Below the pieces are notes generated by a model. The model saw only the letters and a list, made by a program, of their open reading frames with translations. It made no database searches and was not told where the DNA came from. Made by a program: the position numbers and the translations under genes. Positions 1 through 64,000 of a stretch of 64,000 nt of DNA are shown in pieces. The DNA comes from Octopus vulgaris (lineage: Eukaryota), in NCBI GenBank assembly GCA_951406725.2, contig OX597819.1, positions 57,846,001-57,910,000 of the forward strand, written 5' to 3'. The stretch's first letter is position 1, and every line of letters begins with the position of its first letter.

Positions 1-1228
1 TTGAAGGAAGGAGGCGTGACAATATTGACGATAGACTCAGCTGATAAACCGACTCGTCCCACACGTGACAGCAGTTGTTCGACATAAGCCCACAGGTCGG
101 AAATTGTTGGACACTGAACGAGTGCGTGCAGAACGGTTTCGTCGCTCTGACCGCATCTCGGGCAGGTCGGCCCCGTGTTTCTCGAGCCGTGTCTGTAGAG
201 CTTATCCCGAACGGGTAGCGCTTCTCGGTAGCACTGCCAGGCCAGGGATCTCTGGAAGTTGTCCATGGGCCCTGGCCCGAAAGTCGTCCTGAACAGGCGG
301 GTCAGGTACTCCTCGTCGACGTCCAGGTTCGCCCCGAGCTCGTCGTCGTACCTCCCCTCCACTAAACCCCTATAGAATGCTTTGGTTGTGTTGAAGTCAC
401 TTAAGGTCGACCCAGGACGGCAGAGTTGCTTGAGAGCAACGCGACACTCGCGGTGCCATTCGCCCTTCCTCGGCCTCTTTTTGATCCACGACTGCAGTTC
501 GGTCATGGAGACGAGCTGCGGGAAAGCGTGCCTCACAAACGGCGACCACACCTGTTCACCGTCGTCTACATAGAGCCAGAGATGCCGCAGTCTCAGCGCG
601 TGTCTGCGCATCATCAACCACGGCATGCCCAGCCCTCCTTTTAACGGGTGTTGACAGCAAATGGATCGCCTGACCATCGGGACGCATCCTTTCCACAAGA
701 AGCGAAAGAGGATGCGTTGTAGTTTGGTGATGGTAGGGTCGGGACAAGGTACGACGGTCAGGCGGTAGTAGATGACGGACGCGATGTACGTGTTCGCCAC
801 CTCCGCTCGACCTTTTAGGGACAGTTTCCTCTCGGCCCATTGCCGGGCGAGAGTGACCACCCTACTCGTTATCTCGTTCCAGTTCTTCTCCACTTGGAGG
901 TCCGGACCAAACCAGACCCCGAGCAACTCAACCGGGCCGTCGGTCCAGCGTCCCACGACGGAGGCGCTGGTGGACGGCATGGGCTTGCTTCTCCAGGTGC
1001 CTAGTCGCAAGCCCACTGACTTTTCCCGGTTGATTTTCGCTCCTGTCACCGCTTCGTAGTTTTTCAGTGTCTCGCCGACCAGCTCGATGTGCTCGTGGCT
1101 AGACACTATGACGGTGACGTCGTCCGCGTATGCAGACACGCTCGTCCCGTATCCCAATTCTCGCGGGATGCCCCTTAGAGTCGCCAGCTTCCGCAGTAGT
1201 GGCTCAAGAGTCAATACGTATAGAAGCG

Positions 1229-1229
<1 letters not shown>
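1..1229 (-). mobile_element. Tx1/L1-clade non-LTR retrotransposon, 5'-truncated ORF2 (RT C-half plus CCHC zinc finger), open frame running off the window start
   Basis: Manual translation has no stop over ~409 codons: SLLYVLTLEPLLRKL...VSAYADDVTV (YADD at 1119-1130)...GAKINREKS...LLGVWFG...KLSLKGRAEV...RFLWKG...HPLKGGLGMP...CPRCGQSDETVLHALVQCP. GC-rich relative to the window. Confidence 0.93.
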
Positions 1230-1420
<191 letters not shown>

Positions 1421-1539
1421 ATACAATGGAAAGAGGAACATGTATCCGTTTAGGAATGTAGTTTGAAAACGCGGCCATGTTCTATACCATTTCAATTTTT
1501 CAGTTAATTGCATAGATTTAAGAATGTTAAAGTCTCCCA

Positions 1540-2270
1540 ATTAGGAATGAATGTTTCTAGGCAGTCGTGTCGTCACCTTCTTGATGAAGTGATGTCGCCG
1601 ACTATTGCTGTTTGTCATTATGTAGGTAGGAGGTCCGATGCGACCGGTGTAGATATTACTGCTATAAGTTGAATAATGTACCTTGAGTTTTATTAAATAG
1701 ACTATTATTTAGGTCTTTGATTTGTTTGCCACAAGCTTATGTCATATAGTTGTTTATACAAGCATTAAGAGTACTACTTGAATTACTAATAATCTCTTTA
1801 CGGCTAGCAAGCTAATAGAATCTTTAGTTTCACAGATAATGCATAGCAAAACCTTCACTATACCATTGTCCTTTAATTATATCATCACTACATGTTGTCC
1901 ACTCAATAGTAAGTACTTTTAATTGCACAAAGATGGCCATTTAATAAACCATTCTAGAAACCGGACGGATCCAGCAGGTGTCAACACATTCTAGAAGAGA
2001 AATTTAATATCCTGTTAGATGATGATATAGTATTGTTTATAAATTCTGATTTGTATCAGAGTTTATACACGGGAATGGTGACACTCCTTGAAAGAATTCT
2101 AACTACAAACAGGCTTGATGAATTCTCTATCAGTATCGAAATCTCCACAAATTTTCTTCGCTATCTCTCTCCTCTAAAGGATATAGAATATGCTTTCATT
2201 AAGTTATGATACCCGTGAAAACATTTCTTCAAATCCACTATGTAATTGTAATATCGTTATCCATATGTAA
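1540..2270 (+). mobile_element. Heavily degraded Penelope-like GIY-YIG/3' fragment
   Basis: Broken peptides DYYLGL and GSSRCQHILEEKFNIL resemble PLE endonuclease motifs; many stops. Confidence 0.35.
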
Positions 2271-2297
2271 GTAAGCATTTATGCATATCTTTCTATA

Positions 2298-2381
<84 letters not shown>

Positions 2382-2552
2382 TGGCGTGCGGTGACTTTCG
2401 GGGTTAGGCATGCAATGAATTTCATTGCCCCCACCCCACCCGGTAATTTTTCAGAAAAAAAACTTTTCGACTTCCTACGATTTACATATGGGAGATTCTG
2501 AATATGCAATCAACCCCGTATGACCTAGAATAAAAAACAAAAACGTCGCCCT

Positions 2553-2804
2553 GGTACTATTTAAGAAGAGTGGTCCCGTTGCGCGCGCTCGCGCATCCGC
2601 GCTGGCTAGTCGTGACTAGTCGATCCTACGACTATCTAGCAAAGTAAATAAATTTTTTAAACAAAATATATAAAACACAAAAACACAAAGTAAATAATGT
2701 TTTAACCAAAGTAAATAAAACACAAAGTAAGGATCGACTAGTCACGACTAGCTGGCGTGGATGCTCGGGTGCGCGCACCGGGACCACTCTTCTTAAATAG
2801 TACC
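2553..2804. mobile_element. MITE-like foldback with ~77-bp imperfect inverted arms nested in the hAT
   Basis: GGTACTATTTAAGAAGAGTGGTCCC...GACTAGTCGATCCT versus AGGATCGACTAGTC...GGGACCACTCTTCTTAAATAGTACC around an A-rich spacer. Confidence 0.8.
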
Positions 2805-3020
2805 CATGATTTTTAATTTGTTTGCAATACTCATCAAATTTGTTGAAATTCGAAAGTTCCATGAATTTAAACTCTTCTAAGGATGAATATCGTGCTTTTA
2901 TTTGGTCAACTATTGTACTGATAATTTTGTTATAAAGCATTTTATAATGTCGTTGGGGCTCAATAGATATATTCTTGAATCTCTGAATTCCGATTCCTGC
3001 ATCGACTCCATATTTTTCTC

Positions 3021-3319
3021 CCCGGGTTCAGTTCCACTGCGTGGCACCTTGGGCAAGGGTCTTCTACTATAGTCTCGGGCCGACCAAAGCCTTGTGAGTA
3101 GACGGAAACTGAAAGAAGCCCGTGGTATATATGTATATATATGCGTGTGTGTGTTTGTCCCCCTAGCATTGCTTGGCAACCGATGCTGGTGTGTTTATGT
3201 CCCCGTTACTTAGCGGTTCGGCAAAATAGACCGATAGAATAAGTCCCGGGGTCGAGTTGCTCGATTAAAGGCGGTGCTCGAGCATGGCCGCAGTCAAATG
3301 ACTGAAACAAGTAAAAGAG
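3021..3319 (+). mobile_element. SINE family A, 5'-truncated, interrupting the hAT transposase
   Basis: B-box-like GGTTCAGTTCC, body GCACCTTGGGCAAG...GAAAGAAGCCCG, tail GCAGTCAAATGACTGAAACAAGTAAAAGAG. Confidence 0.9.
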
Positions 3320-3884
3320 ATTGAAAAATTATCAAGTTTGTTTTCGAGTACAGTTCTAGTTTTATCTATTTGATCTTTACAATACACTTTGTCATGACTT
3401 TTACTCTGGAGGATGTTAAATATGAAAAAAGAAAAAATCTCACTGAATACTTCTAACAAAAATAAGAAATCAGGAGTTTTTAAAGTTTGTAAGAATCCAA
3501 TTGCTGAATTTATGGTGGTATCATCCCATGCTTCAGGATTTTCAATGATGTGCTCAAAAAGGCTGATTATGAAATGATAATTTTCCTCTGTGGTAATAAT
3601 AAGCCGTGAGGCTGTTGCCTTCGGAAATCTTTTTTTTAACAATGTTATCTAATGCATTAGCCCTTTTCGGTGTTGGTCTCCCACGGATATAATTAATTAT
3701 TTTCCATCGAATTCTCCTTTCGAAAAACTATTTCTCAAAATATCGTTTATAACAGACATTTCACTCATTTCGTAAAAGGCTGTTCTTATATACGAACACA
3801 CGTGGAAGCGCCGGCGTAAATTGTAAGTCAATTTCAACAAAACAGAAAGATACAGAAAGTGGTTATCATGCGGTCAGCTCATAG

Positions 3885-4240
3885 CATGACATGCCACTGA
3901 GAGAAAGAGGAAGGGGGTACAAAATATTATGAACGACCTTTCCTCCTAGCATCTGTTTTATCAATTCACTAAGAGAGAGAGAGGAAGGAGGGACAAACTA
4001 AGAGACTGAGAGGGAGGTCATGCGGGTCGTCCCACAGCATAGCCACTAAGAGAAAGAGGAAAGGGGTAAAAATATTTCAAATGCCCTATCCCCTTAGCAT
4101 GTCTTTTAAACAAGTCGCTAAGAGTGAGAGAGAGAGGAAGGAAGGACAAACTGAGACAGAGAGGGAGTGTCTGACATGCTGGTCTTATCAATGCATGACT
4201 TCTAAAAGCAGAAGTAGAGTCACTGAGAGAGAAGGGGAGA
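3885..4240. repeat. hAT subterminal ~150-bp tandem duplication
   Basis: GCCACT(G/A)AGAGAAAGAGGAA...GAGGAAGGA(G/A)GGACAAACT occurs twice, plus a partial third unit. Confidence 0.8.
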
Positions 4241-4382
4241 AAAATACAACTGGACGGATTTTCTTTGAAACAAAGTAACTATTTTATCTAATTTTCCGAT
4301 CATATGGATAAAAAAATCACAGGGCATGCAACGCATACCTTGCATACCTGAGAGTGCACGCCCCTGATATATATATATATAT

Positions 4383-4667
4383 CAGCGACAGTGGACGCTG
4401 GAAAAAGTATATGTATTTGTGAAGGAAATCTAATTCTCGCCGACAACTGTGATTGTCACACGCTGACGAGAGGTCAATACCTCGAAACTCGAGTCCGTGT
4501 GTATCATAAGTTGAAGACGGGAAGGATGACTTCCCTTTGCAAATACTGACAGGACACAGAAAGTGTGTCTATGGCCAGCTGGAGGAGTGTGTCCTCCTGG
4601 GGCTAAAAACTACAGTAGCATCCACCCTTAGGGGTTAGCCATATTGAAATGGCAAATATACGTCACG

Positions 4668-4668
<1 letters not shown>
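4383..4668 (+). mobile_element. Small HHR-bearing element (PLE pseudo-LTR or retrozyme-like) between (TA)n tracts
   Basis: Bounded by TA repeats; contains an HHR; its 3' part recurs inverted at ~24893-24958. Confidence 0.65.
4457..4501 (+). ncRNA. Minimal type I hammerhead ribozyme, canonical core
   Basis: CACACG CTGACGA GAGG-TCAATA-CCTC GAAA C-TCGA-G TC CGTGTG; 6-bp stem I, palindromic loop III, predicted cleavage after C4495. Confidence 0.9.
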
Positions 4669-4700
<32 letters not shown>

Positions 4701-4871
4701 TGTACTTATGGATAAATTTAAGACTTTAGCTCTTATTCCTAGCAGGTGGATGCTTGTTGAGCATCCTTACGCTTCGTGTAAATTTATAATTCATAGCTAT
4801 CTAATGCTATTGCGCCTGCGATCCACCTATGTCACTGCTGGTGATATCAAATTTAAAATTTATCCACAGAT

Positions 4872-5323
4872 GGCGCAGGAGTGGCTGTGTGGTAAGTAGC
4901 TTGTTTACCAACCACATGGTTCCGCGTTCAGTCCCACTGCGTGGCACCTTGGGCAAGTGTCTTCTACTATAGCCTTGGGCCGACCAAAGCCTTGTGAGTG
5001 GATTTGGTAGACGGAAACTGAAAGAAGCCCGTCGTATATATGTATATATATATATATATATGCGTGTGTGTGTGTTTGTGTGTCTGTGTTTGTCCCCCTA
5101 GCATTGCTTGACAACCGATGCTGGTGTGTTTATGTCCCCGTTACTTAGCGGTTCGGCAAAAGAGTCCGATAGAATAAGTACTGGGCTTACAAAAAGAATA
5201 AGTCCCGGGGTCGAGTTGCTCGATTAAAGAGTAAAGTACTCTTTTACTTGTTTCAGTCATTTGACTGCGGCCATGCTGGAGCACCGCCTTTAATTGAGCA
5301 ACTCGACCCGGGACTTATTCTTT
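4872..5323 (+). mobile_element. SINE family A with full tRNA-like head and an inverted 3' tail segment (~5238-5323)
   Basis: GGCGCAGGAGTGGCTGTGTGGTAAG (A box) and GTTCAGTCCC (B box); internal (TA)/(TG) tract. Confidence 0.9.
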
Positions 5324-5337
5324 TATATATATATAAG

Positions 5338-5785
5338 AGTGGCTTGTTAGCAATTTTTCAACCGAAAGGCATAAGTATATACGTCATTAAACCGACTAAA
5401 GGCGCTAGTCAGCACTAGTATTGCTAGAAATGAGAGCCAAAACAACGCATAGTCACAATAGGTACTATCTTAATGACTGGCAAGGGAGGCAAACTCCCTC
5501 AGTACCGGAGATAGCCAGATCACCACTGAATTAACATTTACATTAATGCTCTTCAGTTGCTCTTACCGGCGCCTAGGGTTAAATTCAACTCGCCTTATCA
5601 GCCTAAAAGATGACCGTAGAAATCATACGCTGATTTCATATATTGTAAAAGTGAAAATTATAAATGATAAGGGTGGCTTCCTAGCAATATTTCAGCCGAA
5701 ACGCAAATATATATATATATATATAGGTCTCTAAAGCGACAAAGGGTGTTACTGAGCACCAATATTGCTAGAAATGAGAGTCATG
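5338..5785. repeat. ~333-bp-period direct repeat (about 1.3 units)
   Basis: GTGGCTT...TAGCAAT...CCGAAA...TATTGCTAGAAATGAGAG at ~5338 and ~5671. Confidence 0.75.
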
Positions 5786-5843
5786 TTTCTAGAAAGAGAG
5801 AGAAATAGATAAATGGATAGGCAGAAAGAGAGAGGGAGAGAGA

Positions 5844-5887
<44 letters not shown>

Positions 5888-6122
5888 GAAAGTGTCAAAT
5901 AAACATGTAAATTTTAATCGTTCTCAAATAAAGAAAATCTCAAGTTTTATGTAACGAAATCTGCACTAGTGATAATTGTGCAAACAGTATTTCAACTGCA
6001 ATTATCCGATGTAAGAGATATGTGTATATATATATATATATATTGCTTATACTTTGTCACACTATCTCTCCATACATATATATATGCATACACACACACA
6101 CATGTGTGTGTGTGTATACACA

Positions 6123-6196
<74 letters not shown>

Positions 6197-6302
6197 AAAA
6201 CATATATGCATACATATATATATATACATATAAGTATATGTGTGTGTTGTGTATATATATAAATATACACACACAGACACACAACATACATATAATATAT
6301 CA

Positions 6303-6345
<43 letters not shown>

Positions 6346-6862
6346 ATATGTATGTAAATTAAATATATTACATTTATGATATATGTGTGTGGTGTGAGTG
6401 AGTGTGTATGTGTATGTAGATATATATATATAAATAGAGAGAGAGAGAGAGAGAGAAATAATTAGATAAATTGATAGATAGCTAGACAGATAGAAAGTTG
6501 TTTTTAAATATAATTGGGCTAGTCATAAGAATAAATGAGATAGGAAAAGAAGTCTCCATTAGTGATATCTCCATTAGTGATAACAATGAAAATAGTATTT
6601 AAAATACAATTACCTAATTTCAAAAATATATAACTGCTATATACATAATCTTTATTTATTTCTCTCAGTCTATCTCTCCCCCCCCTCTCTCTCTCTCTGC
6701 CCATATATGTAAATGTATATGATGTTTGTACGTAGGTATTTGTCCGTGATTGCGTGTGTCTTCTTTGATAATTATAGTTTGCTTATAATATAAAGATATA
6801 CATACACTTACTCACACGCTCACATGCTCAAACACGCACACTCACACATATGTGTCTGTGTG

Positions 6863-7143
6863 TGTGTGGCTTAGTGGTTAGGGCACTCGGCTCACGATCG
6901 TTAGGTCCTGAGTTCGATTCCTAGCGATGCGTTGTCTTTATTTCACGTTGCTCCAGTCCACTCATCTGGCAATCATGAGTAGTACCTTGTCACACTCTGC
7001 GTCACGCTGAATATCCCTGAGAACTGCATTAAGGGTACACGTGTCTGTGGAGTGCTCAACCACTTGCACGTTAATTTCACGAGCACGCTGATCCGTTGAT
7101 TGAATCAGCTGGGACCCTCGTCGTCATAACCAACGAAGTGCTC
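6863..7143 (+). mobile_element. tRNA-derived SINE family C
   Basis: TGGCTTAGTGGTTAGG (A box), GAGTTCGATTCC (B box), central TTGCTCCAGTCCACTCA. Confidence 0.8.
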
Positions 7144-7332
7144 CTATATATATCAAAGTTAGAAATTTGGCATTCAACAGAAAATAAAGTAAATCTGGAA
7201 TGCAGAATAGTTATGAAAACAGCTTAGAAGATTTGGCAAATACCCTTAGAAAGACAGGACAAACGTAGCCTGCAAGACGCTACCGATAATCGAAACCTTT
7301 ACTTCTCAATTTGCAGCTGAGGGTTCTGTACC

Positions 7333-7552
7333 TATTTCTTTACTACCCACAAGGGGCTAAACACAGAGAGGACAAACAAGGACAGACAAACGGATTAAGT
7401 CGATTATATCGACCCCACTGCGTAACTGGTACGTAATTTTTCGACCCCGAAAGGATGAAAGGTAAAGTCGACCTCGGCGGAATTTGAACTCAGAACGTAG
7501 CGGCAGACGAAATACCGCTAAGCATTTCGCCCGGCGTGCTAACGTTTCTGCC
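7333..7552 (-). mobile_element. SINE family B with 13-bp target-site duplication
   Basis: AGGGTTCTGTACC at 7320-7332 and 7553-7565; body GAGTTCAAATTCCGCCGAGGTCGACTTTACCTTTCATCCTTTCGGGGTCGA on the minus strand. Confidence 0.9.
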
Positions 7553-7582
7553 AGGGTTCTGTACCATTAAGACGTACACTTC

Positions 7583-7898
7583 GGCAAGTGTCTTCTACTA
7601 TAGCCTAGGACAGACCAAAGCCTTGTGAGTGGATTTAGTAAACTGAAGCTAAACGAAGCCTGTCGTATAAATAGGTGTGTGTGTGTGTGTTTCTTTGTGT
7701 CTATGATTGCTCCCCCACCATTGCTTGATAATCAGTGCTGGTGCGTTTACGTTCACCTAAGCTAGCTGTTCGGCAAAAAGTGCCATACAATAAGTACCAG
7801 ACTTTCAAATATAAATACAAGTGTCGATACATTCGACTAATAATTCTTGAACGGAGAACTCCAGCTTGGTCGCAGTCTAATGCCTGAAACAAATAAAA
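7583..7898 (+). mobile_element. SINE family A, diverged partial copy
   Basis: GGCAAGTGTCTTCTACTATAGCC...GCAGTCTAATGCCTGAAACAAATAAAAG. Confidence 0.85.
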
Positions 7899-8025
7899 GC
7901 TAAAATATAATGATACATAGTGAGAATTCACAAAAAGAAACAAAAGACGAAGACAGGTGGTGTAGACACCAAACAGATGTATTAGTTTAACGCTCGGGAA
8001 GTGAAAATGTCTTTAACGACTAGAG

Positions 8026-8067
<42 letters not shown>

Positions 8068-8074
<7 letters not shown>

Positions 8075-8471
8075 GATTATCTAAAAGATACAACCATGCT
8101 AGAGATAGCAGTCAAAACTTGACTCTTAAACCACATCAAGTAGTCATACAGCACCAGAAAAGACAATGAGTCAAATAAACTAGCAAAAAATTATTGGATA
8201 ATCCCAGATCTAGATTACTGGCTTTGCATAACAATATATTCTGCCTCTTCAGTGGCATATACGCAGAAAGTGTATGTCTTCTAAATGTTTTACGTTCTTG
8301 TCCCAGTTTGTATTTTTCTACATATAATATATATAGCGACGCCCGTACCCTTTTTGGCCTTGTATGTAAGTACATATTTCTTTAAATTTGGTACGACGCT
8401 ATAACACTGTCTCTCTCTCTCCCCCCCTCTCCTACATTTCTCTGCCTTTCACACTTTGCACTCCACTTTGA

Positions 8472-8511
<40 letters not shown>

Positions 8512-9201
8512 CCTCCTTTTCTCTTTTCTTGCCTCTGATTCTTTGGTCTCCTCTTCCACCACTATCTCACATTTTTCTGTCTTTCTCACTTTGCACCTCA
8601 CTGATTCTGTCGCCAAGCCAATCCTTGGCACGCTCTCTTTCTTCTCTCCTCTTTAATTCTTTCTTTCTCTCTCTTCTCCCCCCTTTGGTGCCTTTGTCCC
8701 TCTTTTTTTCGCTCTCTCTCTTTGATTCCTTTGCCCCCTTTTTTCTCTCTCTTCTCCTCTCAAGTGACCGCCAGTCAACCAGCCTTTCGGCTTCTGACCA
8801 CCGCCACGACAACATCGTTTTCTTCGTCTGCGACTACAGGCATTTTTTTCCAAATACGCCAGCTAAGCTTCGTTGAACTGTCTAAAGTCGTAAGACACCC
8901 GCTGTTTTTGTCCTGTTATTACTATTATTGTTTTTTGTATTTATATTCGTGTGGCATCGTCCGTTTTTCTGTCCTTGTTTCGTATACATTCGATCCTTTT
9001 TCCAAGAAATCTAATGCTCGTAGCTTAGTTTTTCCTTGGGGCTGGCCGGATCGGAGCGATCTCAAGATTAATCAGCCGAAATTGCGAGGATGATCCGGTT
9101 CTTAACTGAAGATTGAAGGCTTCGAATGTCCCGTCCGTGTTTTTTGTATCGTCTTCTAAATGTTTTACGTTCATGTCGCAGTTTGTATTTTTCTACATAT
9201 A

Positions 9202-9263
<62 letters not shown>

Positions 9264-9322
9264 CATATAATATATATATATATATATATTACATACATAT
9301 AATATATATATATATTATATAC

Positions 9323-9365
<43 letters not shown>

Positions 9366-9585
9366 GTAGTAGTTTTACTTTATCTTATATTAAACTTTTT
9401 AATTCTTTTTGATAGTTATATATATTAAAAAAATTATTTAAATTTAAATATAAATTATTAATTTTAAATTTAAATATTTTATATTTTATATATTTTGTAT
9501 ATTATATTAATTATTTTTATTTTTATGTTTTGGTTTATGTTTTTCAATGTTTGATTTGCCTAATAATGGTTTTATCTCTAATTTA

Positions 9586-9628
<43 letters not shown>

Positions 9629-9845
9629 TGTACTTTCTGTGTATACCCCGCTGAAGAGGCGGACTATATTGTTATGCAATGCCAGAAATCTAGATCTGGT
9701 ATTATCTAATAATCTTTTGCCAGTTTATTTGTCTGTTTGTCTTTTCTCCTGGTGCTGTATGAATACTTGATGTGCTTTTAGAGTCAGGTTTTGACCACTA
9801 TCTCTAGCATGGTGGAATCTTTTAGATACCCTTAATTATAATTTT
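8068..9845. mobile_element. Composite of PLE-like terminal repeats: inverted pair 8068-8273 / 9624-9840 around a segment with ~50-bp direct ends
   Basis: The two ~210-bp segments are diverged reverse complements, each with an HHR-like motif; GTCTTCTAAATGTTTTACGTTC...TTTTTCTACATATAAT at ~8276 and ~9151. Confidence 0.6.
9643..9702 (+). ncRNA. Variant hammerhead-like motif (second copy on minus strand at 8201-8255)
   Basis: CCG CTGAAGA GGC-(20 nt)-GCC A GAAA T-CTAG-A TC TGG; short stem I and an extra A before GAAA. Confidence 0.55.
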
Positions 9846-9915
9846 AATAATAATTATTACCTATAAGATTTTTATTCCCAAGCTGGCCGTTTGATATGAT
9901 CGGTATTTTAAATAA

Positions 9916-9959
<44 letters not shown>

Positions 9960-9970
<11 letters not shown>

Positions 9971-10368
9971 AAACGCTGAAGTTGTCTTTGTGTGTGTGGT
10001 AGGTTTTGTAGCCTTCAACTAACACTATCTCCTCCGAGACACTACGGTGCAAGTTGACCAAAATTGAAAGTATGATAGAAGAAGGCTTGGTCTTCATTCC
10101 GTAGAAGAAAAAGTTCAAATCGGACCATGTTAAGACCAAAAATTATCTACCTCAAAAAGGTGCTTTTTTTCTATAGAAATACTTATTTTTCGGTGTATTT
10201 CAACCAGAAAAATGTTCACTTAAAGAGAATAACAAGCTACATAATGCAAAGTTTTTAGTTTTCTATAAAGATTGAAACTATGTCACAACCTTGTTAATGC
10301 GACATCAAAGTCTGCCATTTTAAGCGCAACTAAAATACAAACCCGAGCAACGCCGGGCAATACTGCTA

Positions 10369-10369
<1 letters not shown>
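9960..10369 (+). mobile_element. Non-autonomous Helitron
   Basis: 3' hairpin CCCGAGCAACGCCGGG (10342-10357) followed by CTAG|T; 5' end blurred in (TA)n. Confidence 0.75.
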
Positions 10370-10437
<68 letters not shown>

Positions 10438-10440
<3 letters not shown>

Positions 10441-10690
10441 GCAGGAGAGGGTGTGTAGTAAATAGCTAACTTACGAACAACAGGGTTCCGGGTTCAGTCC
10501 CACTGCGTGGCAACTTAGGCGAGTGTCTTCTACTATAGCCTTGGGCCTACCGAAGCCTTGTGAATGGATTTGGTTGCAGGAAACTGAAAGAAGCCCATCG
10601 TATACATGTGTGTGTGTGCGTGTGCGCGTGCGTGTGTGCATGTTTGTGTGTGTCTGTGTTTGTCCGCCCACCATCGTTTGCCAAGTGATG
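10438..10690 (+). mobile_element. SINE family A, 5' two-thirds
   Basis: GACGCAGGAG...GGTTCCGGGTTCAGTCCCACTGCGTGGCA. Confidence 0.85.
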
Positions 10691-10751
10691 GTGGAAGCAC
10701 AAACACAGACACAAATAACAATGACAGACACATATACACATACACACATAC

Positions 10752-10811
<60 letters not shown>

Positions 10812-10840
10812 TAGTAAATAAACAATATTAGTATATATAT

Positions 10841-10911
<71 letters not shown>

Positions 10912-11040
10912 CGACATAAGCTTCTTTCAGTTTCCCTCTACCAAATCCTCTCACAAGGCTTCGGTCGCCCTGAGGCTATAGTAAAAGACATTTGCCCAAG
11001 GTGCTACGTAGTAAGACTGAATGCAGAATCATGAGATTGG
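10912..11040 (-). mobile_element. SINE family A fragment
   Basis: GCTTCTTTCAGTTTCC...CACAAGGCTTCGGTC...TTGCCCAAGGTGC. Confidence 0.8.
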
Positions 11041-11941
11041 TTAGTTTTTACTGTATTTTCTTTATGTTTTTTTAATTTTTTTATTTTGTGTTATAATTTC
11101 TCCTTCCCATAATAGACATAACGATAAACTCTCAACTTCAGTTTATTTTATATCAGTTATTTCAACCTCGAGTATATGACATTTCAATTATTAATCATTA
11201 TTACACCGTTATACGTTTTAGAAATCATTAGATATTTCTATAGAGATGCTAGATGTGACAACAGGAAGAACTTTAACAGTTTCATTTGAATGTTCTGTGG
11301 TAAATAACTTAATGGAAAACTAGAAAAACACTACTGGTTCTTTTCAATATTTTACTTTGATTTTTGTCTTCCATCCTTATTGTTACATTTATAAGAAATC
11401 TTTATTGTGGTTGAAAGAAATCAATACGTTTGTAATTGTTGTTGTTGTTGTAGTTGTTGTGTTCACAATTCAAGATTCATATTTGTTATTCCCGCTTTTT
11501 CCCAATTTACTGTCTGACAACATCTTCATACAAAATAATATTTTGTCTCAATTAAAAAGAAATAGAAAGATATAGATATATTTTACTGAATATATTTATC
11601 ATTCCTTCTCTTTATATATGTATAATTGTCTGTGTCTCTCCTACTTTGTCTTTACCTTTCTCTATCTCAGTATCACTCTCTCTCTTTCTCTTTATCTAAC
11701 TCCATATGTATATATATATATATCCACAGATAAACACATACATGCACGCACACAAACACATACACACACACACACACACTCACACATTTATACTATCAAT
11801 TAAAAAACAGATTGATTTTATGTCACAATCTATTTATTTTCCTCTCACATTGTATATCGGTCTGTACCCCCTTTCACTTCTCGTATATAGATACACAGAC
11901 ACATACACGCACAAATGTATATGTACATAAACATATATTTG

Positions 11942-11981
<40 letters not shown>

Positions 11982-12123
11982 TAGATAGATATATATATGT
12001 GTGTGTGTGTATATATATAGATATAGATACAGATATATATATATATATACATATACATACTATATATATATATATATATATACTTACATATATGTGTATA
12101 TATGTATGTATGTATGTATATAC

Positions 12124-12173
<50 letters not shown>

Positions 12174-12277
12174 ATTAATATGTCAATGGGTTTTGTAATC
12201 AATATAAGCGATATAGAATTAAATAGTCATATATCATATAGCAGTGTATTTATCTTTATCATTTCGTTGTGTATGCG

Positions 12278-12331
<54 letters not shown>

Positions 12332-12394
12332 CATACATATATCTATATATATAAATATATATACACGCATACATATACACACATTAGCTCCTAC

Positions 12395-12561
12395 ACGCAT
12401 TTTTTCACTCTTTGTTACTGTCCTTGTTTCTTTCTGTCGAAGAGCGTAGGCTCGAAACGTAAAAGACTTGTTCTATTTCTATTCCTGAGCGCCATACTAA
12501 TACATTTGCTTGTTTGTACTCCACCTACCTTCGTCTTTTGTCTATTTTCGTAAACTTTCCC

Positions 12562-12614
<53 letters not shown>

Positions 12615-13345
12615 ACTCCTTGCAACACCTATCTGTTCTCGGTTTGTCCTTGCACAGAAGCCATCAGGATTCCCGTTTGCGCCGTGAACAGGGATTAATC
12701 TTCTCTCTTCGCTCTTTTACACCATTTGGTCTCAACTCTCCTTCCTTCTCACCCTCCCCCCTCATCTCATCTCATCTCACCCTCACCCCCTCCTTCTTTC
12801 CTTCTCCCCATCTCACCCTCCCTCCTCACTCTCACCTTTCCTCTTCTCCCTCCTCCCTCCTCCCTCCTCCCTCCTCCCTCCTCTTCTCTTTCCTTCTCCC
12901 CCTTATTTCCCCCTCTCACCCTCCCCCCTCATTTCTCCTCCCTCCTCCTCCCCTCTCCCCTTCATCTCCTCTCTCTACACTACACCATACGACATTACAC
13001 ATCACATCATACATACACACGTCCAGACCTTTCACACGCACTACATACTCTCTCATACACACACGCACCCTTATGTTGGGGCGAAGTCATTTGACCCTGT
13101 TATCTCCCCTACCTTCGCTCTCACGTCTGATCTCTGACTTCTGCCCGGAATCAGATCGCCATGTTGAATCGCTAGCTTCTGCACGCATTTTTTTCTCTCC
13201 TTGTTTCTCTCCGTGTTTCTTTTCTGTGTATCTTTCTGTTGAAGAGCGTAGGCTCGAAACGTAAAAGACTTGTTTTATTTATATTCCTGAGCGCCATACT
13301 AATACAAATGTTTGTTTGTACTCCACCTGCCTTCGTCTTTTGTTT
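12395..13345 (+). mobile_element. Penelope-like 3' fragment with tandem pseudo-LTRs (~12395-12562 and ~13183-13345)
   Basis: HSLQHLSVLGLSLHRSHQDSRLRREQGLIFSLRSFTPFGLN at ~12613-12735 is a GIY-YIG C-terminus homologous to 62670-62790; the two ~165-bp repeats are near identical. Confidence 0.8.
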
Positions 13346-13364
13346 ACTTTCATAAAGCTTCCCG

Positions 13365-13438
<74 letters not shown>

Positions 13439-13487
13439 GCATGTATGTAGCGAGAGAGAAAGATATACACATATATATGTCTATTAT

Positions 13488-14697
<1,210 letters not shown>

Positions 14698-14699
14698 GT

Positions 14700-15815
14700 T
14701 CTTCATTTGTTGTATTGTATGGCATATTTATATATTTTTCCCTCTTAGTTATGCTGTAGTTCTTTATATGGAAGTTGGCATTGGATGATCTTTCCTAATT
14801 GTAACCGTGTATATTTGAATGGTCCGGCTCTTTGCTCAGAGAATCATTCAATGATGTCTTATTTATTTTGATAGAAGTCCCTTTTATGCTTCTAATTTAT
14901 TTAGACCGGCAAGTGAATATTTGAGGAACTCTAAATATCAGATTGTTGCTGTATTGTGTGCTTACTTGTAATTTAAAGGTGGAATGTGTGGAAGCTGGCA
15001 GTGTATACCAGTTTTTGCATGAAAGTTTTCTTTAATGCCAAAGTTTGCAATATGATCTTCCAGCTTCTTCTCTTCGTAAATAATAATATATCTCTCTTTT
15101 CATTGTTCAAAGGAGCATAGACGTAGAGCTTTCATATGTTACCGGTAATGAAATTCTTTAACTGAAGTCATCATGCTTCTGAAGGTTCTCTTTAACCTTT
15201 CAATTTCATCTGCAAGACCGGTTGTGTTTGGAGACCCAATATACGAGCAGTAATCTAGTCTACTGGAAACTAAGGTTTTCTGTGAAATGAGTATAGCTAA
15301 AGGTTTTCGTGTTATGAATGTTCTCAAGAACCATCAGACGAGATGGGTGCATTTAGAGATCAAGTTTATGTGGCCGATGAAAAATGCATCCTGGTGACAT
15401 GATAACTCTTAAGACCTATGTTTATTTGAGTTTCCAGTCGTTTTTTGTCAGGTGTCCAATAATTTATATTGTACATTTCAATTCCGTATTAAACAACCTG
15501 AAATTTCGATCTACTGAATTTCATTTAAAATCATTTTCACCAGCCAATCGAGAAATGAGATTTAGCTCAGTTTGGAGTGTGACAGTATCTTCTGAAATTT
15601 GGATAGTCATCGATACTTTTGTGTCTTCGGCGTAGTACGTTTGATGCGCTTAAAGCACTCTAATCTTATACCTGACAGTATGATGATAATTAATAATGAT
15701 CTTTGTACCGTACCTTGCGGTACACCACTCATGATAGGCCATTTGGCAGAAAGGAGACCGTTTGTAGCAACACATTAATTCTTACCCTGTAGAAAGAAGT
15801 CAAAGAACCATACTC
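14700..15815 (-). mobile_element. Degraded CR1/L2-group LINE reverse transcriptase
   Basis: Minus-strand SGVPQGTV (~15707-15730), YYAEDTKV (decayed YADDTK, ~15615-15638), LVSSRLDYCS, ERLKRTF; stops and frameshifts. Confidence 0.75.
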
Positions 15816-15816
15816 T

Positions 15817-15860
<44 letters not shown>

Positions 15861-15881
15861 ACATACACATATGTGTATGTT

Positions 15882-15915
<34 letters not shown>

Positions 15916-16019
15916 TGTGTGTGTGTGTGTTTAGAAATTTGTGCTGCAAGATTCTTGATGTAAAACCGCGTGTTGAAACAGATATTGTTGTCTTTCAGGA
16001 TGATCATGTACGCACACAT

Positions 16020-16070
<51 letters not shown>

Positions 16071-16130
16071 TACTGACGCAAATGCATGTGCATATAAGGA
16101 TACACATCATAGAAGGACGTAATGGACTAA

Positions 16131-16175
16131 TGTTGCTGAAGAGGTCACAGATGTGTGACGAAAGATTTCCGGACA
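16131..16175 (+). ncRNA. Degenerate minimal hammerhead motif
   Basis: TGTTG CTGAAGA G GTCACA-GATG-TGTGAC GAAA GATT TC CGGACA; strong stem II, imperfect stems I and III. Confidence 0.55.
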
Positions 16176-16371
16176 ATGGACATGAGTTTAAATAAGAACA
16201 GTAATAAACGAGTGATGAACAAATACATAGTGCGTGTGTTTATTTGGCAAAAAGAAAAGAATTTATGTACGGATATGTATATATAAATCCATACGTTGAG
16301 ACTGTGTTCAATACTGTATGTTTAAACTCCATCTTCATACCATGTGCAATGAATAATATTTCACTAGTATA

Positions 16372-16585
16372 GGGCGGCGAGATGGCAGAAACGTTAGCAC
16401 GCCGGGTGAAATGTTTAGCGGAATTTCGTCTGTCATTACGTTCTCAGTTCGAATTCCACCGAAGTCGACTTTGCCTTTCATCCTTTTGGGGTCGATAAAT
16501 TAAGTACAAGTTGAGTACTGGTGTCGATCTAATCCAATGGCCCCCTCCCCCAAAATTCCGGTCCTTGTACATAGAGTTGAAAAGG
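16372..16585 (+). mobile_element. SINE family B
   Basis: GGCGGCGAGATGGCAGAAACGTTAGCACGCCGGG...TTTGCCTTTCATCCTTTTGGGGTCGATAAATTAAGTAC. Confidence 0.88.
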
Positions 16586-16879
16586 ATATTTTACTAGTTT
16601 TCGTTTAGAGTTCGAAGAACATCTCAGGATGCCTGCAGCACAATTCAGTAGTTTGTAATAATTCGGATCAGCCACCTCACTTATAATTTTTGGCTTACAG
16701 AACTTCATCTCCAGACACCCAGGCTCACCACTTCAATAGCTTTTGTCATTTCTTCTTACTCCGAAATTGATACAGAGACGCGATAACGAGACTTAATAAG
16801 ATTAATGCATGTCTAGAGTGTTTTCCCCTGTTTGACTAAATAATTAAAACAATATCAGACAGTAAGATTATTTTCTCGA

Positions 16880-17082
16880 GTCATACAGACTCATAAGAGC
16901 CAGTTTTCAGGTTTCATGGCGTATATATTCCTTGCTTATACGTGACACCGGGCCATCGCAGGATTACTCATTTTTGCCAGCTGAGTGAAGTGTTTCGCGA
17001 TGCGTCGCCTGGTCTAGGAATGGAAATCACAAGATTACCATCGTAAGTCTAACAACCCTAACAACTAACCCACGCCCCTCCA
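16880..17082 (-). mobile_element. tRNA-head SINE related to family C with a different tail
   Basis: Reverse complement GGAGGGGCGTGGGTTAGTTGTTAGGG...CACTCAGCTGGCAAAAATGAGTA. Confidence 0.6.
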
Positions 17083-17160
17083 CTATCAGTCAGTCACTTC
17101 ATGATGTCTGTTCTACAATGCACATCTATTTCTAATAAGATTGTTGATACTCAATATATT

Positions 17161-17910
17161 CTTTCTACTCTAGGCACAAGGCCTGAAATTTTGAGGCAGT
17201 GGGGCCAATCGATTAGATCAACCCTAATATGCAACTGGCACTTAATTTATCGACCCCGAAAGACAATTTTGGAGGAGGAGACCATTCGATTAGTCCGATT
17301 CCAGTGCGTAACTGGTACTTAATTTATCGACCCCGAAAGAATGAAAGGCAAAGTCGACCTCGGCGGAATTTGAACTCAGAACGTAACGGCAGACGAAATA
17401 CTGCTAAACATTTCGCCCGGCGTGATAACGTTTCTTATTTCTTTATTGCCCACAAGGGGCTAAATATAGAGGGTACAAATAAGGACAGACAACGGGATTA
17501 AGTCGATCACATCAACTACAGTGCGTAACTGGTACTTAATTTATTGACCCCGAAAGGATAAAAGGCAAAGTCCACCTCGGCGGAATTTGAACTCAGAACG
17601 TAACAGCAGACGAAATACCGCTAAGCATTTCGCCCGGCGTGCTAACGTTTCTGCCAGCTCGCCGCCTTAGATACTCGGTATATAACAGTATACTTAGTAT
17701 ATTCTTTCTATTCTAGGCATAAGGCCCGAATTTTGGGGGAGGAGGCCATTAGATTAGATCGACACCAGTGCGTAACTGGTACTTAATTTATCGACACCGA
17801 AATGATGAAAGGCAAAGTCGACCTCGGAGGAATTTGAACTAAGAACATAAAGACAGGCGAAATACAACTAAGCATTTCGTCCGGCGTGCTAACCTTTCTG
17901 CCAGCTCACC
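17161..17910 (-). mobile_element. Head-to-tail array of about four SINE family B copies
   Basis: Repeated AACTGG(T/C)ACTTAATTTAT(C/T)GAC(C/A)CCGAAA; TGATACTCAATATATT at 17145-17160 and 17917-17932. Confidence 0.88.
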
Positions 17911-17970
17911 GTGTTATGATACTCAATATATTAAATATCCTAAGTGAAACCTCACTATCGTCTTCTTATG

Positions 17971-18121
17971 GAGGTGGTGGTGGTGGTAGTGATGGTGGTG
18001 GTGGTGGTTGTGGTGGTGGTGGTGGTGGTGGTGGTGGTGGTGGTGGTGGTTGTGGTGGTGGTGGTGGTGGTGCTGGTGGTGGTGGTGGTGGTGCTGGTGG
18101 TGGTGGTGGTGGTGGTGGTGG

Positions 18122-18152
<31 letters not shown>

Positions 18153-18365
18153 GGTGGTGCTGGTGGTGGTGGTGCTGCTGGTGCTGGTGGTGGTGGTGGT
18201 GGTGGTGGTGGTGGTGGTGGTGGTGGTTGTGGTTGTGGTGGTGGTAATGTTATTGGTGGGTGGTGGCAGTTGTGATAGTAGTGGTTGTGATGGTCGTGTT
18301 GGTGGGTGATGGTGGTCCTGTGATTGTAGTGGGAGGTGATTATGGTAGTTGTGGCGATGCTGGTG
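17971..18365. repeat. (GGT)n microsatellite
   Basis: Read directly; source of the poly-G/V/W/P ORFs. Confidence 0.97.
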
Positions 18366-19419
18366 CTGGTTTGTGGTGATGTCTTTGTGTAGTTCCTTGG
18401 TAACTGTGATCGAGAAGAACTATGATCCATGGCTATTCCTTCTATTTTTCATTCCCTCAGATTCCATTGCGTCATTTTAAAAATAGTAATGTGTGATTTG
18501 AGGATCCTTCTGTTGCTACTCCTAGTAGGTCGATTGATCGCATAGCGGCTCGCTTCGTTATCACTCGACTCCACATTTCCATAAATACCCTTTGCAAATC
18601 TTTATAATATACTGAGTTATTTCATCTTTAGAATCGTCTATTCTGTATACGATCAGCGTCAAACCCTTAGTTTAGTCATCTTAAAATATTTCATTCATAT
18701 ATTGAGGAGCAGTTCTACCTCTGTCAATCCCTGTGTGAGCACAATATAGTTCGCTATATCTTAACGTTTAAAAAGATCACAAGTCCATTCGCTCAGTGAA
18801 GTGAACAGTAATTTTTGATTCCAAAATTACTAACGAAACGAATATCCGAGAGGATAACCTGTTATTATCAGGATTCCTGCAAGAGTAAAATCGTTAACTG
18901 AAAATTAATTAAGTCATGCTAATCACCGAAATACTATGTGAAATAGAATTAACTGCTAAAACTCACGGAAATTATCAGTGGTTTGCACTTGTAATAGTAA
19001 TTTCAATACAAAAGAAAAAAAATCCAAGTGAGATATTTCCGGTGTACTGAGAGGAAAACTATAAAATAGATTTGCGGATTTAACTGTTTCTACCCAGAAA
19101 TAATCTAGCTTAAAAAATTTGCTCGAAAATGCATATTATCTCTTCTTCATGGCAGAGGTATTTGGGGAAAAATAAAATTTATTCGATGTAGAAAGAGGGA
19201 ATTGTAAGAACCAAAATGAGCTATAGAATCTTTATTTAATCCCAACGAAAAATCTTGTACAAGTCTCTTGATCTGCTAGAAACAACGGTCATATTTCCTA
19301 GAAGTTATACTTTCCAGTTATAAAAAAATAAAGGATTCAGTCAAGTCATAGATTCATCGTATTTGGGTTAAAACATCGCAGAATACTCATGACTGGAAAG
19401 CTGTTATATCGATCTACTA

Positions 19420-19962
19420 AATAACACCGATCAGCAAACAAGCGGCTTCGTATAGGCTCAGTTACCACTGATTCTGGCTGACAAGATATAATGTCGAAAC
19501 AGCGATATACCAGAATAGCGTGAGTCAATAAGCCGAGTGTGCTTGAACACACTGTCGGCGTAAAAGGGAGATGTTATTTTTCTATGACGTACACTACAGC
19601 GACCAGCTTATTTTGCGTCTGGACTTGCCTAAACGTGTTAAGAATAAATACGAAAATATTAGTTCCATATATTTTGGTGCACAATGCAAATAATATTTCT
19701 TTTTCTTTTATCAGTTGGCAGATATAAGCATTGATCAACAAAATATTTGTTCGCTGAAAGTATATAACCAGCACTTTCGTTTCGGCTCAAAGTTCTCGCT
19801 GGTTTTGGCTGACGAGACGCACGTCGAAGCACCGGTGGCCTAGAATACCACGAGGTAATGAGCTGAATGTGTTGAACACTCGTCATAGAAGCGAGAAGTT
19901 ATCCTCCTGTGACGTAAACTAATTTGGCGTCTGAATATGCCTAGACGAGTTAAGAATAAATG
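19420..19962 (+). mobile_element. Retrozyme-like diverged tandem repeat (331-bp period) with a decayed HHR in each unit
   Basis: HHR motifs at 19471-19516 and 19802-19846; shared downstream TGAACAC...TGACGTA.ACTA...GCGTCTG...TGCCTA.ACG.GTTAAGAATAAAT. Confidence 0.7.
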
Positions 19963-21693
19963 TGCAAACAAAACAACTGTTTTCCCAGATCCTCACAACG
20001 AGGTGACATAGAACCGGGGTGAATTACTCCAAGTGGGGTGAAAATGAAATCCTTGGAGGTAATGAGAACTCATAAGACATAAGTAAAATTATATAAAAAA
20101 AAAAAACGTGTTCCTTGTTACGATAAATGTTCTTCTGGCATGAGGAGACAGCCAAAAAGCTGCTGCCTTTTGTAACAACTTACGTTCACAAACAAGGGTT
20201 TTTCCCTCTAATGAACAAAATAATATGCATCCTAATTGATTGGACCCCAAAGATTGAATCCAAATTGATCTGGCATCAAAATGTCTTTTTATGTAACTGT
20301 AATAAAAATGAAACATTATTTCTCCAAAACTTGAAGTGAAAAAGTTTCTAGAAAAATCCTTTTGTTTCATAATGGGGGTAATAATTTATTTTATCACATT
20401 TGTTTTATCCTCTTTTTATATTTATTATTGTATTCTCCATATAAATAGATTCAATAAACCTTTGAATTCAAAGAATCCATGTTGCTTCAAAGATTTCTAC
20501 ATAAACGATTTAGAATTTCATTGGAACCAGTAGTTGATGTGAAAGGGAATATTAGTCAAGTAGTTAATAATTTTCCCTGGTACAAGCCCGATTGTATCGT
20601 GTGCTATGAATGGCCTATTGCCATAACCTTGGCTCGGCTAAAGGGGTAAGAGGGAAACAGCATTGATATGAACTGTGTGGAAGCCCTATTCAAAGAACCA
20701 ACTCGTCAGAGATTGTGACGCCCTTATTCTGCCGAAAAATTACTTTACGAGTGTTTTAGTTGATCGAATATCTAAGTGCTCATGAATGAAACAAGCGATG
20801 GTTCCACAGTGTCACACACACACACACATACTCACGGGAATACTGACACATACACACACCTGCATATATACAGCATGTCCGTGCTCCTCACGTACCATCA
20901 GTAAAATGACATAGACAGGGATACAGAAGGGGAAAACGAAGGTTCGTGATGAGCCTCCCCAATGAATGGGCGGATCGACTCCATAGCGATATTAGACACC
21001 TATAAAAGATTAACAAAACCACGTGACACTACACAATATAAAAGAAAACATAGAAATATTCAAGGCTTCAATAAAAACATCACTTGAAAGCGCTTTTCCC
21101 TGATATTTAGTAATTAAATAAATGACAGGGCCGTCAGCTTGAAGGAATGAAAGCAATTTACCAACATTTATATCATTTTTCATCTTCAAAGATTTTTTTC
21201 CCCTTCAGAAGTATCCGCCGTACATGGCAGAACTTATACAAAATATGTTCGATGTCTTTATGTTTTGTCTCTTTTTGTGATTACCGCCCCGCTTTCTGCA
21301 TCGACAAAAGCTGATAATAAGTGTGTTTTTAGACAGTAATTTCATATGATAAGCCTGTCTAAAATTCATTCTGAATTTCACGAATCGCATGCATCTCTGC
21401 GGTCATTCATGTACTGATGAATTCGTATACACAGAATTATTGTTATTTCTGTTTTTCTGGGGTTTTTTTTTTTTCATCCATCATTACATACTGGCTATTA
21501 AGACTGACTACTTCGCTGTTCAGTCATTTTTCAAACACCTAATACCGACAAAACGAAGTAAAACTATTATACACTCACAGACACACATACGCAAAATGCA
21601 CACACTCATGCAATATGTGTGTGTGTATGTATCTATGTATATATATCTATCAGTAAATATAAATCTCTATACAGTTATACAAGCATGGACATA

Positions 21694-21729
<36 letters not shown>

Positions 21730-21782
21730 TATATATATGAACATATATATATACATACATATATATATATATATATTTATAC

Positions 21783-21846
<64 letters not shown>

Positions 21847-21887
21847 TTATATTTATGTATATATATATACGTATATATATATATACG

Positions 21888-21961
<74 letters not shown>

Positions 21962-22171
21962 TATCTATGTGTATATATGTATATATATATATATGTTTGT
22001 ACTTATGTATACAGCTATGTGATCATGTCATTGGAATTATGTTGGAAATAACAGATTGTTTCGTAATTTCCCATCTATGCATTGCATTATCCATTTACAA
22101 TAAGTTTGCATGATTCATAGGTATTCTTGATCCACAGTTAAAAGGAGGAATCTTGAAAAGACTAAGCAAAC

Positions 22172-22315
<144 letters not shown>

Positions 22316-22878
22316 AATCTACGCTAAATACTACCATTTTTTTAAAAATGTCTTTAAGTGATAAATGAGTTCGCTCTACAATAGATCTTAGTTTTCAAAA
22401 CCACTAGAACGATATGAGATTTACAGGGCTCTGTACAAGCAAATCTATATATAATAAATATAAATACAATTATAGAAATATATGTGTGTGCGTGTGTATG
22501 TATATATGTATAATATGTATATATATGAGAGGGGGTGAGAGGAGATGAAGGAGATAGGTAGATTTACTTTCGGATGTATGGAATTAATGAATGCGGTCTT
22601 GGATATGTTATTAATCAAAACCTTAAAACAGTATGGACGAGCAAAAGTTCAAGATAGACAAAGAGATAGATAGCGATATGCATTGAGAGGGAGACAGAGA
22701 GAGGAAGAGCAAAGAGGAGAGCGAAATGGAAAACAATAGGCCTTAATCAAAGAGGGAGGAAGAGGAGGAGAGGAGGAGGGGTTGGAGGGAGAGGTGGAGG
22801 AGGAGGAATAATCCGAACATTAGGAGTTGTTAGAAACCGGTTGGAAAATAGATAGGTACAGAATATGTGTGTGTGCGT

Positions 22879-22936
<58 letters not shown>

Positions 22937-23124
22937 AAGAGAGAAAGAGAAATTAATAGTAAGAGTTTGGAAAAAGCATTCAGCGAAAGAATTTGTGGCG
23001 AGGAATAAAAAAATAGCTTTTAATGCGATAACACATTCATGCAGAAAATACATAAGATCTGTCGCCAAAATAGTAATAACGGTGACGCTAGAGAAGGTTA
23101 TTGTTGCTGTGATATTGGTGTTGT

Positions 23125-23156
<32 letters not shown>

Positions 23157-23482
23157 GGTGGTAATGGGGGCAGCAGCGGTAGAACTTGTGGTGGCGCTTT
23201 GTTGGTGTAGCTCCTAATGATGATGATGATAATGATGATGATGATGATGGTGACGATAATGTTGATTTCGTTGATAATCTATTACTGTTCTTCTAGCTGT
23301 GCTCTACATTTGTAGATGCACCACCGAGAGAGAAAGAACAAGACAAACAGACAGACAGACAGTATTCAAATAATTTATATTTTAATATTCATATTAATTA
23401 AATAAGCTTGGCACTGGAGGTGGGGGTCATGTAAAATATATATCAGTCGACAGTCGATTTATTTTTTTCATTTCAACCCCCA

Positions 23483-23534
23483 GCAACTACTACTACTACT
23501 ACTGCTACTACTACTACTGCTACTACTACTACTA

Positions 23535-23574
<40 letters not shown>

Positions 23575-23625
23575 CGCCACCACTACTACTACTACTATTA
23601 CTACTACTACTACTACTACTACCAT
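23483..23625. repeat. (CTA)n microsatellite
   Basis: Read directly. Confidence 0.95.
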
Positions 23626-23701
23626 TCCTGTCGATGTTATGGTTATTAACGCTCAATGTACATCTACAGGCTAATAGAGGTTTTGACCGTGAGATATACA
23701 G

Positions 23702-24070
23702 AGGTGCAGTTGTGGCTGTGTTGTAATAAACTTGCTTCCCAAACCACATGGTTCCAGGTTCAGTCCCAAAGCGTGTCACGTGCATTCTATTATAGCTTCG
23801 GGGCCGCTTAAAATCTTGTGAGTGGAATTGGTAGACGGAAACTGAAAGAAGCTCGTCGTGTGTGTGTGTGTGTAAGTGTTTGTCCCTCATGACCGCTTGA
23901 CAACTGGTGTTGATGTGTTTACGTCCCTGTAACTTAATGCTTCGGCAAAAGAGGGATAGATTAAGTACTAGGATTAAGAAATAAATCGTGGGGCCAATTT
24001 GTTTGACTAAAACCCTCCAAGACGGTGTTTCAGCATGGCCGCAGTCAAATAACAGAAACAAGTAAAAGAA
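23702..24070 (+). mobile_element. SINE family A, near full length
   Basis: GGTGCAGTTGTGGCTGTGTTGTAA head through CAGCATGGCCGCAGTCAAAT...CAAGTAAAAGAA tail. Confidence 0.88.
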
Positions 24071-24277
24071 TATATATATACATATATAATTATATAATTA
24101 GGGCTTAGTAAAATAAATTACTTTGCCACATACTGAACTTAGTAGAAATAGCAGCCAAAAAAAATTTTCTTAGCATTTCTACAACTTAAAGAAAATTTCT
24201 CTCAGATAATGTTTACTCTAGACAGCCCACGAAGGTTTGGAGGTAAATACAGAAAAATATCACAAGTACATAGATCG

Positions 24278-24340
24278 TTTGAGTACGTCAACGTTTCAAG
24301 ATTAGCCAAATAAAATCAGCATTTCTATCGTCAGCTCAAA
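24278..24340 (-). ncRNA. Type I hammerhead motif, canonical core, long stem II
   Basis: Reverse complement TTTGAG CTGACGA TAGA...TCTT GAAA CGT-TG-ACG TA CTCAAA; perfect 6-bp stem I and GUA site; 10.1-11.1 is a U-U mismatch. Lies in a TA-flanked ~500-bp element (~24090-24600). Confidence 0.75.
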
Positions 24341-24662
24341 ATTTCTTAATTTGGATTTGGAAACACTAAAAGAAGGAACTTTACCTATCAGCGAAGTTAT
24401 CGCTTCAGATGAACCACTCCGACTAACAGTGTCAACAAATTCAAAATGCGCAGGCGTAAATTTCTTCAATCCGCTTCCACCCACGTGGTCTATCTAGCAA
24501 ATATTATATTTTAACCGCGAGAACCGAGGCAGTATGACCGAGAGAAATGAATTATAATATCAACAATTGAGGGTAAAATTAATTAATCAATTAATTAATC
24601 AATATATATATATATACTCACACACGGAAACACAGCACAGATAGAGATGTTGATGTGCGTGT

Positions 24663-24707
<45 letters not shown>

Positions 24708-24954
24708 ATTTAATACATTGATTTCTAAGTGTAGTAGCTTAGATTGTATTGAATGCCAATAGCCGATTAGATCAATTTAAATGCTGTGTATTTTACTGAA
24801 GTTTTCCTCGGCAGGATTTGGACTCCGAAATTAAAAATCCGTAAATATATAACTACAAGGCAATATTTCTCATAAAATACTATTCACATATTTTTGCCAT
24901 TTCAATATGGCTAACCCCTAAGGGTGGATGCTACTGTAGTTTTTAGCCCCAGGA

Positions 24955-25265
24955 GGACGTCCGGGAAAAAAATAAAATTGCCCCCCCCCCAGAAGTAGAG
25001 GTAGGCTGGATTGTAGCCACACCTCTATACAAGAGGGAGGACAAGATACAATTGATCGAAATTACAAGAGACGGGCTAACAATTCCAGTCTGTTATATAT
25101 TTTGAGTATTGTTATCACTAGCGATATCAAGATATAACTTTGTATTTTGTATTTTACGTGTAGATGTATATATATAGATGTACATGTAATATGTACATAT
25201 ATATATATACACATATATACATGCACTAGCACTATGACCCGGCAAAGACGGGTCTTTAATGCTAG
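24955..25265 (+). mobile_element. Helitron-like family H, 3' fragment
   Basis: Near identical to ~27493-27808; ends GACCCGGCAAAGACGGGTC...GCTAG|T. Confidence 0.75.
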
Positions 25266-25290
<25 letters not shown>

Positions 25291-25296
<6 letters not shown>

Positions 25297-25441
25297 TTGT
25301 TATCGCCATATTAATATGGCATTCTTATAGATATAAGAACAATCGCTGCCGCTGATCAGCTCCATGAGGCCACCGTCTTAAGATAGCGATTGTTCTTATA
25401 TCTATAAGAATGCCATATTAATATGGCGATAACAATTAATT
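25291..25441. repeat. Perfect 57-bp-arm hairpin; deleted relative of the 58376-58806 element
   Basis: 25291-25347 is the exact reverse complement of 25385-25441; loop GCTGATCAGCTCCATGAGGCC and tail TTTCCAG..ACGCTG..GTAATCTC are shared with the 58 kb element. Confidence 0.9.
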
Positions 25442-25494
25442 TCCAGTAAACGCTGCCGTAATCTCTATTATAGAGACTTAGTAATTTTAATATT

Positions 25495-26187
25495 TCTTGT
25501 ATAGAGGTGTGGCTACAATCCAGCCTACCTCTACTTCTGGGGGTGGGGGGCAATTTTATTTTTTTCCCGGACGTCCCACGTCCCAGATATAAAGGTAAAA
25601 ATAAAATATTTCCACTTTGCAAGTTCAAGTCGAGTACTCCCTTGCACGCTCCGTTGACTCGAACCTTGCTTCTATTGTGGCGAATTTACCGCCTCTGATT
25701 AGATACCTTTCATAGTAGCACCAAGACACTTTTCGAAGGTGCTTTCCTCCATGAGTTCAAATCCTATTTCTCTACATTGTATACTTTATAGACAATAGTC
25801 TTTTCTTTAATTTAATTTTTTATTATCCATCTGGACTATTCCATATTGGTACGCTAATTTTATTTTTAATTTATTCCCATTCATGTGAAACCACTTATTC
25901 AAGTTCAAATCATTGATGCAATTTTATACCAATTGCTATTTTTACTTTTTGTAATGTTACTTTAGTTTGATTTTAATTATTACTTACTACATATAATTCA
26001 ATTGTTATTATTATTTTTATTGTTAAAGTGAAAGTATCTGACATAAAATAGAGAAACGTTTTGTTTCACTTTTAACACGTAATACTGAAATAGTGGAGAA
26101 GATATGATATTGCTATGGGCTCGCTCTAGGCAAGAAGTTGAACATTTTTTTGCCCATGGAACTACATGGACCCTAAGTAAGGCATAT
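25495..26187 (-). mobile_element. Helitron-like family H, internal fragment in inverted orientation
   Basis: Reverse complement of ~26500-27578, lacking ~26855-27240. Confidence 0.8.
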
Positions 26188-26350
26188 AAGAAATAATTGA
26201 GATTCTGTTGAATTAGGTACTTAAGTTGAAGCATCATGTCAGTCCGGTATTATCCGCACAGCTCGTTTTATATATGATGAAAGATATATCTTTATATATA
26301 TAAGCAACTGAGAGTCTGTCTATCAAGAAGTGTGCTTCCTACGACCGTAC

Positions 26351-26395
<45 letters not shown>

Positions 26396-26397
<2 letters not shown>

Positions 26398-27807
26398 TAG
26401 CATTATCGGCAAGACCCGTCGTTGCCGGGCAATATCATATCTTCTAGTGCATGTCCCTAAAACTTGAGAATACACAACCAATTTCATTCAAATTTTACAC
26501 ATGCCTTTCGTAGGGTCCATGTAGTTTCATGGGCAGAAAAAATGTTCAACTTCTTGCCTAGAGCGAGCCCATAGCAATATCATATCTTCTCCACTATTTC
26601 AGTATTACGTGTTAAAAGTAAAATAAAAACATTTCTCTATTTTATGTCAGATGTTTTCACTTTAACAATAAAAATAATAATTATAAGTAATAATTAAAAT
26701 CAAACTAAAGTATAATATAATCGTAACAAGTAAAAATAGCAATTGGTATAAAATTGCATCAATGATTTAAACTTGAATAAGTGGTTTCACATGAATGGGA
26801 ATAAATTAAAAATAAAATTAGCGTGCAGAAATGGAATAGTCCAGATGGACTATTATACATAAAGGTCTATAGCTTCAACTATTGATTCACTGTAAGGTTT
26901 GTTATTATTATTACTGTTTAACTGTTGTTATTACGTTTGTTGGTTCCTCGTAAGGGAAATGTTGTTGTGTTGCATTTGTTAAATAATTGTAAACCGTAAC
27001 CCTCCCCCTTTGGAAGAAGGAGCTTTAGGTATTGTTTAAAAATTGAATTGTTTGGGGAAATTGGCAATATTTTCATCGTTTACACGGAAGCATTTTTGTT
27101 AGAATACCTTCGATAGAAGAAAGTCCGAAAATGAATTTCGCTTCAGCCGTCGGCGGGCGCGAACTCATTGAAATTAAAATGGAAGAAATACGGATTGATC
27201 ACCGACAAAGACGGTGAATCTAGGATGACACTACCAAACGAAATAAAAAATTAAATTAAAGAAAAAACTATTGTCTATAAAGTATACAATGTAGAGAAAA
27301 AAAATGATTTGAACACCTGGAGGAAAGCACCATCAAAAAGTGTCTTGGTGCGACTAAGAAAGATATCTAAGCAGAGGCGGTAAATTCATCACAATAGAAG
27401 CAAGGTTCGAGTCAACGGAGCGTGCAAGGGAGTACTCGACTCGAACTTGCAAAGTGGAAATATTTTATTTTTACATTTATATCTGGTACTTTGGACGTCC
27501 CGTAAAAAAAATAAAATTGCCCCCCCCCCCCCCCCCCGAAGTAGAAGTAGGCTGGATTGTAGCCACACCTCTATACAAGAGGGAGGACAAGATACAATTG
27601 ATCGAATTTACAAGAGACGGGCTAACAATTCCAGTTGTTATATATTTTGAGTATTGTTATCACTAGCAATATCAAGATATAACTTTGTATTTTGTATTTT
27701 ACGTGTAGATGTATATATATAGATGTACATGTAATATGTACACATATATATACACATATATACATGCACTAGCACTATGACCCGGCAACGAAGGGGCTTT
27801 AATGCTA

Positions 27808-27808
<1 letters not shown>
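26396..27808 (+). mobile_element. Helitron-like family H, long copy with hairpin-CTAG motif at both ends
   Basis: 3' CCCGGCAACGAAGGGG...TAATGCTAG|T; 5' ACTAGCATTA...GACCCGTCGTTGCCGGG (inverted 3' end); flanked by (TA)n. Confidence 0.7.
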
Positions 27809-27876
<68 letters not shown>

Positions 27877-28763
27877 CAGGGTGAGTGAAAAGTAAGTAGG
27901 CATTAAAAACTGGTAGTGAAATCCATATTCTTTTTACAAATTTATTGAAACAAATCATACATGCCCTTTATTACATGGAAAAATGAAAGTGAATATTGAT
28001 ATTTCAACGTAAGCATTGGTGGCGTCAGCCAGCTTCCTCAAACGGCCCGGGAAGAAATGAATAACCTTCTGAAGGATGCCGTCTGGGATATCAATGAGAA
28101 TCTTCTGAATCCGTGCCTCCAAGTTCTCCAGTGTGCGATCGGTGTTATAACATCTCGGCCTCATCACTACGGAAGATGTTTTCAAGCAATTCAGGCCAAT
28201 CCTCATACCAACATAGCATTAACTCTCCATATTCCATTGTGCGGTCACAGTCTTCATGTTTTAGCTCCTGCACACAATGGGGTTCCCACGGATGAAAATT
28301 TAATTCTTTATGCAACACCGTACGTATTGTGTGTCTTGTTACTCCACTTTCACTAACTGCTTGACATGTTGATTTTTGCGGGCTGCAATTAAACGTTTGC
28401 TGCATTGTTGCCACGTTCTCCGCTGATGGGGATGTGGTTGGGCGGCCACTTCTTGCATAGTTTACAGAGCCCGTGGTCATCAGCTTTGCATGACAACGTA
28501 GTGTTGCAAGCATACCTTTCCATGCATGCCACCACCTCTGAGCCAAAACATTGGAATTCTACACTTCATAGTGTTCTGCTAGCTTTGCTCGCTCCTAAAT
28601 AGTCGAGTGACCAGCCATCTGGAAAATAAGAAATAAGACAATAAGAAAATGAAAAGTATCCTTATTAGTGTTGTCTGTTTAAAAAATGTTTTCGTCATCA
28701 CTTCAGTGATACTAAAAATCCTATTAGCAATTTCTAATGCCTAGTTACTTTCCACCCACCCTG
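27877..28763 (-). mobile_element. Internally deleted Tc1/mariner element (maT/rosa-like)
   Basis: TIRs CAGGGTGAGTGAAAAGTAAGTAGGCATTA and TAATGCCTAGTTACTTTCCACCCACCCTG with TA TSD; peptide TGSV..RSGRP...SPQKST...HCVQEL..ED...IFRSDEA followed by a jump to the C-terminus. Confidence 0.9.
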
Positions 28764-29639
28764 TACATATAAATACGTCGAGGAGACCCGTAATTAATTA
28801 TACTTAACCAAACCAGTAGGATGTTAGTCTACTCGTAAAAGAGAAAGCGATTTCTATTCCCAACACCAACTGCTGTATTAAGTTCATGTTCCTAGATTTT
28901 TACTCTCAGCTGTTCCCTTCCATTTAGGTGACATTGTCATGTTGTAGATAGGCCACGTTTTATAGTTTTAATTGAAGGAAATCTACTTACTGAGTTGATA
29001 TATGGATAACTTACATTATACTAATGAGTTTAAATAAACCTATTAATTTTTGCTGCTCTTGTGTTTTTATAGTTATTGCTTTCGTTGTCCTTGTCGTTCC
29101 TGCTGCTGCTGTTGTTATTGCTGCTGTTGTTCTTTTTGTTGTTGCTGCTGCTGCTGCTGCTGCTGTTTTGACTCTTGTCATTCATGACAAAAGGGGTTCT
29201 TTACCTTTTTACCCTTCATAGTGTGGCAGAAATTTAATTGTTATTTCCCGCATCTTGAATAACTATAAATCCTTAAATCCTTTAAAATGTTTTAGCCCGA
29301 AGGCCGCGGCCATGCTGGGGCACCACCGCTGAAGAAACCTATGAAGAAACCTGTAACAAATCGTTGTCTTCTGTGTATTACTTATGAAATTCAGCTCTGC
29401 CAAATACTACGCGTATTGTAGTATTTGTTATTTCACGACTCCCACAACTGATAAAGCTGCATTCTCAGTTTCTATTGCGTATAAAGGACCGAGATTACAA
29501 AATTCCGATGAAAGAGACGTCGTTTGCTACAGGGTTCAGGGGTTTCAGTTTTGAGCGGAGTTGCCACATTTATTACCTCTTCAGTGGTACACTATTCTAT
29601 GTACTTCAGTAGTACATTATTTTATCGATGCCAAAGGTA

Positions 29640-32600
29640 ATGAAGATAAAGTTAACATCGGCGGAATTTGAACTCATAACGAAAAGAGCTGGAAGAAATG
29701 TCGCTGGGCATTTTCTACAGTGTACTAACGATGCTGCTAACTCATCGCCTTCAATTGTAATACAACTACTGTTAAGTCGTGATGTCTTTGACCAACACCA
29801 ATGCAATGCAATGGAGTTGAGTATGGGAGCCATCGACTTAATCGCACGTATAGAGAAAACAGGAAGCTTGCTCATTGGTGAAGCATTAGACTGGCTGATC
29901 TGATTATGGCGTTAGAGTTCTTTCTGAATGTGTTTTAATGGTGGTGAATAGTGAAAGGCAAATTAGATTTCACTTACAAAATGCTATATCAATGACTGTT
30001 TTGTTATTTTGTGTATACTGAAGTTATACCGTCTTAAAATAATTTCACTTGTATCCTAATACCTCAATGTAATGTTTTCAGTCGGTATAAAAGAAAACGG
30101 TTGATTGTTTATCGAATGCTTTTTTGAAGCCCCAAATTATATATAAAGCTGGGGGCTCCGACAAATGGGGCACAAGTGTGTCCGCCTTACATTCACAATA
30201 CTACAACTGTTATTTCTAGTACCTGTGGAATCCTATCAGAGAAAAGTGATTTCACTGCTTGAAGGGACTAATGCTTGTATCCTGTACAGAGGATGAATAT
30301 ATATAATACTACTTACTGTTTGCGGTCCATATCATGTCTCATGTCTTCTATTCTCTCCCACTCCAGTGTTTCATTGATACTTATTTTATCGACCCCGAAA
30401 GGATGAAAGGCAAAGTGGACCCCGGCGGAAATTGAACTCAGAACGTGAAGACCGACAAAATGTCGGTAAGAATTTTGCCCAGCTTGTTTTATGCATGATA
30501 TCCTAACATCAATAAATATTACAGCTTTTCAAAAAGTTGAATAGCCAATACGAAATAGTACATACATATAAAGATATGTGTATGTGCGTCTGCGCTCGCG
30601 TGTGTGCGCGTGCGCGCGTCTGTGCGTCAGTGTACTAATTGTTTATAGCGTGTACTGGTCACCATCGTAAGTAAAATGAGCATTCCACGCTAGGTAATCA
30701 GTGTTTCGGTATAGCTCAGTGCTTAGCTGAACGTTCGTATGAGCTTCAACACTGACAGAATTGTTGTGCTTTTATCTAATCTGGTTTGAATCAAGCAGTT
30801 TTATTAAAATTGCCCCATTACAAATGAGGAGTCACTATGAATGAGCTGGGAAATTAGGACAAGCTTTTATTAGATTAATACAAATCATCCATAGAAGATT
30901 ATGAAATTTGATGACAAAACAAAAATAGCTTTCAAGTACTCTTTTGATTTATTGCTTTGTAGTTTAGCCTCAGATGAACCCTTATTGAGCAACCTATGTT
31001 CAAAAGCAATCTAGCATTCTTTTTAGGGTCCGACAGAATCAAATTATGTTGTGTGCTCTTCAAAATTGTACACTGTGATCTAATGACATTTGCCTGCAAT
31101 TTATTATTTCTTTATTGCCCACAAGGGACTAAACATAGAGGGGACAAACAAGGACAGACAAAGATATTAAGTCGATTACATCGACTCCAGTGCGTAACTG
31201 GTACCTAATTTATCGACCCCGAAAGGATGAAAGACAAAAGATTCTAGTGAGCCTTTCCTTAGTTAGCCATGTATTCTTGATTCAGCTGCCATAAAGTTTC
31301 GAAAATGATGACGTCACAATCTTAACTGCCACAGAGAATAGAAAGATACAAATCATTTTGTGTATACTCTGTGATAAAATCACTATGCTATCTTACAACG
31401 TTTTGTCAATTCTTAAAGCTGAGCTCAGTTTGCGTAATGCGTGGACTTCTACAAACTACTTTACAGCTATGTGAGGATAGAATCTTCAAAAATTGCTTCT
31501 GTGAATGATTAGATTACAAGATTCGCCAAACCCAACTCCATTTCAAGTGAGGACTGGATCTTATCATTGTGGCCGCCGTCGGTGTATAATTAACGGAACG
31601 GTAATTGACAAGACGATAATTAACTACCGAAAACTTGAACATTCTGATTTGTAAAGTAATTATATGTAATTTGGTATTATATCAATGCTTGTTTCACTAT
31701 CAAGCTATCACTGACTAATACAGTTAGTAAATGTCACTATTTATTATATATTATTGATTAAATGCGACTCTCGTTGTTACATAAATTGTTATCAAGGCTT
31801 CTATTCAAAAGTAGCGAAATTATATTGATAACATGAAAGCGTCTTGTGCTCGGCTCTTGCATTTAATTCAGTATTGAAGTATCAATAGAAATCAGTGGTA
31901 CCTGACATCTGTGGAAGACGTAACAATACAGAGATATATTTCATATTGTACCGAGTCGTTACTGCTCTTGTAGCGTTATCATTAAACAGTGTACGCTTTG
32001 GATTGTTCATGCTGAAATAAATTAAGCATGTTTAAACACCAACCAGCTGACCTTCAGATGACCTTACTGTTGTCCCCTATGTTGCAAGCATTCCGACCAC
32101 ATCTTCGACATGAGGAGTGATTCCTCTTTTCTCTATACTAATCAAGGACACCATGTAAAAGCGTGATGAACGTTGCCTCCCTTTAGCTAAAAATACGATG
32201 GGCGTTGACCTGCCTTCTCTCATTAACAGAATCTATGCAAGAAACCATATGAAGGCTAATAACAAACTTTATTGGCGTGTGAAATTTACTCTTGGATCGT
32301 AAGAACACCAAGTGAGGAAGTCATCGTGTCGGACAAGTTCACGGCGCATATTCCATATTTATCCGTTGCAAATAAACATGAAAATATTCTGACTCAACCC
32401 TGCATACTAAGGGTGTTCATGCATCATTATCATTACTAGTAATAAGGTAGCGAGTTCATTGAATCTTTAGTGTGTCGGGCAAAATGCTTCGCAGCATTTC
32501 TTCTGATTCAACGTTCTGAGTTCAAATCCCGCCGAAGTCAACCTTACATTTCATGCATACGAGGCCGATAAAATAAAGTACCAGTCAAGTACTAGGGTCA

Positions 32601-32650
32601 ATCAAATTGACTATCCCCAACACTAAAAAATTACTCACCTTTTGTTAAAA
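29640..32650. mobile_element. Scattered diverged SINE family B fragments (~29640-29750 -, 30375-30482 -, 31102-31237 -, 32443-32650 +)
   Basis: CGGCGGAA.TTGAACTCA and ATCGACCCCGAAAGGATGAAAG motifs; the span includes unassigned spacer DNA. Confidence 0.7.
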
Positions 32651-32694
32651 GTTCAATCCATAATTGTAATTATTATTATTATTATTATTATTAC

Positions 32695-33032
32695 TTTTTT
32701 TTTCTTCTTTCAAATTTGCTTCCATTTCTTGCCGAGTGTCTTCCCGACTCCTAGGGCAAAGAAACTCATAGTATACATTGGTAGGCCATTAAACCAAACT
32801 GAATAGTTCGTTCATTTTTTTTTTTAAGTTAAATTAAAATACATCAGCAGCAACAGTTCTCACATCGACAATGCTCTTCTCAATACGTGTGATGTACCAG
32901 TTAAGACAATCTTTTGCACTTCTTGCAGGGATGGTAAGCCAGGGATCATTCTCATATAATTTTCGGTTCCCTTCTTGATCATTCCTAGTGCTCCTACGAT
33001 CACTGGTATTGTAACCGCCTTGAGATGCCACA

Positions 33033-33034
<2 letters not shown>
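32695..33034 (-). mobile_element. R4/Dong-clade LINE 3' end embedded in (TAA)n
   Basis: KMWHLKAVTIPVIVGALGMIKKG...LQEVQKIVLTGTSHVLRRAL* (restriction-like endonuclease C-terminus) plus 3' UTR; TTA repeats on both sides. Confidence 0.85.
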
Positions 33035-33112
<78 letters not shown>

Positions 33113-33165
33113 ACTATTATTATTAATACAACTACTATCATTATTATTATTAATACTATCATTAC

Positions 33166-33240
<75 letters not shown>

Positions 33241-33256
33241 CATTATTATTATTATT
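33035..33256. repeat. (TTA)n microsatellite
   Basis: Read directly. Confidence 0.97.
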
Positions 33257-34017
33257 CGGTTCATAATAGTAATGTGTCATGGGGTCGATTCCTGGACCTG
33301 CTGATGCATTGCAGTCTTGTGCATGACACGAAGAGACACTTCAGTCCACGTTGCTCTCGTCTACTCTAATGAAAATGTCTATTAGTTAAGTGCTAGCGCA
33401 GCCCTGTCTACCTCCACCTGTGACATATTTGATGTGCCCCTTGGTCAAAGGCTAGCTGTATATGTCTGCACGCGTTCATATAGGCATCGAACAGTTAACG
33501 ATAGCATGGTTCACGCTATCAAATCATACTTGTTCGCGGCTGACTGTTGTTCTTTTACTGCCTTTCTTCATAATCCTGAATTCTAGTTATACGTTATAAC
33601 AATTTATAGCTAAATAGACTGGGAATTTTGAGATTTAAGGGTCTAAAGCAAGGAAACAATTTTTCACTAAAGATGTGATACGGTCGACGATTCTTTCAGT
33701 CAGTAGTATGACATACAACTAACATGGACGTCTGCTGTTCTTGCAACTAAAACAGTTACGCATAAAGACTTGTAGAAAGTAAATCTTATAAGTTAGTAAT
33801 AAAACTTCTAATTATCTAATCACACAATTTTGTAATTGAACAAGTAAGAAATCGCAAATTGCAATTCACAACAATATTGTTCCCGACCTTAAATACGTAG
33901 AATGTAAACAAATATGATATCTTGTTGAATTGGTCGCTAATACGACTTGGACTGAAGCCCGTTCCTCAGCCTCTTTCATGTGTACATACATGTAAGTGCA
34001 TATATGTATATATATGG

Positions 34018-34092
<75 letters not shown>

Positions 34093-34262
34093 TATATATA
34101 TATATAGAGAGAGAGAGAAAAGAGAGAGAGAGAGGGAGAGAGAGAGAGAAAGAGAGAGACATAGAGACAGACAGATATGCATACACTCATTCACACACAC
34201 ACACACACGCACATACACGCTTACACATGTATACATGTGTATACACGCTTACACATATATAC

Positions 34263-34305
<43 letters not shown>

Positions 34306-34899
34306 TATACATATAACATATATATATGTGTGTATATATAATACATATATATATTTACAGACTGCATTTAAGAAATTTATTTTCTACTGTAATCTTCCAC
34401 GAGATAAATCGTGTACAACGTTCGAATTATGTTTATATGGTCACTTCTTACGATTCAGCATAGACTACAATTAAAAAGACCCAATGAAGGGTCCAGTATG
34501 AGCTCACTCATGTTGCTAAATATAGCAGTCAAGTCTCTCTAAAAGCACAATCTGCCACAATTTCTAAGTGAAGGACATATTTGAAAAAATTATTCTCATA
34601 TTGCCATAAAAACGATATCATGTTTTTGACTTGCACATTTATGATTGTTAGTATGCTTGAGAAGTGTCGAGCGTTGGTTTAAACAGAAACAATATCTACA
34701 CCTCTAATACTGAAGATCTTTAAATGTAAGCCGTAAGTACTCAGTCCAATTTAGTCAATGTAATTATTATATTTAACGTTATTTCATCAACCTCACTTTC
34801 CGAATAGCGTAGATTTCTTATCTATGCCACAATTTAATTGTATGAAGTCATTGTTTCTTCTCGTCTTCTATTTTCTTTTTAACCCGAAGACCGGATTGT

Positions 34900-35090
34900 G
34901 ATGGCACCATCGTTAACACACCGTACAAAATGCTTATCGGTATTTTTTGCGGCTATTTAAGGCATGAATTCAAATCCTACCAGTCAGATTTGCCTTTCAT
35001 TCTTTCGGTCACTATAAAATAAGTACCAGTTGAGTGCGGTGTGGTAGTCGATGTAATCGTCTTCCCGTTCCTTTTTTGCCTATATTGAAA
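34900..35090 (+). mobile_element. Old SINE family B copy
   Basis: TTCAAATCC...TTTGCCTTTCATTCTTTCGG...AAAATAAGTACCAGTTGAG. Confidence 0.65.
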
Positions 35091-37286
35091 ACAATTATTT
35101 TCAATCAAAAATATCTCTTGTAAGGTAGTAATTCATTAAAATGTATCTAGATAACTTATTAAAACTTATCCAGGAATAGAATACAAACTCTATAACTACA
35201 CAGGAGTCATGAATTTTGTTCACATACTCAAATGTCTCGAAAATGTACTTCAATTTCAGTTCGAGTCTGAATCAGAAGCTGACATGGCAGAAGTTGAAAG
35301 CAGACGATAAATCCTCGAAAGTCTTTTATCTCATTTTTATTCAATTTGTATCGATCTATAAAATCGTTGTCCTCTTTTAAATTTTATTTTCAAGTTGAAA
35401 ATCTAATTTGTTTTGAAGAAAGAGAAATTGTTCGATTTTTGTACAATAACAATACATTTGTAATATATGTGTATCGGCTTCGGACTCGCTCGGTGCAACA
35501 TGGAAAACAACTTCGCGTTTTCTAAGTCAACGAAAGTTAATTTATTTGACTCAATGGTATTAACAACACATATTAACCCCTAAAATACGGTTGACATAGT
35601 CAGTTCCAGTGGGGTTTAGATCAATAATGTAAGACTTTGAAGTAACATAAGGGACGCAGAATGGCTCTAATAACTTTAGGATGATAGATAAATTTGCACG
35701 CTTCCATTGTGATTCTTTTATGTGGAAATATAAACCCATCTACATAAAACGTTCAATTAGTTCATTGTAAAGATGCAAAGCAGGAAAGCGATTTATCTAG
35801 CATTCATAATTTGTGTATTCAAGATCTAGGAGAATTCAAATGATGAAATATCAGGTAGTGAAGATATATAATTTGTTTATAGCGTAGAGCTACTATATCT
35901 ATACACGCTCTATCTTTATAGGAGACGGCCTGTGTATTTTGAGCATACATGTGAATATAAATTATATCTTGGAGATTCAGGCATTAACTGCCTCAATCTA
36001 AATGTCAAATAATTGTTCGCTTTATTTATCGGAAACGGAAAGTAGAGAAGTAGAACTGAAATGTCAAACAATTGCATTAGGTCTTTGATGATTTTTTTAT
36101 TCATGTCCAGGGACAAGTCATTTCTATTAACGTGGGAAGGCCGTTGATGTAGGGACGAAATGAGTAATAATTGGATGATTCAATACATGTACGAAATTGT
36201 TAGAGTTTCCAGAACTGAATGAACGGATGTTGAGGGCGATGGAGAGGATGAGAGAACAGTACTTGGTTATGTCATTGGAATTTGCTGCGTGTAAAGCTTC
36301 GGGTATAATTTTACAGAGTGCACTATTGTATCAATAATGAGAAATAGAGAGTAGTTGTCATGTGATGCATTCAAAGAATGCTGGGAAGCAGTTATATAAA
36401 GATAAAAGAAGATAAATGTTTACGAAAAAAGGAAGAATTTTGATAATAAATCCAATGTCAGCTGCAGGTGATACCAGGTATTTGAGTACCAAAGATATAT
36501 CACCTGGACTCCATATCAGTTTCATATAATAAAGAAACCCAACTAAGAGTGCGTTAGTTTTATGGGTCGAATTGATATAATGTATCATCTGGACAAATAG
36601 AATGGATGACCTCTCCGCAGGGACTCTCGCTGTTAAAGTAAACACTACAAATAATGTGTGTAGTGAGTCCTCATATATGTGTGTGTGTGTGTGCGTGTGT
36701 GTGTGTGTGTGCGTGTGTGAGTGAGTGTGTGTATGTATATATATATATATAAAGGTAGGGAGGGGGGGAGAGAGAGAAAGAGAAAGAAAGAAATAAAGAA
36801 GGAAAGAAAAGAAAAGAAATTTTTACATATATATATCCTTTATAAGATACGATCTTTGTGTACTGTCATAAGACTTTTCAATCTTGAAATCAAACTGAAA
36901 ACTTTCCCGCGTATCACACATTTTAAAACATCGGGTCTGGTAGGGAGAACATTGCATAAGTTGGTCTTTTCTAGTACTACAAATGGTTGGTATATCCAGC
37001 CTTAGAAAGGAGAACACACGGCAACAGGTAGGAGTACAGCAGCTTATATAACGTTTTGCATCCTGTGTTCAGATCTCGCCAGATCCTGAACCAGCTTGTA
37101 GATATAAAGCTGTCACCTGGATTAACTCTCTATCCTTGGTGGAGCTTACTCTCTTGTAATGAATCGGACCTAAGGATGCCTTCCATCCTTCTTCCCACAA
37201 GGCCCGGTCTCTCTATAAAGTTCCAAGGAAGCTGAAAGCATCTCTAACCTTCCTGCCTGAATAATGGATAAAAATTAATAATATAT

Positions 37287-37449
37287 AGGCGCAAGAGAGG
37301 CTGTGTGGTAAGTAGCTTGCTTACCAGCCACATAGTTCCGGGTTAAGTCTCACTGAGTGGCACCTTGAGCAGGTGTCTTCTACTGTAGCCTCGGACTGAC
37401 CAAAGCCTTGCGAGTGGATTTGGTAGACGGAAACTGAAAGAAGCACGTC

Positions 37450-37517
<68 letters not shown>

Positions 37518-37660
37518 GCATATATGCTGGTGAGTTGACGTCCCCGTAACTTAACGGTTCGGCAAAAGTTACCGATAAAATAAGTACTGGGGTCGATTTG
37601 TTCGACTAAAGGTGGTGCTCCAGCATGGCTGCAGTCAAATGACTGAAACAAATAAAAGAG
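37287..37660 (+). mobile_element. SINE family A, near full length
   Basis: GGCGCAAGAGAGGCTGTGTGGTAAG head through GCAGTCAAATGACTGAAACAAATAAAAGAG tail. Confidence 0.9.
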
Positions 37661-38001
37661 AGAGTATATTTTAGTTATACAATACAAAATATCTATTTTT
37701 GAAATATTTTTCTGTAATGAATTCAGGATAGCACAGCACTGATTCTAGAAGTTGCATCGCTGCACACTAGAAATGCAGCATCATCTATTCTGCATTTTAT
37801 TCCTACAGAAAATCACGACAAATGAACTTCGTGATATGTGTGAAGGATTGATAGAATTTTTTTTTGAATAATGAATTTCCAATAAATGTCGATTTTTATA
37901 TTGAGCATAAATGTGCAAAATAAACGCACAGAAGATATTATAAAATATTTAACTTATCTTGTATGAATGAATATGCAAAGATGTGTGATGTGTCAGTCCG
38001 T

Positions 38002-38065
<64 letters not shown>

Positions 38066-38205
38066 ATCTATCAATCTATCTATCTTTTTCTCTCTCTTTA
38101 TCTATCTATTTCTACTCACATTTACACACACGCGCACACAAACACACACGCGCACACAAACACACACGCGCACACAAACACACACACATATATGTATGTG
38201 TTTGT

Positions 38206-38256
<51 letters not shown>

Positions 38257-38409
38257 AGATATTATATACAGAGAGAGACAGAGAAAGAAAAAGGAATGAA
38301 AGAAGGGGACAGAGAGAGAGAAAGAAAGATACTTATAAGAATATTTGTATATGTATATCTGCATGTATACATTACGTGTGGAAATATACACTTGTTTACA
38401 CTACAAATA

Positions 38410-38523
<114 letters not shown>

Positions 38524-38618
38524 TTATATATCTATATGTACACATATATATATATATATACACGTGAATATATGTATTTACGTACACACACATACATACA
38601 CTCAAACCAAATGCATGC

Positions 38619-38709
<91 letters not shown>

Positions 38710-38778
38710 CACTCACACACATACATACCTGTATGCGTGTTTGAATATTATACGATTATATAAAGAAATGTAAGTGAC

Positions 38779-38861
<83 letters not shown>

Positions 38862-39250
38862 GGATAAACAGGCAGGCAGATTCTTGTTCTGTATTGCTAC
38901 TAGCCAATGTGCAAAATTCTCCCTGAATAGAACATTTAATTACGATAACTATATCTAATAACCTGCCAATTGTGTTCTATTATTGTCGAACCAAAATTAA
39001 GGGGAGAGAAAGAATGCGATAGATACAATATTGTGGGAAGAGGAAGGTGATAGAAATATGGGTTATGGGCAATTACTTCTTTCCTTCCCCTTTTAGAATT
39101 ATTCCTCAAGCCACGCTAACTTTACGTTCATACATTGCTCTTCTTTTTTCACATAAAAATAGCTCACAATTTGAAGCCTGCCTATTAATATTGGGTCGCT
39201 CCTTTGCCTAATTTCTTCAGCCTATACTTATGTGTGCGTGTGTGTGCGTG

Positions 39251-39321
<71 letters not shown>

Positions 39322-40095
39322 ACCTTGATGATTTTTCTTGGGTTTGTTTCGGTGTCTTCCTTGGCTTTCATTCTGTTTTTTTTTACTTTTTCCTTTTTTT
39401 ATTTTTCTGATTTCTTTGTTTTCTCGAGGTCATATCGTATATTCAAAATGATAAAGAAGATGACCTCAAACGAATGTTAGATATATTTACGCTGTTCGCT
39501 TTACAAAAGTGAGAAAACGGAGCTGGTGACATCTGTCACCTATCTGAACAAACTACCATTAAGGGAGACTATTCACTGTAAGACTGACTAGCTCTAAATA
39601 GCAGCCAAATATTAGCCATTGATGCATTTTATGTTTAGAATAGCAACACACGGAATTGGTTCAAACTACCACCTGGCTAAATTAACATTCAATGTTGGAG
39701 ACTTCCTATTTACTTTACCAGCTACAAATAGTAGCCAAATCCCCCTAAATCACTGTACAACTCCTTAGAAAAAAGATATATTGGATAATGTAACCTAGTC
39801 ACACTGTGTTTAAATAAATGGTGTAATGACATGGTGAGAACGTCTTTAATCGCAGAACCGCACATTTAGATATTACTTCGGGTGAAAGAAAATACTTCCT
39901 GTGTTATTAGATTGTTATTAATTTATCTGTAATGCGTTTCAATCTTTCTATTTGTTGTGTAATTGTTTTTAGTATTGTGTTCTATACATATAAATGTGCA
40001 CGTGCGTGCGTTTGTAATTAAACCGAGGTCAATATATTTCTATGTGTGCTTGTCTCTATACTATGTATTCAAATATATATGTACGAATGTATGCG

Positions 40096-40126
<31 letters not shown>

Positions 40127-40230
40127 GCTTTCTCTACTTTTTCCTGTCGAGAGCTTATATTATGCCCAATTATTGTACTATTTTCCTTAGTCATTGCGTG
40201 GTAATTGCTATAAACTTTAAGCTTATAAAA

Positions 40231-40268
<38 letters not shown>

Positions 40269-40362
40269 TGTTGTGTCTGGGGAGAGTCATTCTATTTTAG
40301 TACCTTATTATTTAACACACTCACCGGTAAAATTTCCGGCAGAATAACAAGGTAGACAGAAT

Positions 40363-40403
<41 letters not shown>

Positions 40404-40499
40404 TCTTTACCACTTACTTCCGTTATCGGATTTATCAAAAAAGTGGTTCACTATCAATTTGCTTCGCCTTTTTATACGAAATTGAAACTGACGATGTTT

Positions 40500-41150
40500 C
40501 AGAAAGGGATAGAGAGAGAGAGTAAAAGAGAGAGGGGAACAAATTAGAAAGAAAGGTTGCAGGGGTGAAAGAGGAGGAGAGAGTGGGAGATGATGAAGAC
40601 ATAGAAGAGAGAAAAAAGTAGAAGGAGTGTGTTTGGGAGTTTGTGAAAGAAGGGAAAAGAAAGAAGAGAAAAGTTTGAGGTTAGAGAGGAGTTAAATGAG
40701 TCGTGACTTTTGTATCAGTGTGGTCAGACTAGTTTGATCAGGATTCAAAATGTTGTTCTGTCCACTTAGTGACCGTTTGGGTGTGGAAGAAAAGGAATTT
40801 TTATATTCAAGTAGTCAAAGTTTTTAATTGGAAAACCAGATGTTGTTTTTGATTTTCCCCAGTAAGAATTATAATTACGTTTCAAGGTCCTGTTTTTTAA
40901 TTATTTTGTATTCATTAATGGAAGGTGGGGATGGTTGTTTGGATGTGGTCAAATTTTTTTATTAAAATTCCAGATGTTGTTTTTGGAAGAGTTATTTTGA
41001 AGCAAGTAAAGTTATGATTTTAAATACAATCTGAAAAAAGTTTATGTGCAGGAAAGTGTTTTTCAATTATAAATATGATTTGAATTTCTTTTAAAAAATC
41101 ATAAATATTCTCAAAGTCTAAAAAAAGGAAGGCAATCTAAATATCAATGA
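40500..41150 (-). mobile_element. Possible degraded Penelope-like 3' region
   Basis: Minus-strand NILNPDQTSL-type end followed by a pyrimidine-rich UTR; loosely similar to 54960-55140. Confidence 0.3.
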
Positions 41151-41182
41151 AAAAATACCTTTCTTAAGTGAATATATTCACA

Positions 41183-41285
<103 letters not shown>

Positions 41286-41295
41286 ATATATATAC

Positions 41296-41369
<74 letters not shown>

Positions 41370-41490
41370 TATATTAAATTAGAGATAAAACCACTATTAC
41401 GCAAATCATACAATGAAAAACTTAAGCCAATACATAAGATTAATTAATTTATATTATTTTAAATATATATCAATTTATTCCCTAATATTT

Positions 41491-41610
<120 letters not shown>

Positions 41611-41771
41611 GTTAGTTAGTTAGTTAATTTTGGGGCTCAAAAGCAAAAAGCAAGGCCATGTAGGGGGACATGGAGTTATGTACAGGGTGGTGTTCATGTA
41701 AAGAGTTCAGTCCACTTGAGGTCAAGGGAGACTTTGAACAAAATATGTATATATATATATATATATATACT

Positions 41772-43043
41772 CAGACATCCAAGAAGTAAATGGACACCTT
41801 TAATTTTCAAAATTTCTGATCTAAGCATCTTAATATGTTTTCAGCAGTGTAGAATTTACAATGCAATTATTCTTTTTCATTCCCGGTGCCATTATATTAA
41901 ACATTTGTGAAGAGTAACCATGCCACGCACAAAACCTCAGCACAGCTGTCAGATTTTCAAGATGTCGTATTGTTGGGCAATCTGAGGCTGGTCTTAGTCA
42001 GCGAAAAATTGCCGAAAATCTTCAAATTCCTCTTACTACTGGTGATAGAATTTTAGTGCAATTCAAACGCCAGGGAAAAGAATCAACAGATTCTCGTCCC
42101 GGCCGACCTGGGGCCTCGGAAAGAAACTTCGTGGTTTGAAGAGAATTGGGGGAAACGAACCTCGTTCGAAGGCTTCAGACATTGCAAAACAGCTAGAAGT
42201 TAGTCCAAGAACGTGTGTTACATATCTGCATAAGCTTCGGTATTATGGACGAGTAGCTAGAAGGAAACCTCTCCTTCAACCAATTAATATCATGAAAAGA
42301 AAGAAATGGGCTAAGGTGATGTCAGAAAAATCCAGTTTATTTTGGGAGACAGGGATTTTTTTTATATGAATCCGGATTTGCATTATTTTCAGACAGTGGA
42401 CGTGCTTGGGTCTGGAGGTTTCCCAATCAAGAATTTGATTTGAAACGACTCCAACCAACTGCGAAACATGGCGGTATCCCTGTAATGGTATGGGGAGCTG
42501 TCACCAGCAATGGCCGTTCTGAGCTGATCGAATGTGTTGGAACTATAAATTCTGAAAAATACATCGAAATACTTAAGCAATGACTACTTCCGATGTATTC
42601 ACATGATAACATAACGAAAAATGAGTCTTTATTCATGGAAGATGGGACTCAATGCCGCACAACGAAAAGGACTCGACAATGACTGACTGGAAATGGGATC
42701 AAAAAGCTTCCTTGGCTGAACCAATCTCCTAATAGGAACAGAATTGAAAATATTTGGAGCATACTAGATAGAGATATACGAAAAGCACGACAGAAACCTA
42801 AATCTAAAGATGAATTTGTTTCGATTGTTGCATGAAAAGTGGGCAGAAATTCCACAAGAGACAATCACAAAGCTCATCAGTTCAATGCCAAAAAGAGTTT
42901 CTAAATTAAAACCTGCAAAGGGAATGTCAACTAAATACTAAAGTATATAGTCCTGCCTATCGATTACATTTCAATTGTTCGCTTTGCATATTAAATGAAA
43001 GAATTTGAAAACTAAACGTGTCTATTTACTTCCTGCATGTCTG
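41772..43043 (+). mobile_element. Full-length but inactivated Tc1 (DD34E-type) transposon
   Basis: TIRs CAGACATCCAAGAAGTAAATGGACAC and GTGTCTATTTACTTCCTGCATGTCTG; disrupted ORF ~41920-42941 with GRVARRKPLL, KHGGIPVMVWG, FMEDG, QSPNRNRIENIW, SSMPKRV..GMSTKY*. Confidence 0.93.
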
Positions 43044-43081
43044 TATACATACATACATACATACATACATACATACATACA

Positions 43082-43115
<34 letters not shown>

Positions 43116-43124
43116 CATATATAA

Positions 43125-43500
43125 TGGCTGCCCCCTCGTTATCGAGTTTGGCCATTGCACGAAGCTTAACTGTTACTGGTGCTGTGATCGAATGTGACTT
43201 TTTAGCCCAGCTAAAGAACTACAATGTCTTGTACAGAATTGGCAACTAATACCTTTACCGGTAATAGCCGGCTGTAGTTGTAACTGGGCTTCATGTACCT
43301 TTGCATGTCGTCTAAGTCCTCCTGCCGAATTACACTCTCTTCCACATGCCCGACAGATATGATTAGTATGGTGTGTTACACAACCACCAGTAGCCAGGAT
43401 GTCACTCATCTGTCTCGCTTTATGACTACGAAGATGACTCTTGAGTCCAGCTTTACTGAGGCAGGGTCTTGCACAGACATTGCATGTCAGCATCAAAGGG
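43125..43500 (-). mobile_element. RTE-type LINE 3' end with three C2H2-like zinc fingers
   Basis: CNVCARPCLSKAGLKSHLRSH / CRACGRECNSAGGLRRHAKVH / CQFCTRHCSSLAGLKSHIRSQH*, then a short tail AAACTCGATAACGAGGGGGCAGCCA next to a microsatellite. Confidence 0.7.
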
Positions 43501-44786
43501 AGACCCTTCCCATCAGGCGAATCGAGGAATATATTCTTTTGCGCCAAAAACGCAATCGACCTATGAACCAGCAACAGACACACCTTGTGTATGTGTTCGA
43601 TTTTGCTGCTATACCCCTAGCTGCTTCTAATTCGGCATCGATAATTACATGTTTAGTATTGAGATCGATGTAATCGACTTGCATTCTCCTCTCCAAATTT
43701 GCAGGCATTGTGCTAAAATGTGAAAGCAATATTGTGTTATCTTTATGTACTCTCACTTTCTTTTATATTTTTGTTCGATTGCTCATCCATATTTCAAGAA
43801 ATTAGTTCTATCGCTTCATTAGTTTCAATTCTTCTACATATATGTAAAATTGCTTCCAAGTTTGCACAGTTTGAAGAGCGTAAAGCAATTAAGTATGTCG
43901 TTTATTTAGCCAAGTAAATATTTGATCGAATAATTGATGCCTCTTTGTCAAAGGACAGAGATCCAAAACTATCATCATATATGAAAGTGTGTGCATGTAC
44001 GTATGTATGTTTGTGTGTATCTATGCGTTTATGTATGTATTGTGCACTTGGATCGCTGTCGTTAGACGAAAAGTAATGTTATTCAGTGAACTGAAATAAC
44101 TGAATAACGTGTAATCAACTGCGCATTCCTCAGACATGTGTTCCCCTAACGTAATCACATTGACACAGCGAATCACATTGAGAATCACAAAGACATGTGC
44201 GGGATACACAATTATATCTTTTGATTAAAAGGTATAATATATTCAACGTTAAAGGCCCGTGATTTAATGGTTAAAATATTTGGCTCACATTTGTAGAGGT
44301 GCAAAATGAGTAAAGTTTTGTTCGGTTCAAATATACACGTTATATATTTTCGCTTCTAAGGGCAATTTCACTACAGTTTACCGCAGAAAAAATTATTCTC
44401 GTCAAATGAAAATGCACCATACTCAGCTGCCTTCACGCTAATACGAATGTACTGACTAGGCGAGCAGTGAGCGTATGTCAGTCATTACTATTGATTGTTC
44501 GAGTATAAAACCACCGCTTTCTGTTCAGCTCATGGTTATCTCTCTTTGGTATCTCCTACTGAGGAGGTTATAACAAACCAGAAATGTATCTCTGTTTCCA
44601 AGAGAGGATGTCACAGAGGTGATAAAAATGTATTTCTACCTTCTATCATATGCCTGAGATTTTTCTTTTTCTTTTTCTTTTTTTACCCAGCGCTAAACAA
44701 CATTGAGATTGTTTTAAGAAGTGAAAATATGTCACAAACATAGTTAAGTTAATCTAAAGTTGCTGCATCTATATACGTGAATATAT

Positions 44787-44843
<57 letters not shown>

Positions 44844-44979
44844 GTACCTATGTTTGTATCGATGTACGTATATATAGGCATCTATATTTATATATCTCTA
44901 TGTATGTATATGTATATATATATATAAGTGTGTGTGTGTGTGTGTGTGAGTATGTATGTATGCATATACATGTGTGTAG

Positions 44980-45010
<31 letters not shown>

Positions 45011-45029
45011 TGCATATTTATGTGTGTAT

Positions 45030-45096
<67 letters not shown>

Positions 45097-45261
45097 TATA
45101 TATACATTCAAAAACACAAAGGAAGACAATTTTATGTTCTGTTCTCTCATTTGACCTATCTATGCATTTCTGATACTTTTATTCTGTCTATTCAACAAGT
45201 TACACACACAGTCTTCCCCATATAATATATGTATGTATGAGTGTGCACATATAAGTATGTA

Positions 45262-45297
<36 letters not shown>

Positions 45298-45709
45298 TGT
45301 ATGTATACGCACACGTTGAGTTAGAGATATAAGTGGATAAACATATGCATATATGGACAGGCATAAGCATCTACAGGTGTCTGTATGTGTTCAACTTATA
45401 TAAGACGTTTATAAGCACTAAGCTAGGTAAAGAACATGAGGCTCTCCGAAAATAGTCGGTTGACATATCTGTCTACCTACTTATCTTTCAATTCGACCAT
45501 GTATCTTCCAGTCATTTTGGTTTTCTTCTCACCCTCTTTCTTTATCTCTCACCTTTTGCGTTTCTTGTCAGTTTACTTTCCATTTTTAAATTCCAGTTTA
45601 CATTATATTTCACATTGTCAAAATTTTTCGTCACCTATCTCGCTTTCTCTTCATTTTCCGTCAGTTTTACTCATCTCTTATCTAACTCTGGGTCTCTATC
45701 ATTCTTTTC

Positions 45710-45780
<71 letters not shown>

Positions 45781-45894
45781 GTCCTTCTCTTTCATTCTCT
45801 CATTTATTATCTGTCCCTCTACGTGCGTACCACTCTGTCTTCTTCAATTCTCCGTACACATTCCTCCGTCAAACTCATTTTTCTCTCCTTCAGT

Positions 45895-46120
45895 TCCTAA
45901 CTTACGTTTTTACTTCAGAGTTCAGACTCAGTAATATTTCGTCTGTCTTTACGTTCTGAGTTCAAATTCCGCCGAGGTCTACTTTACTTTCATCCTTTCC
46001 GGGTCGATGAAACAAGTACCAGTTACGCACTGGGGTCGATTTAATCGACTTAATCCCTCTGTCTGTCCTTGTTTGTCCTCTCTATGTTTAGTTCCCTGTG
46101 GGCAATAAAGAAATAGATAT
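45895..46120 (+). mobile_element. SINE family B, 5'-truncated
   Basis: TTCTGAGTTCAAATTCCGCCGAGGTC...GTGGGCAATAAAGAAATAG. Confidence 0.85.
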
Positions 46121-46357
46121 TTTCTGGGTATTTTATTCTTTTCGTCTTTTCTTCTTTTCTTCTCTTATTTGTCTTAGTCATTTGACTGGGGTATTACTGA
46201 GTACACACACACACACACACATACGCGCGCATGCACTCTTTCTCTCCCTCTCTGTCTCATTCTCTATCTGTCTATTTTTCCACATCTTTTCTAAATCCAC
46301 ACCTACTTTCGAACTCCCATGTCACATACCCCTTATTCACATCTTTCATTCTTACTT

Positions 46358-46409
<52 letters not shown>

Positions 46410-46582
46410 TCTTTCTCTGTCTTTCTCTTTCTTTTACTCTCCCTTTTCAATGTACCTTATAACGCCGTACTCTACATCCTGTACTCCTGTTCTTCATTTT
46501 ATTATTCCCTGCTACGCTATTATTGTAATCATCATCATCATCATCATCATCATCATTACTATAATTAATATTACAATTATTA

Positions 46583-47140
46583 TTGAGTGAGAGAGCAGTG
46601 CATGCCATCAAAGTGACACTGGGGTAAAATATATGAAGCCCAGTACACCCATCATGACAACCGTCTGATAAGGGTGCACCAGGCACATGCATCACAACCA
46701 TATGTGCGCGACATGGTGATCTCATATCTAGACAAACAGCGCGCGACCTTGCAGGTTGGGCCCAGTTAGAATTTTCTTCAGTTCGAGTAGCCCATCCTGC
46801 TCAAAAGGTCCCTGAATACGGATTGTTTAAGGATGATGAACGAAACACTTATATTTCCAAAGGCGAATTATTCAAACCCCAAAGAATTTCTCTCAACACA
46901 TGGCTATGATGCTCCCCCACTACTTCTGCTCGTGATCAGAGATGCACATATCGTCAGCCACTAAGATACATGCTCAACTGGTTATGGTCAAACAAGTGAC
47001 AAGAATATCTGTGGTAATGAGCAGAATATTTGCTGTAGCCCATCTTTTATACCAAGACAAAACAATGTACATGATAACACTTCCAATCAGTTAAGATTAG
47101 AAGCCATGAGAGATACTGTCTCGTACTGCATCAGTACATA
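46583..47140. mobile_element. ~560-bp non-coding element flanked by (ATT/CAT)n, possibly R4/Dong-associated
   Basis: Discrete GC-richer block between trinucleotide tracts with no coding motif. Confidence 0.45.
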
Positions 47141-47510
<370 letters not shown>

Positions 47511-49837
47511 TACGTTTGACATTTGCGTTGTATTTGTACAAGCTGACTCCAAGTCTCACCCAGAGACCTCAAGAGAAAACAAGTTAGAAATTCATGTTGG
47601 TGCCTGGGGTGTCATATATGGTTTTGCACACAGTATTGTTCTAGAGAATGTCTAAGTAAACAAGAAAATTCTGAGTTTGTTTTAAAATTTGAGATTACAT
47701 AGACAGTATTTTACGTAGAATATGGACAGTTCCCATTAGCACTATCTTTTGAATTTCTGCAATTTTGGGGTTTCCTAGTATCCTAGCTAGGTAGGAATCA
47801 GCTCCTTTTGCAATCATTCCTAGGGCACCTATGACAACAGGTAGTGTTTTAGCATTCAGGTTCCACATTTTGTCAATTTCTATTTCAAACGTTTATATTT
47901 GCTGTTTTTGATAGGCCTTGACAGATACATTTAAGTAGATTGGGACAGTCATATCAATGAGAAGGCATGATTTTTGTCTGCAGTCTTTCAATATAATGTC
48001 TGGCCTATTCGCATTTATCTTTCTGTCAGTTTGAATGTTGAAGCTCCAGAGGAGTAAGATGTGATTATTTTCAAGCACTGGAGGTGATTTGTGTTCTCGC
48101 CAGTTTTTATCATGGGGCAGGTCCAGATTTTTGCATATTACCCAGTGAGTATGTTATGCTACTCTATCATGCCTGTTGAGAAACTCTGTAGGTGCATGAA
48201 GGCTGCACATGGAGACAACATTATCAATGGTTTCATTTTGTCTTTGACATACACATGTTGAGATACTGCCGTTCTTTAATACGTTTGCTTGATAGTTTCT
48301 TGTAGATAGGCATTGATCTTGGGCTACTATGATAATCCTTTCTGTTTTTGATTTTAAGCCAGATGACACTAACCATTGATAAGTAAGGGCTTTGTCAACA
48401 TCGGCATTATTCGCTCTCTTTGAGTTTTTCTTGCCATTTATCATTAAGAATATCTAAAGCAGCAGTTTTAGCACGGGTTTTTAAATGTTTAGCTTTTTCT
48501 GCGTTTGTTTCTAGTACGTCTAATTCTGGAACGTGTTGTATTTGGAATTCACTTAGATATTCCTTTACCTGACTTGTTACTGTTTCCATGCTTTAAGACA
48601 AGTTTTAACATCCAGTCATCAGAGTTTTTCAGGTAGATGTTTAGGCCAATTGTGAGAATCTTCATTGTTAATTCAAGTCATAAAAGTCCACGGCCTCCCT
48701 CTTTTCTTGGCAGGTAAAGTCGTTCTATATCTGCCTTAAGGTGGTGCATTCTATGCATTGTTCACAATTTTCGTATTTTTCTGTCAAGATTACATATTTC
48801 AGTAATTGACCAGTTAATGATATTGAAACTGTAAGTCACATTAGATATAGCTAAAATATTTATCGCTTCGATCTTGTTTCTTGCATTCAGCTCTGTCTTG
48901 AGTATTGCCCTTGCCCTATGATAACATTCTCTTCTGGTCCTTTCCCTCATTACTGAATGCTTGATTCTGTCTCCTTCAAAGGTATTTGTAGCTGTGCGCT
49001 GGTTCTAATTCCTTTATGACATTCTGCTGGTCAAGATTAACATTGGATCTTTCTGCAATGTTTTCATTGAGAAAATTCTGAGGCGGTGTTGGGTCAATTT
49101 CTGTGTGACTTTCTTCATCTATTTGATTTTCATCTGCCCTAGTCTTTATGGTTGGTTCAGAGAGTGCTTTACTTTGCTTATCAGTTACAGTAACTCTTTA
49201 AATTATTACTGCATTTTCATCAGAAGTGGGTTGCTCTAAAAATATTTCCTCTATAGTATCTCCTTTAACTGCAACTTCGTTCCTTTTATCCCTTACTGAT
49301 TGTTTAATTTGGTCAGTCTCTAATTCAGTTAGTAACTTCTTTTTCAAGATGTTTCTTCTGGCGTTGACAGGTTTGTTACTGTCAATGCAGGGTCTTACTT
49401 GAATATGTTTCTGTCTTCAATTTAAGTAGGTTTGTTCAGTATTGAATTCATTTGTGGGGAAATACATGGCATAATAGAAGGCCTTAAGATCCTCTTTATT
49501 ATCTCCCCTAAACCATTTTTCATTCTTTTACTTTTGATTATTTGATAACGAGCATGGAGGGCCATCTGTTGAAATATTCTGGTTGAGGGTTACTTCCAGC
49601 TCCTGTGTTTCAGAAAAAATTGAACCGGTAGCTGATTTTTCGTACCCAATCTGGTTCTTCACTCGGATACGGGACCATTGGTGCTCCGCGTGATAGCCGA
49701 TTCGGTTTATATTTTGCTTTGTTATCATTGAGGCATGACGAGCTTGGACGTTGACATTAGTGGGGTGGATCTGTCTGTTTAGGGTTAATTCTTTTGAGAC
49801 AACACCGCCTCAGAATTTTCTCAATGAAAACATTGCA
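47511..49837 (-). mobile_element. R4/Dong-clade LINE, internally deleted (RT core missing) and degraded
   Basis: N-terminal RRNILKKKLLTELETDQIK; C-terminal ILKTELNARNKIEAIN, LYLPRKEGGRGL, AQDQCLSTRNY, C..C...ETIDNVVS.C...RHDRVA, RPDII, LIDMTVP, PVVIGALG; 3' end abuts (TAA)n. Confidence 0.9.
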
Positions 49838-49844
49838 CGTAACG

Positions 49845-50073
49845 TAGCTTCATAAGGCTAACAGAAAAATACTCCCCCACTACTGTCCTGACCTCGTCTA
49901 CAGGATTCATATTCTTTCCACCCAAATGATTTTGAAGACAGCGGAATAAATGATATTCAGATGAGGTGAATATGGTAGGTGGGGCATCGTTTCCGATTCA
50001 AGTTGCTCCAGCCTTTGGAATGTCATCCTCGCTGTATGTGGGGGAACATTATCCTGATGGAAGAACAACTTCG
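49845..50073 (-). mobile_element. mariner transposase fragment
   Basis: FFHQDNVPPHTA...HLPYSPHL; near duplicate of ~51415-51622. Confidence 0.85.
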
Positions 50074-50573
50074 TCTGTATTTTCTTCTCCGAGCATAGTT
50101 TTTTGTTCACTCTATCTATGTTAGTTAGAAAAAAAAATTATTGTGTTTTGCTTTCTGTTCTATGCTTTGTTTGTGGCATGTGTTTTCATACGCGTCTATG
50201 CGTGTCCTGTAAATTTCACGTATTCGTGTAAACATTGGGATGTATGTGTAGTCCTATGGGTATTATAATGCATGTAATGTGTAGACATTCGAGTATATGC
50301 GTAGGTAATCAATTTACAAACTTACTGCTTTGTTCTATTCATATTTTATAACTTGTAAACTTCCCAATGTTGATTTCGCGTGTGTGTTTCGCACATGATT
50401 CACTGAGACATCGTGCATAGGAGAAACTGCGCTTTGTATGGGAGAAAAAAATTCGTTTCTGCGATTATTTTCGTTTAAATTCCGTTTCCTCCAAGTCTTC
50501 TACAGGTTCGTTTATCCCATTCCACCGATGTTATTAGATTAGAATTGTTTTTGAATGGACAGCCCGATGTAGC

Positions 50574-50575
50574 AC

Positions 50576-50621
<46 letters not shown>

Positions 50622-50644
50622 TGATGATGATGATGATGATGATG

Positions 50645-50707
<63 letters not shown>

Positions 50708-50785
50708 GTCGTTGTTGTTGTTGTTGTTATCATTATTATTACTATTATTGTTGTTGTCGTTATTATTATTATTGTCATTATTACT
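50574..50785. repeat. Compound (AAT)/(GAT)/(ATT)/(GTT) microsatellite
   Basis: Read directly. Confidence 0.95.
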
Positions 50786-50831
50786 TTCGTTCTTCGTATG
50801 TATGCATGTACATATGTACAGTCCCATTGCG

Positions 50832-50957
50832 TAAACTTTGGACAAGAATCTTCTGCTATAGCCTCGGGCCGTCCAAAGCCTTGTAAGTGGATTTGGTAGA
50901 TGGAAACTGAAAGAATCCCATCGTATATATATGTGTGTGTGGTGTGTGTGTGTGCGT

Positions 50958-50994
<37 letters not shown>

Positions 50995-51220
50995 GTGTGT
51001 GTGTGTGTGTATATTTGTGTGTGCGTGTTTGTCCCACACCATCGCTTGACAACCGATGTTGGTGTGTTTACATTCCCGTAACTTAGTGGTTCAAAAAAGA
51101 CCGAGAGAAACAGTACTAGGCTTACAAAAATAAGTCTTGGTGTCGACTTGTTCGACTAAAGGCGGTGCTCCAGCATGACCGCAGTCAGATGTCTGGTGAC
51201 TGAAACAAGTAGAAGAATAA
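50832..51220 (+). mobile_element. SINE family A, 5'-truncated
   Basis: CTATAGCCTCGGGCCG...GGCGGTGCTCCAGCATGACC. Confidence 0.85.
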
Positions 51221-51257
51221 ATGAATACATACACACATATGTATATACATATATACA

Positions 51258-52155
51258 AAAATAATGCGATTTTTTTATACTTCTATTACTTTTCAAAATT
51301 AAGATAAAGTTATATTTTTTAATCTAAAATATTCTGTCCTTAATTTTCTACAATGCTCTTCCAACTATCTGGTAGACTTGCAAGGCCCCTCTTCCACATT
51401 TCACTTGTCCGTGACGAAAAATACTCCCCCACTACTGTCCTGACATCGTCTACAAGATTCATATTCTTACCACCCAAATGATTTTGAAGACAGCGGAATA
51501 AATGATATTCAGATGAGGTGAATATGATAGGTGGGGCATCGTTTCCAATTCAAGTTGCTCCAGCCTTTGGAATATCATCCTCGCTGTATGTGGGGGAGCA
51601 TTATCCTGATGGAAGAACAACTTTCATCTTGAAACCAACGATGTTCATTTTCCGATGGCACGCAGATGTCGATGAATGGTTGACTGACCAAATCCTAGCT
51701 TCTCTGCTAGTGCCTCAACAGTTACGATGAGGTTTTGTTCCACCAGGGTTTGCGGGACGTCCCCGTCGAGCTCTACAGATCTCCCAGGACGGGGATCTTC
51801 TTCCCGGCTGTAGTTTCCGGCTCCGAATTTCTGGAACCACCGTTGACACTGGCATACGCTTATTGTCCGATCTCCATATACTGTATTAATATTCCTCGCA
51901 CTTTTCTGGCGTTGTTGCCTTTATTGAACTCACAAAGCAAAATATGCCGAATATGCTCCTTTGTTACTTCCAATTATAGCTTTGAAAAAATAACTGTTAA
52001 AATCGAATTGCAATCTTCAGACCTCGCACTACGAATAAGGACAATTAAAATTACTACCTGCTTTTATAGCAAGTTGATGCAGGTAGTTTATCCCACCCCC
52101 AATTCGACATTTATTTCATGCTATTGAAAAACCGCATTATTTATGGGATGACCAT
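51258..52155 (-). mobile_element. Internally deleted mariner (DD34D-type) element
   Basis: TIR AAAACCGCATTATTTATGGGATGACCATA at the right end, eroded AAATAATGCGATTTT at the left; peptides EHIRHILLCEFNKG, RWFQKFGAG, HQDNAPPH. Confidence 0.85.
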
Positions 52156-52243
52156 ATATATATATACATACATACATACATACAATATATAATATATATA
52201 TATATATATATATAAATATATAAATATTATATATAAAATATAT

Positions 52244-52321
<78 letters not shown>

Positions 52322-52341
52322 CAGCATTGACATACATATAT

Positions 52342-52412
<71 letters not shown>

Positions 52413-53813
52413 TCAGCTGAACCGGATGGAATGATGTATTGCCGTACACGCAATTTCTGCAAGAAAAGTCCAGTTCTTCACGTAAGCTAATTACAATTAT
52501 TATACTTTCGAACAGACACAAACAATCACAACAACAGCAACAAGAACAACAGTAGCAGCAGGAACATGAGCGATAACGTGAATAGCAACAAAAAATTCAG
52601 CAGAAGCAAGAAAAAACCAGCCACATGAAATCTGTTCAAGATTGATTTATTTCGCATTTTTCAGTGTTGGGAGGTCGGTTTTGCGGTTCTTTTGTTTTCG
52701 TTTTTATGATTGTTTTTTTTTATCTTAATTTCGCCCATTCACCATATAGAAAATTGTTTGTCTTTCATATCACTCTCTCCCCCCCTCTCTCTCTCTCACT
52801 CCTTCTCTTTTACTCTTTCTCCCTCTCTCTCCCTCTCTCTTCCTGCTGCAAAGTTTTCATCTTCGTTAACTTTCCATTCCTCTCCTATTTTTACGTTTCC
52901 AGTTTCACCCTTAGCTTCTTCATTCCTTTCTCCTCTGCCGTTTTCTTCTTCTTCTTCTTCTTCTTCTTCTTCTTCTTCTTCTTCTTCTTCTTCTTCTTCT
53001 TCTTCTTTTTCATCATCATCATCATTATCATCATCAATATTATTTTCTTTCCCCACTCTCTTTCGCTTCTTCTTTCTTGTATTCACCTCCTCCTTTCCAT
53101 CCACCTTCTCTTCCCATTTCTACTTCTAATCATTTTCTTCTTCCTTTTCTTCGTCTTTTACTTCCTTTACACCTTTTTCTCCCCCACTTCCTACAACTCC
53201 TTCTTCATCTACTTCCCTCCTCCCCTCCTCTTTCTTCGTCTTCTCTTTCTTCTTCTTCTTCTTCTTTCTCTCCTTCTTCTCCTCCGCCCCACCCTGCTCT
53301 TATTTATTTCTCTTCAGTTTCATATTTTTGTTACATTACCATTTAGTTTTCTAGAACTTTCTATTTCGGCTTTTCTCCTTCACGCTGTTCTTGTCCTTCA
53401 TCCTTCTTTCTAACTGCTTGTCATTTTATAATTGTTCTTTATCTTAAGCATTTAGTTTTTATACATATGTGTGTGTGTGTGTGTGTGTGTGCGTGTATGT
53501 ATGTATGTATGTATGTATGTATGTATGTATGTATGTATGTATGTATGTATCGCTTATTTACAGTTTCGGTCCAATATTTTTCTTTCGAATATTTTCGATA
53601 TTTCCTTGTTCGATCAGTTACAGGAAATATTGTAACAAATTGACCTTCACATTACCCCTTGCAAGTTACATCAACTTACTATAATTGCATACACACACCT
53701 ACATATATATGCGTATGTATGCATATTTGTGTATATATACATACATATGTGTGTGTGTGTGCTTCCGCGTGTATCTATGTATATACATATACATATGTAC
53801 GTATGTATGTATA

Positions 53814-53844
<31 letters not shown>

Positions 53845-54091
53845 AGATATAGATATATAGATATATATAATCTAATACATGGAAAGAATTTTGTTTTATA
53901 GGGATGGAAACATCCAATTTTCACTAATTCAACTGGGTTAATGCCCAATACCGTAGAAAATAATTTCTACAAAACAAATGGGTATATATATTCAATACAC
54001 AAATAACAAAATGAAGATGGAGAGTTCAATAGATATATATGTTAATTTATTAACATATTATATCATTATAATGATATAAATATTAATAATC

Positions 54092-54186
54092 CCTAGAATT
54101 GTTTCAATTCAAACCTGAAACCTATAACAAATTTATAAAAATTCATATTTTGGAAAAACAAATTCAGTAAAAATCTCATCAGGGCA
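54092..54186 (-). ncRNA. Degenerate hammerhead motif with long stem II
   Basis: Reverse complement CC CTGATGA GATT...AATT GAAA CAATTC TA GG; weak stem I; lies upstream of and opposite to the PLE at 55.2 kb. Confidence 0.45.
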
Positions 54187-54267
54187 AAATAGAGCAGAAA
54201 TTACATGTTAGAAACTTGTGATCCTAAAGCATACTGTGTATGTTTTTATAAATTTGTCCACTCACTC

Positions 54268-54335
<68 letters not shown>

Positions 54336-54398
54336 GAACATAATATTTCTTATCAGGGACTAATAGACTTGGCACCGTTCATTAATCGGTGGGCATTC

Positions 54399-54436
54399 AA
54401 AGCAATGATTAGTAACTTACGAAACCGGTATGCTTT
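54399..54436 (+). ncRNA. Minimal type I hammerhead with A3-U8 core variant
   Basis: AAAGCA ATGATTA GTA-ACT-TAC GAAA C-CG-G TA TGCTTT; perfect 6-bp stem I, palindromic ACCGGT, GUA site at 54428-54430. Confidence 0.8.
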
Positions 54437-55149
54437 CGAATCTCTTTAATAATTCACAATAATGACTTTTATTACTTTTATTCCTACCTCTGTTCATCTA
54501 ATTGTATATATCTTTCGTTATTTTTCATAAAAAGCCTTTACTTTTTTTATTTCCAATGTGCATTTTCGCTTATTTTTCTTACTTTCCCCTTACATTACCA
54601 CGTATAGTCTCTATTTTCTTTTTGTAACATATTTCTATTATATATATATTAGAAAAAAGGAGTAGAGATGGCTTTTGAGGGATACTTTTTATTTTAATGA
54701 TAATGTTTACAGTTACTTTCATGAGTTTCGAGTTTTTCGATAACCGTTTGCAATCTGAAATTCTGTGGTTTAGATGGTTGTTTGTATATAGCAAAAGATT
54801 TTTTCGTACAAGTATACAAAAAGAAAAAAGAAAAAAAGAAAAACAAAAGGTAAAAAATAATAAATAAATAGTATAAAAACTAATATAAAGTAATATAAAA
54901 ATTATAAAAGAATGCAAAAAGTAAATACAACACCATGCGTAAAAAAAAGAAGAAAAGAAAAATTGAAAAACAGAAAAAGAAAAGGTGGAAGGTAAGACAA
55001 CACATAGTAGTTGAGATTGGCAGTGAGAAGAGATTAGTGTATCAGGAATAAAGAAATGGAATATTTTTAGGAGTGTTCAAAATGGTTGTTGAGTTCTTGT
55101 CAAAAGATGATTTTGTGAATCTTTTGAGGTCATTTTGTTCATTTTTCAC

Positions 55150-56770
55150 AGTTGGTAGTGTAACTGTAAACATTATCAATGAAATAAAAATTATCCCCCC
55201 AAAAGTCATCTCTACTCAATTTTGAAACATATTATACTGTATCAAGAACTTTTTTATTATTCTAATATTTTACGGTTTGGTACAAGACAAGATGTCTTAC
55301 ACAACATCAATTTCAACAGCCGAGACACAGAAATCTTAAACATTATTGGACGAGATTTCAATCATGATAAACAAATATGAATCCCTTACTAATGCTTTCT
55401 ATGTAATGGAACAAGAAACACGGACCTACAGAGAAACACTGCATTCCCTTCTTACAGACCGTTATCAAAATGAAAACCAAAGTAGAACTGGAGTGGATCC
55501 CCACAAATTAAATTCAACCACACAAAAGATATTAAAAGAATGTTATGAACTCAACTTGGAAAAGGAAGCATACGAAAAGAAAACCCAGGTGAAAAACATC
55601 TGAAACAGTATATTAAATAAAAGAAAACAAGCATATTGGAGAGCCCTAAGAAATGAAAACCTAGCTAGCACATATACACAATGGAGGAACAAGGAAGTAA
55701 TACTCCTAAGAAAATTTCGTATCAAAGAAACAACGTCGGAAACAAATGAAAAAATAAACATTCGCCTTAATTTAGCAGTACAGAGATTTGAAGGTGCAAC
55801 CACACTACTTCGCCTTAGACTAACAAACTTCCAAAGGAAATTTGAGACATATGACACCTATATACATGAAGAAATTAGCAAAATATGCAACGGTAGTATC
55901 CAACGCAAATTTCTAGACGTCGAAAAGCGATGCCATTAGAGACAAGATGAAGTCCAAGAATATCTTAAAATCAAAAATCCACTGGCTACAGGAATACGAA
56001 AACAACTATGGTAAAAACCAGATAAAACCTAAACACCGACCTACTACCACAGCCGTAAGAACTCAAAACGCCATTAAGGTAAGGAAATTTTCCACAAGAC
56101 AGACAAAGATACAGCAGTTCTCTAAGAAAAACACATTTATGATCATACGCAAATATAACAAGAAATAAGAGAACTTCGAATCCCAACCAAAGAATAAATA
56201 GAACTCTCCCGGCACCATATCATAGACCCAAACAAACCAGATGGAAAGACATTAGAATAAGGAATCAACCCCCAATCCAACAACTAAGACAGCATCCAGC
56301 ACACAAGGCTTAAGCAGCTTGATGGATAAGTTTCTAAAACCTTTATGTAAAATGATACTAAGTTTTGTCCAGGACGATATGAACTTTTTGAACTACATAC
56401 CTAAAAGTGTCAACCAGGAAACAATTCGAGATAGTTTCGATGTAACTAGTCTATACACCGACATCCCACACGACCTAAGAATTGAAGCTGTAAACTTCTG
56501 CTTAACAGAACATCCGAACTATATCATGGAATGATTCTCAAAAACCCTCATTTTAGAAGGATTAAAATTAATACTGGAAAATAACCACTTCTTCGATAAC
56601 AACTTTTCCTTACAAATAAAATAAGCGGTGATGGGCACAAAAGTAGCCCCCAAATATGCAACACTCGTTATGGGCTTCTTAGAAGTCAAACTTTATTCCC
56701 AACTAAGGGAAATATTTAACGAACAATTCTCCATTTATATATAAAAAAGAAACAATTGGAAACGATATAT
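55150..56770 (+). mobile_element. Penelope-like element, degraded N-terminus plus RT N-half
   Basis: DKFLKPL..SFVQDDMNFL, SFDVTSLYTDIPHD, LENNHFF, VMGTKVAPKYATLVMGFLE, WKRYI (breaks into (TA)n where YIDD is expected). Confidence 0.88.
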
Positions 56771-56819
56771 ATACATAATTATTAATTATATATATATATA
56801 TATAAATGCATATATTTGT

Positions 56820-56966
56820 ATGTGTCGGTGTTTGTCTTACCCGCGATCGCATGACAATATATGTTGGTGTGTTTATGTCCCCGTAACTTAGCGGCTTGGC
56901 AAAAGACACCGATAGAATAAGTACTAGGATTACGAAAAATAAATCCTGTGGCCGATTTGTTCGACT
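56820..56966 (+). mobile_element. SINE family A, 3' body fragment
   Basis: GGTGTGTTTATGTCCCCGTAACTTAGCGG...GATAGAATAAGTACTAGG. Confidence 0.85.
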
Positions 56967-56974
56967 ATATGTGT

Positions 56975-57338
56975 GTATGTATGTGTATGTGTGCGTGCGC
57001 GTGTAGGTATATATTGTGTGTATGTATATGTGTCGGTGTGTATGTGAATTAGTGTGTGTTTGTACGTGTGTATGTGTGTGTGCGTGTATTGTATATATAT
57101 ATGTAAATGTGTGTGTGTGTACGTGCGTGGGAGTGAATATATGTATATATGTGCGAGTGTGTACAAATGTAGGGGTTTATATGTGTGGTTATATGTTTAT
57201 ATGTGTGTACATTTACATATATATACAATACACGCACACACACATACACACGTACAAACACGCACTAATTCACATACACACCGACACATATACATACACA
57301 CAATAAATACCTACACGCGCACGCACACATACACATAC
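56975..57338. repeat. ~135-bp inverted duplication of cryptic TG/CA low-complexity DNA
   Basis: GTGTCGGTGTGTATGTGAATTAGTG versus CACTAATTCACATACACACCGACAC; arms ~56975-57112 and ~57207-57338. Confidence 0.85.
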
Positions 57339-57848
57339 GTAAGCACATATAAGCACAGACACACACATACATACGCTCACAAAAAACATGCGCACACATA
57401 CGCACGCACACGCGCGAAAAACTCACAACCCCACGGATACACGCATATACATCCATATACGCTTACACACACACACATACAAACGCACACATACACGCAC
57501 ACACAACTACACGCACATACATACACACACACACACAAATGAACCCACACATACATCCCATACACACGGCGCACAACCATGCATACACGCACACAATTAT
57601 ACATACATATATATACACACACACGCACGTACAAGCACACACGCACACATACATTAAGTTAAGCACAGCTACTCGCCACACACCCAAACTCCACGCATAC
57701 ACACAAAAACACACACATACTACAAACAAAACACACACACGATACATATACATACACGCACACACACACCTCTTTGTTTTTGACCTGCGATTAGACCCAA
57801 AACACCACTCCTTAATTCTTACTACAGGCCTGCTAGCCAGTTGTTCGC

Positions 57849-57911
<63 letters not shown>

Positions 57912-58205
57912 ACACGAGCGCACACGCTGACCTACCCGCATGCACTACACCGACACACATGAAGAAAATGGAGGGAATCCACAGGTATTATTCTTCAGTT
58001 GTTAGACATATTTCTATTCATTTATTTTATACAGTTCAATTAGTATATGAATACATTTGTAAAGTATTAGTAATTTCTAGAATAGAGAAAAGAGAAAAAA
58101 GAGTAACTTCTTACGGCTGTTTCCAACAGCAGTATATTGGATAGATACTATCACTTGGCTGGATTAACAATCTCTAACTTACTTTCTTTATATGCATATA
58201 TATAC

Positions 58206-58262
<57 letters not shown>

Positions 58263-58320
58263 TTTATATATACATAGATACATATGTATGTATATATATA
58301 TATATACATATGTGTATACA

Positions 58321-58375
<55 letters not shown>

Positions 58376-58379
<4 letters not shown>

Positions 58380-58806
58380 CTTAACTAATATAGACATTCT
58401 TAAAAATAAGAATAAGGCTGTCGCTGATTAGCTCCATGAAGCCATCGCCTCAAGCTAGCTACTTGACACACAAACTGCGTCCGTTATTAAACCTTCGAAC
58501 AGGGGAGGTCAGCCGCTTCAACCTGCTAGTCCGACAGCTACAGACATGTTTCAGGGTTGTTGCCCCTTCTCAATGCAGCGTAGTCAGACCTGCAGGTGTC
58601 GCTACTGACCGTATCCGTTCGAAGATTCTATTTACGCAGTTTGTGTGTCAAGTAGCTAACTTGAGGCGATGGCTTCATGGAGCTAATCAGCGACAGCTTT
58701 ATTCTTATTTTTAAGAATGCCATATTAGTATGGAGATAACTATTAATTTCCAGAAACGCTGTCGTAATCTCTTTTAAAGAGACTTGGTAATTTTATTATT
58801 TCTATT
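58376..58806 (-). mobile_element. Foldback element in (TA)n with ~86-bp inverted arms and an apical hammerhead
   Basis: 58395-58480 pairs with 58634-58719; inner pairs ACCTGC/GCAGGT and GTCCGAC/GTCAGAC lead into the HHR. Confidence 0.8.
58537..58579 (-). ncRNA. Minimal type I hammerhead with U3-A8 core variant
   Basis: Reverse complement GCTGCA TTGAGAA GGGG-CAACAA-CCCT GAAA C-AT-G TC TGTAGC; palindromic ACATGT, GUC site. Confidence 0.78.
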
Positions 58807-58890
58807 ATATATACATATATATATACGTATATTTATATATACATATATACATATGTATGTATATATATATATACATATGTGTATACATAT

Positions 58891-58988
<98 letters not shown>

Positions 58989-59233
58989 CGAGTAAGAAAC
59001 CACCATATATATATATGTGGTTGCTACTCGTTATGCAGGGTCTCACCACCTTTTGTACTGACACCTTAGATATATGATGGCGTCTGGTGTGTTTATTTAA
59101 ACCAGACAATGTATTGAAAAGGCATCCTCATGAATACCCACACACGCACACACATATACATATATATGCATAGATGTGTATTTACATCATTATAAAAAAT
59201 ATCTATATCTATCTGTCTGTCTATCTATCTATC

Positions 59234-59294
<61 letters not shown>

Positions 59295-59297
59295 CTC

Positions 59298-59332
<35 letters not shown>

Positions 59333-59518
59333 ATCACATGTATCAAACGTTGTCTTTCACAGGTATGAGTAACATATCTCGATTATCCCAATTTCTGGTT
59401 CTTCATCATGATCGTCATCATCATTATGATCATCATCATCATTTATCATGAACATCAACGTGAAAGAGCCTCTTCAATTTCTTTACATACATACATACAT
59501 ACACACACACACATATAT

Positions 59519-59570
<52 letters not shown>

Positions 59571-59627
59571 CACTTCACCATATTCTTCTACCATCATCTT
59601 CGTTATCATCCTTATTCTCCTCCTCCC

Positions 59628-59659
<32 letters not shown>

Positions 59660-60833
59660 AATCACCTCATTCTCAGTCTCATCATTTATCACTGCCAACC
59701 TCTTCAACTTCTATTCTTTGGCATCGAATTTTCATTGTCATTCGATGTGTTTCTTTCTTAAGAGGAGGAGGATTCTTTTTATATTTTATATTTTTTCTTG
59801 GTGTTTTACATTTTTCTTCTTCTTTTTTTTTTGTCATATTTTTATTTTCATTGTTTTCGTTTTTGATTCCTATATCACTTTTGCACATGGAAATCCAATC
59901 TAATATTTATCATGATTTCACTTTTGTTAAATTTATTTATTTTCTCTCTCTTCCATATTTTCTCTCTCTTCCATATTTCCTGAAACCGCATTTCACACTT
60001 TAGAATTGTCGGATCTTAGCAATTTGTAAAATTTTCTTCATCCTGGACAAGAGTTTTCTTCTGTATTACAATGCAGTTGCAAAGGATCGAATGTGTTCTT
60101 GTGCGCATGCGCGTGCATGTGCATGTGCTTCTTTGTTCGTGAGTGTGTATGTGTGTGGTTGTGTGTGTGTGGGAGGGGGGTAAAAACGTTTCTGTTTGTT
60201 TGCTTGTGTGCGAGTATGTGTTCTAATCTTTCTGTATGAGTATGTGTGTGTATATGTGTGTGTGTGTGCATGTGTATGTGTACATGTGTATGTGTATGCG
60301 TGAATGTTTGTTGTGTGTAAGAAAGTTTCGCTGCGTATTCGCATGTGTTTGACAGTATGCTAATTCTTGTATGTGTGGGTATACGTGTGGGTATGTGTGT
60401 GTTTGTGTGTGTCTGCATGTGTGTTTGTGTGTGTCTGCATGTATGTTTGTGTGTTTGTTTCTGTGTGTTCGTGTGTGTTTGTTTGTTTATGTGTGTGTTT
60501 GTTCGTGGGTTTTTGTATGTGCGCAGGTTTGTGTGTGTATGTGTGTGTGTGTCTCTGTCTGTCTGTTTGTCCGTCTGTGTGGTTCTACGTAATAAAGTTT
60601 CTCTGTGTGTTTGCTTGTGTCAACGTGTCCTAGTTCGCGTATGTGTATGCTTGAATATTTGTGTTCGTGTAAATTTCCCTGCGTTTGCGTGTGTGCTTGA
60701 GTGTGCAAGTTCTTTGGGCAAGCTCTACTTATTCCATCCAATAGGTTTCTTTTGACCCAATATTTATACAATATCATTTATAGCATTATTCCTTTGAGAT
60801 TCACTTTTCCGAATTACTTCACGTTCTTCTGAA

Positions 60834-61005
60834 GTATGTATGTATGTATGTATGTATGTATGTATGTATGTATGTATGTATGTATGTATGTATGTATGTA
60901 TGCATGTATGTATGTATGTATGTATGTATGTATGCATGCATGTATGTACGTACGTACGTACGTACGTACGTATGTATGTATGTATGTATGTATGTATGTA
61001 TGTAT
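60834..61005. repeat. (TATG)n microsatellite with (TACG)n and TGCA variants
   Basis: Read directly. Confidence 0.97.
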
Positions 61006-61559
61006 GTGTTATGTCGCACGTTCAGATGCCTCTACTCAACCCTACTCTCTCCGCTAATCTACTACTCCTGACGCCTTGGCTTCTCCCTCTATATCTACGT
61101 ATTGGGCTAGCCTACTTCATCGTCCTGGGGGCGTCCACACAACATTATGTGCCCCCCCCTTATCTTTGTTTCTACGACCACCACCGCTTGATAACCAGTT
61201 CTGGTTTGTTTATGTCCCCGTAACTTAGCACGTTGGCATCGAGCATCCTTTTACATTTTATCTCAGTGTCGCAAAACGATATCTTAATTAACTTTCATAT
61301 TACACTATACCATATGTGAGACCAGGATCACATAGGTTGTGTTAGATACCCACCTTCCACTGGAGGGTCGTGTGGTACCCTATTTCGTATCACATCCTAG
61401 ATACCACACGACCAACGGGTAGATCGTGTGGAAATTTTATAGGTATAACTATTACATGCATGCTAATTCTTGTTTCTTTCTTTTTAGGTTCTTAATTGTC
61501 TATAATTTGCAAATTAGCTTAACCTAAATTAGCAAGCCTAAATACGCATTAGCAATACC

Positions 61560-62170
61560 AAGTATTCTAAACGGCTCCATAAAGGACTAATTATTGGCAT
61601 GCAACAAAATGATGGAATTATAGTAGCAAAGTGGAAGGATATGCGTGATGTGCTAAAGTTATCTACGAAACGCGACTTTAGCTTCATGGAAACATAGCGA
61701 AGAGTGAATGATGAGGAAGTAAAGAAACCAGTAATAATTCTGACTACAATGCGATGAAACAGGAAATAAATATCTCTGAGCTACTTCACACCTCTTAGAA
61801 AAAGCATCAGATGATATCACAAGATTGCTTTTGAAACCTGCTCAACACAGCCATAGTAAATGATTTTGTGATATTTCGAAAGAACAATCAACAGAAAGTG
61901 TAGATTGCTGAGTTTTTGAAAATCTGTTCTTGAATCATTCTGCGATGTGGACAATCACCCAACAACAACATCAAGAGCTGCAAGCACTTGTACCCACCAT
62001 AACTTGAAAAGATGCAACGAATGGGACAAATTGAACAGAACAGTTCGTAAAAGTTATGTATGCTATTATAGTGAAATGAGAAAAATAATGCGTGCAAACA
62101 AATAAATCCATATTGTATTGAATGCTCCGGTTTTCCTTCCCTTTGCCTTGAGTAGGAACATTGGTCAATT
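61560..62170 (+). mobile_element. Degraded piggyBac transposase C-terminal half
   Basis: GIIVAKWKDMRDVLKLSTK, KKPVII, PLRKSIR*YHKIAFE, LNTAIVN; many lesions; termini not identified. Confidence 0.7.
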
Positions 62171-62559
62171 AAAATTTTCGGCTATTTTCTACTGGAGGAG
62201 CACGAACTCTTTTCAAAAAGAACTAGCTATTTTTGTTTCAATGGTAAATAAAACATTTTCAATAACGAATCATTAATGTTACCTCATTACATGGTGAAAT
62301 CAAAAGAAAAACGAAAAAATATTTTAAAACATCTGTCTATGTACGTTGAATGTGTTAATGCGAGTTGCGTGTGTATGTATATTTAACCTGTGTTCAGGTA
62401 TTACGTGATTGTGTGGGTGTGGACATATATATTGTCTCTGTTCGGGTTTTATGTGCTTGTGTGGGTGTCGGAGTGTGCATGACGGTGTGTGGTGTGTGTA
62501 CTGAGTTAAACAGTGTATGTGATTGATCATATAGCGGTGTGTGGTGACGCTATTGAAGA

Positions 62560-63590
62560 TTGTGGGGGGGGTGCTGGGAAGTAATCAGTGCTGGGGTGTG
62601 GAGCGGTGTGGGGTTGGTACCAAAGGAAGAGAGGAGGTGAGGTTGGTGTCAGATGAAGAGAGGAGGTGACTTTAGCCCATGTGGTGCAATAGAGCGAAGA
62701 GAGAAGATCACTGTCTGTTCACTGCGAAGGCGAGAGTCTGGATGGCCCCTGTACAAAGGCAGTCCGAGCACAGACAGATGCTGTAGCGAATTACCGGTGG
62801 AACGGAAATGGCGCAGAGACCGGGTTGTTATTGCTGAGTCTGATGTGTTGGAGGTGCTCCGCGAACCGACAGCGTGAGCAGAAGCAGGGGAGGCTGAGAG
62901 GTAGAGTTAGGGAAGAAACTGTCGACCAGAAGGCCATGCATATTATGGGATCATTTGAAGGAGGGAATGTGTAGGTTGGGGAAGATGTGCGAGATGGAGT
63001 GGTTCGGAGAATGGTGCGATGGAGAGGCAGGGTTGAGGGGTGGTAGGTAAGGGGAAACGGAAGACGAGAAACGGTGGAGCGGGAGCGAGGAGAAAGAGCA
63101 CAGGCATGGTCCACAGATCGTGTGCTGGCAAGGTCCACAGATCGTGCGCTGGATAGTGGTGAGGGAATAGCCACGTAGGACGAAGTGGCGAGCCATGAGT
63201 TGAGACTGAGTTTCAAAGTCATGGTTTTCAGTGCTGAGCCTGTGCAGATGGAGGAATTGGGAGTAGGGGATAGAGAACTTGGTGTGGATAGGCTGGAAGG
63301 AGTAGAAGTCAAGGTATGAGTGGGAGTCAGTTATTTTGTAATGGACAGAGATAGTGAGAGCGGAGTGGTGTATTCTGATAGAAATGTCAAGAAATTCGAC
63401 GGAAGAGTTAGAGATAGGGCAGGATAATTCGAGGGCAGGATGGAAGGATTGGACAAAAGCGAGAAAGGAGTCTAGTTGCACGCGGGAGAATGAGGTTGCG
63501 ACGATGCAGTCATCGATATAACAACCGTATAATTCGGGAGTGGGACCAGTGAATTCTGAAAATATTTGGGCCACAACGTAGCCAAAGGAA
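62560..63590 (-). mobile_element. Penelope-like element: RT C-half plus partial GIY-YIG
   Basis: YGCYIDDCIV, FHPALEL, VEFLDISI, VHYKITDSHSYLDF, SIPYSQFL; then RFAEHL and RLRSEQTVIFSLRSIAPHGL. Confidence 0.92.
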
Positions 63591-63654
63591 CAGATTTACA
63601 TAGTTGGGGCCCATTCTCTTTCCCATATATGTGTATATATATGTTCCATTCTAG

Positions 63655-63704
63655 CAAAAACTGTCTGATGAACGGCAACGAGAAACTCAGAGTAACAGAT
63701 TTTG
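63655..63704 (+). ncRNA. Type I hammerhead motif, canonical core
   Basis: CAAAA.CTGT CTGATGA ACG-GCAA-CGA GAAA CT-CAG-AG TA ACAG.TTTTG; 10.1-11.1 is an A-A mismatch; GUA site. Confidence 0.7.
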
Positions 63705-63725
63705 TTGATTTTTCTGCTGCTTAAA

Positions 63726-63805
<80 letters not shown>

Positions 63806-63814
63806 GTGTGTGTG

Positions 63815-63846
<32 letters not shown>

Positions 63847-64000
63847 ATATGTATATGAGAACGTTGTAAGGTTCGAAAATCGATTGTCTTTTCATTATTG
63901 CTTTCAATCTACAGAGAAATAGCTCAACGTGCCCTGTCTACATTACATATATCTGTACATATACATATATTTGTATCATATATCAAGATATATATATATA

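What the first reader, a model, noticed from the sequence alone, without database searches (positions are those of the whole stretch)
54396..54440. Natural A3-U8 hammerhead (AUGAUUA core)
Seen: all other core positions and all three stems are intact, while both 3 and 8 are changed by transversions that keep Watson-Crick pairing. That is unlikely as random decay and implies selection for catalysis. It lies in a TA-bounded segment upstream of a PLE ORF and near an opposite-strand HHR relic (54092-54186).
Basis: partly seen in the sequence, partly recalled or inferred. Interest (0 to 1): 0.75.

Follow-up and report, generated by a model that had tools for sequence, protein, structure and literature searches.

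The report
Retroelement hammerheads that swap core pair
This is a dead fragment of a Penelope-type jumping gene whose hammerhead RNA motif has an A-U pair where the textbook core has C-G, and related elements in the same genome carry all four Watson-Crick versions of that pair, which likely means the self-cutting fold stayed under selection, though cutting is untested.

Summary
54399-54436 is a type I hammerhead with core A3-UGA-U7-U8-A9 and a palindromic stem III predicted to form only in a dimer. A3-U8 is the family state, not a quirk of this copy: 58 of 71 copies picked by a downstream motif carry it and 7 carry G3-C8. The motif lies in the 3' UTR of a Neptune-type Penelope-like element. 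This copy is a 5'-truncated fragment, and copies decay neutrally. The ORF downstream belongs to a different family. A3-U8 most likely came from G3-C8 by two transitions, not from C3-G8 by two transversions. Genome-wide, one hammerhead pattern gives U3-A8 74%, A3-U8 13%, U3.G8 5%, C3-G8 3.5%, G3-C8 1.3% and all other pairs 2.5% (excess over control). So selection likely acted on master elements to keep the 3-8 pair of the active fold. Cleavage is not shown, and a published mutagenesis found only the G-C swap rescued activity. Natural U3-A8 is published; my searches found no natural A3-U8 or G3-C8. This scan noted A3-U8 before on other DNA (a probable frog element and a phage). Verdict: new variant of a known kind.

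The parts
54338..54649 (+). 5'-truncated 3' end (3' UTR) of a Neptune-type Penelope-like element, family A
   Evidence: 40 scored relatives at 87-92% identity end at the same point; long copies carry RT, C-x4-C-x2-C linker and GIY-YIG upstream; 19 of 312 sites differ from the family majority
54395..54404 (+). Stem I, 5' arm (54399-54404 core-proximal 6 bp, 54395-54398 extension)
   Evidence: pair 2.3-1.3 is G-C in 39 and T-A in 8 of 58 lineage rows
54405..54411 (+). Core strand A3-U4-G5-A6-U7-U8-A9 (A3 = 54405, U8 = 54410)
   Evidence: family state
54412..54420 (+). Stem II, 3 bp closed by G10.1-C11.1, 3-nt loop
54421..54430 (+). G12-A13-A14, six-base palindrome (54424-54429) for an intermolecular stem III, and A17; predicted cut between 54430 and 54431
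   Evidence: sequence; unconstrained co-fold of two copies gives the hammerhead dimer; the cut site is inferred from hammerhead numbering
54431..54441 (+). Stem I, 3' arm with a one-base bulge at 54437
54271..54332 (.). (TA)n tract at the 5' junction (likely insertion target)
   Evidence: most family copies end in (TA)n at the 3' side
54654..56760 (+). Neighbouring, different Penelope-like family B: inverted piece 54654-55157, then a broken ORF body 55156-56760; not the parent of the hammerhead
   Evidence: four family-B copies fall outside lineage A in the protein tree
54090..54186 (-). Decayed C3-G8 hammerhead with long stem II in a third, older repeat family (fragment 53875-54268)

Best explanation
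The stretch is the truncated, neutrally decaying 3' end of a Neptune-type Penelope-like retrotransposon whose master copies carried an A3-U8 hammerhead motif that likely cut the element's RNA as a dimer, probably with help from the element's protein. Shown: anatomy, family context, A3-U8 as subfamily state, a linked G3-C8 subfamily, paired 3-8 states across amplified families, neutral decay of copies. Predicted: two motifs pair through the six-base palindrome to build stem III. Inferred: the 3-8 pair positions residue 8, whose ribose rather than base is thought to act in catalysis, so base identity can change if pairing is kept; masters that lost the pair did not amplify; cleavage after A17 processed the transcript. 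This single copy most likely does nothing.
For: Copies picked without regard to the core: 58 A-U, 7 G-C, 6 other of 71. Pattern with free 3/8: 80 A-U, 13 G-C, 7 other among the 100 listed of 139 (hand tally). A-U and G-C copies differ at linked flanking sites, so they are subfamilies; mismatched copies with enough flank carry the alleles of one or the other, as single later mutations would. Genome-wide match/control counts: total 11639/748, U-A 8144/63 (35), A-U 1503/43 (32), U.G 631/68 (71), C-G 450/69 (34), G-C 159/20 (33), G.U 44/52 (73); the other ten combinations are 275 of 10891 over control, 2.5%, no more than decay would give. Trees need at least three changes of the pair among U-A, A-U and G-C, each ending paired. 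A second A3-U8 lineage (CL1) keeps A3-U8 across subfamilies whose median flank identities run from 73 to 89%, while its stem I pair 2.3-1.3 switches (A-T 18, G-C 8 of 28). Co-fold: dimer -18.9 vs monomer fold -4.6 kcal/mol. Literature: the 3-8 pair is seen only in the active conformation (PMC3884650, passages); in a Penelope-like element, C3G or G8C abolish cleavage, the double mutant partly restores it, and the element's protein is needed (PMC11167929, passages).
Against: No cleavage was shown. In three RNA runs (86, 46 and 39 reads laid, about 6% of each run read) reads run across the predicted cut and no pile-up of ends appears; depth is low, most reads come from other copies, and the same absence is reported for a tested PLE hammerhead (PMC11167929). 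[quoted passage not shown] Hammerhead mutants did not affect insertion in vitro (PMC11167929). 0 of 20 long copies have a second same-strand match to the pattern within about 6 kb upstream, so the dimer partner is not seen in the DNA. No amplified G3.U8 or A3.C8 intermediate was found for the switch. The other core positions were fixed by my patterns, so their conservation across families is built in.
Confidence: 0.72

Rival explanations
1. The active-like fold, including the 3-8 pair, is kept as a binding or priming structure for the element's reverse transcriptase, and cleavage is slight or irrelevant.
For: A3-U8 and U3-A8 did not rescue activity in one hammerhead (PMC9901934); PLE hammerheads cleave poorly in vitro (PMC4209133); cleavage was dispensable for insertion in vitro (PMC11167929); no RNA ends at the site.
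Against: The 3-8 pair is specific to the catalytic conformation (PMC3884650). H17 is A or C and the palindromic stem III is kept in the A-U and G-C families, though my pattern excluded G17.
Confidence: 0.17
2. The hammerhead was already dead, and A3-U8 is a chance double change in one master element that hitchhiked to high copy number.
For: Within one family, copy number reflects one or a few masters, so the 80:13 split is not many events; trees inside the young radiation are poorly resolved (bootstrap not settled).
Against: Several independent switches all end paired, no mismatched family stands out in the counts, and stems keep covarying after A3-U8 was fixed. No local hairpin could convert 3 and 8 together, because the flanking 2.1 and 9 are both A in this family.
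Confidence: 0.07
3. This particular copy is maintained by the host as a working ribozyme.
For: It keeps all core positions and stems.
Against: It is 6% diverged like its relatives; many copies keep a perfect core by chance (139 exact pattern matches); only 3 of 171 laid RNA reads were 99% or more alike; it has no same-strand partner of its family in the window.
Confidence: 0.04

Closest known systems
Minimal and short-stem-III type I hammerheads of metazoan Penelope-like elements (Cervera and De la Pena 2014, PMC4209133; read parts 1-2 of 4 of the text and parts 1-2 of 3 of supplement file 2)
   Same: Type I topology, G10.1-C11.1, palindromic short stem III for dimer formation, position at the 3' end of mostly 5'-truncated copies, and a natural change of the core pair (U3-A8 in about 1,300 Schistosoma motifs).
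   Different: A3-U8 and G3-C8 are absent from the 56 representatives in their Fig. S3 text (C3-G8 except two U3-A8 and one U3-G8). Here C3-G8 is a small minority of matches to my pattern, stem II is only 2-4 bp, and no extra base follows A9.
Natural core variants of Perreault et al. 2011 (PMC3088659, passages)
   Same: First natural covariation at 3-8 (U3-A8).
   Different: Described as rare; A3-U8 and G3-C8 are not named in the passages seen; figures and supplements were not seen.
Poseidon-Ac hammerhead of Anolis (PMC11167929, passages)
   Same: PLE hammerhead whose cleavage depends on the 3-8 pair and on the element's protein; no RNA-seq ends at the cut.
   Different: C3-G8 in nature; G3-C8 only as an engineered mutant; A3-U8 not mentioned in the passages seen.
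Non-LTR retrozymes (PMC7229834, passages)
   Same: Type I hammerheads with short stem III in animal repeats.
   Different: Retrozymes are short non-coding tandem arrays; family A is the 3' UTR of an RT-endonuclease element of about 3.1 kb.

Membership tests
Type I short-stem-III hammerhead of Penelope-like elements | Invariant core U4 G5 A6 A9 G12 A13 A14 A15.1 U16.1 and H17 | tested here: met
Type I short-stem-III hammerhead of Penelope-like elements | C at 3 and G at 8 (consensus letters) | tested here: not met
   A3 and U8; filed as a variant, not a consensus member
Type I short-stem-III hammerhead of Penelope-like elements | Watson-Crick complementarity between 3 and 8 | tested here: met
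   A-U here, G-C in sister subfamilies
Type I short-stem-III hammerhead of Penelope-like elements | Stems I and II with covariation | tested here: met
   stem I 6-10 bp with compensatory pair 2.3-1.3; stem II 3 bp, weak
Type I short-stem-III hammerhead of Penelope-like elements | Palindromic stem III allowing a dimer | tested here: met
   co-fold minimum equals the hammerhead dimer; a prediction only
Type I short-stem-III hammerhead of Penelope-like elements | Site-specific self-cleavage after H17 | not testable with these tools
   RNA reads show no pile-up of ends; 5' ends of copies near the cut are inconclusive
Rfam hammerhead models | Covariance-model match | tested here: not met
   no hammerhead family among 66 matches at E<=1
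Neptune-type EN+ Penelope-like element | RT followed by C-terminal GIY-YIG endonuclease in one ORF | tested here: met
   translations of long copies; GIY-YIG PF01541 at E 1.6e-4, just under the cut-off; RVT_1 at E 6e-8 in a sister family with 62% identity over 112 residues, no Pfam hit in the four family-A ORF pieces scanned for RT
Neptune-type EN+ Penelope-like element | Cys-rich linker between RT and EN | tested here: met
   C-x4-C-x2-C; the linker is shared with the Nematis clade (PMC8557442), and clade placement against named references was not tested
Neptune-type EN+ Penelope-like element | Partial tandem copies (pLTR) flanking a full ORF | tested here: inconclusive
   0 of 20 long copies show an upstream same-strand hammerhead match; inverted truncated copies are present
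Non-LTR retrozyme | Short non-coding head-to-tail tandem array | tested here: not met
   dispersed 3' ends of a coding element

The most novel reading that the evidence does not exclude
Penelope-like elements in this animal lineage have freed the hammerhead's 3-8 core pair from its C-G identity: active ribozymes run on any Watson-Crick pair or U.G because the element's protein chaperones the dimer. The swaps would tune cutting rate, and CUGANGA-based searches would miss most retroelement hammerheads in such genomes.
Probability: 0.35. Interest if true: 0.7.

Novelty: new variant of a known kind. Interest (0 to 1): 0.5.

Why it matters
C3 and G8 are treated as near-invariant, and most hammerhead searches require them. 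If A3-U8 and G3-C8 motifs cut, nature uses all four pairs at the contact that marks the active fold, against mutagenesis in which only G-C rescued. One lineage holds G3-C8 and A3-U8 subfamilies about 90% alike, a ready natural series for measuring how core-pair identity, dimer formation and protein help set the rate. It also bears on whether Penelope hammerheads are functional or passengers: repeated paired switches point to function. In this genome a C3-G8-only search would find about 4% of the motifs my pattern finds.

Tried and rejected
Rfam scan: no hammerhead match. Idea that the motif is the pLTR of the downstream ORF: rejected; none of 29 relatives continues into it, and none of 19 family-B loci carries the hammerhead segment. 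Search for family B's own hammerhead: its 3' ends were truncated in the copies held, so the outgroup's 3-8 state is unknown; only 3 endonuclease ends not picked by a hammerhead pattern were available and none showed one, too few to test. RNA: no RNA holder listed as such; reads from three runs with the same species label show no pile-up of ends; the second A3-U8 lineage was not examined in RNA. Copies starting at the predicted cut: 5 of 89 begin within 3 nt of it and 0 at +4 to +8, against roughly 1.5 expected (p 0.02-0.07), but the cut follows TA, which is also the target, so this is inconclusive. An amplified G3.U8 intermediate: none, 44 matches vs 52 control. A single A3-U8 copy in a U3-A8 family (L092) is compatible with chance and was not counted as an origin. 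The first protein tree put CL1 with U3-A8 families; the longer one put it beside lineage A at 90/86, so one versus two first origins of A3-U8 is open. Rows left out: the window's own family-B ORF (146 columns); L063; L087's endonuclease belongs to another insertion; L062 and L063 were mis-parsed, re-read and left out's pair table. Three key papers were not held (Przybilski and Hammann 2007, Nelson and Uhlenbeck 2008, Lunse et al. 2017), so engineered A3-U8 rates and any natural cases there were not seen.

Full report
Observation. Stem I (54399-54404 with 54431-54436) flanks A3-U4-G5-A6-U7-U8-A9, a 3-bp stem II, G12-A13-A14, a six-base palindrome and A17. Stem III cannot close in one molecule. 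Two copies folded without constraints give exactly the hammerhead dimer, -18.9 kcal/mol against -4.6 for the monomer fold. Rfam does not recognise it.

Context. 54338-54649 is a repeat: 40 scored relatives of 2204 first-look candidates match at 87-92% and end at the same base before (TA)n. Longer copies continue upstream into an RT, a C-x4-C-x2-C linker and a GIY-YIG endonuclease whose last aligned residue is about 270 nt before the core; the element is about 3.1 kb. This is the layout of Neptune- or Nematis-type Penelope-like elements (PMC8557442, passages); I did not place it against named references. The ORF that follows in the window (54654-56760) is a different family with an inverted 5' piece. 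The minus-strand relic is a third, older family with C3-G8.

Is A3-U8 the family state? Yes. With 3 and 8 free, the pattern has 139 matches and 0 controls; of the 100 listed I counted 80 A-U, 13 G-C, 4 A-C and one each of C-C, U-C and G-U. Of 89 distinct copies picked only by a motif downstream of the cut (from 90 loci taken out of 183 matches), 71 retain the core region: 58 A-U, 7 G-C, 2 G-U, 2 A-A, 1 A-C, 1 A-G; a few of these are local duplicates. A-U and G-C copies differ at linked sites up to 435 nt away, so they come from different masters; mismatched copies with enough flank carry one subfamily's alleles.

Where selection acted. Not on copies: nine core positions differ in 9 of 269 cells against 305 of 7075 in flanks (p=0.54), and in 48 of 634 cells in the unbiased set. 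The window copy differs from the majority at 19 of 312 sites. In a DNA tree of 66 copies with the core strand masked, the three most divergent groups are all G3-C8, and A3-U8 lies inside the young radiation (deep forks 99-100, shallow ones unresolved, bootstrap not settled, midpoint root). So the likely path is G3-C8 to A3-U8 by two transitions. No amplified intermediate was found.

The wider picture. A family-independent pattern gives 11639 matches against 748 controls. Over control: U3-A8 74.2%, A3-U8 13.4%, U3.G8 5.2%, C3-G8 3.5%, G3-C8 1.3%, G3.U8 none, ten other combinations 2.5%. The pattern demands G straight after A9, a stem II region of at most 22 nt and a six-base stem III, so it misses other hammerhead shapes (among them the C3-G8 motif at 4463 and the relic family); these are shares of this shape only, and copy number weights a few large families. 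Most A3-U8 matches belong to a second lineage (CL1), which keeps A3-U8 across diverged subfamilies while stem I covaries. A protein tree of 24 rows rooted on family B reads (U-A families, (U-A family, (CL1 A-U, (old G-C, (young G-C and A-U))))). A single clade of all A-U rows is rejected (p-AU 1e-42), but the place of CL1 differs, and the root is assumed. Either way the pair changed at least three times and ended paired each time.

Mechanism. The 3-8 pair forms in the active hammerhead conformation and not in the ground state (PMC3884650, passages); the 2'-OH of residue 8 is the proposed general acid (PMC6155905, passages; PMC8495972 notes a metal-bound water as an alternative). Keeping the pair while changing its letters is what selection for the active fold predicts. 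In the one PLE tested this way, single mutants are dead, G3-C8 partly rescues, and the element's protein is required (PMC11167929, passages). I therefore infer protein-assisted dimer cleavage of the master's transcript after A17. Against this: only the G-C swap rescued a type III hammerhead in a full double-mutant scan (PMC9901934, passages; its data files not read); cleavage was not needed for insertion in vitro (PMC11167929); RNA reads here cross the site with no pile-up of ends; and 0 of 20 long copies show a same-strand partner upstream.

What is known. Natural U3-A8 is published (PMC3088659 passages; PMC4209133). The text of that paper's 56-motif alignment holds no A3-U8 or G3-C8 (figure panels read only as scrambled text, supplement file 1 not searchable, part 3 of file 2 not read). 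Searches found no natural A3-U8; G3-C8 appeared only as an engineered variant. Three directly relevant papers were not held, so the claim of absence from print is limited. This scan has noted A3-U8 in a probable frog Penelope family and in a phage; those notes are unchecked.

Verdict. A real and well-supported natural core variant inside a known system. The single copy is ordinary debris. The value lies in the family series and in the near replacement of C3-G8 among motifs of this shape in this genome. New variant of a known kind; interest 0.5.

Noticed in passing
window 4457-4501 (+), core at 4463: A well-formed C3-G8 type I hammerhead (stem I 6 bp, stem II 5 bp, palindromic stem III).
   Followed up: no
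window, core at 58573 (-): A U3-A8 type I hammerhead whose stems resemble those of the tandem family in L093-L096.
   Followed up: no
L093-L096 and L161-L167: Retrozyme-like tandem arrays of about 360 bp, one family with U3-A8 and one with C3-G8, both young (94-99% alike). A U3-A8 retrozyme would be the easiest non-canonical case to test for circular RNA.
   Followed up: partly
L256-L267 and listing: At least two amplified subfamilies with a U3.G8 wobble (631 matches, 68 control), whereas G3.U8 is not amplified: an asymmetry that may mark the allowed path between C-G and U-A.
   Followed up: partly
lineage A: The G3-C8 subfamilies have A17, almost never C17, which would avoid a G3-C17 mispair; PMC3884650 mentions G3-C8 being more active with G17 than with C17. 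One lineage only.
   Followed up: no
L289, L299, L301, L311-L313, L321, L326, L335, L341: A subfamily with a 21-nt tandem duplication of the stem I arm and part of the core just upstream of the hammerhead.
   Followed up: no
reads joining at 54417: One diverged copy with an A3-U8 core but altered stem II and palindrome is transcribed in all three RNA runs (34, 17 and 8 reads), probably inside a host transcript.
   Followed up: no
L272-L277: Six copies spaced about 20 kb apart on contig C1, suggesting a large tandem segmental duplication.
   Followed up: no
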